A DNA stretch of 64,000 nt from Rhina ancylostomus (lineage: Eukaryota), in NCBI GenBank assembly GCA_030265395.1, contig JARFYF010000036.1, forward strand, positions 27,120,397 through 27,184,396, in the 5' to 3' direction. Both the position numbers and the translations under genes were made by a program. Of this stretch, positions 1 through 64,000 are shown in pieces (position 1 is the first letter of the stretch; the number at the start of each line of letters is the position of its first letter). Below the pieces are notes generated by a model. The model made no database searches and was not told the DNA's origin. It saw nothing but the letters and a program-made list of their open reading frames with translations.

Positions 1-1114
1 TTGCATTATCATATGCAATTTTCAAATAGTATTTAAAATATATGTGGCTGTGTCTTGAGGACACTTGCAATAAGTTGGGCACAATTCATCACCACTGCTG
101 AATTTTGTATGGATTTTGTAATTGGCTGGATTGTGTAGAATTATATGTAAAGTTTAATTATAAGCTGCCATAGGACGGTTGACCAGCACAAGATACACTT
201 CAAGGTTCATATCATATTGTGTGAAAGACACGGATGAATCCGACCATCATCAAATAGTGTAAATATCTTGAGTAGAGATGACTCTCAAAATAAAAGGAAA
301 TCATGCAATCCTTTTTGCAGTTAGAAGAAGTATAACCAAACAGTCCTAAAGGTGCAAAGAGTAGTATCTTTTTGTAGTGACACAGGATCAGTACAGGGAC
401 TTTGTAGTCTGATCCTGTATTAAGCTTTTGTTGTTCACTGGCCAAAACAGGAGCAGCTGGCTTGAGTACCATGTTGTTGCTTGATCTGGATTACCACACA
501 ATGAGTTGTTCCACACTGGATTTCATTTGACCTTTGAGCAATGAAAAGGAGATTGATAACAGCATGGTACATATACGTTATTACTCTGCTAAGGCAAAAA
601 AATCTTTTATTTTAACTATAAATTCTATTATGTCATAGCAGCAGTTAAACTTGATTCATGATTCAGATGGATTTAAAAACGTTAGTAGTGCTATTTAGGA
701 AGGTTTGGGGAGATTTCTGGTGCACTGGACAAAATTTAACTGTAGCCACTAAAAACGTTAAGTTTCTTTCCTCTATCAGTGGACTACAGAGTATTCCTAC
801 TGCAGAATGGCTGCCACTTTTTCTAATGCGATAACAGTTGCTGCATTTAGAGTGAATTAATTTTGCGAGGCATTGAGATAGTTTTATCAGAAAAGGTGAT
901 ATTTTCAGAATAAAGAATAGGATGAAGGAATTTTGCTTTGTTTTGCATTATTAGCTATATTAATTTTTGACTGGAATCAAAAGCATTACAGCTGGAGAAT
1001 TAGTGATTCAGAATGACTCATGCTCAGAAAAATATGTTTCTGTAAGGTAACTTAATGTCAGGATTATCTCAAATTTAGAATATTTGGATTGAAGTAGGCT
1101 GGAAATGTAAGTCA

Positions 1115-2040
1115 TACATCATACAGCACAGAAAGAGGCCATTTGGCCCAACTAGTCCAGGTCTGGCTTTCTGTAGACCAATCCAGTCCATCTCATTTGT
1201 CAGCTCTATATCTGCTTATTTCCTTTTGAAAACCTTGATCATATTTGCCTCTGCCATCCTCATTGGCACTGAGTTCAAGGTCATAGCCACATGTTGTGTT
1301 TAACAGTTCTTTCTTATATTCCCCTGTATTTTTCCCCAAATCTTTGTACTGTCAGCTAATGATTACAGTTTCCTCTGTCTACTTTATATAAACCTGCCAT
1401 GAGCTTGTACACCCCTATCAAATCTCCCTTCAGCCTCCTTTGGTCCAACTTCTCCAACCTACTTGTAGCTAAAATCCCTCATTTCTGGAATAATTATGGT
1501 AAAGCTCCTCTGCGGCCTTTTTCAGATCTTTGTATCCTTCCTAAAACACAGTGACAAGAACTGGATATAGTGCTTAGGTTGTACCAGAACCAGATCTTTA
1601 TAAAGGATCATCATAAATTCCCTATTTTTGTACTTAGTACCTCTACTCAGGAAGCTCAAGATCCCATATGCTTTGCCAACTACTCTCTCAATATGTCCTG
1701 GCAGCTTTAAAGATCTATGCACATGAAACCCCAGGCCTACCTGTTCTTGCACACTCTGTACAATAGCATCATTAAGTCCATATTTCCTCTCCCCATACCT
1801 TCACAACTCTCTGCATTAATTGCATCTGCCACTAGTCTGCCCATTCTGCAGGCCCATCCTATTGCAGTTGTTTGACACACTCATAGTTTAACAAGTTTGG
1901 TGTCATCAGCAAATTGTGAATTTTTTCTCTGTATTCCAGTATCATATGTATATTAATAAAACGCTGTCCAGGCACTGATTTCAGGAGAGAACCAATGACT
2001 ACCATTATCTAGTCTGTAAAGCAACTATTTATCATGGTAT
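1115..2040 (-). mobile_element. CR1/HER1-type LINE 3' fragment
   Basis: RT C-terminal remnant (ORF 1522..1752: HIERVVGKAYGILSFLSRG..YKNRE..LYK.LV) plus the typical elasmobranch 3' tail. Confidence 0.8.
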
Positions 2041-2049
2041 CATCATAAA

Positions 2050-2350
2050 GGTCAGTATTTATTGTCCTCTTCTAATTACCCTTGAAATGTGCAGCAAGGC
2101 CATTGCAGAGGACAGCCAAGAATCAACCACAATGCTGTGGGTCTGGAATTTCGTAAATGCTAATCTGGGCAGGGATGGCAGATTTTCTGCCTTAAACCAG
2201 CCGAGTTTTTACAACAATCTGGTCATTATTACTGTTACTGGTTTTCTTAATTCTAAATAATTAACTAATTTAATTTAACTTCCCTAGCTGCTGTGGTGGG
2301 ATTTGAACTCGTATCTCTGGATCATTCAACCAGCTTCTGCATTGCTAGTC
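2050..2350 (-). mobile_element. tRNA-headed SINE (family shared with 40225-40530)
   Basis: B-box-like GAGTTCAAATCCCACC on the minus strand; body similar to 40225-40530. Confidence 0.55.
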
Positions 2351-2589
2351 TTTATTCTGTCTTACCTCACAGCACATACTGCTTTTAGTCATTAAGAATA
2401 GGAAATTAGAAAAGTAGGCTTGATTTTAATGAGAGTGGTAGAAGCAAAGTATTAATTACATTCTTCACCACCTCAGGAATTAAAATGTATGTGTTTTAGA
2501 ACTGTTTGCACTCTGCAGTTTGTAGGTAGGATACTAATGTAGGTAGGTTATAAATGCCAGTGGGGGAAACTGGGGTTTAAGTAGCATCA

Positions 2590-2730
2590 TGGAGTCATAA
2601 AGCACAGATACAGGCCCTTTAGCCCACCACATCCACACCAACTATAGAACACATCTGTACCAATCCCACTTACCTGCATTAGGTCCAGAGCCTTCTATGC
2701 CCCAACAGTTCAAGTGCTTGTCCAGATGTT
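2590..2730 (-). mobile_element. CR1/HER1 3' tail fragment
   Basis: gagtcataaagcacagatacaggccctttagccca tail motif shared with other copies in the window. Confidence 0.6.
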
Positions 2731-3059
2731 TGCCGATACACATATAAAAACATTTTCCACTTTAGAACTGGAAAGATAACATGGAAATGATTGCCAGTCG
2801 AATCACTTTTCAAACAATCCTCTTTATTCTTGTGCTCTTAACTCATCTACCTTAAACAGGTTAATTTCTCCATTGGACTAATTGAAACAAACCTGTTAAT
2901 TGGTAATCTTTATTATTATTGCTATTCAAGGATATGTTTAAAGCCTCCTTGAACAATGCAATGTCCGCACTCACTTTCAGGGGCCCCTGCTCCGTGACTG
3001 GGCAAAGTGGAGCAGTAGCATTTGCGATGGGATGGTGAACCTTGACTGTATGCAGTAGC

Positions 3060-3250
3060 CCAGTTTAAATAGATGGAAAATCACACCACCTCACAAATTA
3101 GCCAGCCACCTGCCCTGTGAGGCATCTCTTGCCTGATGGGGAACAGTCCACAATGCCCACATTGTCCTCATCAGTCACCTCGGAAACTACAAAACTGAAG
3201 TGGAAGCCAGTTATCCTCGATCCTGAGGGACTGCTGACGAAGATAATTAT
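3060..3250 (+). mobile_element. RTE-clade LINE 3' end
   Basis: gtggaagccagttatcctcgatcctgagggactgctgacgaag is the reverse-complement counterpart of the ends at 25978-26015 and 30141. Confidence 0.6.
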
Positions 3251-4454
3251 CATTAAGGGTAATTTCCAGCCCATTTGTGAAGATGATTTCTCAGCTTGTT
3301 TTTGGTCATACTCTTCTATTGACAGATGCTCCTCAGTTTTTAAAACAGAAGTGATCAGTTAAAATTTTAAAAGCTATTAATCACACTTGACAACTCAGTT
3401 CAACTGACTACTGCAGCCTCTGGCCCACGGGGATTGAAAAGGTGTTGCTTTATAAAGAATAAACCATTTATTTGTTGTGCTGCTGTAGAAACCAGTTAGT
3501 TACACTGGTTGTATCACAAATTAGATTCTTACTCATCTGCTACTTTTATTCACATATTCTTATCTTCGCTTTGAATAATAGATTTACTAATACAATTCTG
3601 TGTTTCAATTTTTTAAAGCCTAATGTTTTCATTTGGCAATATTAACAGATGAATTCTTAGCAAAAAAATCAAAAAAAGCTACAGATGCTAGAAATCAGAA
3701 ATAAAACATCAAATGCCCGAAACACTCAGCAGGTTGGGCAGCATCTGTGGAAAGAGAAACAATTAACATTTCAGGTCCGGGTCCCCTTGTCAGAATTCCT
3801 GATGCACTGATAAGGAGTAGTAATTAATGTGTTAATTTGGTAGTAATGTGGCGACTTTGAGGGTTATTCTTGTCAAAGTGACCACTATTTAAAAGGTAGT
3901 GAACATTACTCTACTGGTTCATCTAGCTGGTCGCACAGAGTGATATCCTCAATGATTCCCCTTCTCAAATATCCATCCAATTTTCCCAGAACTTTTCCAC
4001 CTTGTAGGTCTCATCTGCCTCTTGAGTAACCTGTTCTGCTGATTTATCATCTCCTGCAAAGTCATGAAACTAATACGGGTCCTCCCCAGGTTGCTACAGG
4101 GTTCTGTTCCTGAGAACTGTTCATAACTCATGTTGGAAATGCAGTGGCCTGGCAATTTATTAAATAAAAACAAAGGACAACCAAGGGTAGTTAAACCAGG
4201 GCATTCAACTCAACCATTCAGATTTCTCTGGAAGATGCAATGATATTGCTGCTGAGTTCCCACATAGCAGAAGATGCCTGCAGCTCTGCAGCAGACAACA
4301 AATCCATTCCACCAGTCTCCCGAACGCTTGTTCGTATGTACGGACTGTCCATAAGTCGGGCGTGCTTAACCTGGTGAAGACCTATACTGCTAAGACACCT
4401 GCCTCCTTATAGACTCCCGGACCTCCGAGTCCAACACTTGCAGGAATCTCCCAC

Positions 4455-4775
4455 GCTGGCAGCACAATGTTGCAGTGAGTAGAGTTGCTGTTCACCGCTC
4501 CCGCCACCCAAGGGGAATTGTGACCCCCCAGTATTTTACATGTGGTGTTTGTACCTTCTCCCTGCGACCTCCAGCTTTCCCACATTCCAAAGAAGTGTGG
4601 GTTGGTAGATTAAATCACCCTTGTAAAATGCTCCGAGTGTGTGGGTCAGTGGTAGAGTTGGGGGCATTGATATGAATGTGGGGAGAATAAAATGAGATTA
4701 ATGCAGGGTTCATGTAAATGGGTATTTGATAGTCGGTAGATGTGGTGGGCACAGGGCCTGTTTCTATGACACTGT
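4455..4775 (+). mobile_element. V-SINE / HE1-type SINE
   Basis: tRNA-like head, central ttcccacattccaaaga...ggtagattaa domain, and the gggcctgtttct tail shared with the CR1/HER1 3' end. Confidence 0.7.
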
Positions 4776-6019
4776 GTATTCTGGGTTTACTGTACATATC
4801 CTCATGAACCATTGCTTACAAACTGCATGGTTGGAAATACTGTTTATTATTTCCTTTTAACAATTCACTTTTTTTTACTGATAATGGAAGTTCTAAGAAA
4901 CAAATCGGGATTTCAAATGAAAACTGCTGCATACATTTAAATGCAAAAACGTGATTCATGAACTGATCACCTATAAAACACAGCCCAGGATGACAACTAT
5001 GTTTTTCTTGCTTGCGATCATTCTACTAATGTTAACTTTGCAAATAATGTTGACTTTTTTTAATGTCCACAGAATACAAACTGTTTCCGCAATTGTTAAG
5101 AAAAATGAACCTTATATCTTTAGAGTTTTAGCACCAGTGCTCCTTGATTAAAGGCAACAGATAACAGAATTCTAATTCATAAAACCAGATTTTTTATAAA
5201 GATAGGCGTAAGACTATAGATAACCAACAGTAATTCACGGTCACAGGATTGAAGACGTTTTCTACATCTGTGCACTTTGCATGTATTGCATGCTGAATCT
5301 TTTATTCCCTCGGTCACCAATAACCATCTATCGCTGTTGCACCAGAGCGCTGAGGCTCATTAATGGGAGCCAATGACATGGAGATGGAAACCTCTCCAGG
5401 GAAGTCGTGCGTGACCAGGAGATAAGTAAGCTTTGCTGGTTCCTTTCGCAGTTTGCTGAATGTTGTGAATTTAATTTTGTCCAAAAAAAGCAAATGAATT
5501 CTGTTCTCGTTTTCCTTTCGCCTGAAGCAGTTTTCTTGCTAGTGGAGAAATTTGCATCAGCAAAATTTCGATATGGAACTTTCAATGTCCCAGTACTACA
5601 TCTCTGAGTGTGCTGTTATTCACAGGGATGATGGACGAGCACATTGGTCGCAAACAACAGCTGCATTGTAACCAGTATAGGTTGTTTCGGATGTAGATTT
5701 GCATCCAGTTTAGTGACTGAAGGACTCGAGGTCTGTATGTTTGAAGCATTGGCTGGAGTCAGCCACCATATTGGGAAGGGCACTGGTGCACGTGATCCTA
5801 ACCCCCAACCAACATATGCAGGATAAACATTATGACATGCAATGTTGCGTTTATAACAGCAGTATTAGAATGGAGCTGGTAACAGTTGAGGATTCATGTA
5901 TTGTGTGCGGGGAATCAAGTGTTCATCAGAAGACACCCATGTGTTTTTTCAGGAGCTCATCGTGGTGTACTTGCTGGTTGGTTGTTAGTGGATTTTGTGC
6001 TGAGTGTTGTTTTGGGTCA

Positions 6020-6300
6020 ACATAGAACAGAGCACTACAGCGCACAGTACAGGCCCTTCGGCCCACAATGTTGTGCTGACATTTTATCCTGCTCTAAGAT
6101 CTATCTAACCCTTCCCTCNNNNNNNNNNNNNNNNNNNNNNNNNNNNNNNNNNNNNNNNNNNNNNNNNNNNNNNNNNNNNNNNNNNNNNNNNNNNNNNNNN
6201 NNNNNNNNNNNNNNNNNNTCTGTGTAAAAAAACTTACCCCTGACATCCCCCTTATACCTTCCTCCAATCACCTTAAAATTATGTCCCCTTGTGTTTGCCA
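6020..6300 (-). mobile_element. CR1/HER1 LINE 3' end (spans a 100-N gap)
   Basis: ANTRGHNFKVIGGRYKGDVRGKFF remnant and catagaac...caggcccttcggcccacaatg tail. Confidence 0.8.
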
Positions 6301-6489
6301 TATATGTTCAAGGAGTGAAGCATTCTAGATTTTAGAATTGTTGGAATCATTAAGGAATGGTGTGTCTGGAGCTGACAGCTTTTCTTGGCTTCAAAGTATT
6401 TGTAATAGCCATTGCTCCAAGACTTAGGTGCAAGGATAGTCATTCTGCAAAGTGAGCAGGGGGAGCACATAGCATGATAGCCTGCTAGA

Positions 6490-7120
6490 GAAGGAACAAA
6501 GAGGGCGAGCAGGCTGTCATCTCCACTAAGGGTCTTCAGGAACAATTCTTCAGTTTGACAGTGAGGATAGTATGTGGAGAGCCTGTAATTTTGTAAGGTC
6601 AGTTTTATGGAGAGACGCCACATGCTTGAGCCACAACTCCAGCTGGAGTACCTCTTTCCAAGTGCCACAATGCCAATCAAATGCATTGATCTTGTTCTAG
6701 ACTGGAAGTGGACATGCTTTCAAATTGTTTCTGCAACAGATAGAAAAGGAAACTTCGAATCTTGTGGACTTTGAGTGATTCAGACACTGTTGATTCTATG
6801 TGCTGTAATTCAGGTATAACGTGAATTTGTAGATGTGCAGCTAGTGTATGCAGTGTGGCATGCAGTTCATTGTTACGATGTCTTCATTATTACTATGGTT
6901 TGTTCTTCTATCTATATTTGATCCTTCACAGAAGTGTGGCTGCTGGGTGACAATGAGTATCTGTTGACAACGTGGTTCTTGACTCCAGTCTGTAACCCAT
7001 GCACACAGAGGTAATGGGTATACATGCCATGAAGTCTGAAAGAACAGTCCTTTGGCATACGGAAACAATGATTCCACTGCCAGGATTATTCTGGCGTAAC
7101 CCTCCAGTGCTCAGCAGAGA
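6490..7120 (+). mobile_element. Decayed PIF/Harbinger (HARBI1-like) transposase fragments
   Basis: 6937-7118 translates, with stops and an indel, as WLLGDNEYLLTTWFLTPVCNPCT...EQSFGIRKQ*FHCQDYSGVTLQCSAE, matching the Harbinger WLLGD.GY....WL.TP and E..FG.LK.RFRCLD.SGG.LQY motifs. 6520-6650 gives an N-terminal-like RVFR...F.K....HMLEPQLQ. Confidence 0.7.
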
Positions 7121-9316
7121 TGAGGCTTAAGGCTGATGTTCTGCTTAATGTTCTGCCCAGTCTGATTCAGCTGTGAAGTAGTGGAGGAAGGTATACAATA
7201 CTCAGCCCCTTTCTGGTTAGGCTGTCCACTGATTACTCATCAGTTTCACTATTAATAAATAATTCCAATTCCTAATTCATTAACTCTTCTATTGTGTGTG
7301 CTGTCTACTGCTAACCTCACAGTGACTGCTTCCCTACAACCTCAAAAGAAATGCCAATAGGTGAAAATTTCAGATCAAGTTTGTAGATTGTACCATGCTA
7401 AATATTATAATTGTGTTATAATATTTAGTGCAGTGCTAAATAACTCTCATGCAGTGCTTTTAGCGGTTTGCCTTTCATATCAAATTCCTGGAAGTGTGAG
7501 AAGAGGATGTGAGGTCTGGAATGTTGGGTACAGTACAGCATGAATTGGATCTGAGTCTTCCTTGACGAGAGTTGTTTGCATGTTAGTGATAAGGATTTGG
7601 TGCATTCAGTGGGGTCTATAGTAAGTTGGATGCATTTACTGATCTTGAGCACTTCTGTGAGGTCATTACACTTGCAGTACTGCAGCCAAGTTCTTGAGAC
7701 TTGAACCAAACTCCTCAGCTTCTCTTCCTCCTGCGTATTCAGCCTGTTTCAGAAGGACCTCCTGGCCCTCATTCTTTCCACATGCCCACTGTGCCTCTGG
7801 CGCAGTGGACAACAACGGCAGCACTTGCTCTCACCTACGTTCTGCCACATCTTCTACCCAATTGCCATCAGATTCACACACTTTTATGAGCTGTTGCAGT
7901 CAATGCAACTTTTAGAAGTCCAGAGTAGCTTTAAACTGTGTAAGCTAATATGCACAGGTCTCTTGCTAAATTTGGGTTCCTTGTTAAGTGGTGAGGCAAA
8001 TAACATTACAATTAATAGTAAGTAGATGCTGAAATCATCATGATTGATGGGATGAATTTGCATTGCATGCAAGTGGATGGGGGTTAATCATGCATAGCAA
8101 TCCCTTAGTCCATTTACTGGCACAACCCAGATTTAACCCAATAAACGGTCATGCATAAAATTTGTCAATTGTAATTTCTACTTGGATATCAATAATGATG
8201 CATCAACATAATCTATAGTTAAATTGAATTGCAGTATGTTGAATAATAATAGTTATAGTAAAATGTAAAACATATTTTGCTTTTAAGTGGAAGCATACGT
8301 AAGTAATGGAATTTGCACTTGTAGAGCTTGGCAACTGGGAACTTGTCTGCANNNNNNNNNNNNNNNNNNNNNNNNNNNNNNNNNNNNNNNNNNNNNNNNN
8401 NNNNNNNNNNNNNNNNNNNNNNNNNNNNNNNNNNNNNNNNNNNNNNNNNNNNNNNNNNNNNNNNNNNNNNNNNNNNNNNNNNNNNNNNNNNNNNNNNNNN
8501 NNNNNNNNNNNNNNNNNNNNNNNNNNNNNNNNNNNNNNNNNNNNNNNNNNNNNNNNNNNNNNNNNNNNNNNNNNNNNNNNNNNNNNNNNNNNNNNNNNNN
8601 NNNNNNNNNNNNNNNNNNNNNNNNNNNNNNNNNNNNNNNNNNNNNNNNNNNNNNNNNNNNNNNNNNNNNNNNNNNNNNNNNNNNNNNNNNNNNNNNNNNN
8701 NNNNNNNNNNNNNNNNNNNNNNNNNNNNNNNNNNNNNNNNNNNNNNNNNNNNNNNNNNNNNNNNNNNNNNNNNNNNNNNNNNNNNNNNNNNNNNNNNNNN
8801 NNNNNNNNNNNNNNNNNNNNNNNNNNNNNNNNNNNNNNNNNNNNNNNNNNNNNNNNNNNNNNNNNNNNNNNNNNNNNNNNNNNNNNNNNNNNNNNNNNNN
8901 NNNNNNNNNNNNNNNNNNNNNNNNNNNNNNNNNNNNNNNNNNNNNNNNNNNNNNNNNNNNNNNNNNNNNNNNNNNNNNNNNNNNNNNNNNNNNNNNNNNN
9001 NNNNNNNNNNNNNNNNNNNNNNNNNNNNNNNNNNNNNNNNNNNNNNNNNNNNNNNNNNNNNNNNNNNNNNNNNNNNNNNNNNNNNNNNNNNNNNNNNNNN
9101 NNNNNNNNNNNNNNNNNNNNNNNNNNNNNNNNNNNNNNNNNNNNNNNNNNNNNNNNNNNNNNNNNNNNNNNNNNNNNNNNNNNNNNNNNNNNNNNNNNNN
9201 NNNNNNNNNNNNNNNNNNNNNNNNNNNNNNNNNNNNNNNNNNNNNNNNNNNNNNNNNNNNNNNNNNNNNNNNNNNNNNNNNNNNNNNNNNNNNNNNNNNN
9301 NNNNNNNNNNNNNNNN

Positions 9317-9575
9317 CTATCCCACAGTTAAAAAACTTGAATGGTTCCCTAGTATGATAAAATGGACTCTTGACCTCACAATCTACCTCATTAGGACCTT
9401 GCACCTTTGTCTACCTGCACTGCACCTTCTCTGTAACACTTTATTCTGTGTTCCATTTTTGTTATACCTTGTACTACCTCAGTGCACTGTGGTAATGATC
9501 TGTATGGACAGAATGCAAGACAAGTTTTTCACTGTACTTCGGAACGTGTGACAGTAATGAACAATTTACCAATTT
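9317..9575 (+). mobile_element. LINE 3' end, probably Rex1/Babar-like (copies also at 52753-52900 and 61425-61650)
   Basis: Three similar copies share gacctcacaatc.acct / tactacctc..tgcact.tg / caagtttttcactg and end in short aataa/accaat repeats. The clade assignment is tentative. Confidence 0.55.
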
Positions 9576-10619
9576 GCAGCAGAAACCTGATCCAGTTCTC
9601 ACTCTGCATCCCCGGAGTTTTTCAAGTAGTCAGGGACAGAAAGTGCTGCGTCCAGTTTCCCTTCTGAAGACTAGGGTCACTAAGCCCAATTTTACATTCC
9701 CCAGATTATGTGCAGTATCTCAAAAGGCAACAAAGACCATCCACTGAATTTAGCTAAATTGATTAACTTTCAAATTTTATCAGTGTTTCTGTGGCATGTC
9801 CAATTATTGTATTCTAACTGATAAAGTTTTGTGAGAAGTTGATCCCACAGATTGGGAGGTACAGTTAGCTAACACTTAAGGTTTTCATTTTTGGGACCAA
9901 TTTGGATCAGCCTAGATTGAGTTGACGGGAGTTATTTTGGCTTGAATTAAATGACTAGCATGCCCAATTATAATGTCTCAAAGAACCTACAGGGATGTCT
10001 GGTAAACAGGGACCACTTTAAATCTCAGAGATGTCTTCAATTAAAACATATTGGAGTAAATTATAGAACTTTATTTCCCATTCAACCTCTATGTGTGATT
10101 CTGACATGAGTTCCTTCAAATGGTGATTGGGGTGGTGGCATTCCATTAACCAATTGTGGAGTTTTACATAAAATTGATGGAGAGCACACTCTCTTCCTGA
10201 AATGGGTGCTGAGCCTGTGGTTTTCACTGCGTAGACTAGAAACTTAGTACCTCCTGAGGCTCTCTTTCAAAGAATACTCTGAGAAATGCAGCCCAGTGAG
10301 TCCAAGCAACATCCTCTTTCGTCCTCTCCAATTTCACATTTAGAACCATTCACCACAGCTCCCAGCTCAAACCCTTGAAAGCCACTCACTCCAACTCATG
10401 ATCCCCAATGGTCCTTGGAATCGTGATCCCATTACTTCAAGGCTACTGTGGAAAGCATCATCCCCTCCTCTTGCACCCTTCAATCATGCACTCCACCAGC
10501 TCCCTTTATGGTGTAGTCCAAGCCCCAGAAGCTGAGGGTCTGCAGCTTTCAATTGAATTGTGAATTAAGATACCGATGTTTTTTTGATGTAGAACAGTAA
10601 CTGCAATTACCCGCCCTCA

Positions 10620-10900
10620 ACGTTAATCTCAGTAGTAATGACACGACACCTGGTGGCAGTGTGGATTGTGAGAAGGGTGTGGAGAGGCTTTGGGGGATAT
10701 TGACAGAAGTGAATGGGCAAAGACGGGGCAGATGGAATATCATGTGGAAAAATGTGAAACTATCCACTTCTGTGGATGAAAGGTATTGGTGTTCACAGGT
10801 ACCTTGGTGTCTTTTTATACATAGCTTTTGCAGGCTCGGCAAGCAATTCGGAAGGCAAATGGTATATTGGCCTTTATCACATGAGGATGTGAACACAGGA
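10620..10900 (+). mobile_element. CR1 LINE ORF2 fragment
   Basis: Degenerate DDT.LGG.V..E.G...L...L.EWA..WQME.NV.KC segment. Confidence 0.65.
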
Positions 10901-11260
10901 GTAGGAGGAACTCGGCAGGTTAGGCAGCATTTGTGGAGGGAAATGGGACAGTTGACATTTCGGGTCGAGACTCTTCATCTGGTCTGTCCGTCTCCCTACA
11001 CAGATGCTGCCTGACTCGCTAAGATGTGTGGGCTGGTAGGTTAACTGACCACTGTATATTGCCTGTAAAATGCTAATGTATCAGTGGTAGAATCTTGCAT
11101 TGGGGTGGGTGAGGGGGAGGTGATCGTAGAAATGAGGGGGGGCTCCGATGGGAATGTGGGGAGAATACACTGGGTTAGGGTATGATTAGTGTAAACAAGT
11201 TGTCAATGGATAGCCCAGACTCAGTGGGGCGAAGGGCCTGTTTTCGTGCTGTATGACTCT
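10900..11260 (+). mobile_element. Fold-back repeat followed by the 3' half of a V-SINE
   Basis: ggcagcatttgtggaggg ... cctacacagatgctgcc inverted arms, then V-SINE body and gggcctgtttt tail. Confidence 0.55.
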
Positions 11261-11779
11261 TTAATCAATAATATCAGCACATGCTCCACCAGACCCACAT
11301 GCATTCCAGTTATCTGCCGATCAGTGCTTCTGTCTGTATCATATGTGGTGTATCTCCATTGTGAAATAANNNNNNNNNNNNNNNNNNNNNNNNNNNNNNN
11401 NNNNNNNNNNNNNNNNNNNNNNNNNNNNNNNNNNNNNNNNNNNNNNNNNNNNNNNNNNNNNNNNNNNNNCCCTCCCCCATCTGCCTATCAGCCCTCCTCA
11501 CCTGGATCCACCTATCACTTGCCAGCTCTTGCTCCACCCCTTCCCCTCACCTCTTTATACTATCTCCCCTCTACTCTTTCAGTCCGGATGAAGGGTCTTG
11601 ACTCTAATAGTTGTCCATCCATTTCCCTCCACAGATGCTGCCTGACCCTCTGAGTTACTCCAGCTTTCTGTTTGTTGTTCCAGATTCCAGCTGCAGTCCC
11701 TTGTGTCTACAGCAGAGAGATTGTGCTCCAATTATAAATGGCCCTGCTGGCTCTCAATCCGGAATTATTGGGAACAGGT

Positions 11780-12295
11780 CTGGTTTCCCTACCTAAGAAA
11801 CAATCTATTTGCAAAAAAGGAAGTGCAATAAAGGGTCACCAGTTTGATTCCCTGGATGATGGATTTGTTATATGGAAGATTAATCACACTAGGTTTGTAC
11901 TCAAGAAGAATGAGTGGTGATCTTGTCAAAACATATGAAGTTCTTAAGGGGCTTGCCACTGTAGATGTGGAGTTGTTGCCCCTGGCTGGGATACCTAATC
12001 CAAAATGATTAAGGATTAGTCACAGAATGAGAGGTCAGTCATTCAGAACAGATGAGAATAAACTTCTCCAGCCAGAGGAGTGAAGCTTTGGAATTCCCTA
12101 GGCAGAAAGACTATGAAGGCTCGGTTGCTGAACTTATTCAAGATGGAGTTTGATAGATTTTTAGCCATCGAAGAAATCGAGGGATTCAGAGCAAGTCCAG
12201 GAAAATGGCACTGAGGTAAAAGATCAGCAATGATCTTATTGAACAGTGGGGGCAGGTGTGAGGGGATGAATGTCCTCGTCCTGCTTCTATTGCTT
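11780..12295 (+). mobile_element. CR1 LINE 3' fragment
   Basis: Degenerate RT C-terminus and 3' UTR ending cctgcttctattgcttat; same family as 47850-49130. Confidence 0.7.
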
Positions 12296-14027
12296 ATAAA
12301 AACATTTTCACCAGTCTTGGAAAGAACCTTGTGCTGCCAATTTCCAGTGCTCGGGCCTAAGGCATTTGAAATTAATTCCAAAATAAGCTTCAGATCTGCT
12401 ACACCCAGCCACTGCTTTTTTAAATCTATGATATGTCTTCCTGGCTGGTTGTCTGCTTTTAAATTCTGGTTGGCTTATTTGGATGTGGTTGCTATGTATG
12501 CAAGACTCATGTTCAGGAATACAGTAATGGAATAATTGGCACATAAGCAGCTTAAATACTGAGTCTTCTCATACAATATCTTTTTCTCTGGTTTGTGACT
12601 TCTGAATTCTGAGTGAAGCAAATCTTGATGCCCATTTCTATATATAGGCACATTTCTATATAAGTGGTCTAAATTGGATAGTTTCATCCAGCTATTTTTA
12701 GAATTAGCTTAATTGGCCATTTTGGATTATGAATTTCAGTTGAATATGTGAAGTTTCTTCAACTATGTCCAACTGAGTTCTTGCACAGTTGATGCTCATT
12801 TAAAGACAAAAGAAACAGTCAGCAAACAGCTGTATTTTCAGGAAACTGTAAATCTGTCTGCTGATTTAACAGGGGTGCATGTATCAGACACTGGCTTAAA
12901 TCAGCATTTTATCCTAGCCCTTCAAATGATTCTGTTATTAAGAGGTTAAGACATTTTGAATGCACTACTTACAATACCAAAATAACAGGAAGGAACACCA
13001 AATTATTTAGAAGAAGCAGTTTGTGGGTTGCCAGAGTGACTTCATGTGGATGAGTTCATTTCCTGAGGAGTCAGCTGTATCTTAGCCTTCATTTCTGTTT
13101 CTGAGTTGAAGGACACTTTGGATCATTTTCAGAAATGTACTGAAGCCCTGCATTTGTTGATTGAGCTGCATGAAATAATCCCTTTGTTCATAAAGCCCCA
13201 TTTCCAACGGCAGCAGTAATTGCATCATCCACAACACACTAGCATTCTTCATTTAAAAAATGTGCTTTTATTCAAATTCTGAAAGCAGTTCAGTTTCATA
13301 ATACCCTCCATTTCAAATCACAAAATCCAATTCCAGGGACACCATTTTACAAGGAAGCCTGTGTCATATTCTGATTTTAATCACGCAGAATTGGACAGTT
13401 TTTTAAATGATGTACTCGGGATCTCATTCCACATCATTGGATGAATGTAGGCTGGTTGGTAAAGGTTGACAAAATGAACAATCAATTTTTATTACACAAA
13501 ATTGGGGATTTTTCTGGGATTAGTTTTATTAGTGTTTTGCTTAACTGGTTGTAAATAGTAAGTAAAAGAATCAGGGCAAGGGCTAGGGAGCAGAAAGGCA
13601 GTTTGGTGTACTTTCCATTGATATCAGTGAAACAAGCCTGCATTTGGTGTTTAAAATTTCCTATCTCTATTGCCTCCTGAATTAGTGAGCTGTAGTAACC
13701 AGAAAAAGACGATTGTGTTTGGTATTGTGATAGATATCAGTTTAGAAATAAACCTTGCATCCAAGATTGACCTGACAGTACAGTGAGAAATATTTATATT
13801 TTCAGAGGGGAACAGAGACTGGTGTAATAGTAATTAAAATTATATGCACCATGTCCAAGACTTCATAGGAACAGGTACAAATTGGGGGTTGGCACTGCAT
13901 TTATATTAAGACTGCAACAAGAAATGTTCAAAACTTTCTGACAGAACATGCTCTATAAATGTGTAGAGGAAAAAAAACATTTTTAATTTTAAGATTCAGT
14001 TAAATACAGATTTTCAACAGAAATAAT

Positions 14028-14033
14028 TTTATT
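14028..14033 (-). promoter_or_regulatory. Candidate polyadenylation signal AATAAA of a minus-strand transcript (possibly the distal end of a long SOGA1 3' UTR)
   Basis: Minus strand reads TGTAatgtgttttcttAATAAA followed by a U-rich tract, at the end of a ~1.8 kb repeat-free AT-rich block (14030-15850). Confidence 0.4.
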
Positions 14034-17000
14034 AAGAAAACACATTACATAAGTTTTGCACTGTGAACTCCTTGACTTTAGCATTCTCTTTGTGACCAAA
14101 ATTTATCAATGGCTACAAAGCAATCATCTTCAAATTCTATTCCAAAATATGTGGATTAAAAGTTTTTTTAAAGAATGCTTCTTTGATGTTTTTTCCCAAG
14201 TCATCAAAATAACATTTAACCACAAATTTCACAGAGAACACAACAATTAATACATAACAATGAAGTGTTTACAATGTTATGTCACAATGTTTTCTTGAAC
14301 TTACACCAAGTTGTTAAATTAGTTTTAACTTGTTTCTGTAAACAAGTCCCTTTCTGTTTAAATAATTTACCACAAATTGACAGATTTTGGAAGTCACTTT
14401 AACAACAGCTCTGGATTATCCATATTGTTTAGTTCAAAGTTGTTTCAAGGAGATGACAGGGTTTAGGTATTCTGGACATATCGCAAGCAAAAACATGCAG
14501 GTAAAACGTTATGCCATCATACAAAGACTTAAAACACTGGCATGCCAGAATGACCTTTGAGTAGGTCTTTAATGAATTACACCTGAAAGTAAATAAAGAT
14601 CTTTTTGGTATTACCTTACTGATTATAACAATGACTCCTCCGCATTAATAACCAATGTCACTTATGTGTCCTTTTGGGATAAATGCTATTACAAACAAAA
14701 TTGTTCCTACAAACCTTTACTTTTCATTTCAAGATATACAAAGATATTAAGCTCTTAAAACAATTTCTATTTCATATTAAAAGTCACAGTTTGTACTATA
14801 CAATTTCAAAAAATACAGTTGTGTACAGAATGTAAACTCAAATGTATAGAAAAGAGCATTTCAGTTTCATATTTCCCAATAAATGCTACATAAAATAATA
14901 ATTGGTGTAAAATTTGAAGAGTCCACCCAAAAGCCATTTTGGCTATGCCAACATCATGTCCATTTCTTCCCCTGCGCTGAATAATGGATATATGAAGTAC
15001 AAATACCTAGATATATGTTTTTCTTTCAATTATTATACACAATTTATTTTCCTATGAACAGTATAAATAATTAAAAGGCATTTTTACAAACATATGCTGA
15101 CCTTTTTATATTAAAAGATTACCTAAAAACAAACATTTAAAAATCTAGTCTTACATTACAAAAATTAAAAACTAATGTTAAAAAAACTTAAATACATTAA
15201 CAATTGAAAATGACGATCAGGTTTTCTGGAGTTTAAATAGTTTTCATATGTACACATGACAGACTTAGAAAACAATGAAGCTTATAAAACTGATATACAT
15301 TAATAACCTTTTATCAAGTAAATAAAGAATGGTAAGAGCAGGTAACAATGTTTTACTGCTTCGAGAAGAGCATTTGTATTTGCATCCTTTCTACAGTCAC
15401 TTAAATCACAGCTCTATAATCCAACAATATTCCTGAAAACATGCAATCACTGTATAATGTAAAATTTACAACAAATGGACAGTAAATTTGAAATCAGTTA
15501 AATTGACTAGTAAATGCTGTTGGATTATTAACTCTGATTTACTGAGGTGAAATTTTCTTAAATTGCAGTGGTTGTCAAAATTAACTGCTCTTTTACGTTA
15601 AGCTTTGAACATATGGCGATCTGACACTCTAAAATAAAGTTTGGATGTTACAACACCCATCATTGTGTGACCAGTTGGAAAAAAAAACAAATTTTCAATT
15701 GGATGTGGCACCATCCAACTGAAAAACAGCCTTTGATTTATTAGTGAACACACTTATGATCAATGGTAAATATTCATGTTATTTTCAATGCATGATATTT
15801 TTAATGTTTAATGTGACAACTGCATCTAGATTAGGCAGTGCCAAGTATCATTGATGAAAATTATAATCTTAAGAGAAGTGATTTAATTGTGTAGAGAAAG
15901 ACAATGAATACTTTATCACTGGCTAGGTTACATATTAGATTAAAATCAAAGGACAAATTAAAGAGAATAACTCGCATCCTGATAAGATACGAGTTACATA
16001 CACTGGCAGCTGTAAGGTAGATAATGGAGGATGGTGTGTTGAGACGGGAGCGTAACTGATACCCGGCTGGAGAGGAAATCTGGCAGTGAGAGCAGAAGTG
16101 GAACAGGATAGCAATGACAATAATAGGCCAGGAAAATTCTGGGCAAATTAGAGGAGCAAAGGGCAGAGAGGAGAAAAGGGAAAGAGATTCAAGAAAGAGT
16201 ACAACTGCGAGGATTAGCATTAAGGATGGTCAAACAGAATGGAGAAAAGGAGTGAGGGGGGCATTGGTTAGAAGGAAGCTCTGATATTAACTGGGACAAG
16301 AGACAAGCAGACAAGGTTTGTTGCAAGTGACACACTACAAGTTGCATGAAACCTGGGAGATTTTTGGGAAGCAAGTGACGGGACCACGGGAACACATTTG
16401 AGTGGCAGAAGGTCACTGCTCAACAGAGTCCCTGGAACCCCTGTGGTGGCGGAGGGGTAAAGAGCTAAACATTTCATTTCATTCTGGGTTTGGAGAAGCA
16501 ATCCTGCTCTTCCAGTCCCTGCCACAGGAAAATTGTAAAAGGCAGCAAGACCACCATTCTGGGTGCTGTTGAACTACAGCTGCTCCTCCCACCCAGATGC
16601 TGTGGAAGGCGAGCCTCTACTACTACTTTCTGAGAGCTTATGGGTGAAACAGCAGTTGGTCCCAATGATACCATACATTACAATGAGAAGTATGTATTTA
16701 AAGGAAGATCCAGACAATTTCCAGTTAGTCTGTTTGAGAGAGGCCCACAAAAAGAGTGGTGAAGATAATGGCAAAGGGTAATAAATGGGAGAGATAGTAG
16801 CAGGGAAGACAATAAATAAAAGCAGAAAATATATTGATGGCACTGAGCTTCATAGAAACAGCCAGGCCTGGGTGAACAGCATAGAAAACCAGCAAAGGTC
16901 ATGCCAAAAGAAGTAATGATCAATGAAGCTTGAGCTTTGTAAAGGAAAAGTAACCAGAAACCAGAGTAACCGGAATAGCTATGTCAGCACAACATTGTGG

Positions 17001-20000
17001 GCCAAAGGGCCTGTTCTGTGCTGTACAGTTCTATGTTCTAAACAAAATAATGGACAGCAGAAGGGAACACAGAAACTGAGAAGACAATGGCAAGGGGGTC
17101 AGATTCAGTGTGCAATAAGGAGAGGGTACAGTAAGGAAACAAGAAGAAATGCGACAAAGGTGGGCCAAGAAAGGCAGAAAGGATAGTTTAATAAGAAGGA
17201 ATTCAGTGAAAGAAAACGGGGCTAGAATGGAAGCAGTTATGGAAAGCAAGCCAGAAAAAAGACAGATGGTCAGCATCAGGAAAACTAGAGTGAAAGGAAA
17301 ACTGGCGAGGTGACCAAAAGAAAGTCAACAGAAGAGGAAATCAAACAGCAGGCAAGGTGATGGTAGCTTCTGGCGATATTGGAAAGGAGACAATTTTGTA
17401 AAGAGAGGAACAGGGCTGAGTTGGCGGTGGTTGGGGGACGGGCAGGGGACAGACTTGTACATTCAAACAACCAACAGGGGCAACAGCCCAGGAGGGCGAA
17501 TGAAAAACAGATGCAGTAGGAAAACATATTCTGAAGGGCAGCCAAACACAGGAGAGACAATGTGGAAAATAAATCGGGCAAAGACAGAAAATAAAAAGGT
17601 GCAGAGGAGAAGAAGCTAAGAAGAAAATCAAGAGTGGTCAAAGTAAAATCTGCAGATGCTGGAAATCTGAAATTAAAACAAATACTCAGTGGTCAGGCAG
17701 CATGTGTGCAGAGAGAAACAGGGTGATGATTCTTCATCGGAACAAGGAAAAGTTGAAAGACAGATATGTTCTAAGTTANNNNNNNNNNNNNNNNNNNNNN
17801 NNNNNNNNNNNNNNNNNNNNNNNNNNNNNNNNNNNNNNNNNNNNNNNNNNNNNNNNNNNNNNNNNNNNNNNNNNNNNNNNNNNNNNNNNNNNNNNNNNNN
17901 NNNNNNNNNNNNNNNNNNNNNNNNNNNNNNNNNNNNNNNNNNNNNNNNNNTTTCAATTCCTAATGAATGCCCAAAGTAAATCACAATTTTACTTAAAAAT
18001 AAGCTCATTCTCATCTCTCTATTTACATCACCACCAGCCAGATTAGCTGCCATGAGTCTTCAATCCTCTCTCTCAGTTCTCTTGGTCTCCACTGAATCAA
18101 GGATATTCCCTTTGTTCTCTCCATCGCTCCTCCTAGACTGCATTTTAAAGCATGCCTATTTTCTAACTTTACCAAATTCAGATGAGGTCATCAATACAGT
18201 GCTGTTGATTGCGGCAGGGGAGACACAGACCAGCCAGGAAGGGAAAGAGCAAGATTTAAAGCCTGGGAAAGGCAATGGTGGAGAAAAAGTGGAAGCAGGG
18301 AAGAACAAAGAACCAGGTTAGCAAAGCAGATGTGAAAGTCAAAGACAGGAAGTGCAGTGAGCGTGCAAACCAGACTTGGAGATGACAATACAGAAAGACA
18401 GATGCATTGGAAAAGAGGAAAATAAAACACAAAGGAAATCTTAATTCTGCCAACCAGAAGGGGAGGTTGATTGGAATGAAAGTTAAATTAGAACAGCTAC
18501 ACCGAGAAATTTGATCACGAAAAGCTGATTTGTAAAAATATTCTGTGATTGAAAATCAATTTAACCTGGACTATATTACAACAATTGTGAGGCACCCTCA
18601 TGACCCCAATTTTGGTTTTCCTTTAGGGCTGCATGGGATGGCATCTTTTCTCATGTGGGCCACTGCTGGGGAACTTGGACCATGTTGTCCTCAGTGTGCC
18701 CTTCACACGGTACCCTCAGGACAAAATGATCTGACTCCCGCAGTGGCCACCAAGGGGTCCCGTTGACAAGTAAAACACTTGCCCAAATGCTTGGAGCCTC
18801 CCAAACCCTCACTGCACTACCTGCTGACCATCCCTCCCTCCACACTCTAACCCCTCTGAAATATAACTGGTCCANNNNNNNNNNNNNNNNNNNNNNNNNN
18901 NNNNNNNNNNNNNNNNNNNNNNNNGCAACTGCAAGATTTTGCGCCATGTGGTTGGTTATTATATCTCAATTTTCAGGTTTACATCTCCAATTGTACTGGC
19001 ATGCAGATCAACGCGAGAACGATCCAGAAGTACAACTCAACCACCAATCAATGAACAGTTGGTCCCCAGTGTGCAGCCATGTCCTCAGAGACCCCATCTC
19101 CCCCGTGATATACAGCCACCTCCCTCTGGCACCACTGAAGATAATTGCTTCGCACAGCAAATGCCATACCAATATCCCCACCACCTCTCCCTACCATGAG
19201 GGGAGTGCTGGTCTGATCTCCCCCTTCACTACATAATTCTGGAGTGCACTGATGAATCCCCCTCCCGACCCTCATGGCCAACCTCTGGTAACTTGCACTG
19301 GAGGTTTCAGACACACAGGAACTTTGATGATGAGACAACGGCTGAAATGGCTGTTCCATCACATCAATGCCATTCCAAAGTTCTGGAACTTCCAGGAGGT
19401 TATGGGAAGCCAGAAGATACAGATGGGAGTATGAAAGGGAGAATGATAAGTCATGTTCAAATACAAATTAGGAAAGAAAGGGACACTGACTGGGGAGTGG
19501 GAATGGAAGCTGGGCTGTTTAGGAGAGGAAACAGAAGTGGTGGGCAGGTGAAGATGGAGTGGATGAGAAATGAATAAAGATGTGGCAGATGCATTTTCAA
19601 CATGGGGAAGATGTGAGGCATCCTGATTTTTGGGCTGTAATCTTGTGGAATGGACCCAAAAATCAATGACAGAACTTGAGCAATTAAATTCCTTTGAACT
19701 CAACAGGACAAACATTGTGTGGGTTCTTCATGAAGCAACTAATTCTCTTCCTCAAACTGCCAAGTACAATGGATTCACGCGGCAAATTGGAAGTTTATGG
19801 GAACCCACTGGTTGCAGAACTGGATGAGCATCCAAACTTGAAAGGAGAGGTGGTGAGATGGGGTTGTGGGGAGGGGGCATGGGATTGGANNNNNNNNNNN
19901 NNNNNNNNNNNNNNNNNNNNNNNNNNNNNNNNNNNNNNNNNNNNNNNNNNNNNNNNNNNNNNNNNNNNNNNNNNNNNNNNNNNNNNNNNNNNNNNNNNNN

Positions 20001-20083
20001 NNNNNNNNNNNNNNNNNNNNNNNNNNNNNNNNNNNNNNNNNNNNNNNNNNNNNNNNNNNNNNNNNNNNNNNNNNNNNNNNNNN

Positions 20084-20350
20084 GGGACGAGACAGAGGGG
20101 GTGAGGAGGGACTGGGAACGGAGGAGGTGGGGGGTTCTGTACAGGCAGGGGAGGAGGGGGGCAGGGCAGGGAGTTCTGTATGGGGAGGAGGGGGGGGCAG
20201 GGGGTCGGTACAGGGAGGGGAGGAGGGGGGTAGGGATGGGGGGGGTCGGAGGAGGAGGGGGCAGGTATTGGGTTGGGGAGAGGCAGGCTGGGACAGAGGT
20301 GGGGTTGGAGGGGGCGGGACGGGGTTCGTGGGGAAGGGGAGGGATGGGAT
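20084..20350 (+). repeat. G-rich low-complexity repeat next to a gap
   Basis: Many G3-G7 runs with repeated ggttctgta / ggcagggg units. Confidence 0.8.
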
Positions 20351-22392
20351 GCACAAAATCCTGCATTTCCAATTCCACAAAAATAAAAGACGAAAAAGGA
20401 CTTTGAATTCCAGTTCACTCTTCATTTAACAAGGCTGGTTAGATTACTTGGTTGTCCCTTCCTCATGAATCCCCCTTTCCTGAATATCCAGTCAATGAAA
20501 CCAAATGTTGGCAACTATTTTTTTTTAATCCAGGTGAGTCCGTCTGGCAGCTATTGAAAATCAACTGCACAATATTTCTGAGCACCTTCCCACTTGGATG
20601 GTCAGGCTGGGCCTGTGCTTGATTGCAAAACCAAGGAAATCCTTGCAATGCATCATCTGGGAGACCATCTGATTCAGGTGATCTCTACTTTTTCCTTCTG
20701 AGTATTCCTCAGGTGCAGGGAAAAAGTAGCAGTTTCCACCCTTGTGAATTCCAGAAATTATAAATATTATACAGTCATATCCCTCAGAATTTAAATTTCA
20801 TCCAAGGTAACACAATATTTGAGAAGCATATCAAAGCAGCAATGGCCTAGGAATTAGAGCTTTCTGTGAATGGTGGAACAATCCTTGCTTCTGAACATCA
20901 GAGGTTTTGCATGTGAAAGCAGGCATCGGAGGTCAGGACTGGTAGGTACATCAGTGAGAGCTATGGACACCTCAGGTGAAGAGGGCTCAACAGTGGCCAG
21001 GAGTGGCCCAAACAATTTTAATGTGGGTTTTAGGGCGAGGTTTTGCAATGAAATCAATAAATTGAAATATTACCTTCTTGGTTGCAGTCTGCAGTAGTTT
21101 CTGTAAGAACCAATTTTAGACCACAATGCATGCCTGGTTCTCCTCAACATAGCTGGGTCAATGCAGTTCAGGGTAGTCCAAAAATCCAGGGAAGCTCCCA
21201 GGGGCATTAGGCACCTTATTTGAGCATACAAAGAATCTAACACCTACTTCAGTCACTGTTGTATTTCTTTTGCAACTCATTTCTGGCTCATAGTGAACAC
21301 ATTGTATTGCAGACTTAGGAGGCCAATAAGTTAGTAACATCTGCAGAAACAACAGTGAATGACCATTCCTATTTGTGTACCAAGCTCTTAAACCAAAAGT
21401 AATGTGGGGATTTATTCTTCTAACACAATCAATTTATCACCATGAGATAAAATATTCTGAACGTGTGTGAGAAAGCTAAATCAATGATTGGAGCCTGCAA
21501 TTTACAAATTCTTTCAATTATGAGAAGCTCTCTATTGAACCATGACTGCACCCGATCTTTAATGAATATTTAAAAGTCTGTTTCCTTAAAAGAGTCAACT
21601 ATTGGCTTACAAAAACAATGTGGGATAGAAATATGTTTAGCACTAAGCCAAAGCCAGTGGTATGAAACAGGCCACTTATTATACATTGATAGTAGAATAT
21701 CCAGTCACACTGACTTCAATAAACAGCAGGTGTAACCGGAGACCCATGCAACACCTCTCCTGTTTAGTTTTCCCATCCAATTCATTCTTCCACATTCTTT
21801 GACTCAGTGACTACAATGCCAGAGGTGATCCAGTACTTTATCATAATCTTTATGTAAACTGCTCTCATGTCCAATACCAATAGTTGCTGGAAATTTGAGA
21901 TTTCAAAATGAACAATCTGGAACATGCTGCATCAGCAATTAATATTTTCTTGGCTGAATATATTTGTGCAGAGGCTCACTGGTGCTTAGTGTTCTAACCA
22001 CCTCTTGCTCCATGCGCATCTAGTGTTCACAATTGAGAGTCATATGACAGCAATACAGATAGGTTTGCCAAAAGAACTGAAGATTGCTGTCATTACCTGA
22101 TTAAACACTCGCTATTGTATGAATAACTATATAGTGCTATTGTAGAAATGACTCAACCATCTAAACAGTGCAATGCCAGATCTCTCAGATTTTTTTGTAA
22201 ATAAAAACCAATAGTTTGCTTCTGCTCTACAGTTTAAATTTTGCAGTCTACAGTGAACTCGACAATACAACCTGAACATCTCTTCTAAACATCTCAAATT
22301 TCACCTGGGCTGTCAGATAAAGCGCAAGATGCAACAGTTACTTTAGGACACAGATCCATGTCATTACCCAGCCACATGGCACAATTCGCTAC

Positions 22393-22530
22393 TCAGCCTG
22401 ATTTTTCATCCGAGGCATTTGGATCTGAAGGCAAAGAGCGTGATTTACATTGCGATAATGAATGACGTGCTGACGATCTGGACGGAAAGCAGGAGGTGAG
22501 TGACTGAGATGTACAATCACATGATGCTTC
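22393..22530 (-). CDS. SOGA1: SOGA1/MTCL2 terminal coding exon: EASCDCTSQSLTSCFPSRSSARHSLSQCKSRSLPSDPNASDEKSG*
   Basis: Acceptor ttcttgtgcag, TGA at 22395-22393; CDC..QSLTSCF matches the SOGA1 C-terminus as I recall it. Confidence 0.88.
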   Translation of the reverse strand, partial: EASCDCTSQSLTSCFPSRSSARHSLSQCKSRSLPSDPNASDEKSG

Positions 22531-23243
22531 CTGCACAAGAATATGAATGAGATTCAATGTCAATAGTAAGCAAAAGAAAATTTTACCTTACAAACATGTT
22601 CAGAGCCAGAATAAAATATCTTAAATGTCAATTCAAAACCTAGGCTTAGAAACTACTGTTGGTGATTGGTAAGCATTTTAACAAGCTGACAAGATGTTTC
22701 TACTTCTAATATTTTTCAGAGACATCACTCCATATAAAATAAATGTACCCCTACTTGCACTGAACTAGCAGAGAAATGCCATTAATAAATGACATTAATA
22801 TTGCCAAGAGCAATTTCATTATCAGGAAAAAAATATGGTGTTGTGGCTGGGGAATATTTCCTGCATTTATTGTCACCATCATGAGTAACAGCAACTCCAA
22901 CAACAGACTGATGTCCCACCCCTCTGGTCCAACATTCATTAACCTGTATCAAACAACATGCATGTGGTTTACAATAAGTACATGCAGTAAAACTCTGATA
23001 ATCTGGCACAGTCAGGACTTTGGTGCCAGAGTGGCAGATTGTCCAGACTATTGGATATTAAATAAAAACCTAGCATAGTCATGATAGGCTGAATAGTACT
23101 TCAATGCAGTTACATTTTAGTCATATCCTAGTTCTTAAATGTTTACAAACAGCAGAAATGCTCCCTGTTGAAATATTGTTGGATGTGGAATGGATTTAAG
23201 AAATGACACTTTAAATGAGGCAGAACTGCAAGTAAGACTTTAC

Positions 23244-24702
23244 CTCAAACAGACCAGAAGCTCCACCAGCATCCCGTGCATCTGGATCTTTAGCTCCCTG
23301 GGCTGGAGTGGGTGGTGGTGGTTTTTGGTCCTCCTTGTTTGGTTGCTTGGGAAGCCTTTTGTTAACGGTACGGGAAACACTTTCTACTTGTGTATGGCCC
23401 GATGGAGTGGTCAAATCTGCTTTTCTGACACTTTCATCAGAGACTGGAACTTTTATTGGTTTCTCAGCTCCATTTGCTGGACTCTGGGATCTGCCACACA
23501 CATTCCTGAAAAACTCCTGAACAATCCCATATCTTGACGTGTCCCCTTTTGTTTTTGCTTCATGCTGGCTTGATTTCCAAATTGAGTCAACACTTCCAGA
23601 GGTGTGCTCAACAACATTGAACAAACTGGAGAGCCCATCGTTGATAGAACTAAGCACTGGACTATCCCTGGTAGTTGTTGACCTGGCCCAGGCTGACTCA
23701 TTCTGTCCTCTATGAGACATGGCCCACGGACTACGCTCCCTTGCATGATCTATTTTTGATGAACTTCTTCGCTGCAGCTTGGGAGAGCCGTACTTTGGTG
23801 AACAGCAAGGACGTTCAAACTTAGTTGGCACCTTTTCCAAAGAGGAAGAGAGTTGTTTGCTACGGGAGCTCTGGGTTGGCATTAGCAAGGAGCCTCTTGA
23901 TGCCCAGGATCGGTGAAGACTGCTAGAGAGTGATCTTGGACTCTCAGTCTGCAGCCCAATGCTAATAGTCCGGGTGGTCTGAGTACCCACACTGACAACT
24001 CCAACAGTTTGGCTTGCAGTATCGTTAACTTTCCTCTCCAGTGGGTTTGTGCAAATAACGTTCCTGACACAATTGGCCACCTCCTTCATGTCATCACTCA
24101 TGTTACCTGATATTTGCAGATCATGCAGGGCAGAAGAAAACCCAGAAGCAGCAGTAGCAGGAACAGAAATGGGATGCTCTCCACTGCTGTTTTTCAGCAG
24201 ATCCTGGTGCTTGGAGAAGTTATTAAACCACGTGTTGCACACATTTTCCGAGCTGAGGTCGGAATTGCCAGTTTGTTTGGGCTTCGCCATGGTGAACAGG
24301 AAACCTGGTTCAATCATAATCTTTCCTTCATTGTTCTGAACCAAAGAACCATCCATCCTGCGGACGACAGGTGGACTGTAGTAAATCCGAATGCCCGTTC
24401 TGTCTGGTGCTGTGTAACTCCTCTGCATTTGTTTTTTGTTGAGTTGTGGATTAACCAGATTTGCAGCCATGGTGAAGTCCCAAGATGAAATTACAGGCAT
24501 TTCAGTTTTTGATTGCTTGGTTAGCTTGTCCTCTGATTTCTCATATAAGGAATCGTCATCATTGGTCGTGTGTTTCCGATTCTTTTTGTTCAACTCCTCC
24601 AGATTTTTTAAGCTTTTTGGGGAGGGGCCAGTTGTGGGTGGTAAATATGGAGATGTATCCAGTAAGCTCTCAAACTCAGACATTGAAGAAACCGACTTGG
24701 CT
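23244..24702 (-). CDS. SOGA1: SOGA1/MTCL2 large penultimate exon (1459 nt), Ser/Pro/basic C-terminal region
   Basis: ORF 23211..24683 extended to acceptor atttttag|A GCC AAG; donor GAG|GTAAAG at 23243. Contains CCSPKYGSPKLQRR, AWARSTTTRDSPVL and YGIVQEFFRNVCGR. Confidence 0.95.
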
Positions 24703-25204
24703 CTAAAAATAATGTATTTAAAAATGAATTATTTTCCTTGCACGAAATAAAAGAATGGGCTAAGGAATGAATTATAGTGCCAACCTGACTTTATTTTTAA
24801 TTTGGCAAGGCAAGTTACCAGGGGAATTAAGTGATTTACAATTGAAACACAAGTTAGGTACCACGTATTGCACTGTAAAGAAAATAAGAAGCAACCCTGT
24901 TAACTCCAAATCCCTTGCAAGGGTGGACTTCCCATGCCACTCTGGACTGGGTGTAAATGAATTGAGAGTGCATGATATTGGAGAATAGAAACAATCGCAG
25001 GGTGCTGCTAATCTCATATGGTGATGGAGAGTACTGTAAACTACAGGGAAATCTGCTATGGTTCTTTCAATTTACTTAGCATCACTCCCACATTCATTGA
25101 AATTATTGACTCAGCATTTAGGTTACACACAAAGGGGGTCTATTGTTATTCCCGTAGAAAGTTAAGCATCGATAATAACTTAAGTTGTTAAAACAATAAA
25201 GCAA

Positions 25205-25470
25205 TTCCATTGGGTAGATACAGAAACAAATTCCTCTTATGGGGGAATCCACAAGAAAGACAATCTTAAAAATATTGCAACTACTTCATCAGATTTTCAC
25301 CCAAGAGATATTGGAAATCTGAACCACAGTGCCTCAAGAGTGTGGAACGTTTTGTCAATTGAAAATTTCAAAGACTGTCAGATTCTAATGGGACATGGAA
25401 CTTGGGGAATAACTGGAGCTGACCGACAGATCATCCACGAGGGACTGCATGATCTACTTCTCCTACTATT
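25205..25470 (+). mobile_element. Old CR1 LINE 3' fragment
   Basis: Degenerate gggtagatacag...ggggaatcc...ttcacccaaga...ggaaatctgaa...tacttctcctactattc segment. Confidence 0.5.
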
Positions 25471-25671
25471 CTCATCCATTCCTGTGTATCAGAAATTTCA
25501 CATTTTTATGAGGATCAGCTCAATACAAAGAAAATCTAAGTAAAAGTTGGTTAATTTGGACTGTGGCCAAGTATCAAACTTGGGATGAAGCAAAGGAACT
25601 GCCAAGTAGTGCTGATTTTATGCTAAACTTTTCTACAATTACAATCTAATTTCTTAATCTGCAATATTTAC

Positions 25672-25742
25672 CGTTGTAAATTAGTTCCCTTTGCTTCCAA
25701 TTCATCAGAAGTTTCTTTTATGTTGTTTCTATGTTGCAGCAT
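25672..25742 (-). CDS. SOGA1: SOGA1/MTCL2 coding exon (71 nt, phase 0-2): MLQHRNNIKETSDELEAKGTNLQ(R)
   Basis: Acceptor tattttttcag, donor CG|GTAAAT. Its phase-2 end completes the Arg codon with the first base of the next exon, giving NLQR-AKSVSSMSEF. Confidence 0.8.
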
Positions 25743-28496
25743 CTGAAAAAATATGAACAGGTAATGTTACTTAGAAATAATAAAGTGGCTACGTGCAGGT
25801 TCTGGTTAATCTATTTTGATTTCCCTAAAATTACAGACTATATCTGAAGGTCACATAGCATCTGGAAAACCCACCTGATCCCTGTGCTAGGCTGACAATA
25901 AAACCCTTGAGTACCAATGCCACAAGGCCTCTGCAGGTCTTTGATCTTCTGCCTCATTCAACTGAGACAGCAATTATTCTTCTTAGGCAGTGCCTCAGGG
26001 TTGAGGATGACTTAAATGCAGCAATTACACACAGCAGAGTTGAGTGGGGAGGAGGTGGATTTCCCCCAAATGCTGTGTAATTTTCAAACGCTGTCTAAAC
26101 CCATTTGGAAACAGTGCAAAGAAAATTTTCTACCATACTTTTATTTTTAAAAATCTGATTCAAAAAAGAAGTCTAATGACCTGCAGGAATTCAGTGTAAC
26201 CAGAACAATGCGATTTGGTGTGGTGATAGATTAATTCATCTTTTAATCTTAAAACAAGTCAAAGCTTTTTATCTGTAATTAATAATCCACAATTAATGCA
26301 GCATTTTCATGTTTCTCAAGATTCAAATTGAATCATTACAGAGAAGTAATGCGAGATTATTTTTCCCTCCCAAAAATAAGAAAATATTCTCTAGCATTGT
26401 ATCTGTGGAAATCCAGCATTTTGTTCTTATCATCTACACTGTAATCTTGTATGCTTTTAGATTCAAACTACTTCCTTTCTCTAAAACGAAAGCACCATTG
26501 CATTTAGTGAGTTGAACATTGGATATCTGCAAGAGGATCCAATCATGCTTTTTCCTCCTTTAGGCAAGAGATTTTCCTTTCAGTAGAGTTATTAAAATGC
26601 TCAATTTCCAGGCAAAGTAAAGAGAAGAAGCTCCACTTCACTGGGACCTCCTGTGCATTGCCAGAAATACAACCTGATGGGACATGCCTGGACAAGGTGC
26701 AGGCTCAGCAAATCATGAACTGAAGATGGGGAATATTACTAGTCTCCAATCTAACTGCTAATGCTATAGGTTAAAGGACCATGCTCCTGAGAAATTCAAG
26801 GCACAGGAGCAGATTAAAAATTGAAAATTAGACTCTAGTTTCCAATATTGCCTCCCTGACAATCTTTAAAATCTCAAGACCATCTAATTGCCATTTGCCA
26901 GAGCAGCTGGAGGGAATGATTCCAATAGCCAAGAACAACAGGTGCATCCCTGCTTGCACCCCTATCGCACTGTGTGTCTATTCACATGCGTTCCCATTAA
27001 AATAGGACACTGAGCAAGTATTTCCACAGAGTAGGAAGATTTTGTTTATGCAGTGGCAAAATACATCAAGCCTTACTATGGCATGACACAAGTTCATTTG
27101 ACATGCACAAATACCCGATAGGGAAATTAGAATGGGCAAATAAGGCTGATTTTTGTTTTTGCATTGATACACTGACACCCATGGCATCACTCCTGTAGAC
27201 AAGCAAAATGACAGAGTCACCTTGGCCCTTTTTATATTAAATAATTATGAATAAGTTTGCTGCACGATATTGGAATAAGTAGAACGAGATTAGTTCATTC
27301 ATTTCATGGTGTGTGAGTTCTGACAGTTTCATATAACATGGTGCTGTCTCTTTGCGAGTTGTCTCAGACATGTGAAAGCTATCACTTGTAATTAATTCCT
27401 TGTAAGTGCGTTGTCTGGCACAGGATTTTGCCTGGTACTTTAGTGGCTTTGGTCTTTTATTCACCTCAGCAGTAGATGTAATGATTTGGATGCCAAATTT
27501 TCACCATGCAGAGCATTTGAGTGGTCCCTCCTGTGTCACCAAAATATGTTCCTAAAAAGGTGGCGAGCAGTATCTAAGTGAGCTTTCCAGCAGCACTCCT
27601 GCTTTTTCCTAAGCAATGTATACATGTTCTATTATTCAGTAAACTTGCTGCATCAGCATTTGCCTGGACATTGTGGTAATACTTATATTTAGCGGTATCC
27701 TAATTGCAATTAAATATTAGGATAACTACACCATCATGGTACAACTCACAATTTAGTACTGCTTGTCCCATCAAAACCACAAACTCCCCAGAGAACAGAG
27801 TTTAGTGATGCTAACAGTGTGGAGAATGCTAAATGGGATTATTTATATCCTAGGGGCTTGGGACAGCTTTACACTATGGTAGTGCCTTCCTAAAGTAAGT
27901 GCATTCCGTTGTTTCTTTATAAATTCATAAACTTTAGGAGACAAAATCTTGCAGACAGCAGTAATTTTTTTTGGTTTGTTCCCCTTGTACGATTTTGCAA
28001 ATGGATGGACTTTGCAAGTTTGTGCTCCACTGTCAGGAGTGCAAATATGCAAAGTCCACTCATAACTGCTGCATAAATATTAAAAACTAAATTTAAATCT
28101 ACAGTAAGAAAATTTCTGGCCTGTCATTACCATAAAAATTAGTGAATATTCATTATCTACTGGATACGTCTCACCACAGCTAATAGCTCAACTACTGCAA
28201 CACACGGCATTCCTAGTGTGGCAGGGAAATGGAAATTCACATTCTTTGCTCTGCTGCACCACACACCAACATTCAGGCAGGTAGGTTTACACATGGTGGG
28301 AACTCAGAGAAACCTGGCAAAAAGCAGGGATCTTGAGTTTCCTAGTGATGGTGCTGTCAGAGCCAGCAACCCCTTATATATTTTGGGGGCCACAGCACTG
28401 GAACCTCAGTTTCATTCTGAAAATGATACCACAGAGCTAGAAATACTTTGAGAGCAATAAGATTTTTGAGTCATGAAGAAACTCTTTTGTACTTAC

Positions 28497-28748
28497 CTGA
28501 TTGATCCTGTGTTGCATTTCCTTCAGACGTTGCTCACTGTGGCTCCGTTCATTGTTAAATCGATCCAGTAACTCTAACTTTTCTTGACTCCAGTTCTTCT
28601 CACTGATTTGAAGCTGCTGTGTTAGATCCATTACTGCACTGTAGGACTCTGCGAGTAGCTGCTGATGTTCTTCCCTCTCCCACTTCAAAGCGGTCTTCAG
28701 ATCACCAGGAGATTTCTCAGAAGCCAGTTTCCCAGCCCTACCTTCCAG
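28497..28748 (-). CDS. SOGA1: SOGA1/MTCL2 coding exon (252 nt, phase 0-0): [42 protein letters not shown]...QHRINQ
   Basis: Acceptor cccaaaacag, donor CAG|GTAAGT; family motif ERE.HQ.LLA.S.S.VMDL..Q...SEKNW..EK.ELLDR. Confidence 0.9.
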
Positions 28749-29164
28749 CTGTTTTGGGACAGTTAAACATTCAGTTCCTTACTCTGAATCCCAGCATTTT
28801 TTTTCTAAAGCTTCCTGATTCTAACCCTTAACAGTGCAATGACATGCAAAAGACTTGGTTCTTGCGATCTGATGGCTGATGTTACCTCCCTGGTGATTTC
28901 CAGTGCTTTTCCTGTCCTTCTGGCACTTACATAAAATGCATGACAAAAACACATTCCTTGCTTTACTTTTTAAAACAACCTTTGGTTTACTGATTTTATA
29001 AAATAAAATTGTGTACTTCAAACATTTTCTGGAATGTAGATAATTCCCACTTGTCTGATTACACAGGAGTAAACTCTGGAGTCTTCTTACTAGAAGCAGG
29101 GAATTGCAATAGAGAGGGACCACTATAACACCATTGCTCTGGTTCTTTCTACCATGGTTATGAC

Positions 29165-29400
29165 AACTTAAATATTCTCTCTGTGATCTGCATGAGTTTC
29201 CTCTGGGTGCTCGGTTTCCTTCCACATCCCAAAGATGCGCAAGCTGATAGGTAATTGGCCACTGTAATTGCCTCTCATGTGTAGGTGAGTGATAGAATCC
29301 AGTGGAGAGTTGATGGAAATGTAGAGAGACTTAAATAGGATTAGTATAAGTGGGTACTTGATGGTCAGCACAGTCTGTTTCTGTGCCTTATGCCTCTGTA
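29165..29400 (+). mobile_element. V-SINE / HE1-type SINE (5'-truncated)
   Basis: tttcctctgggtgctcggtttccttccacatcccaaagatg...ggtaattggccactgtaattgcc V-domain. Confidence 0.75.
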
Positions 29401-30049
29401 ACAAGCACAACTTCCCTGATAAAAATGAATTCCAGGATTAGATTTTTGGGTCACCATGTCCTAGAGGAGGCAGTAAAATCTTTTAACTTTCAGTGCACAA
29501 GTCCCTATATTTGGAGTGGGGCCTGTGATATGTAAACCTACTTTATAATCCACTGACAGCAGGATATCATCTGACTTCAAGAATATTACCAGAAAAGCAA
29601 ATGAAATTGAGTAACCATAAAAGATTATATGGAGAATGACTGAAGTCTGCTATCAACATTTTCAGAACAAAACTGAGGTATCTCCTCACTCAACTGAGTA
29701 TTCTCTACATGTCCCTGCCACAGACAGACAAATAGTTCTCAGCTGAGGTGAGCACAGAGGCCAGGAGCATTTTCTGCATCCACAGTGACACAAACGCATA
29801 TTTAACTGAAAGAATGCATCTCATTTCCATGCTTCATTCTGCTTCATTGTTTAGACTCAAGATTTTTATCTCAGAGAACTGCTCCTAAGAGACTGCAATC
29901 TTTATCCATTTCTAATATGAGCAAGTCTCGGATGACAAATGTTTTCTTCTGACTCTGGCTTTATCACACCAAATATCCCCAGTGAGGTCATCCAAGAAAT
30001 GGTACGGTTCTGACTCTTAACCCTGAAATACAGGAAGACAGCCTAAAGA

Positions 30050-30770
30050 ATAGACAGATGTGTGGTGTCTTACATGACCTCAGGACATCCCAAAATCCTT
30101 TACATGCAATGAAACATATTTGACATGTGGTCACCATGATCATCTTCTTAGGCAGTCCCTCAGGACTGAAGATGACTCACTTCCACTCTGGTTTTGTGTG
30201 CCCCGAAAGGACTGACTGTACACTAATGCAATGCTTCCGTGCTCCCAATGTACGGATTCAAGGATTCTCGATATCATCCTGATTATTCCTCCTCCACTTT
30301 CAGAGATCATGGGTCAGGGATTTCCAAATGTCAGTGGGAAAGGCTTTGAACACATCCTCGAATCTTTTTCTCGGCATTCCTTGTAATCTTTTTCCTGAAC
30401 AGAGCTTGGAATATAATGTCTGTTTCAGGAGTCATGACAGTTAATTTGCTTATAACAAGCTTTAAAGAAGAACCGTGAGATAAGGAGTAGTTAATTTCCT
30501 TATCCTGATGTCGACTGAGGATTAAATTTTGGCTAGTATGCCGGAAATATCTCCTTTCCTCTTCTTCACAACAGTGAGATGGGATCTTACAAGATCATCA
30601 GAGATAGATGAGTCTGTATTTAAGATCTCATTTGGAAGATGGCAACACTGATAGGACTTCTTCAATCCTGCTCTGGAATATTGATCTAGATCTGTGCTAT
30701 CAGGACCAGAACCTTGAATTTTCAAAAGGTGAGAAGGCTACCTATTGCTATATGGGCTGATACCTACAAA
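30050..30770 (-). mobile_element. Deu-domain SINE (SacSINE1/AmnSINE1-like) interrupted by an RTE fragment
   Basis: 30060-30140 (cctcaggacatcccaaa...tacatgcaatgaa) and 30437-30770 (agttaatttgc...agtgagatgggatctt...tttaagatctcatttggaagatggca) resemble the Deu-SINE tail and core as I recall them. Confidence 0.55.
30141..30435 (-). mobile_element. RTE-clade LINE 3' end
   Basis: Minus strand translates LLKQTLYSKLCSGKRLQGMPRKRFEDVFKA...PTDIWKSLTHD..KWRR, an RTE RT C-terminal motif; ends in gactgcctaagaag. Confidence 0.75.
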
Positions 30771-31139
30771 CCATATCATATTGACTATCATGTATCACAA
30801 TGGATTGTAATTTCTTCTTTCAGATTGAAATGTTCTTGGTGGTTGTGGAGTAAAGGTGAAGGTGCCAACAGTCTATGATGATTTTGGGTATAGGAAAAAT
30901 AGACCAATTTAGGGCCGAATGGAGATGCAAACAAGTGATCGTTTACAGATTGTTTAGCTTACAATAACTTGAATACGGCAGTCTGGTTTGACACATTTGT
31001 ACCTTACCAATCAAATAATCTCATTTCAAAGGCTGCAAGTATTACAGACTAACATTTGCACCGCAATTTAGACCAAGGAAGGCCTAATATGAATGCAAAC
31101 TTAATTCTCCATTTATTTCTGGCATCAGAATCTTGATGT

Positions 31140-32820
31140 TATAAAATTTCTCACAGGTGAGTAATGATAAAAAAGGTCAAGTAACCTGCTGGAACTCATC
31201 AACGATTTCAAATCAAATTTTTCTAGTCCACTTACGACACTGAGAACTGCCTGGCAATGTGGATAATTAGCTATCTCCTGTTCACAAAAAGGTCAAATCC
31301 AATCCAGCTATTTATGGTCCAATCACTCTACACTCAAGCATGAGCAGACTGATGCTCCTGAAGATGGATCAAAGAGCTGAATCTCAGGGGTGAAGTGAGA
31401 GTGGCTGCCTTAACATCAAGGAAGCATTTGACGGAATGTGGTGTCATAGATCCTTAATGAGAAAGGGTATCAAGAGTAAACACTCCAGTCATATCTCTGA
31501 CAAAGTAAGATGGTTGTTGTTCGAGGTCAATTGTCCCAGCCACAAGCTATCAATGAGGGAGTTCCTCAGAGCATTGCCCTGAGCACAACCATTTTCAGCT
31601 GACTTTCCTGTCATCATAAGTGGGAACGTTCACTGTTGAGTGACATAGACAAGGTGAATGGTCACAGTCCTTTTCCTAGGGAGCCTAAACCAGAGGGATA
31701 GGTTTAAGGTGAGAGGGGAAAGATTTAAAAGGGACCTGAGGGGCAACTTTTTCCACACAGGGGCTGGTGGGTAAATGGAACAAGCTGCCAGAGGAAGCTG
31801 TAGAAGTGGGTTCAATTACAACACTTAAAAGAAATTTAGAGAGATATGGCTATGAAAGATTTAGAGAAATACGGGCCAAATACAGGGAAATGGGATTGAC
31901 TTAGACAGGCATCATGGCTGGCCTGGATGAGTTGGGCCAAAGGGCCTGTTTCTTTGCTGTATAACCTTGACTGCAAAATATTCAATTCCATTCCAAACTC
32001 TCAGAAGATGAAGCATCTGTGCCTGTAAACTTAGATAACATTCAGGAATAAGCTGATATGTGTTAAGAAACACATGTGCTGTTGAATTGCCGGACAATTA
32101 CCATCTCCAACAAGACAGAATCTAACCACCTACCCTTAGCATTCAATAGCATTATCATTGCTGAGTCCTGAGGGTCATCATTGACCAGAAACTCAACTGA
32201 CTAGACATGTTAGATACCATGGCTACAAGAATTGATCAGAGGCTGTGTATCCTGTGGTGAGTGATTCAACTCCTGGCACACCATCTACAGGCATGAGTCA
32301 AGAGCATGATGAAATATTTTCCACTAGACCACATCTAACAATATTCAGAAGCTGACACAGCAGCCCTGTTAGGTGGTATCCCCCTCCACCATCCCAGTGG
32401 CTGNNNNNNNNNNNNNNNNNNNNNNNNNNNNNNNNNNNNNNNNNNNNNNNNNNNNNNNNNNNNNNNNNNNNNNNNNNNNNNNNNNNNNNNNNNNNNNNNN
32501 NNNCTGACAAAGCAGCCCTGTTAGTTGGTATCCCCCTCCACCATCCCATTGGCTGCAGTGTGCACTATTTACTAAATGCACTTTCGTTGCAGCTGTTGGC
32601 TACTCCGACTGCACTCATGTAGCAGGCACGTAGGAACATCATCATTTGCGGTTTCTCCTCCATATAGCTGTTGCTGGCTCTAAATCTTGGAACTCCCGTC
32701 CCAACCACATTGTGGGAGTACCTTCACCAGAAAGCTTGCCGTGGTTCAGAGTGGCAGTTCTCAAGAACATTTGGGGAATGGGAATAAATGCCAGCACAGC
32801 CCACATCCCAAAAAATATTG
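31140..32820 (+). mobile_element. Old CR1-like LINE fragment with a younger CR1/HER1 3' end inserted at about 31630-31970
   Basis: RT remnants (NIKEAFDGMW, GVPQ-like) flank a better preserved aggtttaaggtgagaggggaaagatttaaa...gggcctgtttctttgctgtat segment. Confidence 0.7.
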
Positions 32821-34849
32821 CCTAGAGTTTTGACTGAATCTATACAGATTAGTTCCAATGCAGTACATAACCTTACACCTAATGCAAACCCAATTAAGAA
32901 GCTAAACAGAGTTTTTACATGATCAAAACATAATATTAATGCCCTAGATCAACCCAAATGCATTCAAAATTGAAGCTACACCAATACAAAACAATAAGAG
33001 GAATTAATCATTTTCATAATGATGCAGTTGTACATCACCTAGATGCCATGACAGCTGAAACTGATCTTACCTTCAGTGCCATTAAATTACAGTGTGGATA
33101 ATGAGGCCAGATTTTGGTGTCACGTGACACTGAGGCAAGNNNNNNNNNNNNNNNNNNNNNNNNNNNNNNNNNNNNNNNNNNNNNTATTGGAGATTTTGAA
33201 AAGTTGATGTCTAAGATCCGCCACACTGCTGCTTGCCTTCTAATTGAAGCACAACATTTGATTTTTTAAAATTTCAAAAATAAACTTTATTCATAATAAA
33301 AACTTGCTGTATTTGTGCAATATGGGAAATCTATACAATACAGAGAAGATAAGTCTTGTCTATCTGTGTCTAAGTCCCCTTTTAACTAGTTAGCGGTGAT
33401 TCTTCCAATCATTATCATGTTACCACTAATGTTCAGGTTTCAGGTTTTTACTCAGGTTAAAATTCAGGTTTTAATTTTGTGGAGAGTTTAGGAATGATAT
33501 TCTTTTGTTTTCTCAATTTCCTTATTCTCTCAATCCACACTTTATTTCCCTTTCTAATTCTTCCTCTTCCATATCTGGCATAGAATACAACTGTTCTATT
33601 TTACATTTCCTTCTGAACTCTTGTACTGTTAATTTCACAATCCTTTAACCTGAGCAGTTAAGGAACTACATAGTTACTTGGCCCGTTCATTCTGGTACCA
33701 AATGCAGTGTTTTCTTTGCTATTCTGTTAGTAGTTTACACAGAAAACTGGCACAATAAAAAATTAAAACTGCAAGGTCAAGACTAGCTAACCTGTNNNNN
33801 TGTTAGATGCCCTGCAGCATCAAAGAAAGACATAATGTAGAATAGATGATTTGAATTAGTGCTTCCAGCATTGACACTTACTGTATGGACTTTGCTAATG
33901 GAAAGAGAACAGTGGCAAGTTCTAATATACAAGACTTTTTAAAAAAATTTCTAACCAGTTTCTGGTTGAAAATTTCCAAATGGATTGCATTTCTGCAAAA
34001 AAAAAAGAACAATCTGCCTTAAGGGATAGATTTCTCACAAGGTTTGCCAGTCAATGCATGGCATATAAATGTCCATCTGAATCACAGCATTTCCATTCCC
34101 AGAGCTGTTACATGCAGCTGTGCCTCTGGGTCAGCCTAATGAAGGAAGCTGCGGTCTACTGAACTAAACCCTTGTAATAGTATGGTTTAGTCATATCAGC
34201 CAACATGTGTATGTCATTTTGTAAATCAGTGCAGCTATTAGTAGGAAAATGAAGGAGGGAGATGATTCCATGAGCAATGACGCCAGAAAAATCCATCATT
34301 TCACTTAAAGTCAGTAGTTTGAATAGATACAGAAGTCCTTTGTAATTTTACATTTAAACTAGCAACAAAATCACAGCACTCTATAAATATAATATTGTTA
34401 GAATTATTATATAGGTATTATTTAAGTTCTCCCATCACTTTGTTATGGTTTGGCCAGTTAAATTGCTGCTTAGAAAGCAGAACAAGATTTTTCTGTTTAA
34501 AAACTGTAAAATGACACAAAAGGGAGGTCACTTTAAGTTGGCACAAACAATACTTTAGGCAAAGGCAGCTGTCTGGTTAAACATAGACATCCAAAACACT
34601 GCTGCCCAATTTCTGCCACACTAATTTTAACAAAAACGACATATCTTACTGCCAAACAAATACCTGATCAATGTGAAGTTGCCACAACTTACTGGTAGAT
34701 ATAAACTAAACTCCGTCTTAATGAAGTGATTAACTCTTGATGACTTCCAAACTACCTAGCTCTGGAAACTAGTTATTAAGAAATGTGGAAAGCTATTTGT
34801 TCAGGTGTTGTTGGTGAAGCATTTAAACATGTCAAATATAAAATGGAGC

Positions 34850-35035
34850 AAAAACAAACTGCTGGAGGAACTCAGTGGGTCAGGCAGCATCTGCAAAGCA
34901 GAGGGATAGTTGATGTTTTGGGTCAAGATCCCGCATTAGGACCCGTGCCTATCCTTCTGCCTCCGCAGATGCTGCCTGACCTGCTGAGATCCTCCAGCAG
35001 TTTTTGCTCCAGATTCCAGCATCTGCAGTCTCATT
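34850..35035. repeat. Fold-back dispersed repeat with ~40-bp inverted arms (related copies at 3675-3800, 11470-11710, 17650-17720, 61655-61850, 62465-62590)
   Basis: aaactgctggaggaactcagtgggtcaggcagcatctgc ... gcagatgctgcctgacctgctgagatcctccagcagttt. Confidence 0.75.
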
Positions 35036-37705
35036 TCTCAAATATAAAATGGAAATTATCCTTAAGCTTGTCCTTTGTTTCTTACGCTCTCTCTTTCTGA
35101 ATCTACTCTTTCCTTCTCTTTATTTCCCTTCCCATTCTTGATTTGTCATTGAATTCAACCATTCTAATCAACACCATCTTTGGGGCCTTTGAGCTGTTTA
35201 TTTTGCAGTCCTTCAATCTGATTGCTAAGTGCATGCAGTTATTAGCTGTGATCACTCAGATCTCAGTTAACTCAAACCTCTGTGTCACTATAGCTCATAC
35301 TTTCAGCAAATTGCTAAACAATAATTTAAAAGTTCCGAACATGGTAAATTTAACTAATTGGAAACACCATTGGATGCCTTTCCATAGCAAAGCCATTGAA
35401 TCAGTATCATTGTGATGTAACAGCAATGATAATATTCACAATTTGTCCACAGAGCTAGTAGAAGACTTTACTAAATTACACTTTAAAGTGAGTGTCAATT
35501 ATTATCAGTTTTATCCAATTTCACATTTTTCATTTGCAATGTATATCCATTAACCTTATAAAGCTACGTTAATATTCTGCTTAAATGGGTTAATTTCTCA
35601 TTATTTAGTTGCAAATCAATATTTTTTTCGGATGTTTATAAATTCTCAATTTAGCAGATTTTGCCTACATTGAAGAGAGTGGTTAAGTAGGAATTCCTTG
35701 CTCTGAAGTGCTTTGGGATGCTCCGAGGATATGATGAGTCATTTGTAGATTCAGAAATTCCTTCCAGAAATAACTTCTGGCAATGTTAGTGAACAGTATT
35801 TAATAGCATTGTGCAACATTTGTCTACTTGCTACTTAAGGGAGAATAGAATGTTGCACAAATGCACTGTACATTCACCCACTGAAATCACCATGTCATTT
35901 TTAACTAAAGATATCCGTAGAAAGTCACTGAAAGGAATTAGTCAAATATTTAATCTGCATACACACTTTTTAAAGAAATCCTGAAGTACTGATTTGGGTT
36001 TGAAGAATAAGCCCAAAATATACAATTAAAATACAATTATAGAACAAAATGAAAAAGAGTGATAGTTGTCTTATTGAAGTAATAATTCAGAGGACACGTT
36101 TGAACCCAACCACACTAGTGAAATAGTTGTTTAGGGAAGGAAATCTGCAAATTTTACTCGATTACATACAAAAGTGATTCTAGTCCCAAACTGACCATCA
36201 TTAAAGTGATCTCCCAAGTAAAAATATTAATCCAGGACAACTAGATATGCAGTAGAGGGGCCAGTAACATTTACTTTGAGAATCAAGGAGGAAAAATGAT
36301 GGACAGCAAATAGGAGATATATAAAAAAATGCCTTGGGGCTCATTTATCAAAGTGGAAACAACTGCTTACAGTAAAACAGTATCTCAGATCCACTGGGAA
36401 GAATGCTTCTTCTGCATTCATTTTCTGCAGTCAGGAAAAAGTGAAGACCAGACCATTGTGCAGGTTGCACCTTGAGATTAGGAAGTGATGCAAGTAAGAA
36501 TTGTATCATCAAGTTTTATGCTTAAACCATAATTTCATATAGAAATGTCAAAAGAGATATAATGGCCTCTACGTGACTGGAGATTTATTTCTATTCTAAA
36601 GCCTTGAGATTCGAACATCTATTATCAGTAATAATATCTGCCAGTACTATGGACTAGTGGCTTTCCCAATTATAGTTACAACTAGTCAAACGTGAAGTTC
36701 TGCATAGGAATGACTCAACAGCTAGTGGGTAATTTTCAAAGCTCACAGTAACGGCAGGCAAGCTTGTCCACTAGCTGTGCATACCAGGATATCCGACTCT
36801 TACAAAGCACATTTACTGATCCTTCTCTGTTGAAGGGTACACATAGGATCACTTTGATCATTAACAAGAGACCCTGGACATGTGCCATAAATCTTTGGCA
36901 CACAAACTGATAACCTGCTATCATAAATAAAGCTATAAATCAACAATCGCAGCACGATAATGTGGGTAGTTTATCTTAAAATGGACAAACTTCCTGGCCT
37001 TGAGAACTTCAGTAACGGCTTAGAAATTTGGCTGACCCACTAACTATATAGCTTAATTTACTCCCAGTTATTCCAGGGAGAACCTGTTACACATTAGTCA
37101 TTTTAACACACACTGCTACATGAAACACCATTTTAGCAGTGATGCCATATGAAAGACTCAGTTACATTTTATCCATCTCAATTCAGATCCACCTTACCAA
37201 TTACAAGATGCTTAAATCTGGAAAGTCTTTGATGAACAGATCATTAGGCTTGCACAAACAATGGCACACCTCCAAGGTACATTCTGGTTATTCATACTTA
37301 GGAGGCTATAATGTATTATGGCTGTTTTTAAGTTGATCACAAATCTCTCCTTACCATCCCAACTTCTGTTTTAAAGCTGCCTTTAAAAATAATTACGACA
37401 GCTATCAATTACACACATGCTTGATACTCAGAATTACGTTTATTTGAATGAACTCAATTAAGAAAGACACTATTTCTGTTTCCCACCTTACTAATTTCCT
37501 GTTATCAAAGTAAAGTCTCCAATAAGTAGTAAATTGACAGATTTAAATCAAAACAAATGCAAGCACAAATGATCCTTAATGTTATTTGCATTACAAAATA
37601 AGAGTGCAGTCATCTTGTGATTATTGACATTGAGTGCAACAATGATTATGGCTGGCTGCCAACACAGTACAAGTAGCTGAAAGAGTACTTTCAATCTCTG
37701 CTTAC

Positions 37706-37873
37706 CTGTGCAACACGACTTTTGAGTTCCACCCTTTCTATTTCCCAGGCTGATTTGGCATTTGCAAACTGTAGCTGAAGCTCATTTGTTCTCCTTCTTT
37801 CTTCTTTTAATTCTGTGCACAGGTCTTTTAAAATCATTTTAATGTCTCCTACAACTCTATTGTATTCATTTGA
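37706..37873 (-). CDS. SOGA1: SOGA1/MTCL2 coding exon (168 nt, phase 0-0): SNEYNRVVGDIKMILKDLCTELKEERRRTNELQLQFANAKSAWEIERVELKSRVAQ
   Basis: Acceptor tttatattttccag, donor CAG|GTAAGC; family motif A.K.AW..E..ELK. Confidence 0.9.
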
Positions 37874-38899
37874 CTGGAAAATATAAAGATCAGCCCAAAA
37901 TATTATTTCTGTTAAACAAACTAATCATCCTTGCTAGAATGTACATAATCTTTCCAGCTGACAATGCTCAGCCTTACAATTATGAATCAACTGAATAAAG
38001 TAGAAAAACCTGTAGCAGAACTGCATGTTAGCATAATAAATGTTAATATGAATATTAGGAAGTAATGGTTGCCTTTATCAAACTGAATGACCTGACAAGC
38101 ACACTCAGTGTTGGAAAAATAACTTAATAAGCAGTAGGTAGTTGGAATTGTAGGGAACTGGGTCTTATTATAAAAATCTTACAGACAAAATACCAATACT
38201 TCCCTGCATTTTTGTTTGGACTTTCTGAAAACTTAAATTTTATGCATCTAAAGTCACCCAGGAGCTGCAATAAAGCAAACTACCAAAAGGTTGGAAAACA
38301 AAACTGTACTTACTAGTCTATTATGACAGCAACTGAACTTCACTGCATAAAAGCCAGAAGCTGGCTCATGGAATCCAAATTTAAGAAATGAGCAATAGTT
38401 ATTGTCGAGTACTTCTGAAACATTAGTGAATTCACTAACACTCTCAGGAATCAATGGCTCATCCCCTATTCTTTCTAGACCATACAATTTACATACATTA
38501 ATAAGCTTGCTGATGACATTGATAAGTAGGACAAAGAGGTAGTGCTAAAGGATACCCAAAACAATTTATACCTTTTATCAAATGATAAAATAAATTTGTC
38601 AACACATCAACAGATTAGTCATCCAACTACAGTGAAATCATATATATGCTATAATAATTCCAGCACCCTGTGGTTTCAAAACACTTAAAAAAATAATTAC
38701 AATTAATGCCTATATTATACTATATCAAAATTGGAATGGTAGTAACATATAATTGCTACCTCAGTAAAAAAAAGAGGGTCAAACCCACTTGAGTTTATAA
38801 TTGAGATGAACCCAGTATGTACTTAATATTTAATTTTGGTTAGCGCACATGACAGCAAATATTCCTTTGCATTGTGATAACTGACTATTACTGGTGTAC

Positions 38900-39064
38900 C
38901 TGCTTTGGATGTGATGCAAGGACAGATTTCTCCACTGGAAGAGTCAAAGCCTCCTCCAAGGTTTTCTGAGACTGATCATCTGTTGTCACTGTCTTATTGT
39001 CCACTTGGCGAGGNNNNNNNNNNNNNNNNNNNNNNNNNNNNNNNNNNNNNNNNNNNNNGTTAAC
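38900..39064 (-). CDS. SOGA1: SOGA1/MTCL2 coding exon interrupted by a 45-N gap: VN...PRQVDNKTVTTDDQSQKTLEEALTLPVEKSVLASHPKQ
   Basis: Acceptor gtgtttggcag, donor CAG|GTACAC; frame is kept across the gap as given; position between two confident exons. Confidence 0.65.
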
Positions 39065-39638
39065 CTGCCAAACACATTGAAGCACAGGGATTGTTTGACA
39101 GAACTGCACAAAGGACATGAATCACACAGCACAGTGCACTGTGACACATTGACAATGGCCGTTAATCTTTTGCCATAGTATACAAATATACTAACAATCA
39201 ATTTTAAAATGAATGGAGCACACAGCTTAAAAAGAGGGCAACCTTCTGACTTTCTGTTCCTCAGTGGTGAAATGCTCTAGCCAAAATTAATCAAGGACTT
39301 TAATGTGCAAAATTATTTACCCATTTTTTTTTGTCAGAAATCTGTTCATTATACTCATAGCACTTTTGTGCCCTCTTTCAGTAGAAGTCCCTTAATAGGA
39401 GCACAGTTCCTTCCACTTATTGTTTGTTCAATCTGCTACATGCAGACTATGAACTCACTACGTTTCCCTGTAATTCACTAAGATTTGTGTACCCATCTAT
39501 TTCCCTGATAATTAGATAAACTAACCAAAGTAACTGTATATCAATAGGAAGTTATACTTGTATTAATTGCATGTATTTTACAGATGTGCTGTTGGATTCA
39601 GATTTTCAAAAAGATTTTTAAGATTTGAAATAATGCAC

Positions 39639-39869
39639 CTCTAGTAAATCATCCCCATCATTATCCATCTTCTTGCCACATTTCCAGTGTTTCAGGAACC
39701 ATTTCAGCTTCATATAAAGCAGGAAGAGGTTTTGCTTGAACTGATCAGCTTCCTTCACAAACAAGTTTTTCTCCTGGCTCCAGAATTTCTGCTCAAGTTT
39801 GGTCTGCAAATTCAGGCTCTGCAGCTCAAAATCTCTTCGCACAAGTGCCTTTTGTTGCTCCTCCTTAAG
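39639..39869 (-). CDS. SOGA1: SOGA1/MTCL2 coding exon (231 nt, phase 0-0): LKEEQQKALVRRDFELQSLNLQ...FLKHWKCGKKMDNDGDDLLE
   Basis: Acceptor ttccttccatag, donor GAG|GTGCAT. The WSQEKNL...KQNLFLLYMKLKWFLKHW motif is typical of MTCL/SOGA proteins. Confidence 0.9.
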
Positions 39870-40224
39870 CTATGGAAGGAATCATTGAAAACAGAAAAGC
39901 TTTAATCAGAATAATAGTGAAAGCAACCATCTAGGTGTTTCCTATCAGCAACTCACATTGTTTCATTATGGTTCATTGTACACTTGTGTGCAGCATACAA
40001 AACAGATTTTATAGCTGATTAGCTCCATTAGTCTCGTTGAATTCCTGAAGTTCAAAAAGAAAACAATATCATAAATATGTCTTTTCTGTTTCACATTTTG
40101 GATATCTAGATAACAGAGATTAGTCCAACCCTCTTTCTTGGACAGAAGGAATATGAACTCAATGGATTTCCCTGTGCTACAAATTTTGGTGATGCTATAC
40201 TGTTGAATTTGAGCTGTGATTTTC

Positions 40225-40530
40225 TTTTATTCATTTACGGGATGTGCACTTTGTATTGCCCATCTTTAACAAGCTAGGCCATTGTTCAGAGGATAGTTAG
40301 GAGTCAACCACATTGCTGGCATCCAAGGTCAAGTAGCTGCCAAGCTGAGAAAGGACTGTCTGTTTTCTTCCCTACAGAACATTTATAAATAATCTAGGGC
40401 TGCACAGCCATGAATATTGATATATTTTTTAATTCTTCCAGATTTATCTGCTTGAATTGAAATATTCAAGTCACATTGGGGTTTTCAACACTTGTTGGCA
40501 AGTCCTGTAACCTAACCACAATGCCACATT
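40225..40530 (-). mobile_element. SINE related to 2050-2350
   Basis: Shared ggccatt..agagga.ag...aga.tcaaccaca.tgct segment. Confidence 0.5.
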
Positions 40531-40559
40531 GCCCTATCTAAATGTGATGTACAACTTCA

Positions 40560-40940
40560 CCAGAAATTGGCCCCTCAAGCCTGCCTGCCACTCAAGATGA
40601 TCATGGCTGATCTCCCCAGGCCTCAGTTCCTCTTCGGCACCTCAATTATTTCAAAAATTTATCACCTTCTCTTTAAATATTTCCATTGATCTAGCCTTCA
40701 TAACTCTCCAGGGTGAGAATTCTGAAGATTCACTCTGCTCTGCAAAAATTAATTCCTATGCACCTCAGTTTTAAATGACAACCCCTCATCTTGTCATAAT
40801 GTACCCTTGTTCGAGAATTGCCTGCTAGTCTATCCTGCCACGCTTCACTTAGGATCTTACATGTTTCAATAAGAACATCCCTTATTTTCCTAAACTGCTG
40901 AAGAATACAGATCCAACTTCTGCTGCTCATAATAGGGCAG
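40560..40940 (-). mobile_element. CR1 LINE 3' fragment
   Basis: Minus-strand remnant IRDVLIETCKIL...TR...KMRGCHLK and typical 3' tail. Confidence 0.65.
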
Positions 40941-41012
40941 CAAGGCTCTGCCAAAGGCTGCCTGTAATTGTAGAATAGGAACGTTAGCAAGACAAGGCTA
41001 AATTGATTAATT

Positions 41013-41102
41013 AAATGGTTCCTGATACACTGGAAATCTGGCAAGAAGGTGGATAATGATGGGGATGATTTACTGGAGGTGCATTATTCAAAATTTTAAA
41101 AA
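41013..41102 (+). repeat. Inverted partial duplicate of the SOGA1 exon 3' end plus 5' splice site (pairs with 39615-39704)
   Basis: 83/90 nt identical, ungapped, to the reverse complement of 39615-39704 by manual alignment. Confidence 0.93.
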
Positions 41103-42643
41103 CAACCAAATACCATAATTTTGCATTGCTTCTCCCTGAGGACCTGATTGCTCAAAATCTGAAAACACATGAACAATACTTGTTTTACTGGTTTTCTTTC
41201 TTGTCTCATTGTTTAATGGATGCTGGCAGCCCAATGGAACTTCAATTAAATGTCCATTCTTTGTAAGTGGACTACTACAATGAGTAAATTAAGGCTGTGG
41301 GACTACGTGCCAGAATCCATGTGTGGAGATGCATAATCGAGGAATCGCAATCAGAAGCTAGTTCAGCTTTGCTATAGGCAAGTTTAGCATCTTTAATGTG
41401 ACTCCAACAGAGCAATTAAATTTTCAGAAATCAGATATTGAATTTGCCTATACCGTCCCAAAAAGCCAGTGCAAAATTGTTACTCTCTCTTTTAAAGAAT
41501 ACAGTCATAGGAAGATATAATCCAGGAAGCCACTCAGTTATCACATCTGTTGCAGCTCTGTGTCACCCAATTAACAAAATATTGGAAATGGATTTTGAGG
41601 ACCGGTCAGCAGCATCCTAAATAGGACAAAAACTAGATGAGGTATTAAGACATGATGACAGAGTAAAGGAGTACAGACAAACTGATAGGCAACAAGCTTA
41701 TACCTGAAAGCATTTGATTATACAAAAAGCTACCTAATATTTGGAACAGACATTTGGCCAATGAAAGCAAGACTAAATACTCAAGAGCAGTTTGGTATGA
41801 TGGGCAGAACTGATTTTTAAGTAAACATGAGCCAAATGACACTAAAAGTAACAAATATGGATAAGTACTTTACAATAGCATTGAAGAGTCCAAACTATGA
41901 TCACTGCATATTCACCAACTTCCAGTCCATTAGCAGAAAAAAGGTCAAGTTTTCCTAAACTGCAGTCCAACTTTCTAAACTAAATGCTTAATTATAAACA
42001 GATCTCAATTGATGCAGGAATCTCTTGAGTGCTAAAATGTATTTTGTTCCCTACACTCAAGGATTCTCTGCATTCCCTCACTGGCCATCTGTGCCTTGGC
42101 TCCACTTGCTGGAAAATATCATTGCTGTGTCAGGGCCCTACAGTGCTCCTGATTATACATACAATAAAAGAAACCAAAACTTGAAACTGTGACTTAAAAT
42201 TTTCATCTTAATCAAACTTTAACCCCTGCTTTTATAACAACAGATTTCTAGCAACACCATGCTGTGTTCAATGAAAGAATCTTGTGCTGGAAAATATGGC
42301 AGTATATACTCCAACCAAAGTGTGATTTTTCCAAGATTTCTTTTGTAAAACTGGAGTGCAATGGCTAAACTCATTTTAGACTAAAAATCTTACTTCCTAA
42401 GTGTATCCTTGGTGTATTTTGTGCTGCAAGTTCCTAGTCCAAACATCATTTTGGAGAGAACCTTGCTGGATAATTCTACATGAAAAAGAAAGTTATGTCC
42501 ACCACGTTACCCAAATTAAAGGTTTACTGCTGGCATTAAGCGAAATATATGCATGACATGACCAACAACGGCATGCAGATAAAGTCCAATTGTCTCCCAT
42601 TTTCTATTTGGGATAAGGATTTTTCCTGCTTGGGTTCCCTTAC

Positions 42644-42700
42644 TAACAGGCATTTCCACTGTTTGTCACGGTGTTCTGTTTCAGTCTCCCCCTCTTCCTC
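42644..42700 (-). CDS. Candidate in-frame cassette exon (57 nt): EEEGETETEHRDKQWKCLL
   Basis: Acceptor gggtttcccacag, donor TTA|GTAAGG, 19 open codons, phase 0-0, purine-rich (enhancer-like) 5' half. No homology evidence. Confidence 0.4.
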
Positions 42701-43017
42701 CTGTGGGAAACCCACAGAATGATGGTTGGAAAGCATTCAATTTGTGCTTTTGCTCATTCCACAAGTGAAATCCTGTGAGAAAAGCATTGTCTTGAATAGA
42801 TGTTTAAATGATTTATGACAATTTCCCTGAACAAGTTGTGTTACCTATTTATTTCCATCTGAGATAATAGGTTAAAATGAATTACTAAACTCCTCTAGAA
42901 TTTGAACTGCTGTAATAAACTATGCAAATAATTATTTTCTTCAGTGTCTTTTATGGATTTCACCGTACAAATCAAAATTTCTATCACGTGCATTCAAAGA
43001 GCTCTTCTCAAACTGAC

Positions 43018-43143
43018 CTGTGACATTTTCTGTTGAAATCTTTCTGCATCCTCATTCCGAAGCTCCCTTTCCTGAGCAAGCTGCTCCTGCAGTCCTCGGA
43101 TAGTTTCCTTGGCTTCAGATAAATCAAGCTGGAGTTCCTTGAC
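43018..43143 (-). CDS. SOGA1: SOGA1/MTCL2 coding exon (126 nt, phase 0-0): VKELQLDLSEAKETIRGLQEQLAQERELRNEDAERFQQKMSQ
   Basis: Acceptor tttcttatttaactag, donor CAG|GTCAGT; heptad coiled-coil peptide in frame with flanking exons. Confidence 0.85.
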
Positions 43144-44249
43144 CTAGTTAAATAAGAAATCAAGGTGAGTGAGTAGGGCTGCAAGGAATTTTTTCAATCA
43201 TCTTCCTTTCTCTCTCCAATTTTATTATACTATCACTTAACTTTTCTTAGCTGACTAGACAGGCTACTGTTGGCTACAATATTGTCACAGGCACTACAGT
43301 GAGTTCTAAGATTAAAATTAAATTGCCTGTACCGAGCTGAAATTTCACATTTAATGACCAGCTGAAAACCAATGCTCCTGCAGCAAAGGTAGATAAAAAA
43401 AAATTTCAACACGCCCCCTTTGAACGTTCAGTGTGATGAAGAATGGAGAACAAGATACATCTAAACAATTCCCTGAAAAAGATCATGAAATGGCACTTGT
43501 GCTGCAAGTTCACTTCTTTGATTTTTGCTTTAAATGTTGATCTTTATGGAGTTTTGATTCTGATTTAAGAAAGAGCTATTCTTTTACTTCTCATCTCTTA
43601 GAGCTGCATTTCTGTGACCACAATTCAAACCTCTCAGCTTTCCTTCCTGACAGCATCTGTTAGCAGTGTGATGAGGATTTGAGGACAGATGAGAACAGGT
43701 CTAATTACACCAGAAGTGCAATTCAATACTCCCAACCTCTCTGAAGTCCAGTTGCAACATAGAAGCTTGACAGCATCAAGGACAAAGTAACTACTTGGTG
43801 CATTAGGGCTTGTATTATCTACATATGAAGTAGAGTAACATGCCAAGTTTACTGTGACATTATCTTTTTTACCACTGAAAAACACTAGAACAGTAACATT
43901 ATGGAAATGCCATTGCACTCAAATTACTTTCCAACTGTTGTATGTCGCAATTCCTTTATTATTTATGGGCCAATATCTGTAATTTACAACCTAGTACCAA
44001 CATCACCTAAAGTTGCTCATGGGGAAGGCTCATCATTACCACTTCAAGAGAATTAGGGATAGGCACTATATCTGGGTACACACAAGATGATAATGTTTCA
44101 GTTGTTCCACTTCAGCAGGGAGATGCCTTGTCCATCAGTGTGACCTTCTCTTGGCTTTTGTGAAGATGCCTGGAAGGGTTATTCCAAGCCATTTCAAACA
44201 TCAATATGGTATCAGTCAATCAATACTGCAACAATGCATACAATAGGTA

Positions 44250-44450
44250 CAGTTACCCTCAAATTTCCTACCACATCCCAGAGGACCACTGTAAATTGCC
44301 CACAACGTGTAGATGTGGAGTAAAATCTGGGGGAGTTGACGAGATTGTGGGAAGAACAAAAAAATGGGATTAATGTAGATGAGCGTTTCAAGGTCAGCCT
44401 GGTCGAGGTGAGCCAAAGGGTCAATTTCCATGCTGTATGACTCTATAGGA
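44250..44450 (+). mobile_element. V-SINE 3' half
   Basis: ttcctaccacatccca...ccactgtaaattgccc...tttccatgctgtatgactct. Confidence 0.65.
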
Positions 44451-44856
44451 GTCANNNNNNNNNNNNNNNNNNNNNNNNNNNNNNNNNNNNNNNNNNNNNN
44501 NNNNNNNNNNNNNNNNNNNNNNNNNNNNNNNNNNNNNNNNNNNNNNNNNNNNNNNNNNNNNNNNNNNNNNNNNNNNNNNNNNNNNNNNNNNNNNNNNNNN
44601 NNNNNNNNNNNNNNNNNNNNNNNNNNNNNNNNNNNNNNNNNNNNNNNNNNNNNNNNNNNNNNNNNNNNNNNNNNNNNNNNNNNNNNNNNNNNNNNNNNNN
44701 NNNNNNNNNNNNNNNNNNNNNNNNNNNNNNNNNNNNNNNNNNNNNNNNNNNNNNNNNNNNNNNNNNNNNNNNNNNNNNNNNNNNNNNNNNNNNNNNNNNN
44801 NNNNNNNNNNNNNNNNNNNNNNNNNNNNNNNNNNNNNNNNNNNNNNNNNNNNNNNN

Positions 44857-44892
<36 letters not shown>

Positions 44893-45186
44893 GTAATTAT
44901 AAAAGGCCAATGGCCAGCTGTGCGCTGATGGGTGGGGCCAAACCTTGATTGGCAGTAGTGTGTCTTCTGACCAGGTAGGGACAGTGCTGTCACATGACAG
45001 CCATGACCATCCACAATACAACGTGATACAACTAACATTTGTTGGAAGCTTGTTTTGGGGCAAGAGTTCTTTAAATACAAGATTAATGATGCTCCAGTTT
45101 TCACAATGGCATTTGCAAAATTACACGCGAAATAACTGGGATCATTGGAATGTTCTGCCTGCAGCCTTCATCAAGCAGTGACATAC

Positions 45187-45213
45187 CAAGAGGAAGTTCT
45201 TTGTGCCATGCAT
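45187..45213 (-). CDS. Candidate alternative first coding exon (MHGTKNFLL) of an internal-promoter SOGA1 isoform
   Basis: ATG with A at -3 (aaagtATG), 9 codons, then TTG|GTATGT, a phase-0 donor compatible with the next exon. TATTTAAA at about 45475-45482 and CCAAT near 45615 lie upstream on the minus strand. Unverified. Confidence 0.35.
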
Positions 45214-47241
45214 ACTTTCCTTGTTTCTCTACTGTATGGTGTTGGTGCTTCTCCCAAGGCTGCCGAACGTGATCCTTATTTGCTCCTTATTGCTGTGGAT
45301 GTTATGAGGTATTATCCCCTCTCTTCGCAAACCTCTTTTCCTGCCCTTGTTCCAGCAGCACCTCCGAGCTGCCTCCAAAAACGGCCCAGTCCTTTTTTTT
45401 TCTGTGCAACTGAATAAAATACCAACATTTGCTGCAACAGACTTCGTAGCTGCCTAGATGAAAATAGTCTGCCCTTTAAATAGCAGCATCAACCTTTAGG
45501 AACTTCTGGCTGGCAGGAAGTGCTGTTGCCCAGGATTCAAAGTCCAGCATCAATCTACACAGGGAAATTGTGTGTGCTTAATTAAAAAAGCCCCTGTAGC
45601 TTGTGTAAAATCAGCCAATGGGCGAGTGCAAATGTTAGTGTGGTCCATGGGCCATAGGCCTGGACTGAAAAATCTATCCTCATGGATAGGACATGCAGCC
45701 ATCATATGTCATACAGGTTTAAAATAGATGGGCAGTGTTCACTCTTGCTGGCTGTCTTCTAGTCTCTTCCCAAAATATCTACCTTCTCTTCATTCAACAA
45801 TGTGTGGAGCCCCAACATACCTGTCAGGAGTGACTATATAGTAATGAGCAAGTGCGAGTTTTATATCTCTCTCCTGGGGCACTTAGGCTGACTGTAATTG
45901 TCCTTGGACAATAGATGTAACTGGGATATAATAAGTCTGAATGGCACAGATCCTGACAATCCTGAAAGCCAAGGACTGTTTTGTATATCCCTATTATAAC
46001 TAAAGTGTAACTGCACAATATCAGAAGATGAACATAGCTTGATGTTTATTTGATTAACCTGTAATTTCAAAATTCTGCAATTCTTACCTTTTTTCCCCTT
46101 TCCAAGACAACATGGCATTTGATTTTCTGAATGATTGGCTGCTTATATAACATGTCCCTTTAGGCCTATAGATTAAGTGTGGCCAAAAATAGCTATCTTC
46201 CTACGTGAATTAACGTGTAATTTGCTTAACTCATGTCCAGATGATGATCGTTTCCTCGGAGACTGACAGCTGGTATTAGGCTTAAAGACAGTGTCAGAAA
46301 CAACAGTAAAAAGAAATGACTACATTTCTATTTTATAAGCCAGAATATTTTACATCTATAAAAAGGTGTGACCACTGAAGAGTGGACTTTACCACCCTTG
46401 TTTGTCTGTGTGCATCAATACATGTCATCTTCAAAGTGCATACCTTATGCAACACTTGCATAATCATAGGGAAATTTATTCTAACACAGGCAAATTTACT
46501 GAAGTACTGTTTTAACTCACTCTTCCCATATGAACCCTCCACTCTCCAAGCTGCACCAGCAGCCCAAATCAGTTAACCTTGGAAGAACCAAGTTAATAGA
46601 AATCAAAACCAAAAATGCTGTCTTTTTGTAAGGAATGAACACACCGTTCACCTCATCCACCTAATCCCAATCCTCAGAAGCAGCCTCTCCACACAGTCAT
46701 TGGGCAATTCATTATTGGAGTGCACCAAATCCACGAAACAGCAGCAACCAGACCGGGTGGATATTCTTCTTAAAGTACAGTGGGGTATTGTACCTGTGAG
46801 TGTTCAGACTGGAGGAACAACACTAGAATAAATCAGCTATACAAGATACCAGTGCTTGATGAAAGAGATTAATGGCATTTCCATTTTATATCAACTGTAA
46901 CACTCACCTATTTGCATTTTCTTTCATAGAGAATACCAGGAAACAAAAAATGCCCGAAACTAAATGCCTGAATACTCTTCAGGTACTTAGTGTAGAAATT
47001 TATCATTTATTTTTAGGAAATTAGATCTTTTACACCTCAAAACACATCTACTTACATTTTGAGGAGAATAATGTATAACATGCAGTAATATTCCTGATAA
47101 AAATATTACATCTTCTCACCTGGGGAGATTTGCTTTTCAGATGTTTGCAACAAGGATAGTGAATGCTTTAAAAAAAGTATCATGTTTTCCATTGTTAACT
47201 AGTACATTATATTGAAGACATAAATAATGTTATAAATTTAC

Positions 47242-47388
47242 CTCTGCAGCATAAGAGTCACTTTCTTCACGGCTATAGATGTTATACTCCTTGTTACTTT
47301 CCCGATATTCCTTGCTGTTGGTTCCACAGATCTCCGGGGTTTGACTCCCATCTTGCTGCCAGTCCACTTGATCCCTAAATTCAGGTTG
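47242..47388 (-). CDS. SOGA1: SOGA1/MTCL2 coding exon (147 nt, phase 0-0): QPEFRDQVDWQQDG...SDSYAAE
   Basis: Long pyrimidine-rich tract upstream, acceptor atgcag|CAA, donor GAG|GTAAAT; open in the expected frame. Confidence 0.75.
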
Positions 47389-47859
47389 CTGCATGCATGG
47401 GCAAGTTAATGAAAACAAAACAAAGGATAGGGAAGGAACAAAGAAACAAAAACTGGGTATAGTAAACATTGAAAAAACTACAAGACAAAGAAAAGTATGA
47501 AAAGGAAAAACATCTTTATTACAGTGGCATATGAGAGTGTTGTAAACAAAATCAAAAAGACAATGAGTAAAATTATGGGCTGATTTGTTTGAAAAAAAGA
47601 GAAAAGAGAAGAAAAAGTGTGCAAACACCAGTTATGGTGCTCATGCAGTGAATGATGCAGGGATTAAACCAGCAACATGCAGGCAATAGAGCTCTGATTC
47701 AAATTAAGAGTGTGCATGCACTTCTAAGAAACATTCTCTCAATCAATAAAAGATTGTGAACCCAAGTCAGGACTAAACTACAAAAGCAGCAGACCGATTA
47801 GCAAGAAAGGCCAATATCCAGCTTACCCTACTTGTCTGAGTCAGATTATAAGAGAACAA

Positions 47860-49130
47860 ATCTAATTAACAGTGCATCCCACTTCAAGTTTCATTTACTC
47901 CTATCTTAATAGTAGGGAAAATGCTGGAATCTATTAAGTGTAAAAGGGAACACAGAAAATAATAGGATTCAACAGTTAACTTGAATTTATTAAAAGGAGA
48001 TCATGTTTAACAAATTAGTTGTAAATTCATGAGGTTGTAACTAGCAGATGAGATAAGGGTCAATGAGTTATGATGTATATTTGGACTTTTAGAAAGCCTT
48101 TGAAAAGGGCTACACTTGAGATTATTAAGCAAAATTAGAGCACGTGGTATTAAGGGTAATCTATTGTGAACTGAAGATTGGTTAATGTGCAGAAAACAGA
48201 GTAGGAATAAACTGGTCACTTTCATGTTTCAGGTGACCAGTGGGGTGCCAAGGATCTAGTTGTTTATCATCTATTTCAATGATTTGGAAGAGGCCCATCA
48301 AGGGAGTATGCAAATAATACTGAGTGGCTATGAAGAGGATGCAGCAATGCTTCAAGGAAATGCTGTACAGTGAAGCTAAGTGAACGGGCAAGGATTTGGT
48401 AGATGCAACAGAATGTCGAAAAATGTGATATCTTGCACTTAGTAGAAAAAAAGAGGGTACAAATATCTTTAAATAATGAGAGTTCAGAAGGTATAGGCAT
48501 TTAGAGAGCTATTGGTGTCCCTGTACATAAATCACTGAAGTTAACAGGAAGGTTCAGCAAGTTATCAAGAAAGCAAACAGCACATTGGCTTTTATTGCAA
48601 GAGAATTTGAGTACTGGAATGAAGAAAACTCCTAAAAGTGCATTTGGAACACTGTGTATAGGTCTGGTCTCCCAACCTAAGGGCAATATACTTGGAAAGG
48701 TTCACCAAATTGGTCCTGGGATGGTGGGTTTGTATCAGAGGAGAAATTAAACTTGGAAAGGTTGGAACTCTCTAGATTTTTGAAGGAAATTGTTTTGGGT
48801 TTGATGCAGAGTTAATGTTTCCCCTGGCTGCAGTTCCTAAAATTAGGGATCACAGTCTTAAAACAAAAAAAAGGGTTAGCCATTCAGGTCACATCAGTGA
48901 AGAAATGTCTTTATTAAAGGTAATGAATGCTTGGAATGGTCTATCCAAGAGGACTGTGCAGGCTCACTTGCTGAGTATATTTCCAGGCAGAGGTTGATTT
49001 TTTACACATTGAAGGAATCAAGAAATAAGAGATTAGTCAGGAAAGTGCTGCAGAGGTTAAAGATCTTTGAATGCTTTGCAGGAATGAGGAGCTGAATGAC
49101 CCATTCCTGTTTCTATTTCTTATGTTTGCA
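47860..49130 (+). mobile_element. CR1 LINE ORF2 3' part and 3' UTR, degenerate (~1.3 kb)
   Basis: YLDF.KAF, KIRARGIKG, SGVP and WA..W...NVEKCD.LH remnants; tail cctgtttctatttcttatgtt. Confidence 0.85.
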
Positions 49131-49775
49131 TGCTCCTATGAATTCAACTGTGTTAAAACTTGAACTGTTCAAAATTTGGATTCAATGACAAAAGTAACAC
49201 AATGGCATTTAAAATTAATGGTAAAAAGGCAAAATCAGATTTTGTGTTCCGTTACTTTAGAAAGTGCAGATCTTTTCTCCATGTGCTTTAAAAATATCAG
49301 CTAGTATCTGCCAGTATTTTTACTTTAGTACCTAAAATTGCCACAAAGAAAATGTAATGGTTAAGACAAGCTTGGCCTTGGCACTTTTTTGGGATGCCAA
49401 TGTATATTTCTGTCATCCAGATAATGCAGGAGGAATACCAGTTTCAAACATTTATCTCTAAGGATTGATTTTAGGCTGTTTTCACTAAAGGCAAATGCTA
49501 TCTGAAATTCCTTTTATCTTTACCAGTTTTCTTCAAACCTGAAGGTATTGCTGTTTCCTGTGAAACAATTCCAAGAGTGCCATTCACCCTGAACTACCTT
49601 AAGTAAATTGGTATCATTCAAATGCAGCTCTTGACAATAAATGTTTAGGTAACTTGAACATAGGGATGACCATTGTCAGAGTCTGTCAGTACACTATTAG
49701 CATAAACCACCTGCTGGTGATCAAATGCATGAACTGGAGAAATCGCTGATCAAACGTAACTAAATTTTTCTGGAA

Positions 49776-49915
49776 TTAACACATGCAGACCCTAGATTAA
49801 AACCTGAATTTTTTTTATAGCTGAAACACTACTAAATTTTGGTGGTGCTTCAGCTGTATCTTTTGACAGAGGGTAAAAAAAGTTCAGGTTTTAATCAAGG
49901 GTCTATGCAAGTTAA
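49776..49915. repeat. Intronic nested inverted repeat / long hairpin
   Basis: 49787-49817 versus reverse complement of 49874-49904 is 29/31 identical; an inner stem lies at about 49818-49856. Confidence 0.8.
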
Positions 49916-50761
49916 CCAAGAGAAACGGGGTCTTTTACTAAAAAAAAATGCAAATTATATGTCCAATACATGAAAGGGTAATACTTGTCATGCCATTAAC
50001 GTGCAGTTAAGGCCAAGTGTCATGGCTGTTATGAAGACCCATCAATTTAAGTACACATTTTCAAAAAAGGATAGTATCCTTGGTCTGTGCTGAATTACTT
50101 AATCTCAGTAATGGAGGCATCACACTTTCACAGGAGCTGGATATTGCCTTTTAACTACTGTGACAAAAGTGCATCTTAACTAGCTTTTGTTCAAGTTAAT
50201 TATTTCATATCCATGGAATAGAATTAAAATTGTCTAGTTTCCCTTATGTTCTAATTTGTTAGTTATGGAAAAACTTTTCATTCCACTATACTGATCAGTG
50301 CAAGGCTTCCCAAAATTAAATCTTTGCTTCAACAGAATCTGTTTATATTACAACAAATTGTAATTAATGCATAATTTTATGGTTGAACCTCAATTTGCTG
50401 ATGAAAGAATAAAAATTCCATTTAATTTCAGTAACTATATTGATTGATCAAATTTTATTTAAAAAAAAATCAAATGACTAATGTAGGAAGCCAGTTTTAT
50501 TTGCACTGTGTTCACATGAGTTTTTGAAAAATACAAATAGTTGAATTTGAACTTTAAAGTTAAGCTCTGGCTGAAATACTAATCCTAATCCCATGTCACG
50601 CATTATGCACTGGTCTGTTTTCCACTTCTTATTTAAAAGGCTGATTGGGAAGCTTTAGGACCCAATTTAAGAAAACATAAGCTTAGATGCAAGATGTACA
50701 TAGGCATGAAATAAACAGAATGTACATCGAGGGAATTCAGGCTCTGATGTACAAACACTGG

Positions 50762-50913
50762 GTCATTTTGCAATTCTAAGGTCTACTCATAGAACTTTGC
50801 CTGCCGTGAGCATAGATTGGGAATTTGGTTACACATACCAATGTACCCAAATTCCAAATCTGCATGCTTAGCCAGCAGAAGTCGACAGCATGAGCATAAA
50901 TTTGTAAAATGAC
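50762..50913. repeat. Intronic imperfect palindrome / hairpin (MITE-like)
   Basis: Outer arms gtcattttgcaa / ttgtaaaatgac; inner arms 50814-50833 versus 50842-50861 are 18/20 complementary around an 8-nt loop. Confidence 0.75.
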
Positions 50914-51413
50914 ACAAGCACGTTCTACAATCAAGAAACTTACACTGAAGTTTACAGCAACAGCTTTCAGAACACTGAGATCAATCCATTTGAAATCAAA
51001 CTGCTGGTAACTAAAAGAAATGACCGTCTAAAACAAAAGATCTAATCCATAAACAATACTTAATTTAGCAACAGTAGCAATGCACCTCAAATGTTATTTT
51101 TGCAACCAGTTATTAAAACAAAAGCAAATTTTACTGACAGTTCCTGGCAGGCCACTAGGAATGTATATATATTTCCTATTCATGTACATGCATCATCTTC
51201 TTGTACCATGCACACTTCATTGGTACAAAGCTCTATGCTGATACAAGGTGTTTGTTACATGCAATGAGTTGTTAGTTTTTTTTCTGTTAATGTCACCAAA
51301 ATTTAACTTAAGGAACAGTATTAGAAAACTTCTGTTATTTTGTCACTACACCATGTAACATGACAAACCAGGATGTTGCCACAGGGATTAAGAGCAAAGA
51401 AAAATATTATTAC

Positions 51414-52652
51414 CTTTAAATCAGCTGAAAATTCTTTTCCTACAGAATCCATGGGCAAGTCCTGAGACATTGAAGTCAAAGTGGACAAGAAACTCGCTGA
51501 TTCTGTCAGATGGGGTAAAGGGGACAGACTCCTACTTTCTTCTCTGATGTTTTCACTAAGCCGATCAATTTTCTCAGTAACAGATGCCAACTCGGTCTTT
51601 AAGCCAAGAAGCCTTGAGTTAATGCTGCTCATTAAATTAGGATCACTGACGTTTGTAGCTTCCTCACTTTTTTCCTTGAAAGACTGTGTTGGTAAATCAA
51701 TGGTCGAACAAAACTTGGCATCAGAAACGAAGCCACTTGTGTCTGAGATTAATAGATCAATAACTTCACTAACAAGTTCAGCTTGGTCTTTAATACCGAA
51801 CAGAATTTCGAGGTCTTTTGTTCCGAACAACCTACCAGTGAAGTCATCATTATCAGCAATTCTGCTGCTCCCACTTCCAGAGGTTCTCTCTTGAGGTTCT
51901 TTCAAATCATTTTCTCCTCCTACTGGTACTTCTCTTCGAGGCTGTGATGAAGAGATATCTAGAGAGTCACTAACCTCTGCATCAAACTCTTTGCAGCACT
52001 TTTGGCACTGGTAGGATGCCAAGTCATAGCGCTGAAGATTTGAAACGAGTACACGATTCTCATATTCCAGCTTTTTGACTTTCCCATTGAGGTCACTGAT
52101 TTGGAGTCTTGCTGACATGAGCTCCTCTTGGGAAGGCTCGTTCAACGATGGACAACTATCTGACCATGCTGACTCCTGATTACACTCACTCTTGTATCGG
52201 TTTAGTTCATTCATGAGGTGTTTATTTTGGTCTTCTAACTCAATCAAGGATCGCCTCAGGAGTTCTGCCTCCTCTTCAACAAACTGAAGTTGACGCCGAA
52301 GTTCTCCAATGTTCTCCCCAAACTCGCCATAGCTTGTGCTGGTGATTCCCAGTCTAATGTCCTGGCCTAAAGGTTCTTTCTCACAGTGACCTTTAAGCTC
52401 ATCCATTTCAGCTTTGAGTCCACGGTTTTCCACCTCAAGTTCAACTGTCCTTCGGCTCAAGATGTTGGCTTCCTCCTCGACCAACTTTAGATGCAGTTTT
52501 AACTCTGCTTCTCTCACATGAGGAGACTCCCCAATATCACCAACAGACACCGCGTTGTCTAAGTCGCCGTAGAGAGAGCTGTACTTCACTAGCTCTTCTC
52601 TCATGGTTTCATTCTCCTTTACTAACTTGGTCAGCTTTTTACACATCACGGC
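51414..52652 (-). CDS. SOGA1: SOGA1/MTCL2 large coiled-coil exon (5' end and acceptor lost in N gap 52653-52752)
   Basis: ORF 51321..52649 reads AVMCKKLTKLVKENETMREEL...SADLK, with donor AAG|GTAATA at 51413. Contains coiled-coil repeats (LKLVEEEANILSRR, LQFVEEEAELLRRSL). Confidence 0.93.
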
Positions 52653-52752
52653 NNNNNNNNNNNNNNNNNNNNNNNNNNNNNNNNNNNNNNNNNNNNNNNN
52701 NNNNNNNNNNNNNNNNNNNNNNNNNNNNNNNNNNNNNNNNNNNNNNNNNNNN

Positions 52753-52900
52753 TTGTTTTTACCTGTACTACCTCAATGCACTCTGTACTGACTCAATGTA
52801 ACTGCACCGTGTAATGAATTGACCTGTACGATCGGTGTGCAAGACAAGTTTTTCACTGGACCTCGGTATAAGTAACAATAGTAAACCAATACCAATACCA
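52753..52900 (+). mobile_element. LINE 3' UTR copy (family of 9317-9575)
   Basis: tgtactacctcaatgcact...caagacaagtttttcactg...(accaat)n tail. Confidence 0.6.
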
Positions 52901-53564
52901 ATTAAAAAAAACAAATAAATAAATGTTTTTCTTTCTATTTGCATTTCTTGATGCATGTGCAGACAATGTGGCTTTGCATTGTGGAAAATCACAATCTGGA
53001 TGGTTTTCTAGGAACGCAAACCCTCCTCTCTAGTAACTTGGGAGTCGTCTGTATTTAAAATGAGATCTCCCCATCCCCCCAACTCCTCACTCAGGACCTG
53101 CTCGCTGCACTGTAGGGTGAAGGAGGGAGGGATATGGGACAAGGGGATAGATAAGAGATAATAGATTAGATATAAGGACAAGATGCTGGGGGAAGGCATA
53201 TGGGACAAGGGGAGAACATTCAACCCCTTGCGCCTGCACCCAGTCCAGTTTCAGGTCCCTGCCCATCACGTTGCTCTGCCTTCAATATCCTGTCCATCTC
53301 AGGTATTTATTTAACGGACTGAACATCTACTGCCTCCTGTGGGTTCTTCCCCCAATCAACCACAACCAATTCTTTCACACCCATGTGGTTTGCTATGTTC
53401 AGATTTAAGATCAGCTTCACTTTCAAACTGGAGGTAAAATTCTGTCATTTCAATGATCACTCTTCCCCACAGACCCCTTTGATTACTTCACTGCACAACA
53501 CTATCCGTTTCTATCACTGTGTCTTCTTTCTCTCTCTCCTCTTTCTCTGCCCCCTTTCACTACA

Positions 53565-53975
53565 CAGACCACCTACATTTTTGTCCAAATCGTTTGTATC
53601 TACCACACACAACTGGTCCCAGCACCGATCCCTGTGGAATGCCACTGGTCACAGAGCTCTTTCCCACGCCTCTTTCCCAGGGCACCAGTGCTCAATACAA
53701 CAGGGCATAGCTTTAAAGTAATGGGTGGGAAGTTCAGGGGAGATGTCAGAGGGAGGTTTTTCACCCAGAGAGTGGTAGGTGCATGGTATGCGCTGCCTAG
53801 GGTGGTAGTGCAGGCAGATACGTTGGACAGGCTCAAGAGATTGTTGGATAGGCATATGGAGGAATGTGGGATAGAGGGATATGCAGGAGGAAAGGGTCGG
53901 ATAGTGTGAGGTGTGGCTTGATGGGCAGCACAATATGGTGGGCCGAAGGGCCTGTATTGTGCTGTATTGTTCAAT
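53565..53975 (+). mobile_element. CR1/HER1 3' end with an inverted 5' segment
   Basis: 53668-53975 is sense (LFPRAPVLNTTGHSFKVMGGKFRGDVRGRFFTQRVVGAW); 53565-53659 is an antisense RT segment (VTSGIPQGSVLGP). Confidence 0.75.
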
Positions 53976-54559
53976 GGTTCTTACACACTGGAGACAATTT
54001 ACTAACCTATCAGAGGTGGGAGGCGATGGTGGTGCTGTTTAGGATGGGCTTGTGATGGCCAATTGTACACAGTGACCTCACTTTTTAATCCTCCCTCTTC
54101 CAAACAATGTGAAGCAGAATTCACTGAGTGTTGGTTTGCTCACCCAACTTGGAGAAATTTGGAAAGAAAGGATAATTTCTTGTCTAGGTGGAAAGGAAAA
54201 TTATCATGGATTTGGGAGTGGATGGAGAGTTTGGGGATAGAGGTTTAAAACAAAGGAGGTTCACAGAGTCTTGGAAGATTTGCTCTAAACTTGATTTCGA
54301 TAAGGCAGGAGAAGGGAAAGATGGGCAGTCTGCTCCTGAGTATAAGCAAAAATGCATGCTCTATTGTGGGGCACCTGGTTTCACAAATGTTAGGAAACCA
54401 GGTGTCCCACAACTGCAGTAGGTGAGGAATGGTTTTTGTAGAAGGTAAGGTCTTTACAGAGCATGAGATGGCTGGATTAGCAGGAGAATTTTCCCTAGTC
54501 CCTGAGACTCCTCCACCATCAGAACATTTACCCATCTTCCTGATCCTGCTTGGTCCTGG

Positions 54560-54765
54560 TTAGTTACTGGTCCATTGTAAATATCACCTGTAAATGAGTG
54601 ATAAAATCAGTGAGGTTGGGTGGGTAGGGTGTGGGGGGAGGTGTGCTTGCAGTTGATAGGAATATGAACAGAATAAAAAGGGATTAGTACAGGATAAATG
54701 TAAATGGGTGCTTGATGGTCAGACTTGGTAGATAGAAGGGGCTGTTTCCATGCATTATGATTCTA
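54560..54765 (+). mobile_element. V-SINE 3' half
   Basis: ccattgtaaat...aatgggtgcttgatggtcag...gctgtttccatgc. Confidence 0.55.
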
Positions 54766-55469
54766 ATAGTCTCCAGAAACAGATTTTATTCATCACCTGG
54801 GATGGATATCAGACTTACTTTGCTTTGTAGCATACTTCAAAGTCCATTTAGTCCAGCTGGAGGTCAACCCTACAAGCAGAAAACCTGTCACTGCCAAGAG
54901 AAACAGATTATGCAGTCAATGTTCCACTGTCTGATAATTTCAACTTAAAGTTTCTCAAGTAAAACTTAACTGCACCCAGTGCCTTTGCAACCAACCCCTG
55001 TTACGGTTCAGCCCAATAACTCCCTCTTACCTCCCCATCTATGCCTGGAATAGAATATCTAACTCTATCTGTGTTCTCCCTTTAGTATATTTTATTGTGC
55101 ACTGCTGGGAAATGTTCAAACAGTAAGATATGCTGGTACAGTTCTCCTTGCTTTCTTGAGTCTTCTGACCAAAATGTTTGTTTGCTTGATAAATAGGGGC
55201 TGCCTCTGCATTAATTTCTCAAACACTTTTTTTGCATAAGGATTATCTAAATTTGAGAACTGCTTATCTCTACTCGCTATTCTTTATAATCTCTCTTAAT
55301 TTGCACTATGGTTGGTTAACCTGAATTCTCTCTGTGACCTTTGAGGCAAGGATTATGTATTTAGGTATTTGAAGCAGTGGTTACTGGGGAGTTGTCGGAG
55401 AGCTTAACCGCTGGTGGAAGCTATTAAAAAGATGGGTGGAATGCATGCATAGGGTCGATGAGGCCTTCT

Positions 55470-55880
55470 CATAGAGTCATACAGCATGGAACAGGCCCTT
55501 TGGACCAACTCATCCATACCAACCAAGATGCCCATCTAAGCTAGTCCCATTTGCCCGCATTTAGCCCATATACCTCTAAATCTTTCCTATCCATTTAAGA
55601 TATAAGATTTCTTTATTAGTCACATGTACATCGAGACACACAGTGAAATACATTTTTTGCGTAGAGTGTTCTGGGGGCAGCCCTCAAGTGTCATCACGCT
55701 TCCGGCGCCAACATAGCATGCCCACAACTTCCTAAATTGTACATCTTTGGAATGTGGGAGGAAACCGGAGAACCTGGAGGAAACCACACAGTCATGGGTA
55801 GAACGTACAAGCTCGTTAAAGACAGTGGCTGGAATTGAACCTAGGTCGCTGGTGTTATAATGGCATTGTGCTAACTGCTA
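55470..55880 (-). mobile_element. CR1 3' tail (55470-55595) adjacent to a minus-strand V-SINE-type element (55595-55880)
   Basis: atagagtcatacagcatggaacaggccctt tail; tctttggaatgtgggaggaaaccggag...ggaattgaacctaggtcgctgg V-domain and tRNA head. Confidence 0.7.
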
Positions 55881-57075
55881 CATACCCTTCAGTTTTTAAA
55901 TTGTCAAACAAGTTGATTGCACGCAAGGGGAACAACATATTGCAATTTAAAGAGTATCACTGTTATCCTAATATTAACAATTCCCTATCATGGACAAATA
56001 CGTGCAAGCCAGCTGGGGAGAGGGTGATGATTCAGAGAGTGAATCGCTCCTCAAACACTTCATCTGCTGGTCAGCTTCAAACCAATTGACAAAGTATTTA
56101 GGAGAAAGAGAATACGGAAAGAAAGGCAGCACCCCCTTGTCATCCTCGTATATAAAAACATGAAAAGGTACGTTATGCAAAGCCTTAACTGAAGTATTAT
56201 TGATAAAGATTCAAAAACAAGATCTGTATTATGCATGCAAGCAACAGAAGACTCATCCAGAGATCATGAGCCTGTCTTAACTTGCTAAATCTAACAAAGG
56301 AAGATACAAGCACTGCCAGCGAGTTACAGACTGCGCATTTCAAATTATGTACAGCTTTCTAACGTAAGAAATTACTCCTTTGCAAAAGTGCAAACCATGA
56401 TCACTCAGCGAAAGCTCTCAGGCATTTTTCTAGGGTCTCCTAACACCAACCATCAATTCCCACCGCTAGGGTGAATGGAATTTTTATGTTGCGACCAAAG
56501 CTGTTCTGTAATTAGATGATTTGAGAATCTTATTAAACTGTAGAATTGTTGGCAAAGAGCCATGGTTGTACTTAAGGAAGTTTTCAAGCAGCTTGTTCAA
56601 ATACAGTACCCTCAGAGCTATCTGACCAGCTACCAGCAATTTCTGAACTCCAGTAACAGCTGTAATACTGGCAGTGAAAACCTTTGTAATGTGGTATGCA
56701 CAAGAACATTTCCAGATATGGACAAGAGTGCCACACTTAATCACATCTGTCCATTTCAGTTTGTAGTCATTTTGCTCGGATGACATGGCAGTGAACTTCT
56801 TGAAATATTACACTGCCATTAAAGATGATCCCTTGGATGACCCTTCTAATTACATGTCTGTTACATTACTTTTATTCCAGTTTTCTTTGCTAATATACGT
56901 GTATCTTAACAGATAAATTCAAGGACCATCCTAACTAACTTGTACACATGCATAAATCATTGTTGATGTCTCATCTACTAGAAGGTTAAAGACTCTCACA
57001 TGGAGGTCATACAACTGGAAATATTTATTAAAAAAAAACACCATTGTCCTCCATGAAACTGAACAGGCTCTGTAC

Positions 57076-57138
57076 CTGTGGCAAGGGTTTCTTTTCTTGT
57101 TTTGTGGTGACACGGCTATTTCTCTTCTTCAGGGAACT
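57076..57138 (-). CDS. SOGA1: SOGA1/MTCL2 coding exon (63 nt, phase 0-0): SSLKKRNSRVTTKQEKKPLPQ
   Basis: Strong acceptor cttgtttcttctctttccag and donor CAG|GTACAG. The peptide resembles the short SSLK..R...K.EKK...Q exon that precedes the large coiled-coil exon in SOGA-family genes. Confidence 0.8.
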
Positions 57139-58142
57139 CTGGAAAGAGAAGAAACAAGATACTTTATTATATTTATAGATGCTTAAGATCAATGGCTTTA
57201 ATCTATCCCAAAAAATCACAGAATCAGTGGTCCACTGCTCACTTTCCACAAACCCTGTTGCCTGCTTTATTAAATCAAAAACATCATGTGCATACGATTA
57301 TCTGTCACAGATCACTTAACTAAGGATAGCAGCCAGATACAAACTACACTGTTTATGCTCACTGAACATGGAGGAGATAAAAAGACTAATAGAATGGGTA
57401 TTTGCTCATCAGGTTCTTGGAGAAAAAGAAAATCACCACCATTTATTTCTGGTTGAATGTGATACAATAACGTTTAGCTTTCTGACTGGCTATGGGCATC
57501 TGTAAGCATGCACATAGTACAAAAAATTGGACTGAACTAGGGTCAATCAAGGTGCACTTGACCTTGGATGAACTGCTTTCTTTGATCTTGTTCATAAATT
57601 AATCTGAATTTTCATCTCCCACTGAAATCCACATGGTGACGTTGAGTGGTACCAGCTGCTTCAGTACTTTAGAAAAAAGCCAGCGAATGGAACACATCTT
57701 TAATTCTAATCACACAATAAAATGACTTTGTATCCAAAAAGGGAAGATGATAAGCTTATTTTAAAATAAAACGAGCAGTATGGTAAAATTCTGATAATCT
57801 GTTGTCTTACTGTTTGGAAATTCAAATCATTAGGCATTAGGTTCATGTTGTCCTGTTTCCCGTGTTTCCTTTAAGCTTAGCGGGGCCCTGTTGCCCTGCT
57901 TCTTTTAAACTTACCTGGTTCTATTTCCCACAATCACTTTGAACTCAGTGGGTTCACTGGAAAATTTATTATGCCACTGTGAAACATCTTTAAAAAAAGA
58001 ATTAAACGTGTGTTGGTGTGTTAACAGGAGTAATATCCAATAGTCTGGCAAGTCCCCAGGGTGCCAGATTAACAGAACGTTATTGTACTCTGTTCTGAAA
58101 GCACTTTCGGACCATCCCTTTTTGGTTTGTTACTTTTCCATC

Positions 58143-58187
58143 TACTGGTTTATTCCATTTACTGGTTTATTCCATTTACTGGTTTAT
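58143..58187. repeat. Tandem repeat, 18-bp unit tactggtttattccattt x2.5
   Basis: Read directly from the sequence. Confidence 0.9.
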
Positions 58188-58709
58188 AATGGAAGAAATA
58201 CTTGTATCACATATACACTCCTTCCATTCATTTAAAATCTGTTACAGCCAACCTCTGTTCTAGCATTCAATTCTTTGCTAATAAAGTGATTCATTATTAG
58301 GATAGTATTGAATGCTTTATGCCTACTTCTGCAACAAGGTCATCAATCATTGGTTTTGATCAATAGACTGAGGTGCATATGAAAAAATGCTTGTGTCAGA
58401 TATCAGTGGGCAAATTAAGCAGTGCTTTATCATTACTCTGGTCAAAAGAAAATTCGAGGTAAAATGTTCTCACTTCGTTACCTATCAACCATGTGTTTGA
58501 TGACAGCCAATGACTCTTGGTCTACCAAGTGCCTTTTTAAAACAAAATCCTTCAAGCTCAAATCACACCATTATCTGCTGCTCTCCATTTTCTTAACCTT
58601 TTCTGAGCCCTCCAGTTTATACTTCTTTGTATCCCCTTTGACCTTCTCCATTCTTTTGTCATTGCTGCATTCAACAACCAGACCCCAAGCTTTGGGAATT
58701 CCTTCCCAC

Positions 58710-59680
58710 AAGAACAAAAAAATGAAAGCAGGAGTAGGCCATTCAGTCTTCACTATTCAACACAATCAAGGATTAGCCTCTATCTCAATGTCATATTATG
58801 CTCTCTTCACATTACCCCTGATGCCTTGTGTGTAGAAATCTATTTACCTCCTTCTTAAATATATTCAGTGACTTTGCTTCCTTCTGTGATTGAGAATACC
58901 ACAGGTTCATCACCCCCTCCCAAGTGAATAAATTTTTCCACAACTCAGTTATGTCTTCAACACTATTCTGAGACAATGAGCTCTTGTTCTAAATACAAAG
59001 GGAAATGTCCTCCCGATGGTTTATATATTTCAATGAGATCCCCTCTCATTCTTCTAAACAGGAATGGTTAACCCATTGTACTCCTCTGTGGCAAGTAACC
59101 CTTACCTAGATAAGGTGACCGAAACTGTACACACTACTCCATGTGTAATCTGTAGCAAAACACCATTACCCCTTTTATAAAAATTTCTTGTAATGGCGGC
59201 CAACATAGTATTTGCCTTCTTAACTGCTTGTTTTACCCGCATGTTTACTTTCAGAAATTGGTCTGCAAGGACATCCAGGTCCCTTTGTGCATCAACATTT
59301 TGCAGTCTCTCGCCATTTAAGTAATACTCTGTTTTTTCATTTCCTTTCAAAGTGGATAGCTTCACATTTATCCTCTTTATTTTGCATCTTGCAGGCATTA
59401 TACTTGTATTTGCCAAATGTAGGCCTCTGATTTCTCCTCACAACTCACAGTCCCATGCATTTTGACAAGTTCCAACAAACTTGAAAACACTGCATTTGGT
59501 TCCTCATCCAAATCAACGATGAATATCGTGAATAGCTGGGGCCCACGCACCGAACCTCGTGGTACCTCAATTGTTGCACCTGTCAATGTTTGAAAAGTTC
59601 AGTTTATTCCCTCTTTCCATTACCTACCAGTCAACCAATTTTCAATCCATTCCAACATATTACCCAAATTCCTTGTCCAA
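58710..59680 (-). mobile_element. CR1 LINE 3' fragment
   Basis: ORFs 59102..59416 and 59398..59586: VPRGSVRGPQLFTIFIVDLDE, YYLNGERLQ...QRDLDVL, VKKANTMLA. Confidence 0.85.
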
Positions 59681-61424
59681 AAATCTGTCCCCTCTCTGAT
59701 TTAAAGCTGCTGCATAAAACCTATCTCCATGCAGCCTTTTTCTTTGGCCGTGTATCCAACTTTGTCTGATTGTGCTCCTGCACAGCACCTTGGGATGTTT
59801 TGCTCTATTAAAGGTGCCTAAAATTGCAAACTGTTGTTGGTCAGAGGATTGTTAATGGAAATCATACTGTTAAATGAACAATTTGGAAAAAGTATCATCA
59901 CCAAGCTGTCACATTTTTCAGTGTCATTTTAAAGTTTCAGTGGCAACTAAAAATAAATGAAATAACCAACAGAACACTTGGGAATTTAGAAGCTATAAAA
60001 ATCTTTGTTCCCTGAGAAATATATGATGAAAATCTTGAACAATTCATAATAAACATAACACTAGAGCATTTTGCCATATGTTAAATGAGGATTTCAATCT
60101 CCCCAGTTACAAGGCAACAGTTCTGAGATGTCAGCCTGGCTCAGATCCCAGAAAATTGCTTGATTTTCTCCACACATTCTTATGCGATGATGTTAAAATA
60201 ACGTAGGTTTTAACTTAAAACCAAAATCTATTTGCGTGGTCAAGATGCTCCTTTTGAAACAAGACTGTAGATGGGAAATTGCAAACAAACACATGCAGCA
60301 GTGAATGACAGACTTATTCCCAAAATATCAACCACCACCAAATCCCAATGAAAGATTTAATACAAAATTTTTTTTTAATTGCACTAAATAGCTGAACTAA
60401 ATCTGTTATCCAATTTCAGAAACATTCACAACTGTACAGTCAGACATTGCCTTTGTGCACGTTGCATTCTCGAGAAAATAATGGCTGGCTGTATCATTCA
60501 ACGATGCGCCTTTTTTGTGGTCTCCAAGATTAGAGAATTGTATCCAATTATTTGAGGGCAAGTCTACTGACCAGCAACGATAAAATGCATCATTTATAGA
60601 TATAGATTTGAGAAGTTACAATAATATGCTTCACATTTACCACCTGCATCTTGGAAACCAGTCAATTCGACTTTATTTGAATATAATCAAATTTCAATTG
60701 CTAAAATACCACAAAGATTACCAGACTCCAGAGAGGCTGCTATAGAAGCTCTCTCCACGGAGATCAATAAAAATGTTCAGGTCAGTTGCATATTCCATTT
60801 ACTTGCTGGGATTTATGCCCAATAGTAATCCCCAGGAATAAACAAGAAAATAGCATTGTGTAAATGTAGCACTGTAAGTTTACATAAATAGCTTGCAGTT
60901 CAGTTTGCAACTTCAACGAATATTTGGTATCGAGTCTTTCTGGCTGAATATATCTTGTTACATCCGCTCACATGGCAACATGAAAGTGGCTTAATAACAT
61001 GATAGGCTGTTGAGTATCCATAAACCAAGGGTTTGTTATCCAAGGAAAAAGGAGGGCCAGTTTTTCAAATTTGGTCAATTACAAGTATCCAAACCACAAT
61101 GCACATAAATCCCTATTAAATAACAGTTCAGAGATTTAGTACTTTCTGTATCAGTGGTGGGCAACATTTTTGTGGAGGGCCAGATTTAAAATCCAAGCCA
61201 CTTCCCAAAACCACACACGAGAAAAATATTTTAATTGTACATAATTCTGATATTTTTAGACATGTTTAAAGACACAGACACCAGTGTCCTGGAAGCTCCA
61301 TTCAGCCTCCTCGTTACTGCTTTGTTGGCTTCATGCTGCCACCACACAGCTCTACATCTCTAGCGCTCCTTTCCATCTTGCCAATGACCTCCAAATATCT
61401 CATTAAACAAAAATGAGATGAGAT

Positions 61425-61650
61425 GGTCTCTTGACCTCACAATCCACCTTGTTATGACCTTGCACCTTATTGTCTACCTGCAATGCATTTCCCTGTCGCT
61501 GTGACACTTTACTCTGTATTACGTTATTGTTTTTACTCTGTACTACCTCGATGCACTGTGTAATGAAATGATCTGTATGAACCGTATACAGGACAAGTTT
61601 TTCCACTGTACCTTGGTAAGAATGACAATAATAAACCAATATCAATATCA
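61425..61650 (+). mobile_element. LINE 3' UTR copy (family of 9317-9575)
   Basis: ctcttgacctcacaatccaccttgttatgaccttgcacc...gacaataataaaccaat. Confidence 0.65.
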
Positions 61651-64000
61651 GTAAATACTCAGCTGGTCAGGCAGTATTTGTGGAGAGAAAAACAGAGGTA
61701 ATGTTTCAGGTCAAGGACTTTTTAAATCATAACTTACAAGTGGCCATTCATCAGAAACACTCACTATGGATGTTGTCAGACCTACTGAGTATTTTCAACT
61801 TTTTTTTTGTCTTCTTTCAAATTTCTGGCATCTACATTATTTTGTTTTTCATCATCTCCCTTCTTGTTTTAAAATTGATCAAGTCTTTCTGTTTGGTGAG
61901 GAGAAAGGATTTTTATTTGAATGGCCTAAATAAAAGTCAACATTCACAATAATTCTGTGGAATTAGTGAAGCAGAGGTAAACTCTGCACTGTGAAATAAA
62001 GTCGACAATGAAACACTCCAAACCATTTAGGAAAACACCTAAAAACTTTTTTAAAAACTGGCTGTTCACAGCTTCCTCTCTGGGGCAAATATTTCCCATT
62101 CCCATGATTCAGGAAGCTGGACACATTTCCTCCCTACCCACCCTCAATAACGTCTGTATTTCAAAGCATCAGTTTTTTCCAGTATCCCTTGTTCACAAGC
62201 TTGCACCTGTTTACAGTAAGAGTAGCACAAGGGACGGAGGCAAGGGCAGAGATAATAGTAGAAACAATCTTATAGCCTAGAACCCGCATGTCTAAAATAA
62301 CTCTGTAGAATTGCAGTTAGACCCAGCAAGAAACATTTTTCACAGAATTCTACACTGAATCACCAGTACTGTATCTCTATCACACAGTGACCTATATTAA
62401 CCCACCAGTACAGTGTTCCAGTGTTATATGGAGAAGGTCCATGTCCAGAGTATTGTATTCCTAATATAAAAACAGAACATGCTGGAAACACTCAACAGGT
62501 CAGGAAGCATCTATGGAAAGATATGCTGCCAGACCTGCTGAGCGTTTTCAGTATTTTCTGTTTTTATTTCATATTTTCCAGCATTTTCAAGCACGGTACT
62601 CCTTTTTAAACCCAGTGACCTGGCTGTACCCACCAGCACTGTGCTGTTGTTATACAGGAAGAGACGTATGCCTGCCAGTGGAATACACCCATATCTTGAC
62701 GTGGATACAGACCTGGATCAGGATTTGGGCAGAGGGGACTGGACCATGCCCAATGTGGTCCCCGGGTATTTCAACCCTGTGCACCCGACTCCAGGCCTAG
62801 TTGGAGTCCAGATGGACACTGGGGGTGGTTGAGCCCTACTTCTGATCTGTAGCTACAGCCTCCAGTGCTGTTCCTTGTACCTGCAACCTTCTGCCTGACG
62901 ATGTCATGGGGGATGTGGGTGTCCTGGTAATTTGCAGGAACCAGTAAGATGAGTAACCAGGCAGGACCAAAGTGGATCTTGCAAGGTCACAGGGCCAACC
63001 AATGCTAGTGGACTACATGGAACCATCCCATGTGCTGGGCAAGGCCTCTGGCTCTAGATAAAAAAGAACACCTCCAAGGGTTTGAATTAGCTATTGGTTC
63101 AATCATTCAGGGTCAGGAGCACCAGGACACTTACCTCACTCTTAAAATTTGGGTGTGATTTTAAACAGGGTCCTTTCACAACTTCATCAGGACCCATCAC
63201 CAATTTTAATTTCACAACCGAGCAGGAAACAGCATTCAACTAACAATTCAAATCATGGCCGGAAGAGACCAAACAGATACTTTAATGAACTTGTGATGTG
63301 AACACCAGAGATAAACTGCTTCTTTCCTACACCCTGCCCCCAAACAGGTAAAAGATCCTCTCCTGCTTTCTGGGACCTCGTGTGTGGAGCTACAGGTAAT
63401 TTTTATTTCATTGCCTATCAAAAGCTAGGCGAGAATAACTGGAGCCACAAGGCGCAATATTACTCACTGAGTCATAGAATTTTAAGTGCTCAAAGTCAGG
63501 TGTACACCTCCACTTTCCCCACCTTTTATTTTTTAGCAAAATAAAAACAGAGAATAAGAACTGAATTGTAACGTCATTCTTCTCTGCATTACATTACAAG
63601 TCAGAACATCAAGTAGTTAAATTGCCATATGCATAAAAGACAGGAAAATACATAAACATACTTTGCTGTACAAATTTTGCTACATACCAGTTTGCTTCAC
63701 TTTAAACACAACCTATTTTGTACTTTGGGGTGTACATATGACAAGATGTGGTACTTTACTGATGTAACTTCTTCCTTTCTTATCCCTACAGTAGATCATT
63801 GCTGCACAAAGCTTTGGCTCTAATATACAGTCATCAAACTAAAAGTTTACAAATGACCAACTTGAAATATAGATGTTTGGTTCACTTAAGGCGATTTACA
63901 CCGCTGATGTTGGGAGCGGATTGTGCCCTTGTGATAAGGCTGTTTGAAAGAACACAAATCATTGCTATCTTGAAAACATAAAGGGAATGACAGCCAATTT

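What the first reader, a model, noticed from the sequence alone, without database searches (positions are those of the whole stretch)
39615..41102. Intronic antisense copy of a SOGA1 exon end and its 5' splice site: candidate ADAR editing-complementary or splice-masking element
Seen: + strand 41013-41102 matches the reverse complement of 39615-39704 at 83/90 nt without gaps. That target covers the last 66 coding nt of the exon (KWFLKHWKCGKKMDNDGDDLLE), the GT donor and 24 nt of intron in total. Because the gene is on the minus strand, the pre-mRNA carries the complementary arm about 1.3 kb upstream of the target, so a ~90-bp duplex can form. It would bury the donor and loop out the exon's acceptor. 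Two of the four exonic differences place an exonic A opposite a C: 39668 (A of ATG; editing would give Met to Val) and 39642 (CUA, synonymous, in a UAG context just before the last codon). Established: ADARs edit exon/intron duplexes (GRIA2 Q/R and R/G, HTR2C) and prefer A:C mismatches and UAG triplets; the Met site has a disfavoured 5' G. Inference: this could be a lineage-specific recoding or exon-skipping switch created by local inverted duplication, and the exon is 231 nt and phase 0-0, so skipping stays in frame. The copy includes intron sequence, so it came from DNA or unspliced RNA. It lies ~70 nt from the truncated end of a CR1 fragment, so a neutral repair or insertion by-product is a real alternative.
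Basis: partly seen in the sequence, partly recalled or inferred. Interest (0 to 1): 0.72.

Follow-up and report, generated by a model that had tools for sequence, protein, structure and literature searches.

The report
Backwards SOGA1 exon-end copy in intron
A 90-base backwards copy of the end of one SOGA1 (MTCL2) exon sits in the intron upstream in this ray and three related species and is predicted to pair with the exon in unspliced RNA, but it is likely a tolerated DNA-copying by-product rather than an editing or splicing switch.

Summary
In detail: 41013-41102 is an 83/90 inverted copy of the exon end, donor and 24 intronic nt of SOGA1/MTCL2. It is two-copy in the genome and present in DNA contigs of 3 of 3 related organisms laid, so it is not a misassembly. 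The duplex is predicted to be very stable (-129 kcal/mol). Function is not shown. One spliced contig from an organism carrying the copy includes the exon, unedited at both A:C sites. Two A:C among four exonic mismatches is chance-level (P 0.15-0.25), and the Met site has a 5' G. Three similar unique inverted pairs lie in 896 kb of other DNA of this genome. Two leads keep a splicing role open: an electric-ray RefSeq isoform lacks exactly this exon, and one reading leaves the arm unchanged in organism C, though a cross-check argues against that. The scan noted the same layout in other genes (PRAG1, HCFC1, neurobeachin). Most likely a tolerated templated duplication.

The parts
41013..41102 (+). 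Inverted copy of the exon end, donor and 24 intronic nt. It reads in mRNA sense on the + strand, so it is the complementary arm in the minus-strand pre-mRNA.
   Evidence: spanned by single contigs in organisms B, C, D with 0, 2, 2 gap letters
39615..39704 (-). Template arm: last 66 coding nt of the exon, GT donor (39638-39637) and 24 intronic nt
39639..39869 (-). SOGA1/MTCL2 coding exon, 231 nt, 77 aa, phase 0-0
   Evidence: spliced contig ends at 39637/39871; exact 77-aa deletion in P0160
39668..39668 (-). A of Met codon opposite C (41049), triplet GAU; editing would give Val
   Evidence: unedited in the X14 contig
39642..39642 (-). Third-position A of Leu codon opposite C (41075), triplet UAG; editing would be synonymous
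   Evidence: unedited in the X14 contig
40567..40939 (-). Old, decayed LINE tail fragment (CR1-like by recalled motif) inside the loop; ends 73 nt from the copy
   Evidence: 2443 candidates, 68-77% identity among 39 scored paralogues; mean 71% to 11 paralogues
41114..41158 (-). Possible cryptic 45-nt in-frame exon whose donor lies 11 nt from the copy; unproven
   Evidence: 1 of 2 candidates under a loose rule in this intron; no cover by X14
43018..43143 (-). Upstream coding exon, ends at a codon boundary

Best explanation
The element is a 90-base inverted duplicate of the exon end and donor, shared by four related rays, that likely arose in one template-switch or repair event and is likely tolerated rather than used. 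Shown: the copy is real, two-copy, includes intron sequence and predates the split from organisms B, C and D. Predicted: the pre-mRNA arms pair over about 75 nt including the donor. Inferred: a polymerase copied 90 nt from 1.3 kb away on the opposite strand. The copy then drifted by about 7 changes while the exon stayed fixed. Splicing usually wins over the duplex, or survives it, so the exon stays in the main mRNA, with at most minor skipping or low-level ADAR editing as a side effect.
For: (1) Base rate: 3 inverted and 16 direct unique-looking local duplicates in 895,933 non-N bases from 100 other stretches. All 3 inverted pairs (103-172 nt, 88-92%) are two-copy in genome searches. By hand this is about 7,400 per genome (Poisson range about 1,500-21,600), so some will cover a donor by chance. 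(2) The copy starts and stops abruptly, and the flanks give no further pairing above shuffles (0.67 and 0.39 of shuffles score as high). (3) The exonic mismatches include G:G and A:A, and 2 A:C of 4 has P 0.15-0.25. (4) The X14 contig (organism C, 7,743 nt, depth 14.9) covers the exon edge to edge with one other letter, which DNA run X4 also has. (5) Both listed isoforms of the closest named relative, Pristis pectinata, include the exon. (6) Totals over 40751-41200 are 22 substitutions in 450 nt for C and D (4.9%), like the 31 in 656 (4.7%) shown for the intron nearer the exon. (7) Template switching is known to create reverse-complement repeats in one step (PMC8794818, abstract and opening read).
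Against: (1) Table 3 (40 of 151 rows shown) lists no substitution inside the arm and only 2 in 40950-41200 for organism C. If rows are ranked by depth, as they appear to be, the block is more conserved than the rest of the intron (Fisher P 0.003 for the block, 0.04 for the arm). A simulation of word shares disfavours that reading about 15 to 1, so the point is unresolved. (2) A -129 kcal/mol duplex over a weak-looking donor of an exon 96-99% identical among elasmobranchs might be expected to be harmful unless useful, yet it persists in 4 organisms. (3) Narcine bancroftii isoform X3 lacks exactly this exon, 1 of 54 long chondrichthyan proteins. (4) Only one RNA-like run of unknown tissue was examined, as contigs, which drop minority variants. 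(5) The 3 background inverted pairs are closer (259-574 nt) than this one (1308 nt). (6) No empty site was seen, so the insertion mechanism is inferred.
Confidence: 0.6

Rival explanations
1. Splice-modulating duplex under selection. The upstream arm is transcribed first, pairs with the exon end and hides the donor from U1, so a regulated fraction of transcripts skips the 77-residue exon in frame.
For: Predicted pairing probability is at least 0.96 at every paired position from 39631 to 39702, donor included. An exact in-frame skip isoform exists in RefSeq for Narcine bancroftii, while 0 of 122 informative further vertebrate members lack the exon. The arm is possibly unchanged in organism C (table 3). 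Stable conserved pairings lower inclusion of looped-out exons and obstruct paired splice sites in human genes (PMC8052449, passages read).
Against: Whether Narcine carries the copy is unknown. The X14 contig from an organism with the copy includes the exon. Neither listed Pristis isoform skips it. The conservation signal is contradicted by the word-share check and extends equally into flanks that do not pair.
Confidence: 0.23
2. ADAR editing-complementary sequence. The arm guides A-to-I editing at the A:C mismatches, recoding Met to Val at 39668 and silently editing 39642.
For: Long imperfect exon-intron duplex with two A:C mismatches. [quoted passage not shown] Val occurs at this position in 35 of 115 vertebrate homologues, so it is tolerated. 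A opposite C is more prone to editing (PMC11994451, passages read).
Against: The X14 contig is unedited at both sites, with no second contig over the exon. The recoding site has a 5' G, which ADAR disfavours (PMC11994451), and the UAG site is synonymous. 2 of 4 A:C is chance-level. 21 other exonic A residues are paired with U in the duplex, many at recoding positions, so specific editing would need an extra explanation. No shark or ray protein lists Val here: 50 Met and 3 Ile of 53, though these are genome-based models that would not show editing.
Confidence: 0.1
3. By-product of the neighbouring LINE insertion. The copy was captured as filler when the truncated element integrated.
For: The copy lies 73 nt from the end of the fragment. 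One background inverted pair also brackets a repeat fragment.
Against: The fragment is 71% identical to paralogues that are 73% identical to each other, whereas the copy is 92% identical to its template. The two could be the same age only if the copy had been constrained ever since. 73 nt of unrelated sequence separate them.
Confidence: 0.05
4. Assembly artefact.
For: The assembly is gappy (12 N runs in the window).
Against: Single contigs of organisms B, C and D from 3 other studies span 40751-41200 with at most 2 gap letters. The arms differ at 7 positions.
Confidence: 0.01

Closest known systems
Template-switch / microhomology-mediated templated insertions (PMC8794818 abstract and opening; PMC8421209 passages)
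   Same: Reverse-complement copy of unique nearby DNA made in one step, able to form a stem; germline templated insertions are reported in human genomes.
   Different: The template is 1.3 kb away, whereas PMC8421209 searched within 100 bp. Junction microhomology cannot be judged without the empty site.
ADAR editing-complementary sequences: BLCAP (upstream intron), GluA2 Q/R, CAPS1 E/G, 5-HT2C (downstream intron) (PMC10404624, passages)
   Same: Exon-intron duplex with A:C mismatches; upstream position as in BLCAP.
   Different: No editing seen; the recoding A has a 5' G; conservation beyond close relatives untested; the arm is a near-literal recent duplicate.
Conserved long-range complementary regions that affect splicing (PCCRs, PMC8052449, passages)
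   Same: Long-range pairing that covers a splice site and loops out the acceptor of an exon.
   Different: PCCRs are defined by cross-species conservation, which is unresolved here; no change in inclusion is shown in a species with the copy.

Membership tests
ADAR editing-complementary sequence | Intronic arm able to form a duplex with the exon | tested here: met
   Predicted only: -129.1 kcal/mol, present in the MFE and ensemble of the 1.5-1.6 kb region
ADAR editing-complementary sequence | A-to-G differences in RNA against DNA at the paired exon | tested here: inconclusive
   1 RNA-like run laid (X14, organism C): unedited at both sites; contigs drop minority variants and the tissue is unknown
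ADAR editing-complementary sequence | Favourable context at a recoding site | tested here: not met
   Met site is GAU (5' G); the UAG site is synonymous (preference from PMC11994451)
ADAR editing-complementary sequence | Conservation or compensatory change across species | tested here: inconclusive
   Present in B, C, D; positions of differences only partly shown; two readings conflict. Distant species not examined.
Splice-regulating long-range RNA structure (PCCR type) | Pairing covers or brackets splice sites | tested here: met
   Donor paired at predicted probability 1.00; acceptor in the loop
Splice-regulating long-range RNA structure (PCCR type) | Reduced or regulated exon inclusion tied to the pairing | tested here: inconclusive
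   Exon included in X14; skip isoform in Narcine, whose intron could not be read
Splice-regulating long-range RNA structure (PCCR type) | Loss of effect when an arm is mutated, rescue by compensation | not testable with these tools
   Needs a minigene
Templated (template-switch or repair) insertion | Inverted copy of unique, nearby, unspliced sequence | tested here: met
   Two places in the genome, 1.3 kb apart, includes 24 intronic nt
Templated (template-switch or repair) insertion | Junction microhomology | tested here: inconclusive
   No similarity beyond the arm ends; true switch points need the empty site
Templated (template-switch or repair) insertion | Empty site in an outgroup | not tested
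   Organisms E, F and G were not examined
LINE insertion by-product | Copy abuts the truncated end and has the same age | tested here: not met
   73 nt apart; 71% against 92% identity

The most novel reading that the evidence does not exclude
A single inverted duplication of an exon end gave rays a new donor-masking switch that skips a 77-residue exon of the microtubule cross-linker MTCL2 in frame. The copy was then frozen by selection with its two A:C mismatches, and the electric-ray skip isoform is its product: a splicing and editing guide caught at birth.
Probability: 0.2. Interest if true: 0.62.

Novelty: new member of a known kind. Interest (0 to 1): 0.3.

Why it matters
If neutral, it is one of thousands of local inverted duplicates in this genome, and it shows that an exon can tolerate a predicted 90-bp duplex over its donor. 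If selected, it would be a datable case of a splicing or editing guide created in one mutation, in a lineage where I found no study of ADAR editing among the 15 of 78 papers listed (titles and abstract starts only). It would also give a direct test of how such guides arise. The Narcine intron decides much of this cheaply.

Tried and rejected
Rfam scan of 39400-41800: 0 matches at E up to 1. Extended pairing of the flanks: no better than shuffles. Further copies in the genome: none. Sequencing-run search: no RNA holder listed on record and no RNA-like run of the window's own organism; this is no evidence on expression. Of 24 runs listed, 4 were laid; organisms E to K and run X15 were not examined, so age, empty site and distant conservation stay open. 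X14 gives no cover over the possible 45-nt exon. Conservation test from table 3: P 0.003-0.04 if the table is complete for depth 12.3, but the word-share simulation predicts 50-54 words for that case against 34-35 seen, and 43-45 for evenly spread differences; the model overshoots organism B by about 9 words too. Left unresolved. Paper searches: SOGA1 + A-to-I editing gave 2 unrelated listings; inverted duplication + ECS + intron + origin gave 0; ECS + evolution + duplication + recoding + lineage-specific gave 0; MTCL2 + SOGA1 + splicing + microtubule gave 1 preprint. No supplements were read; editing-site tables in supplements could list SOGA1. Earlier scan notes near this place or like this sequence: none. 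No structure prediction was run, as it would not bear on the question.

Full report
Observation. The inverted repeat is exactly as described: 39615-39704 against 41013-41102, 83 of 90 without gaps, 1308 nt apart. A search of the 2.2-Gb assembly with the copy and its flanks returns only the two arms, and a protein search with the exon returns the exon and the copy. The exon is 231 nt. Its 77 residues are 96-99% identical to SOGA1/MTCL2 of 13 sharks and rays. The two large exons are 99.2% and 97.8% identical to Pristis pectinata and 90-93% to stingrays and an electric ray, so the organism is a sawfish-like ray. MTCL2 cross-links microtubules at the Golgi and oligomerises through central coiled coils (bioRxiv 10.1101/2021.09.07.459224, passages read); I did not map this exon onto its numbered coils.

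Predicted RNA. The two arms give a duplex of -129.1 kcal/mol, against -4.3 and -11.3 for each arm folded alone. In the 1.6-kb context the paired positions from 39631 to 39702 have probability 0.96 or more, donor included. This is an equilibrium prediction and says nothing about co-transcriptional splicing. The flanks add no pairing beyond shuffles. Rfam has no match.

Other species. One search listed 24 runs from 11 coded organisms; 4 were laid on 39560-41200. Single contigs of organisms B, C and D span 40751-41200 with 9, 22 and 22 substitutions and 0, 2 and 2 gap letters. So the copy is present in 3 of 3 and is not an assembly error. More distant organisms were not examined, so the age is only bracketed from below. 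If the exon stood still and the copy drifted, its 4 changes in 66 nt are roughly 2.5 times the per-lineage distance to organism C (hand arithmetic).

Is the copy conserved? Table 3 shows 40 of 151 places. The rows shown fit a ranking by depth, ending at 11.9, and organism C's contig over the copy has depth 12.3. If that ranking holds, C differs from the window at only 2 places in about 40950-41200 and at none in the arm, against 31 in 656 nt nearer the exon (Fisher P 0.003 for the block, 0.04 for the arm, 0.04 for the flanks). The ranking rule is my inference. A cross-check with the share of sampled words held by C (34-35 of 182) disagrees. Simulations give 50-54 words if the differences cluster in the repeat and 43-45 if they are spread evenly, about 15 to 1 for even spread in the more careful run. 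The plain totals (22 in 450) match the neighbouring intron. I leave this unresolved. Any conservation would also cover flanks that do not pair, one of which holds a possible 45-nt in-frame exon.

Editing. Two of four exonic mismatches are A:C. With 24 A in 66 nt and a transition share of 0.5-0.66, two or more arise with probability 0.15-0.25. The recoding site is GAU and the UAG site is silent. ADAR favours 5'-UAN over 5'-GAN, and A opposite C is more prone to editing (PMC11994451, passages read). The Met position is variable outside cartilaginous fish: Leu 66, Val 35, Met 13, Ile 1 among 115 of 120 hits with the motif. Run X14 (organism C; RNA is the tool's guess, but the 7,743-nt contig fits only 39637-39871 and runs on at both ends, as a spliced mRNA would) has one other letter in the exon, 39843, which DNA run X4 shares. 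No second contig covers the exon. Majority editing in that sample is therefore unlikely; minority editing is not excluded.

Splicing. The same contig shows inclusion in an organism that has the copy. Among 54 long chondrichthyan proteins, one lacks the exon: Narcine bancroftii isoform X3, by an exact 77-residue deletion. Among 134 further cluster members, 122 were informative (2 of the 134 are chimaera entries) and none lacks it. These clusters were seeded by proteins that contain the exon and at most 15 members were listed per cluster, so skipping is undercounted. Whether Narcine has the copy could not be read. This is the best lead for function. In human genes, stable conserved pairings lower inclusion of looped-out exons and obstruct paired splice sites (PMC8052449, passages read).

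Base rate. In 100 other 10-kb stretches (895,933 non-N bases; 20 beside the window, 20 elsewhere on its contig, 60 on other large contigs, picked by round coordinates) I counted pairs of at least 50 nt and 80% identity, 50 nt to 5 kb apart, under 20% covered by distant hits. Of 51 local pairs, 19 passed: 3 inverted and 16 direct (some direct rows belong to one tandem array). The arms of all 3 inverted pairs, 103-172 nt at 88-92%, are two-copy in genome searches; 1 direct pair checked is also two-copy. By hand that is about 7,400 inverted pairs per genome, range about 1,500-21,600. With roughly 200,000 donors (recalled figure), tens would cover a donor by chance before selection. Template switching makes such repeats in one event (PMC8794818, abstract and opening read). 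Germline templated insertions are reported in human genomes, though searched within 100 bp of the template (PMC8421209, passages read).

The LINE fragment. It spans about 40567-40939, is 71% identical to 11 paralogues that average 73% among themselves, and carries decayed ORF2-tail-like peptides (CR1 label recalled). It looks much older than the copy and does not abut it, so I rate it a bystander.

Comparison and verdict. It works like an exon-intron duplex of the ECS or PCCR type in geometry only; BLCAP is the precedent for an upstream ECS (PMC10404624, passages read). Membership in either class is not shown. It fits the templated inverted duplications in the feature that could be tested. Earlier scan notes describe the same layout in PRAG1, HCFC1, neurobeachin and TRP-gamma, mostly judged neutral; these are unchecked leads, not support. 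No paper on this element or on SOGA1 editing turned up; supplements were not read. Verdict: real, inherited across close relatives, probably tolerated (0.6), with a splicing role the main open rival (0.23).

Noticed in passing
P0160 (XP_069740097.1, Narcine bancroftii isoform X3): RefSeq isoform lacking exactly the 77 residues of window exon 39639-39869; the only skip among 54 long chondrichthyan proteins.
   Followed up: partly
window 41114-41158, minus strand: Possible cryptic 45-nt in-frame exon without a stop, with a pyrimidine-rich acceptor and a weak donor 11 nt from the copy; 1 of 2 loose candidates in the intron; no isoform listed contains it.
   Followed up: partly
P0008, P0150, P0151, P0152, P0154 (Stegostoma, Rhincodon): Isoforms with 18 extra residues right after this exon, as if a donor 54 nt downstream is used; the donor of this exon may be weak across elasmobranchs.
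   Followed up: no
L058:8481-8954, L078:772-1340, L107:5114-6026: Unique two-copy inverted pairs of 103-172 nt at 88-92%, 259-574 nt apart; the L058 pair brackets a repeat fragment.
   Followed up: partly
window 49787-49904: 31-nt inverted repeat at 94% with 56 nt between the arms.
   Followed up: no
window 32352-32555: 52-nt direct repeat on either side of a 100-N gap, likely an assembly overlap; the same pattern appears in L040, L043 and L066.
   Followed up: no
window 34856-35003 and 62466-62567: Short fold-backs (39 and 45 nt arms) made of a small repeat family that recurs in the window.
   Followed up: no
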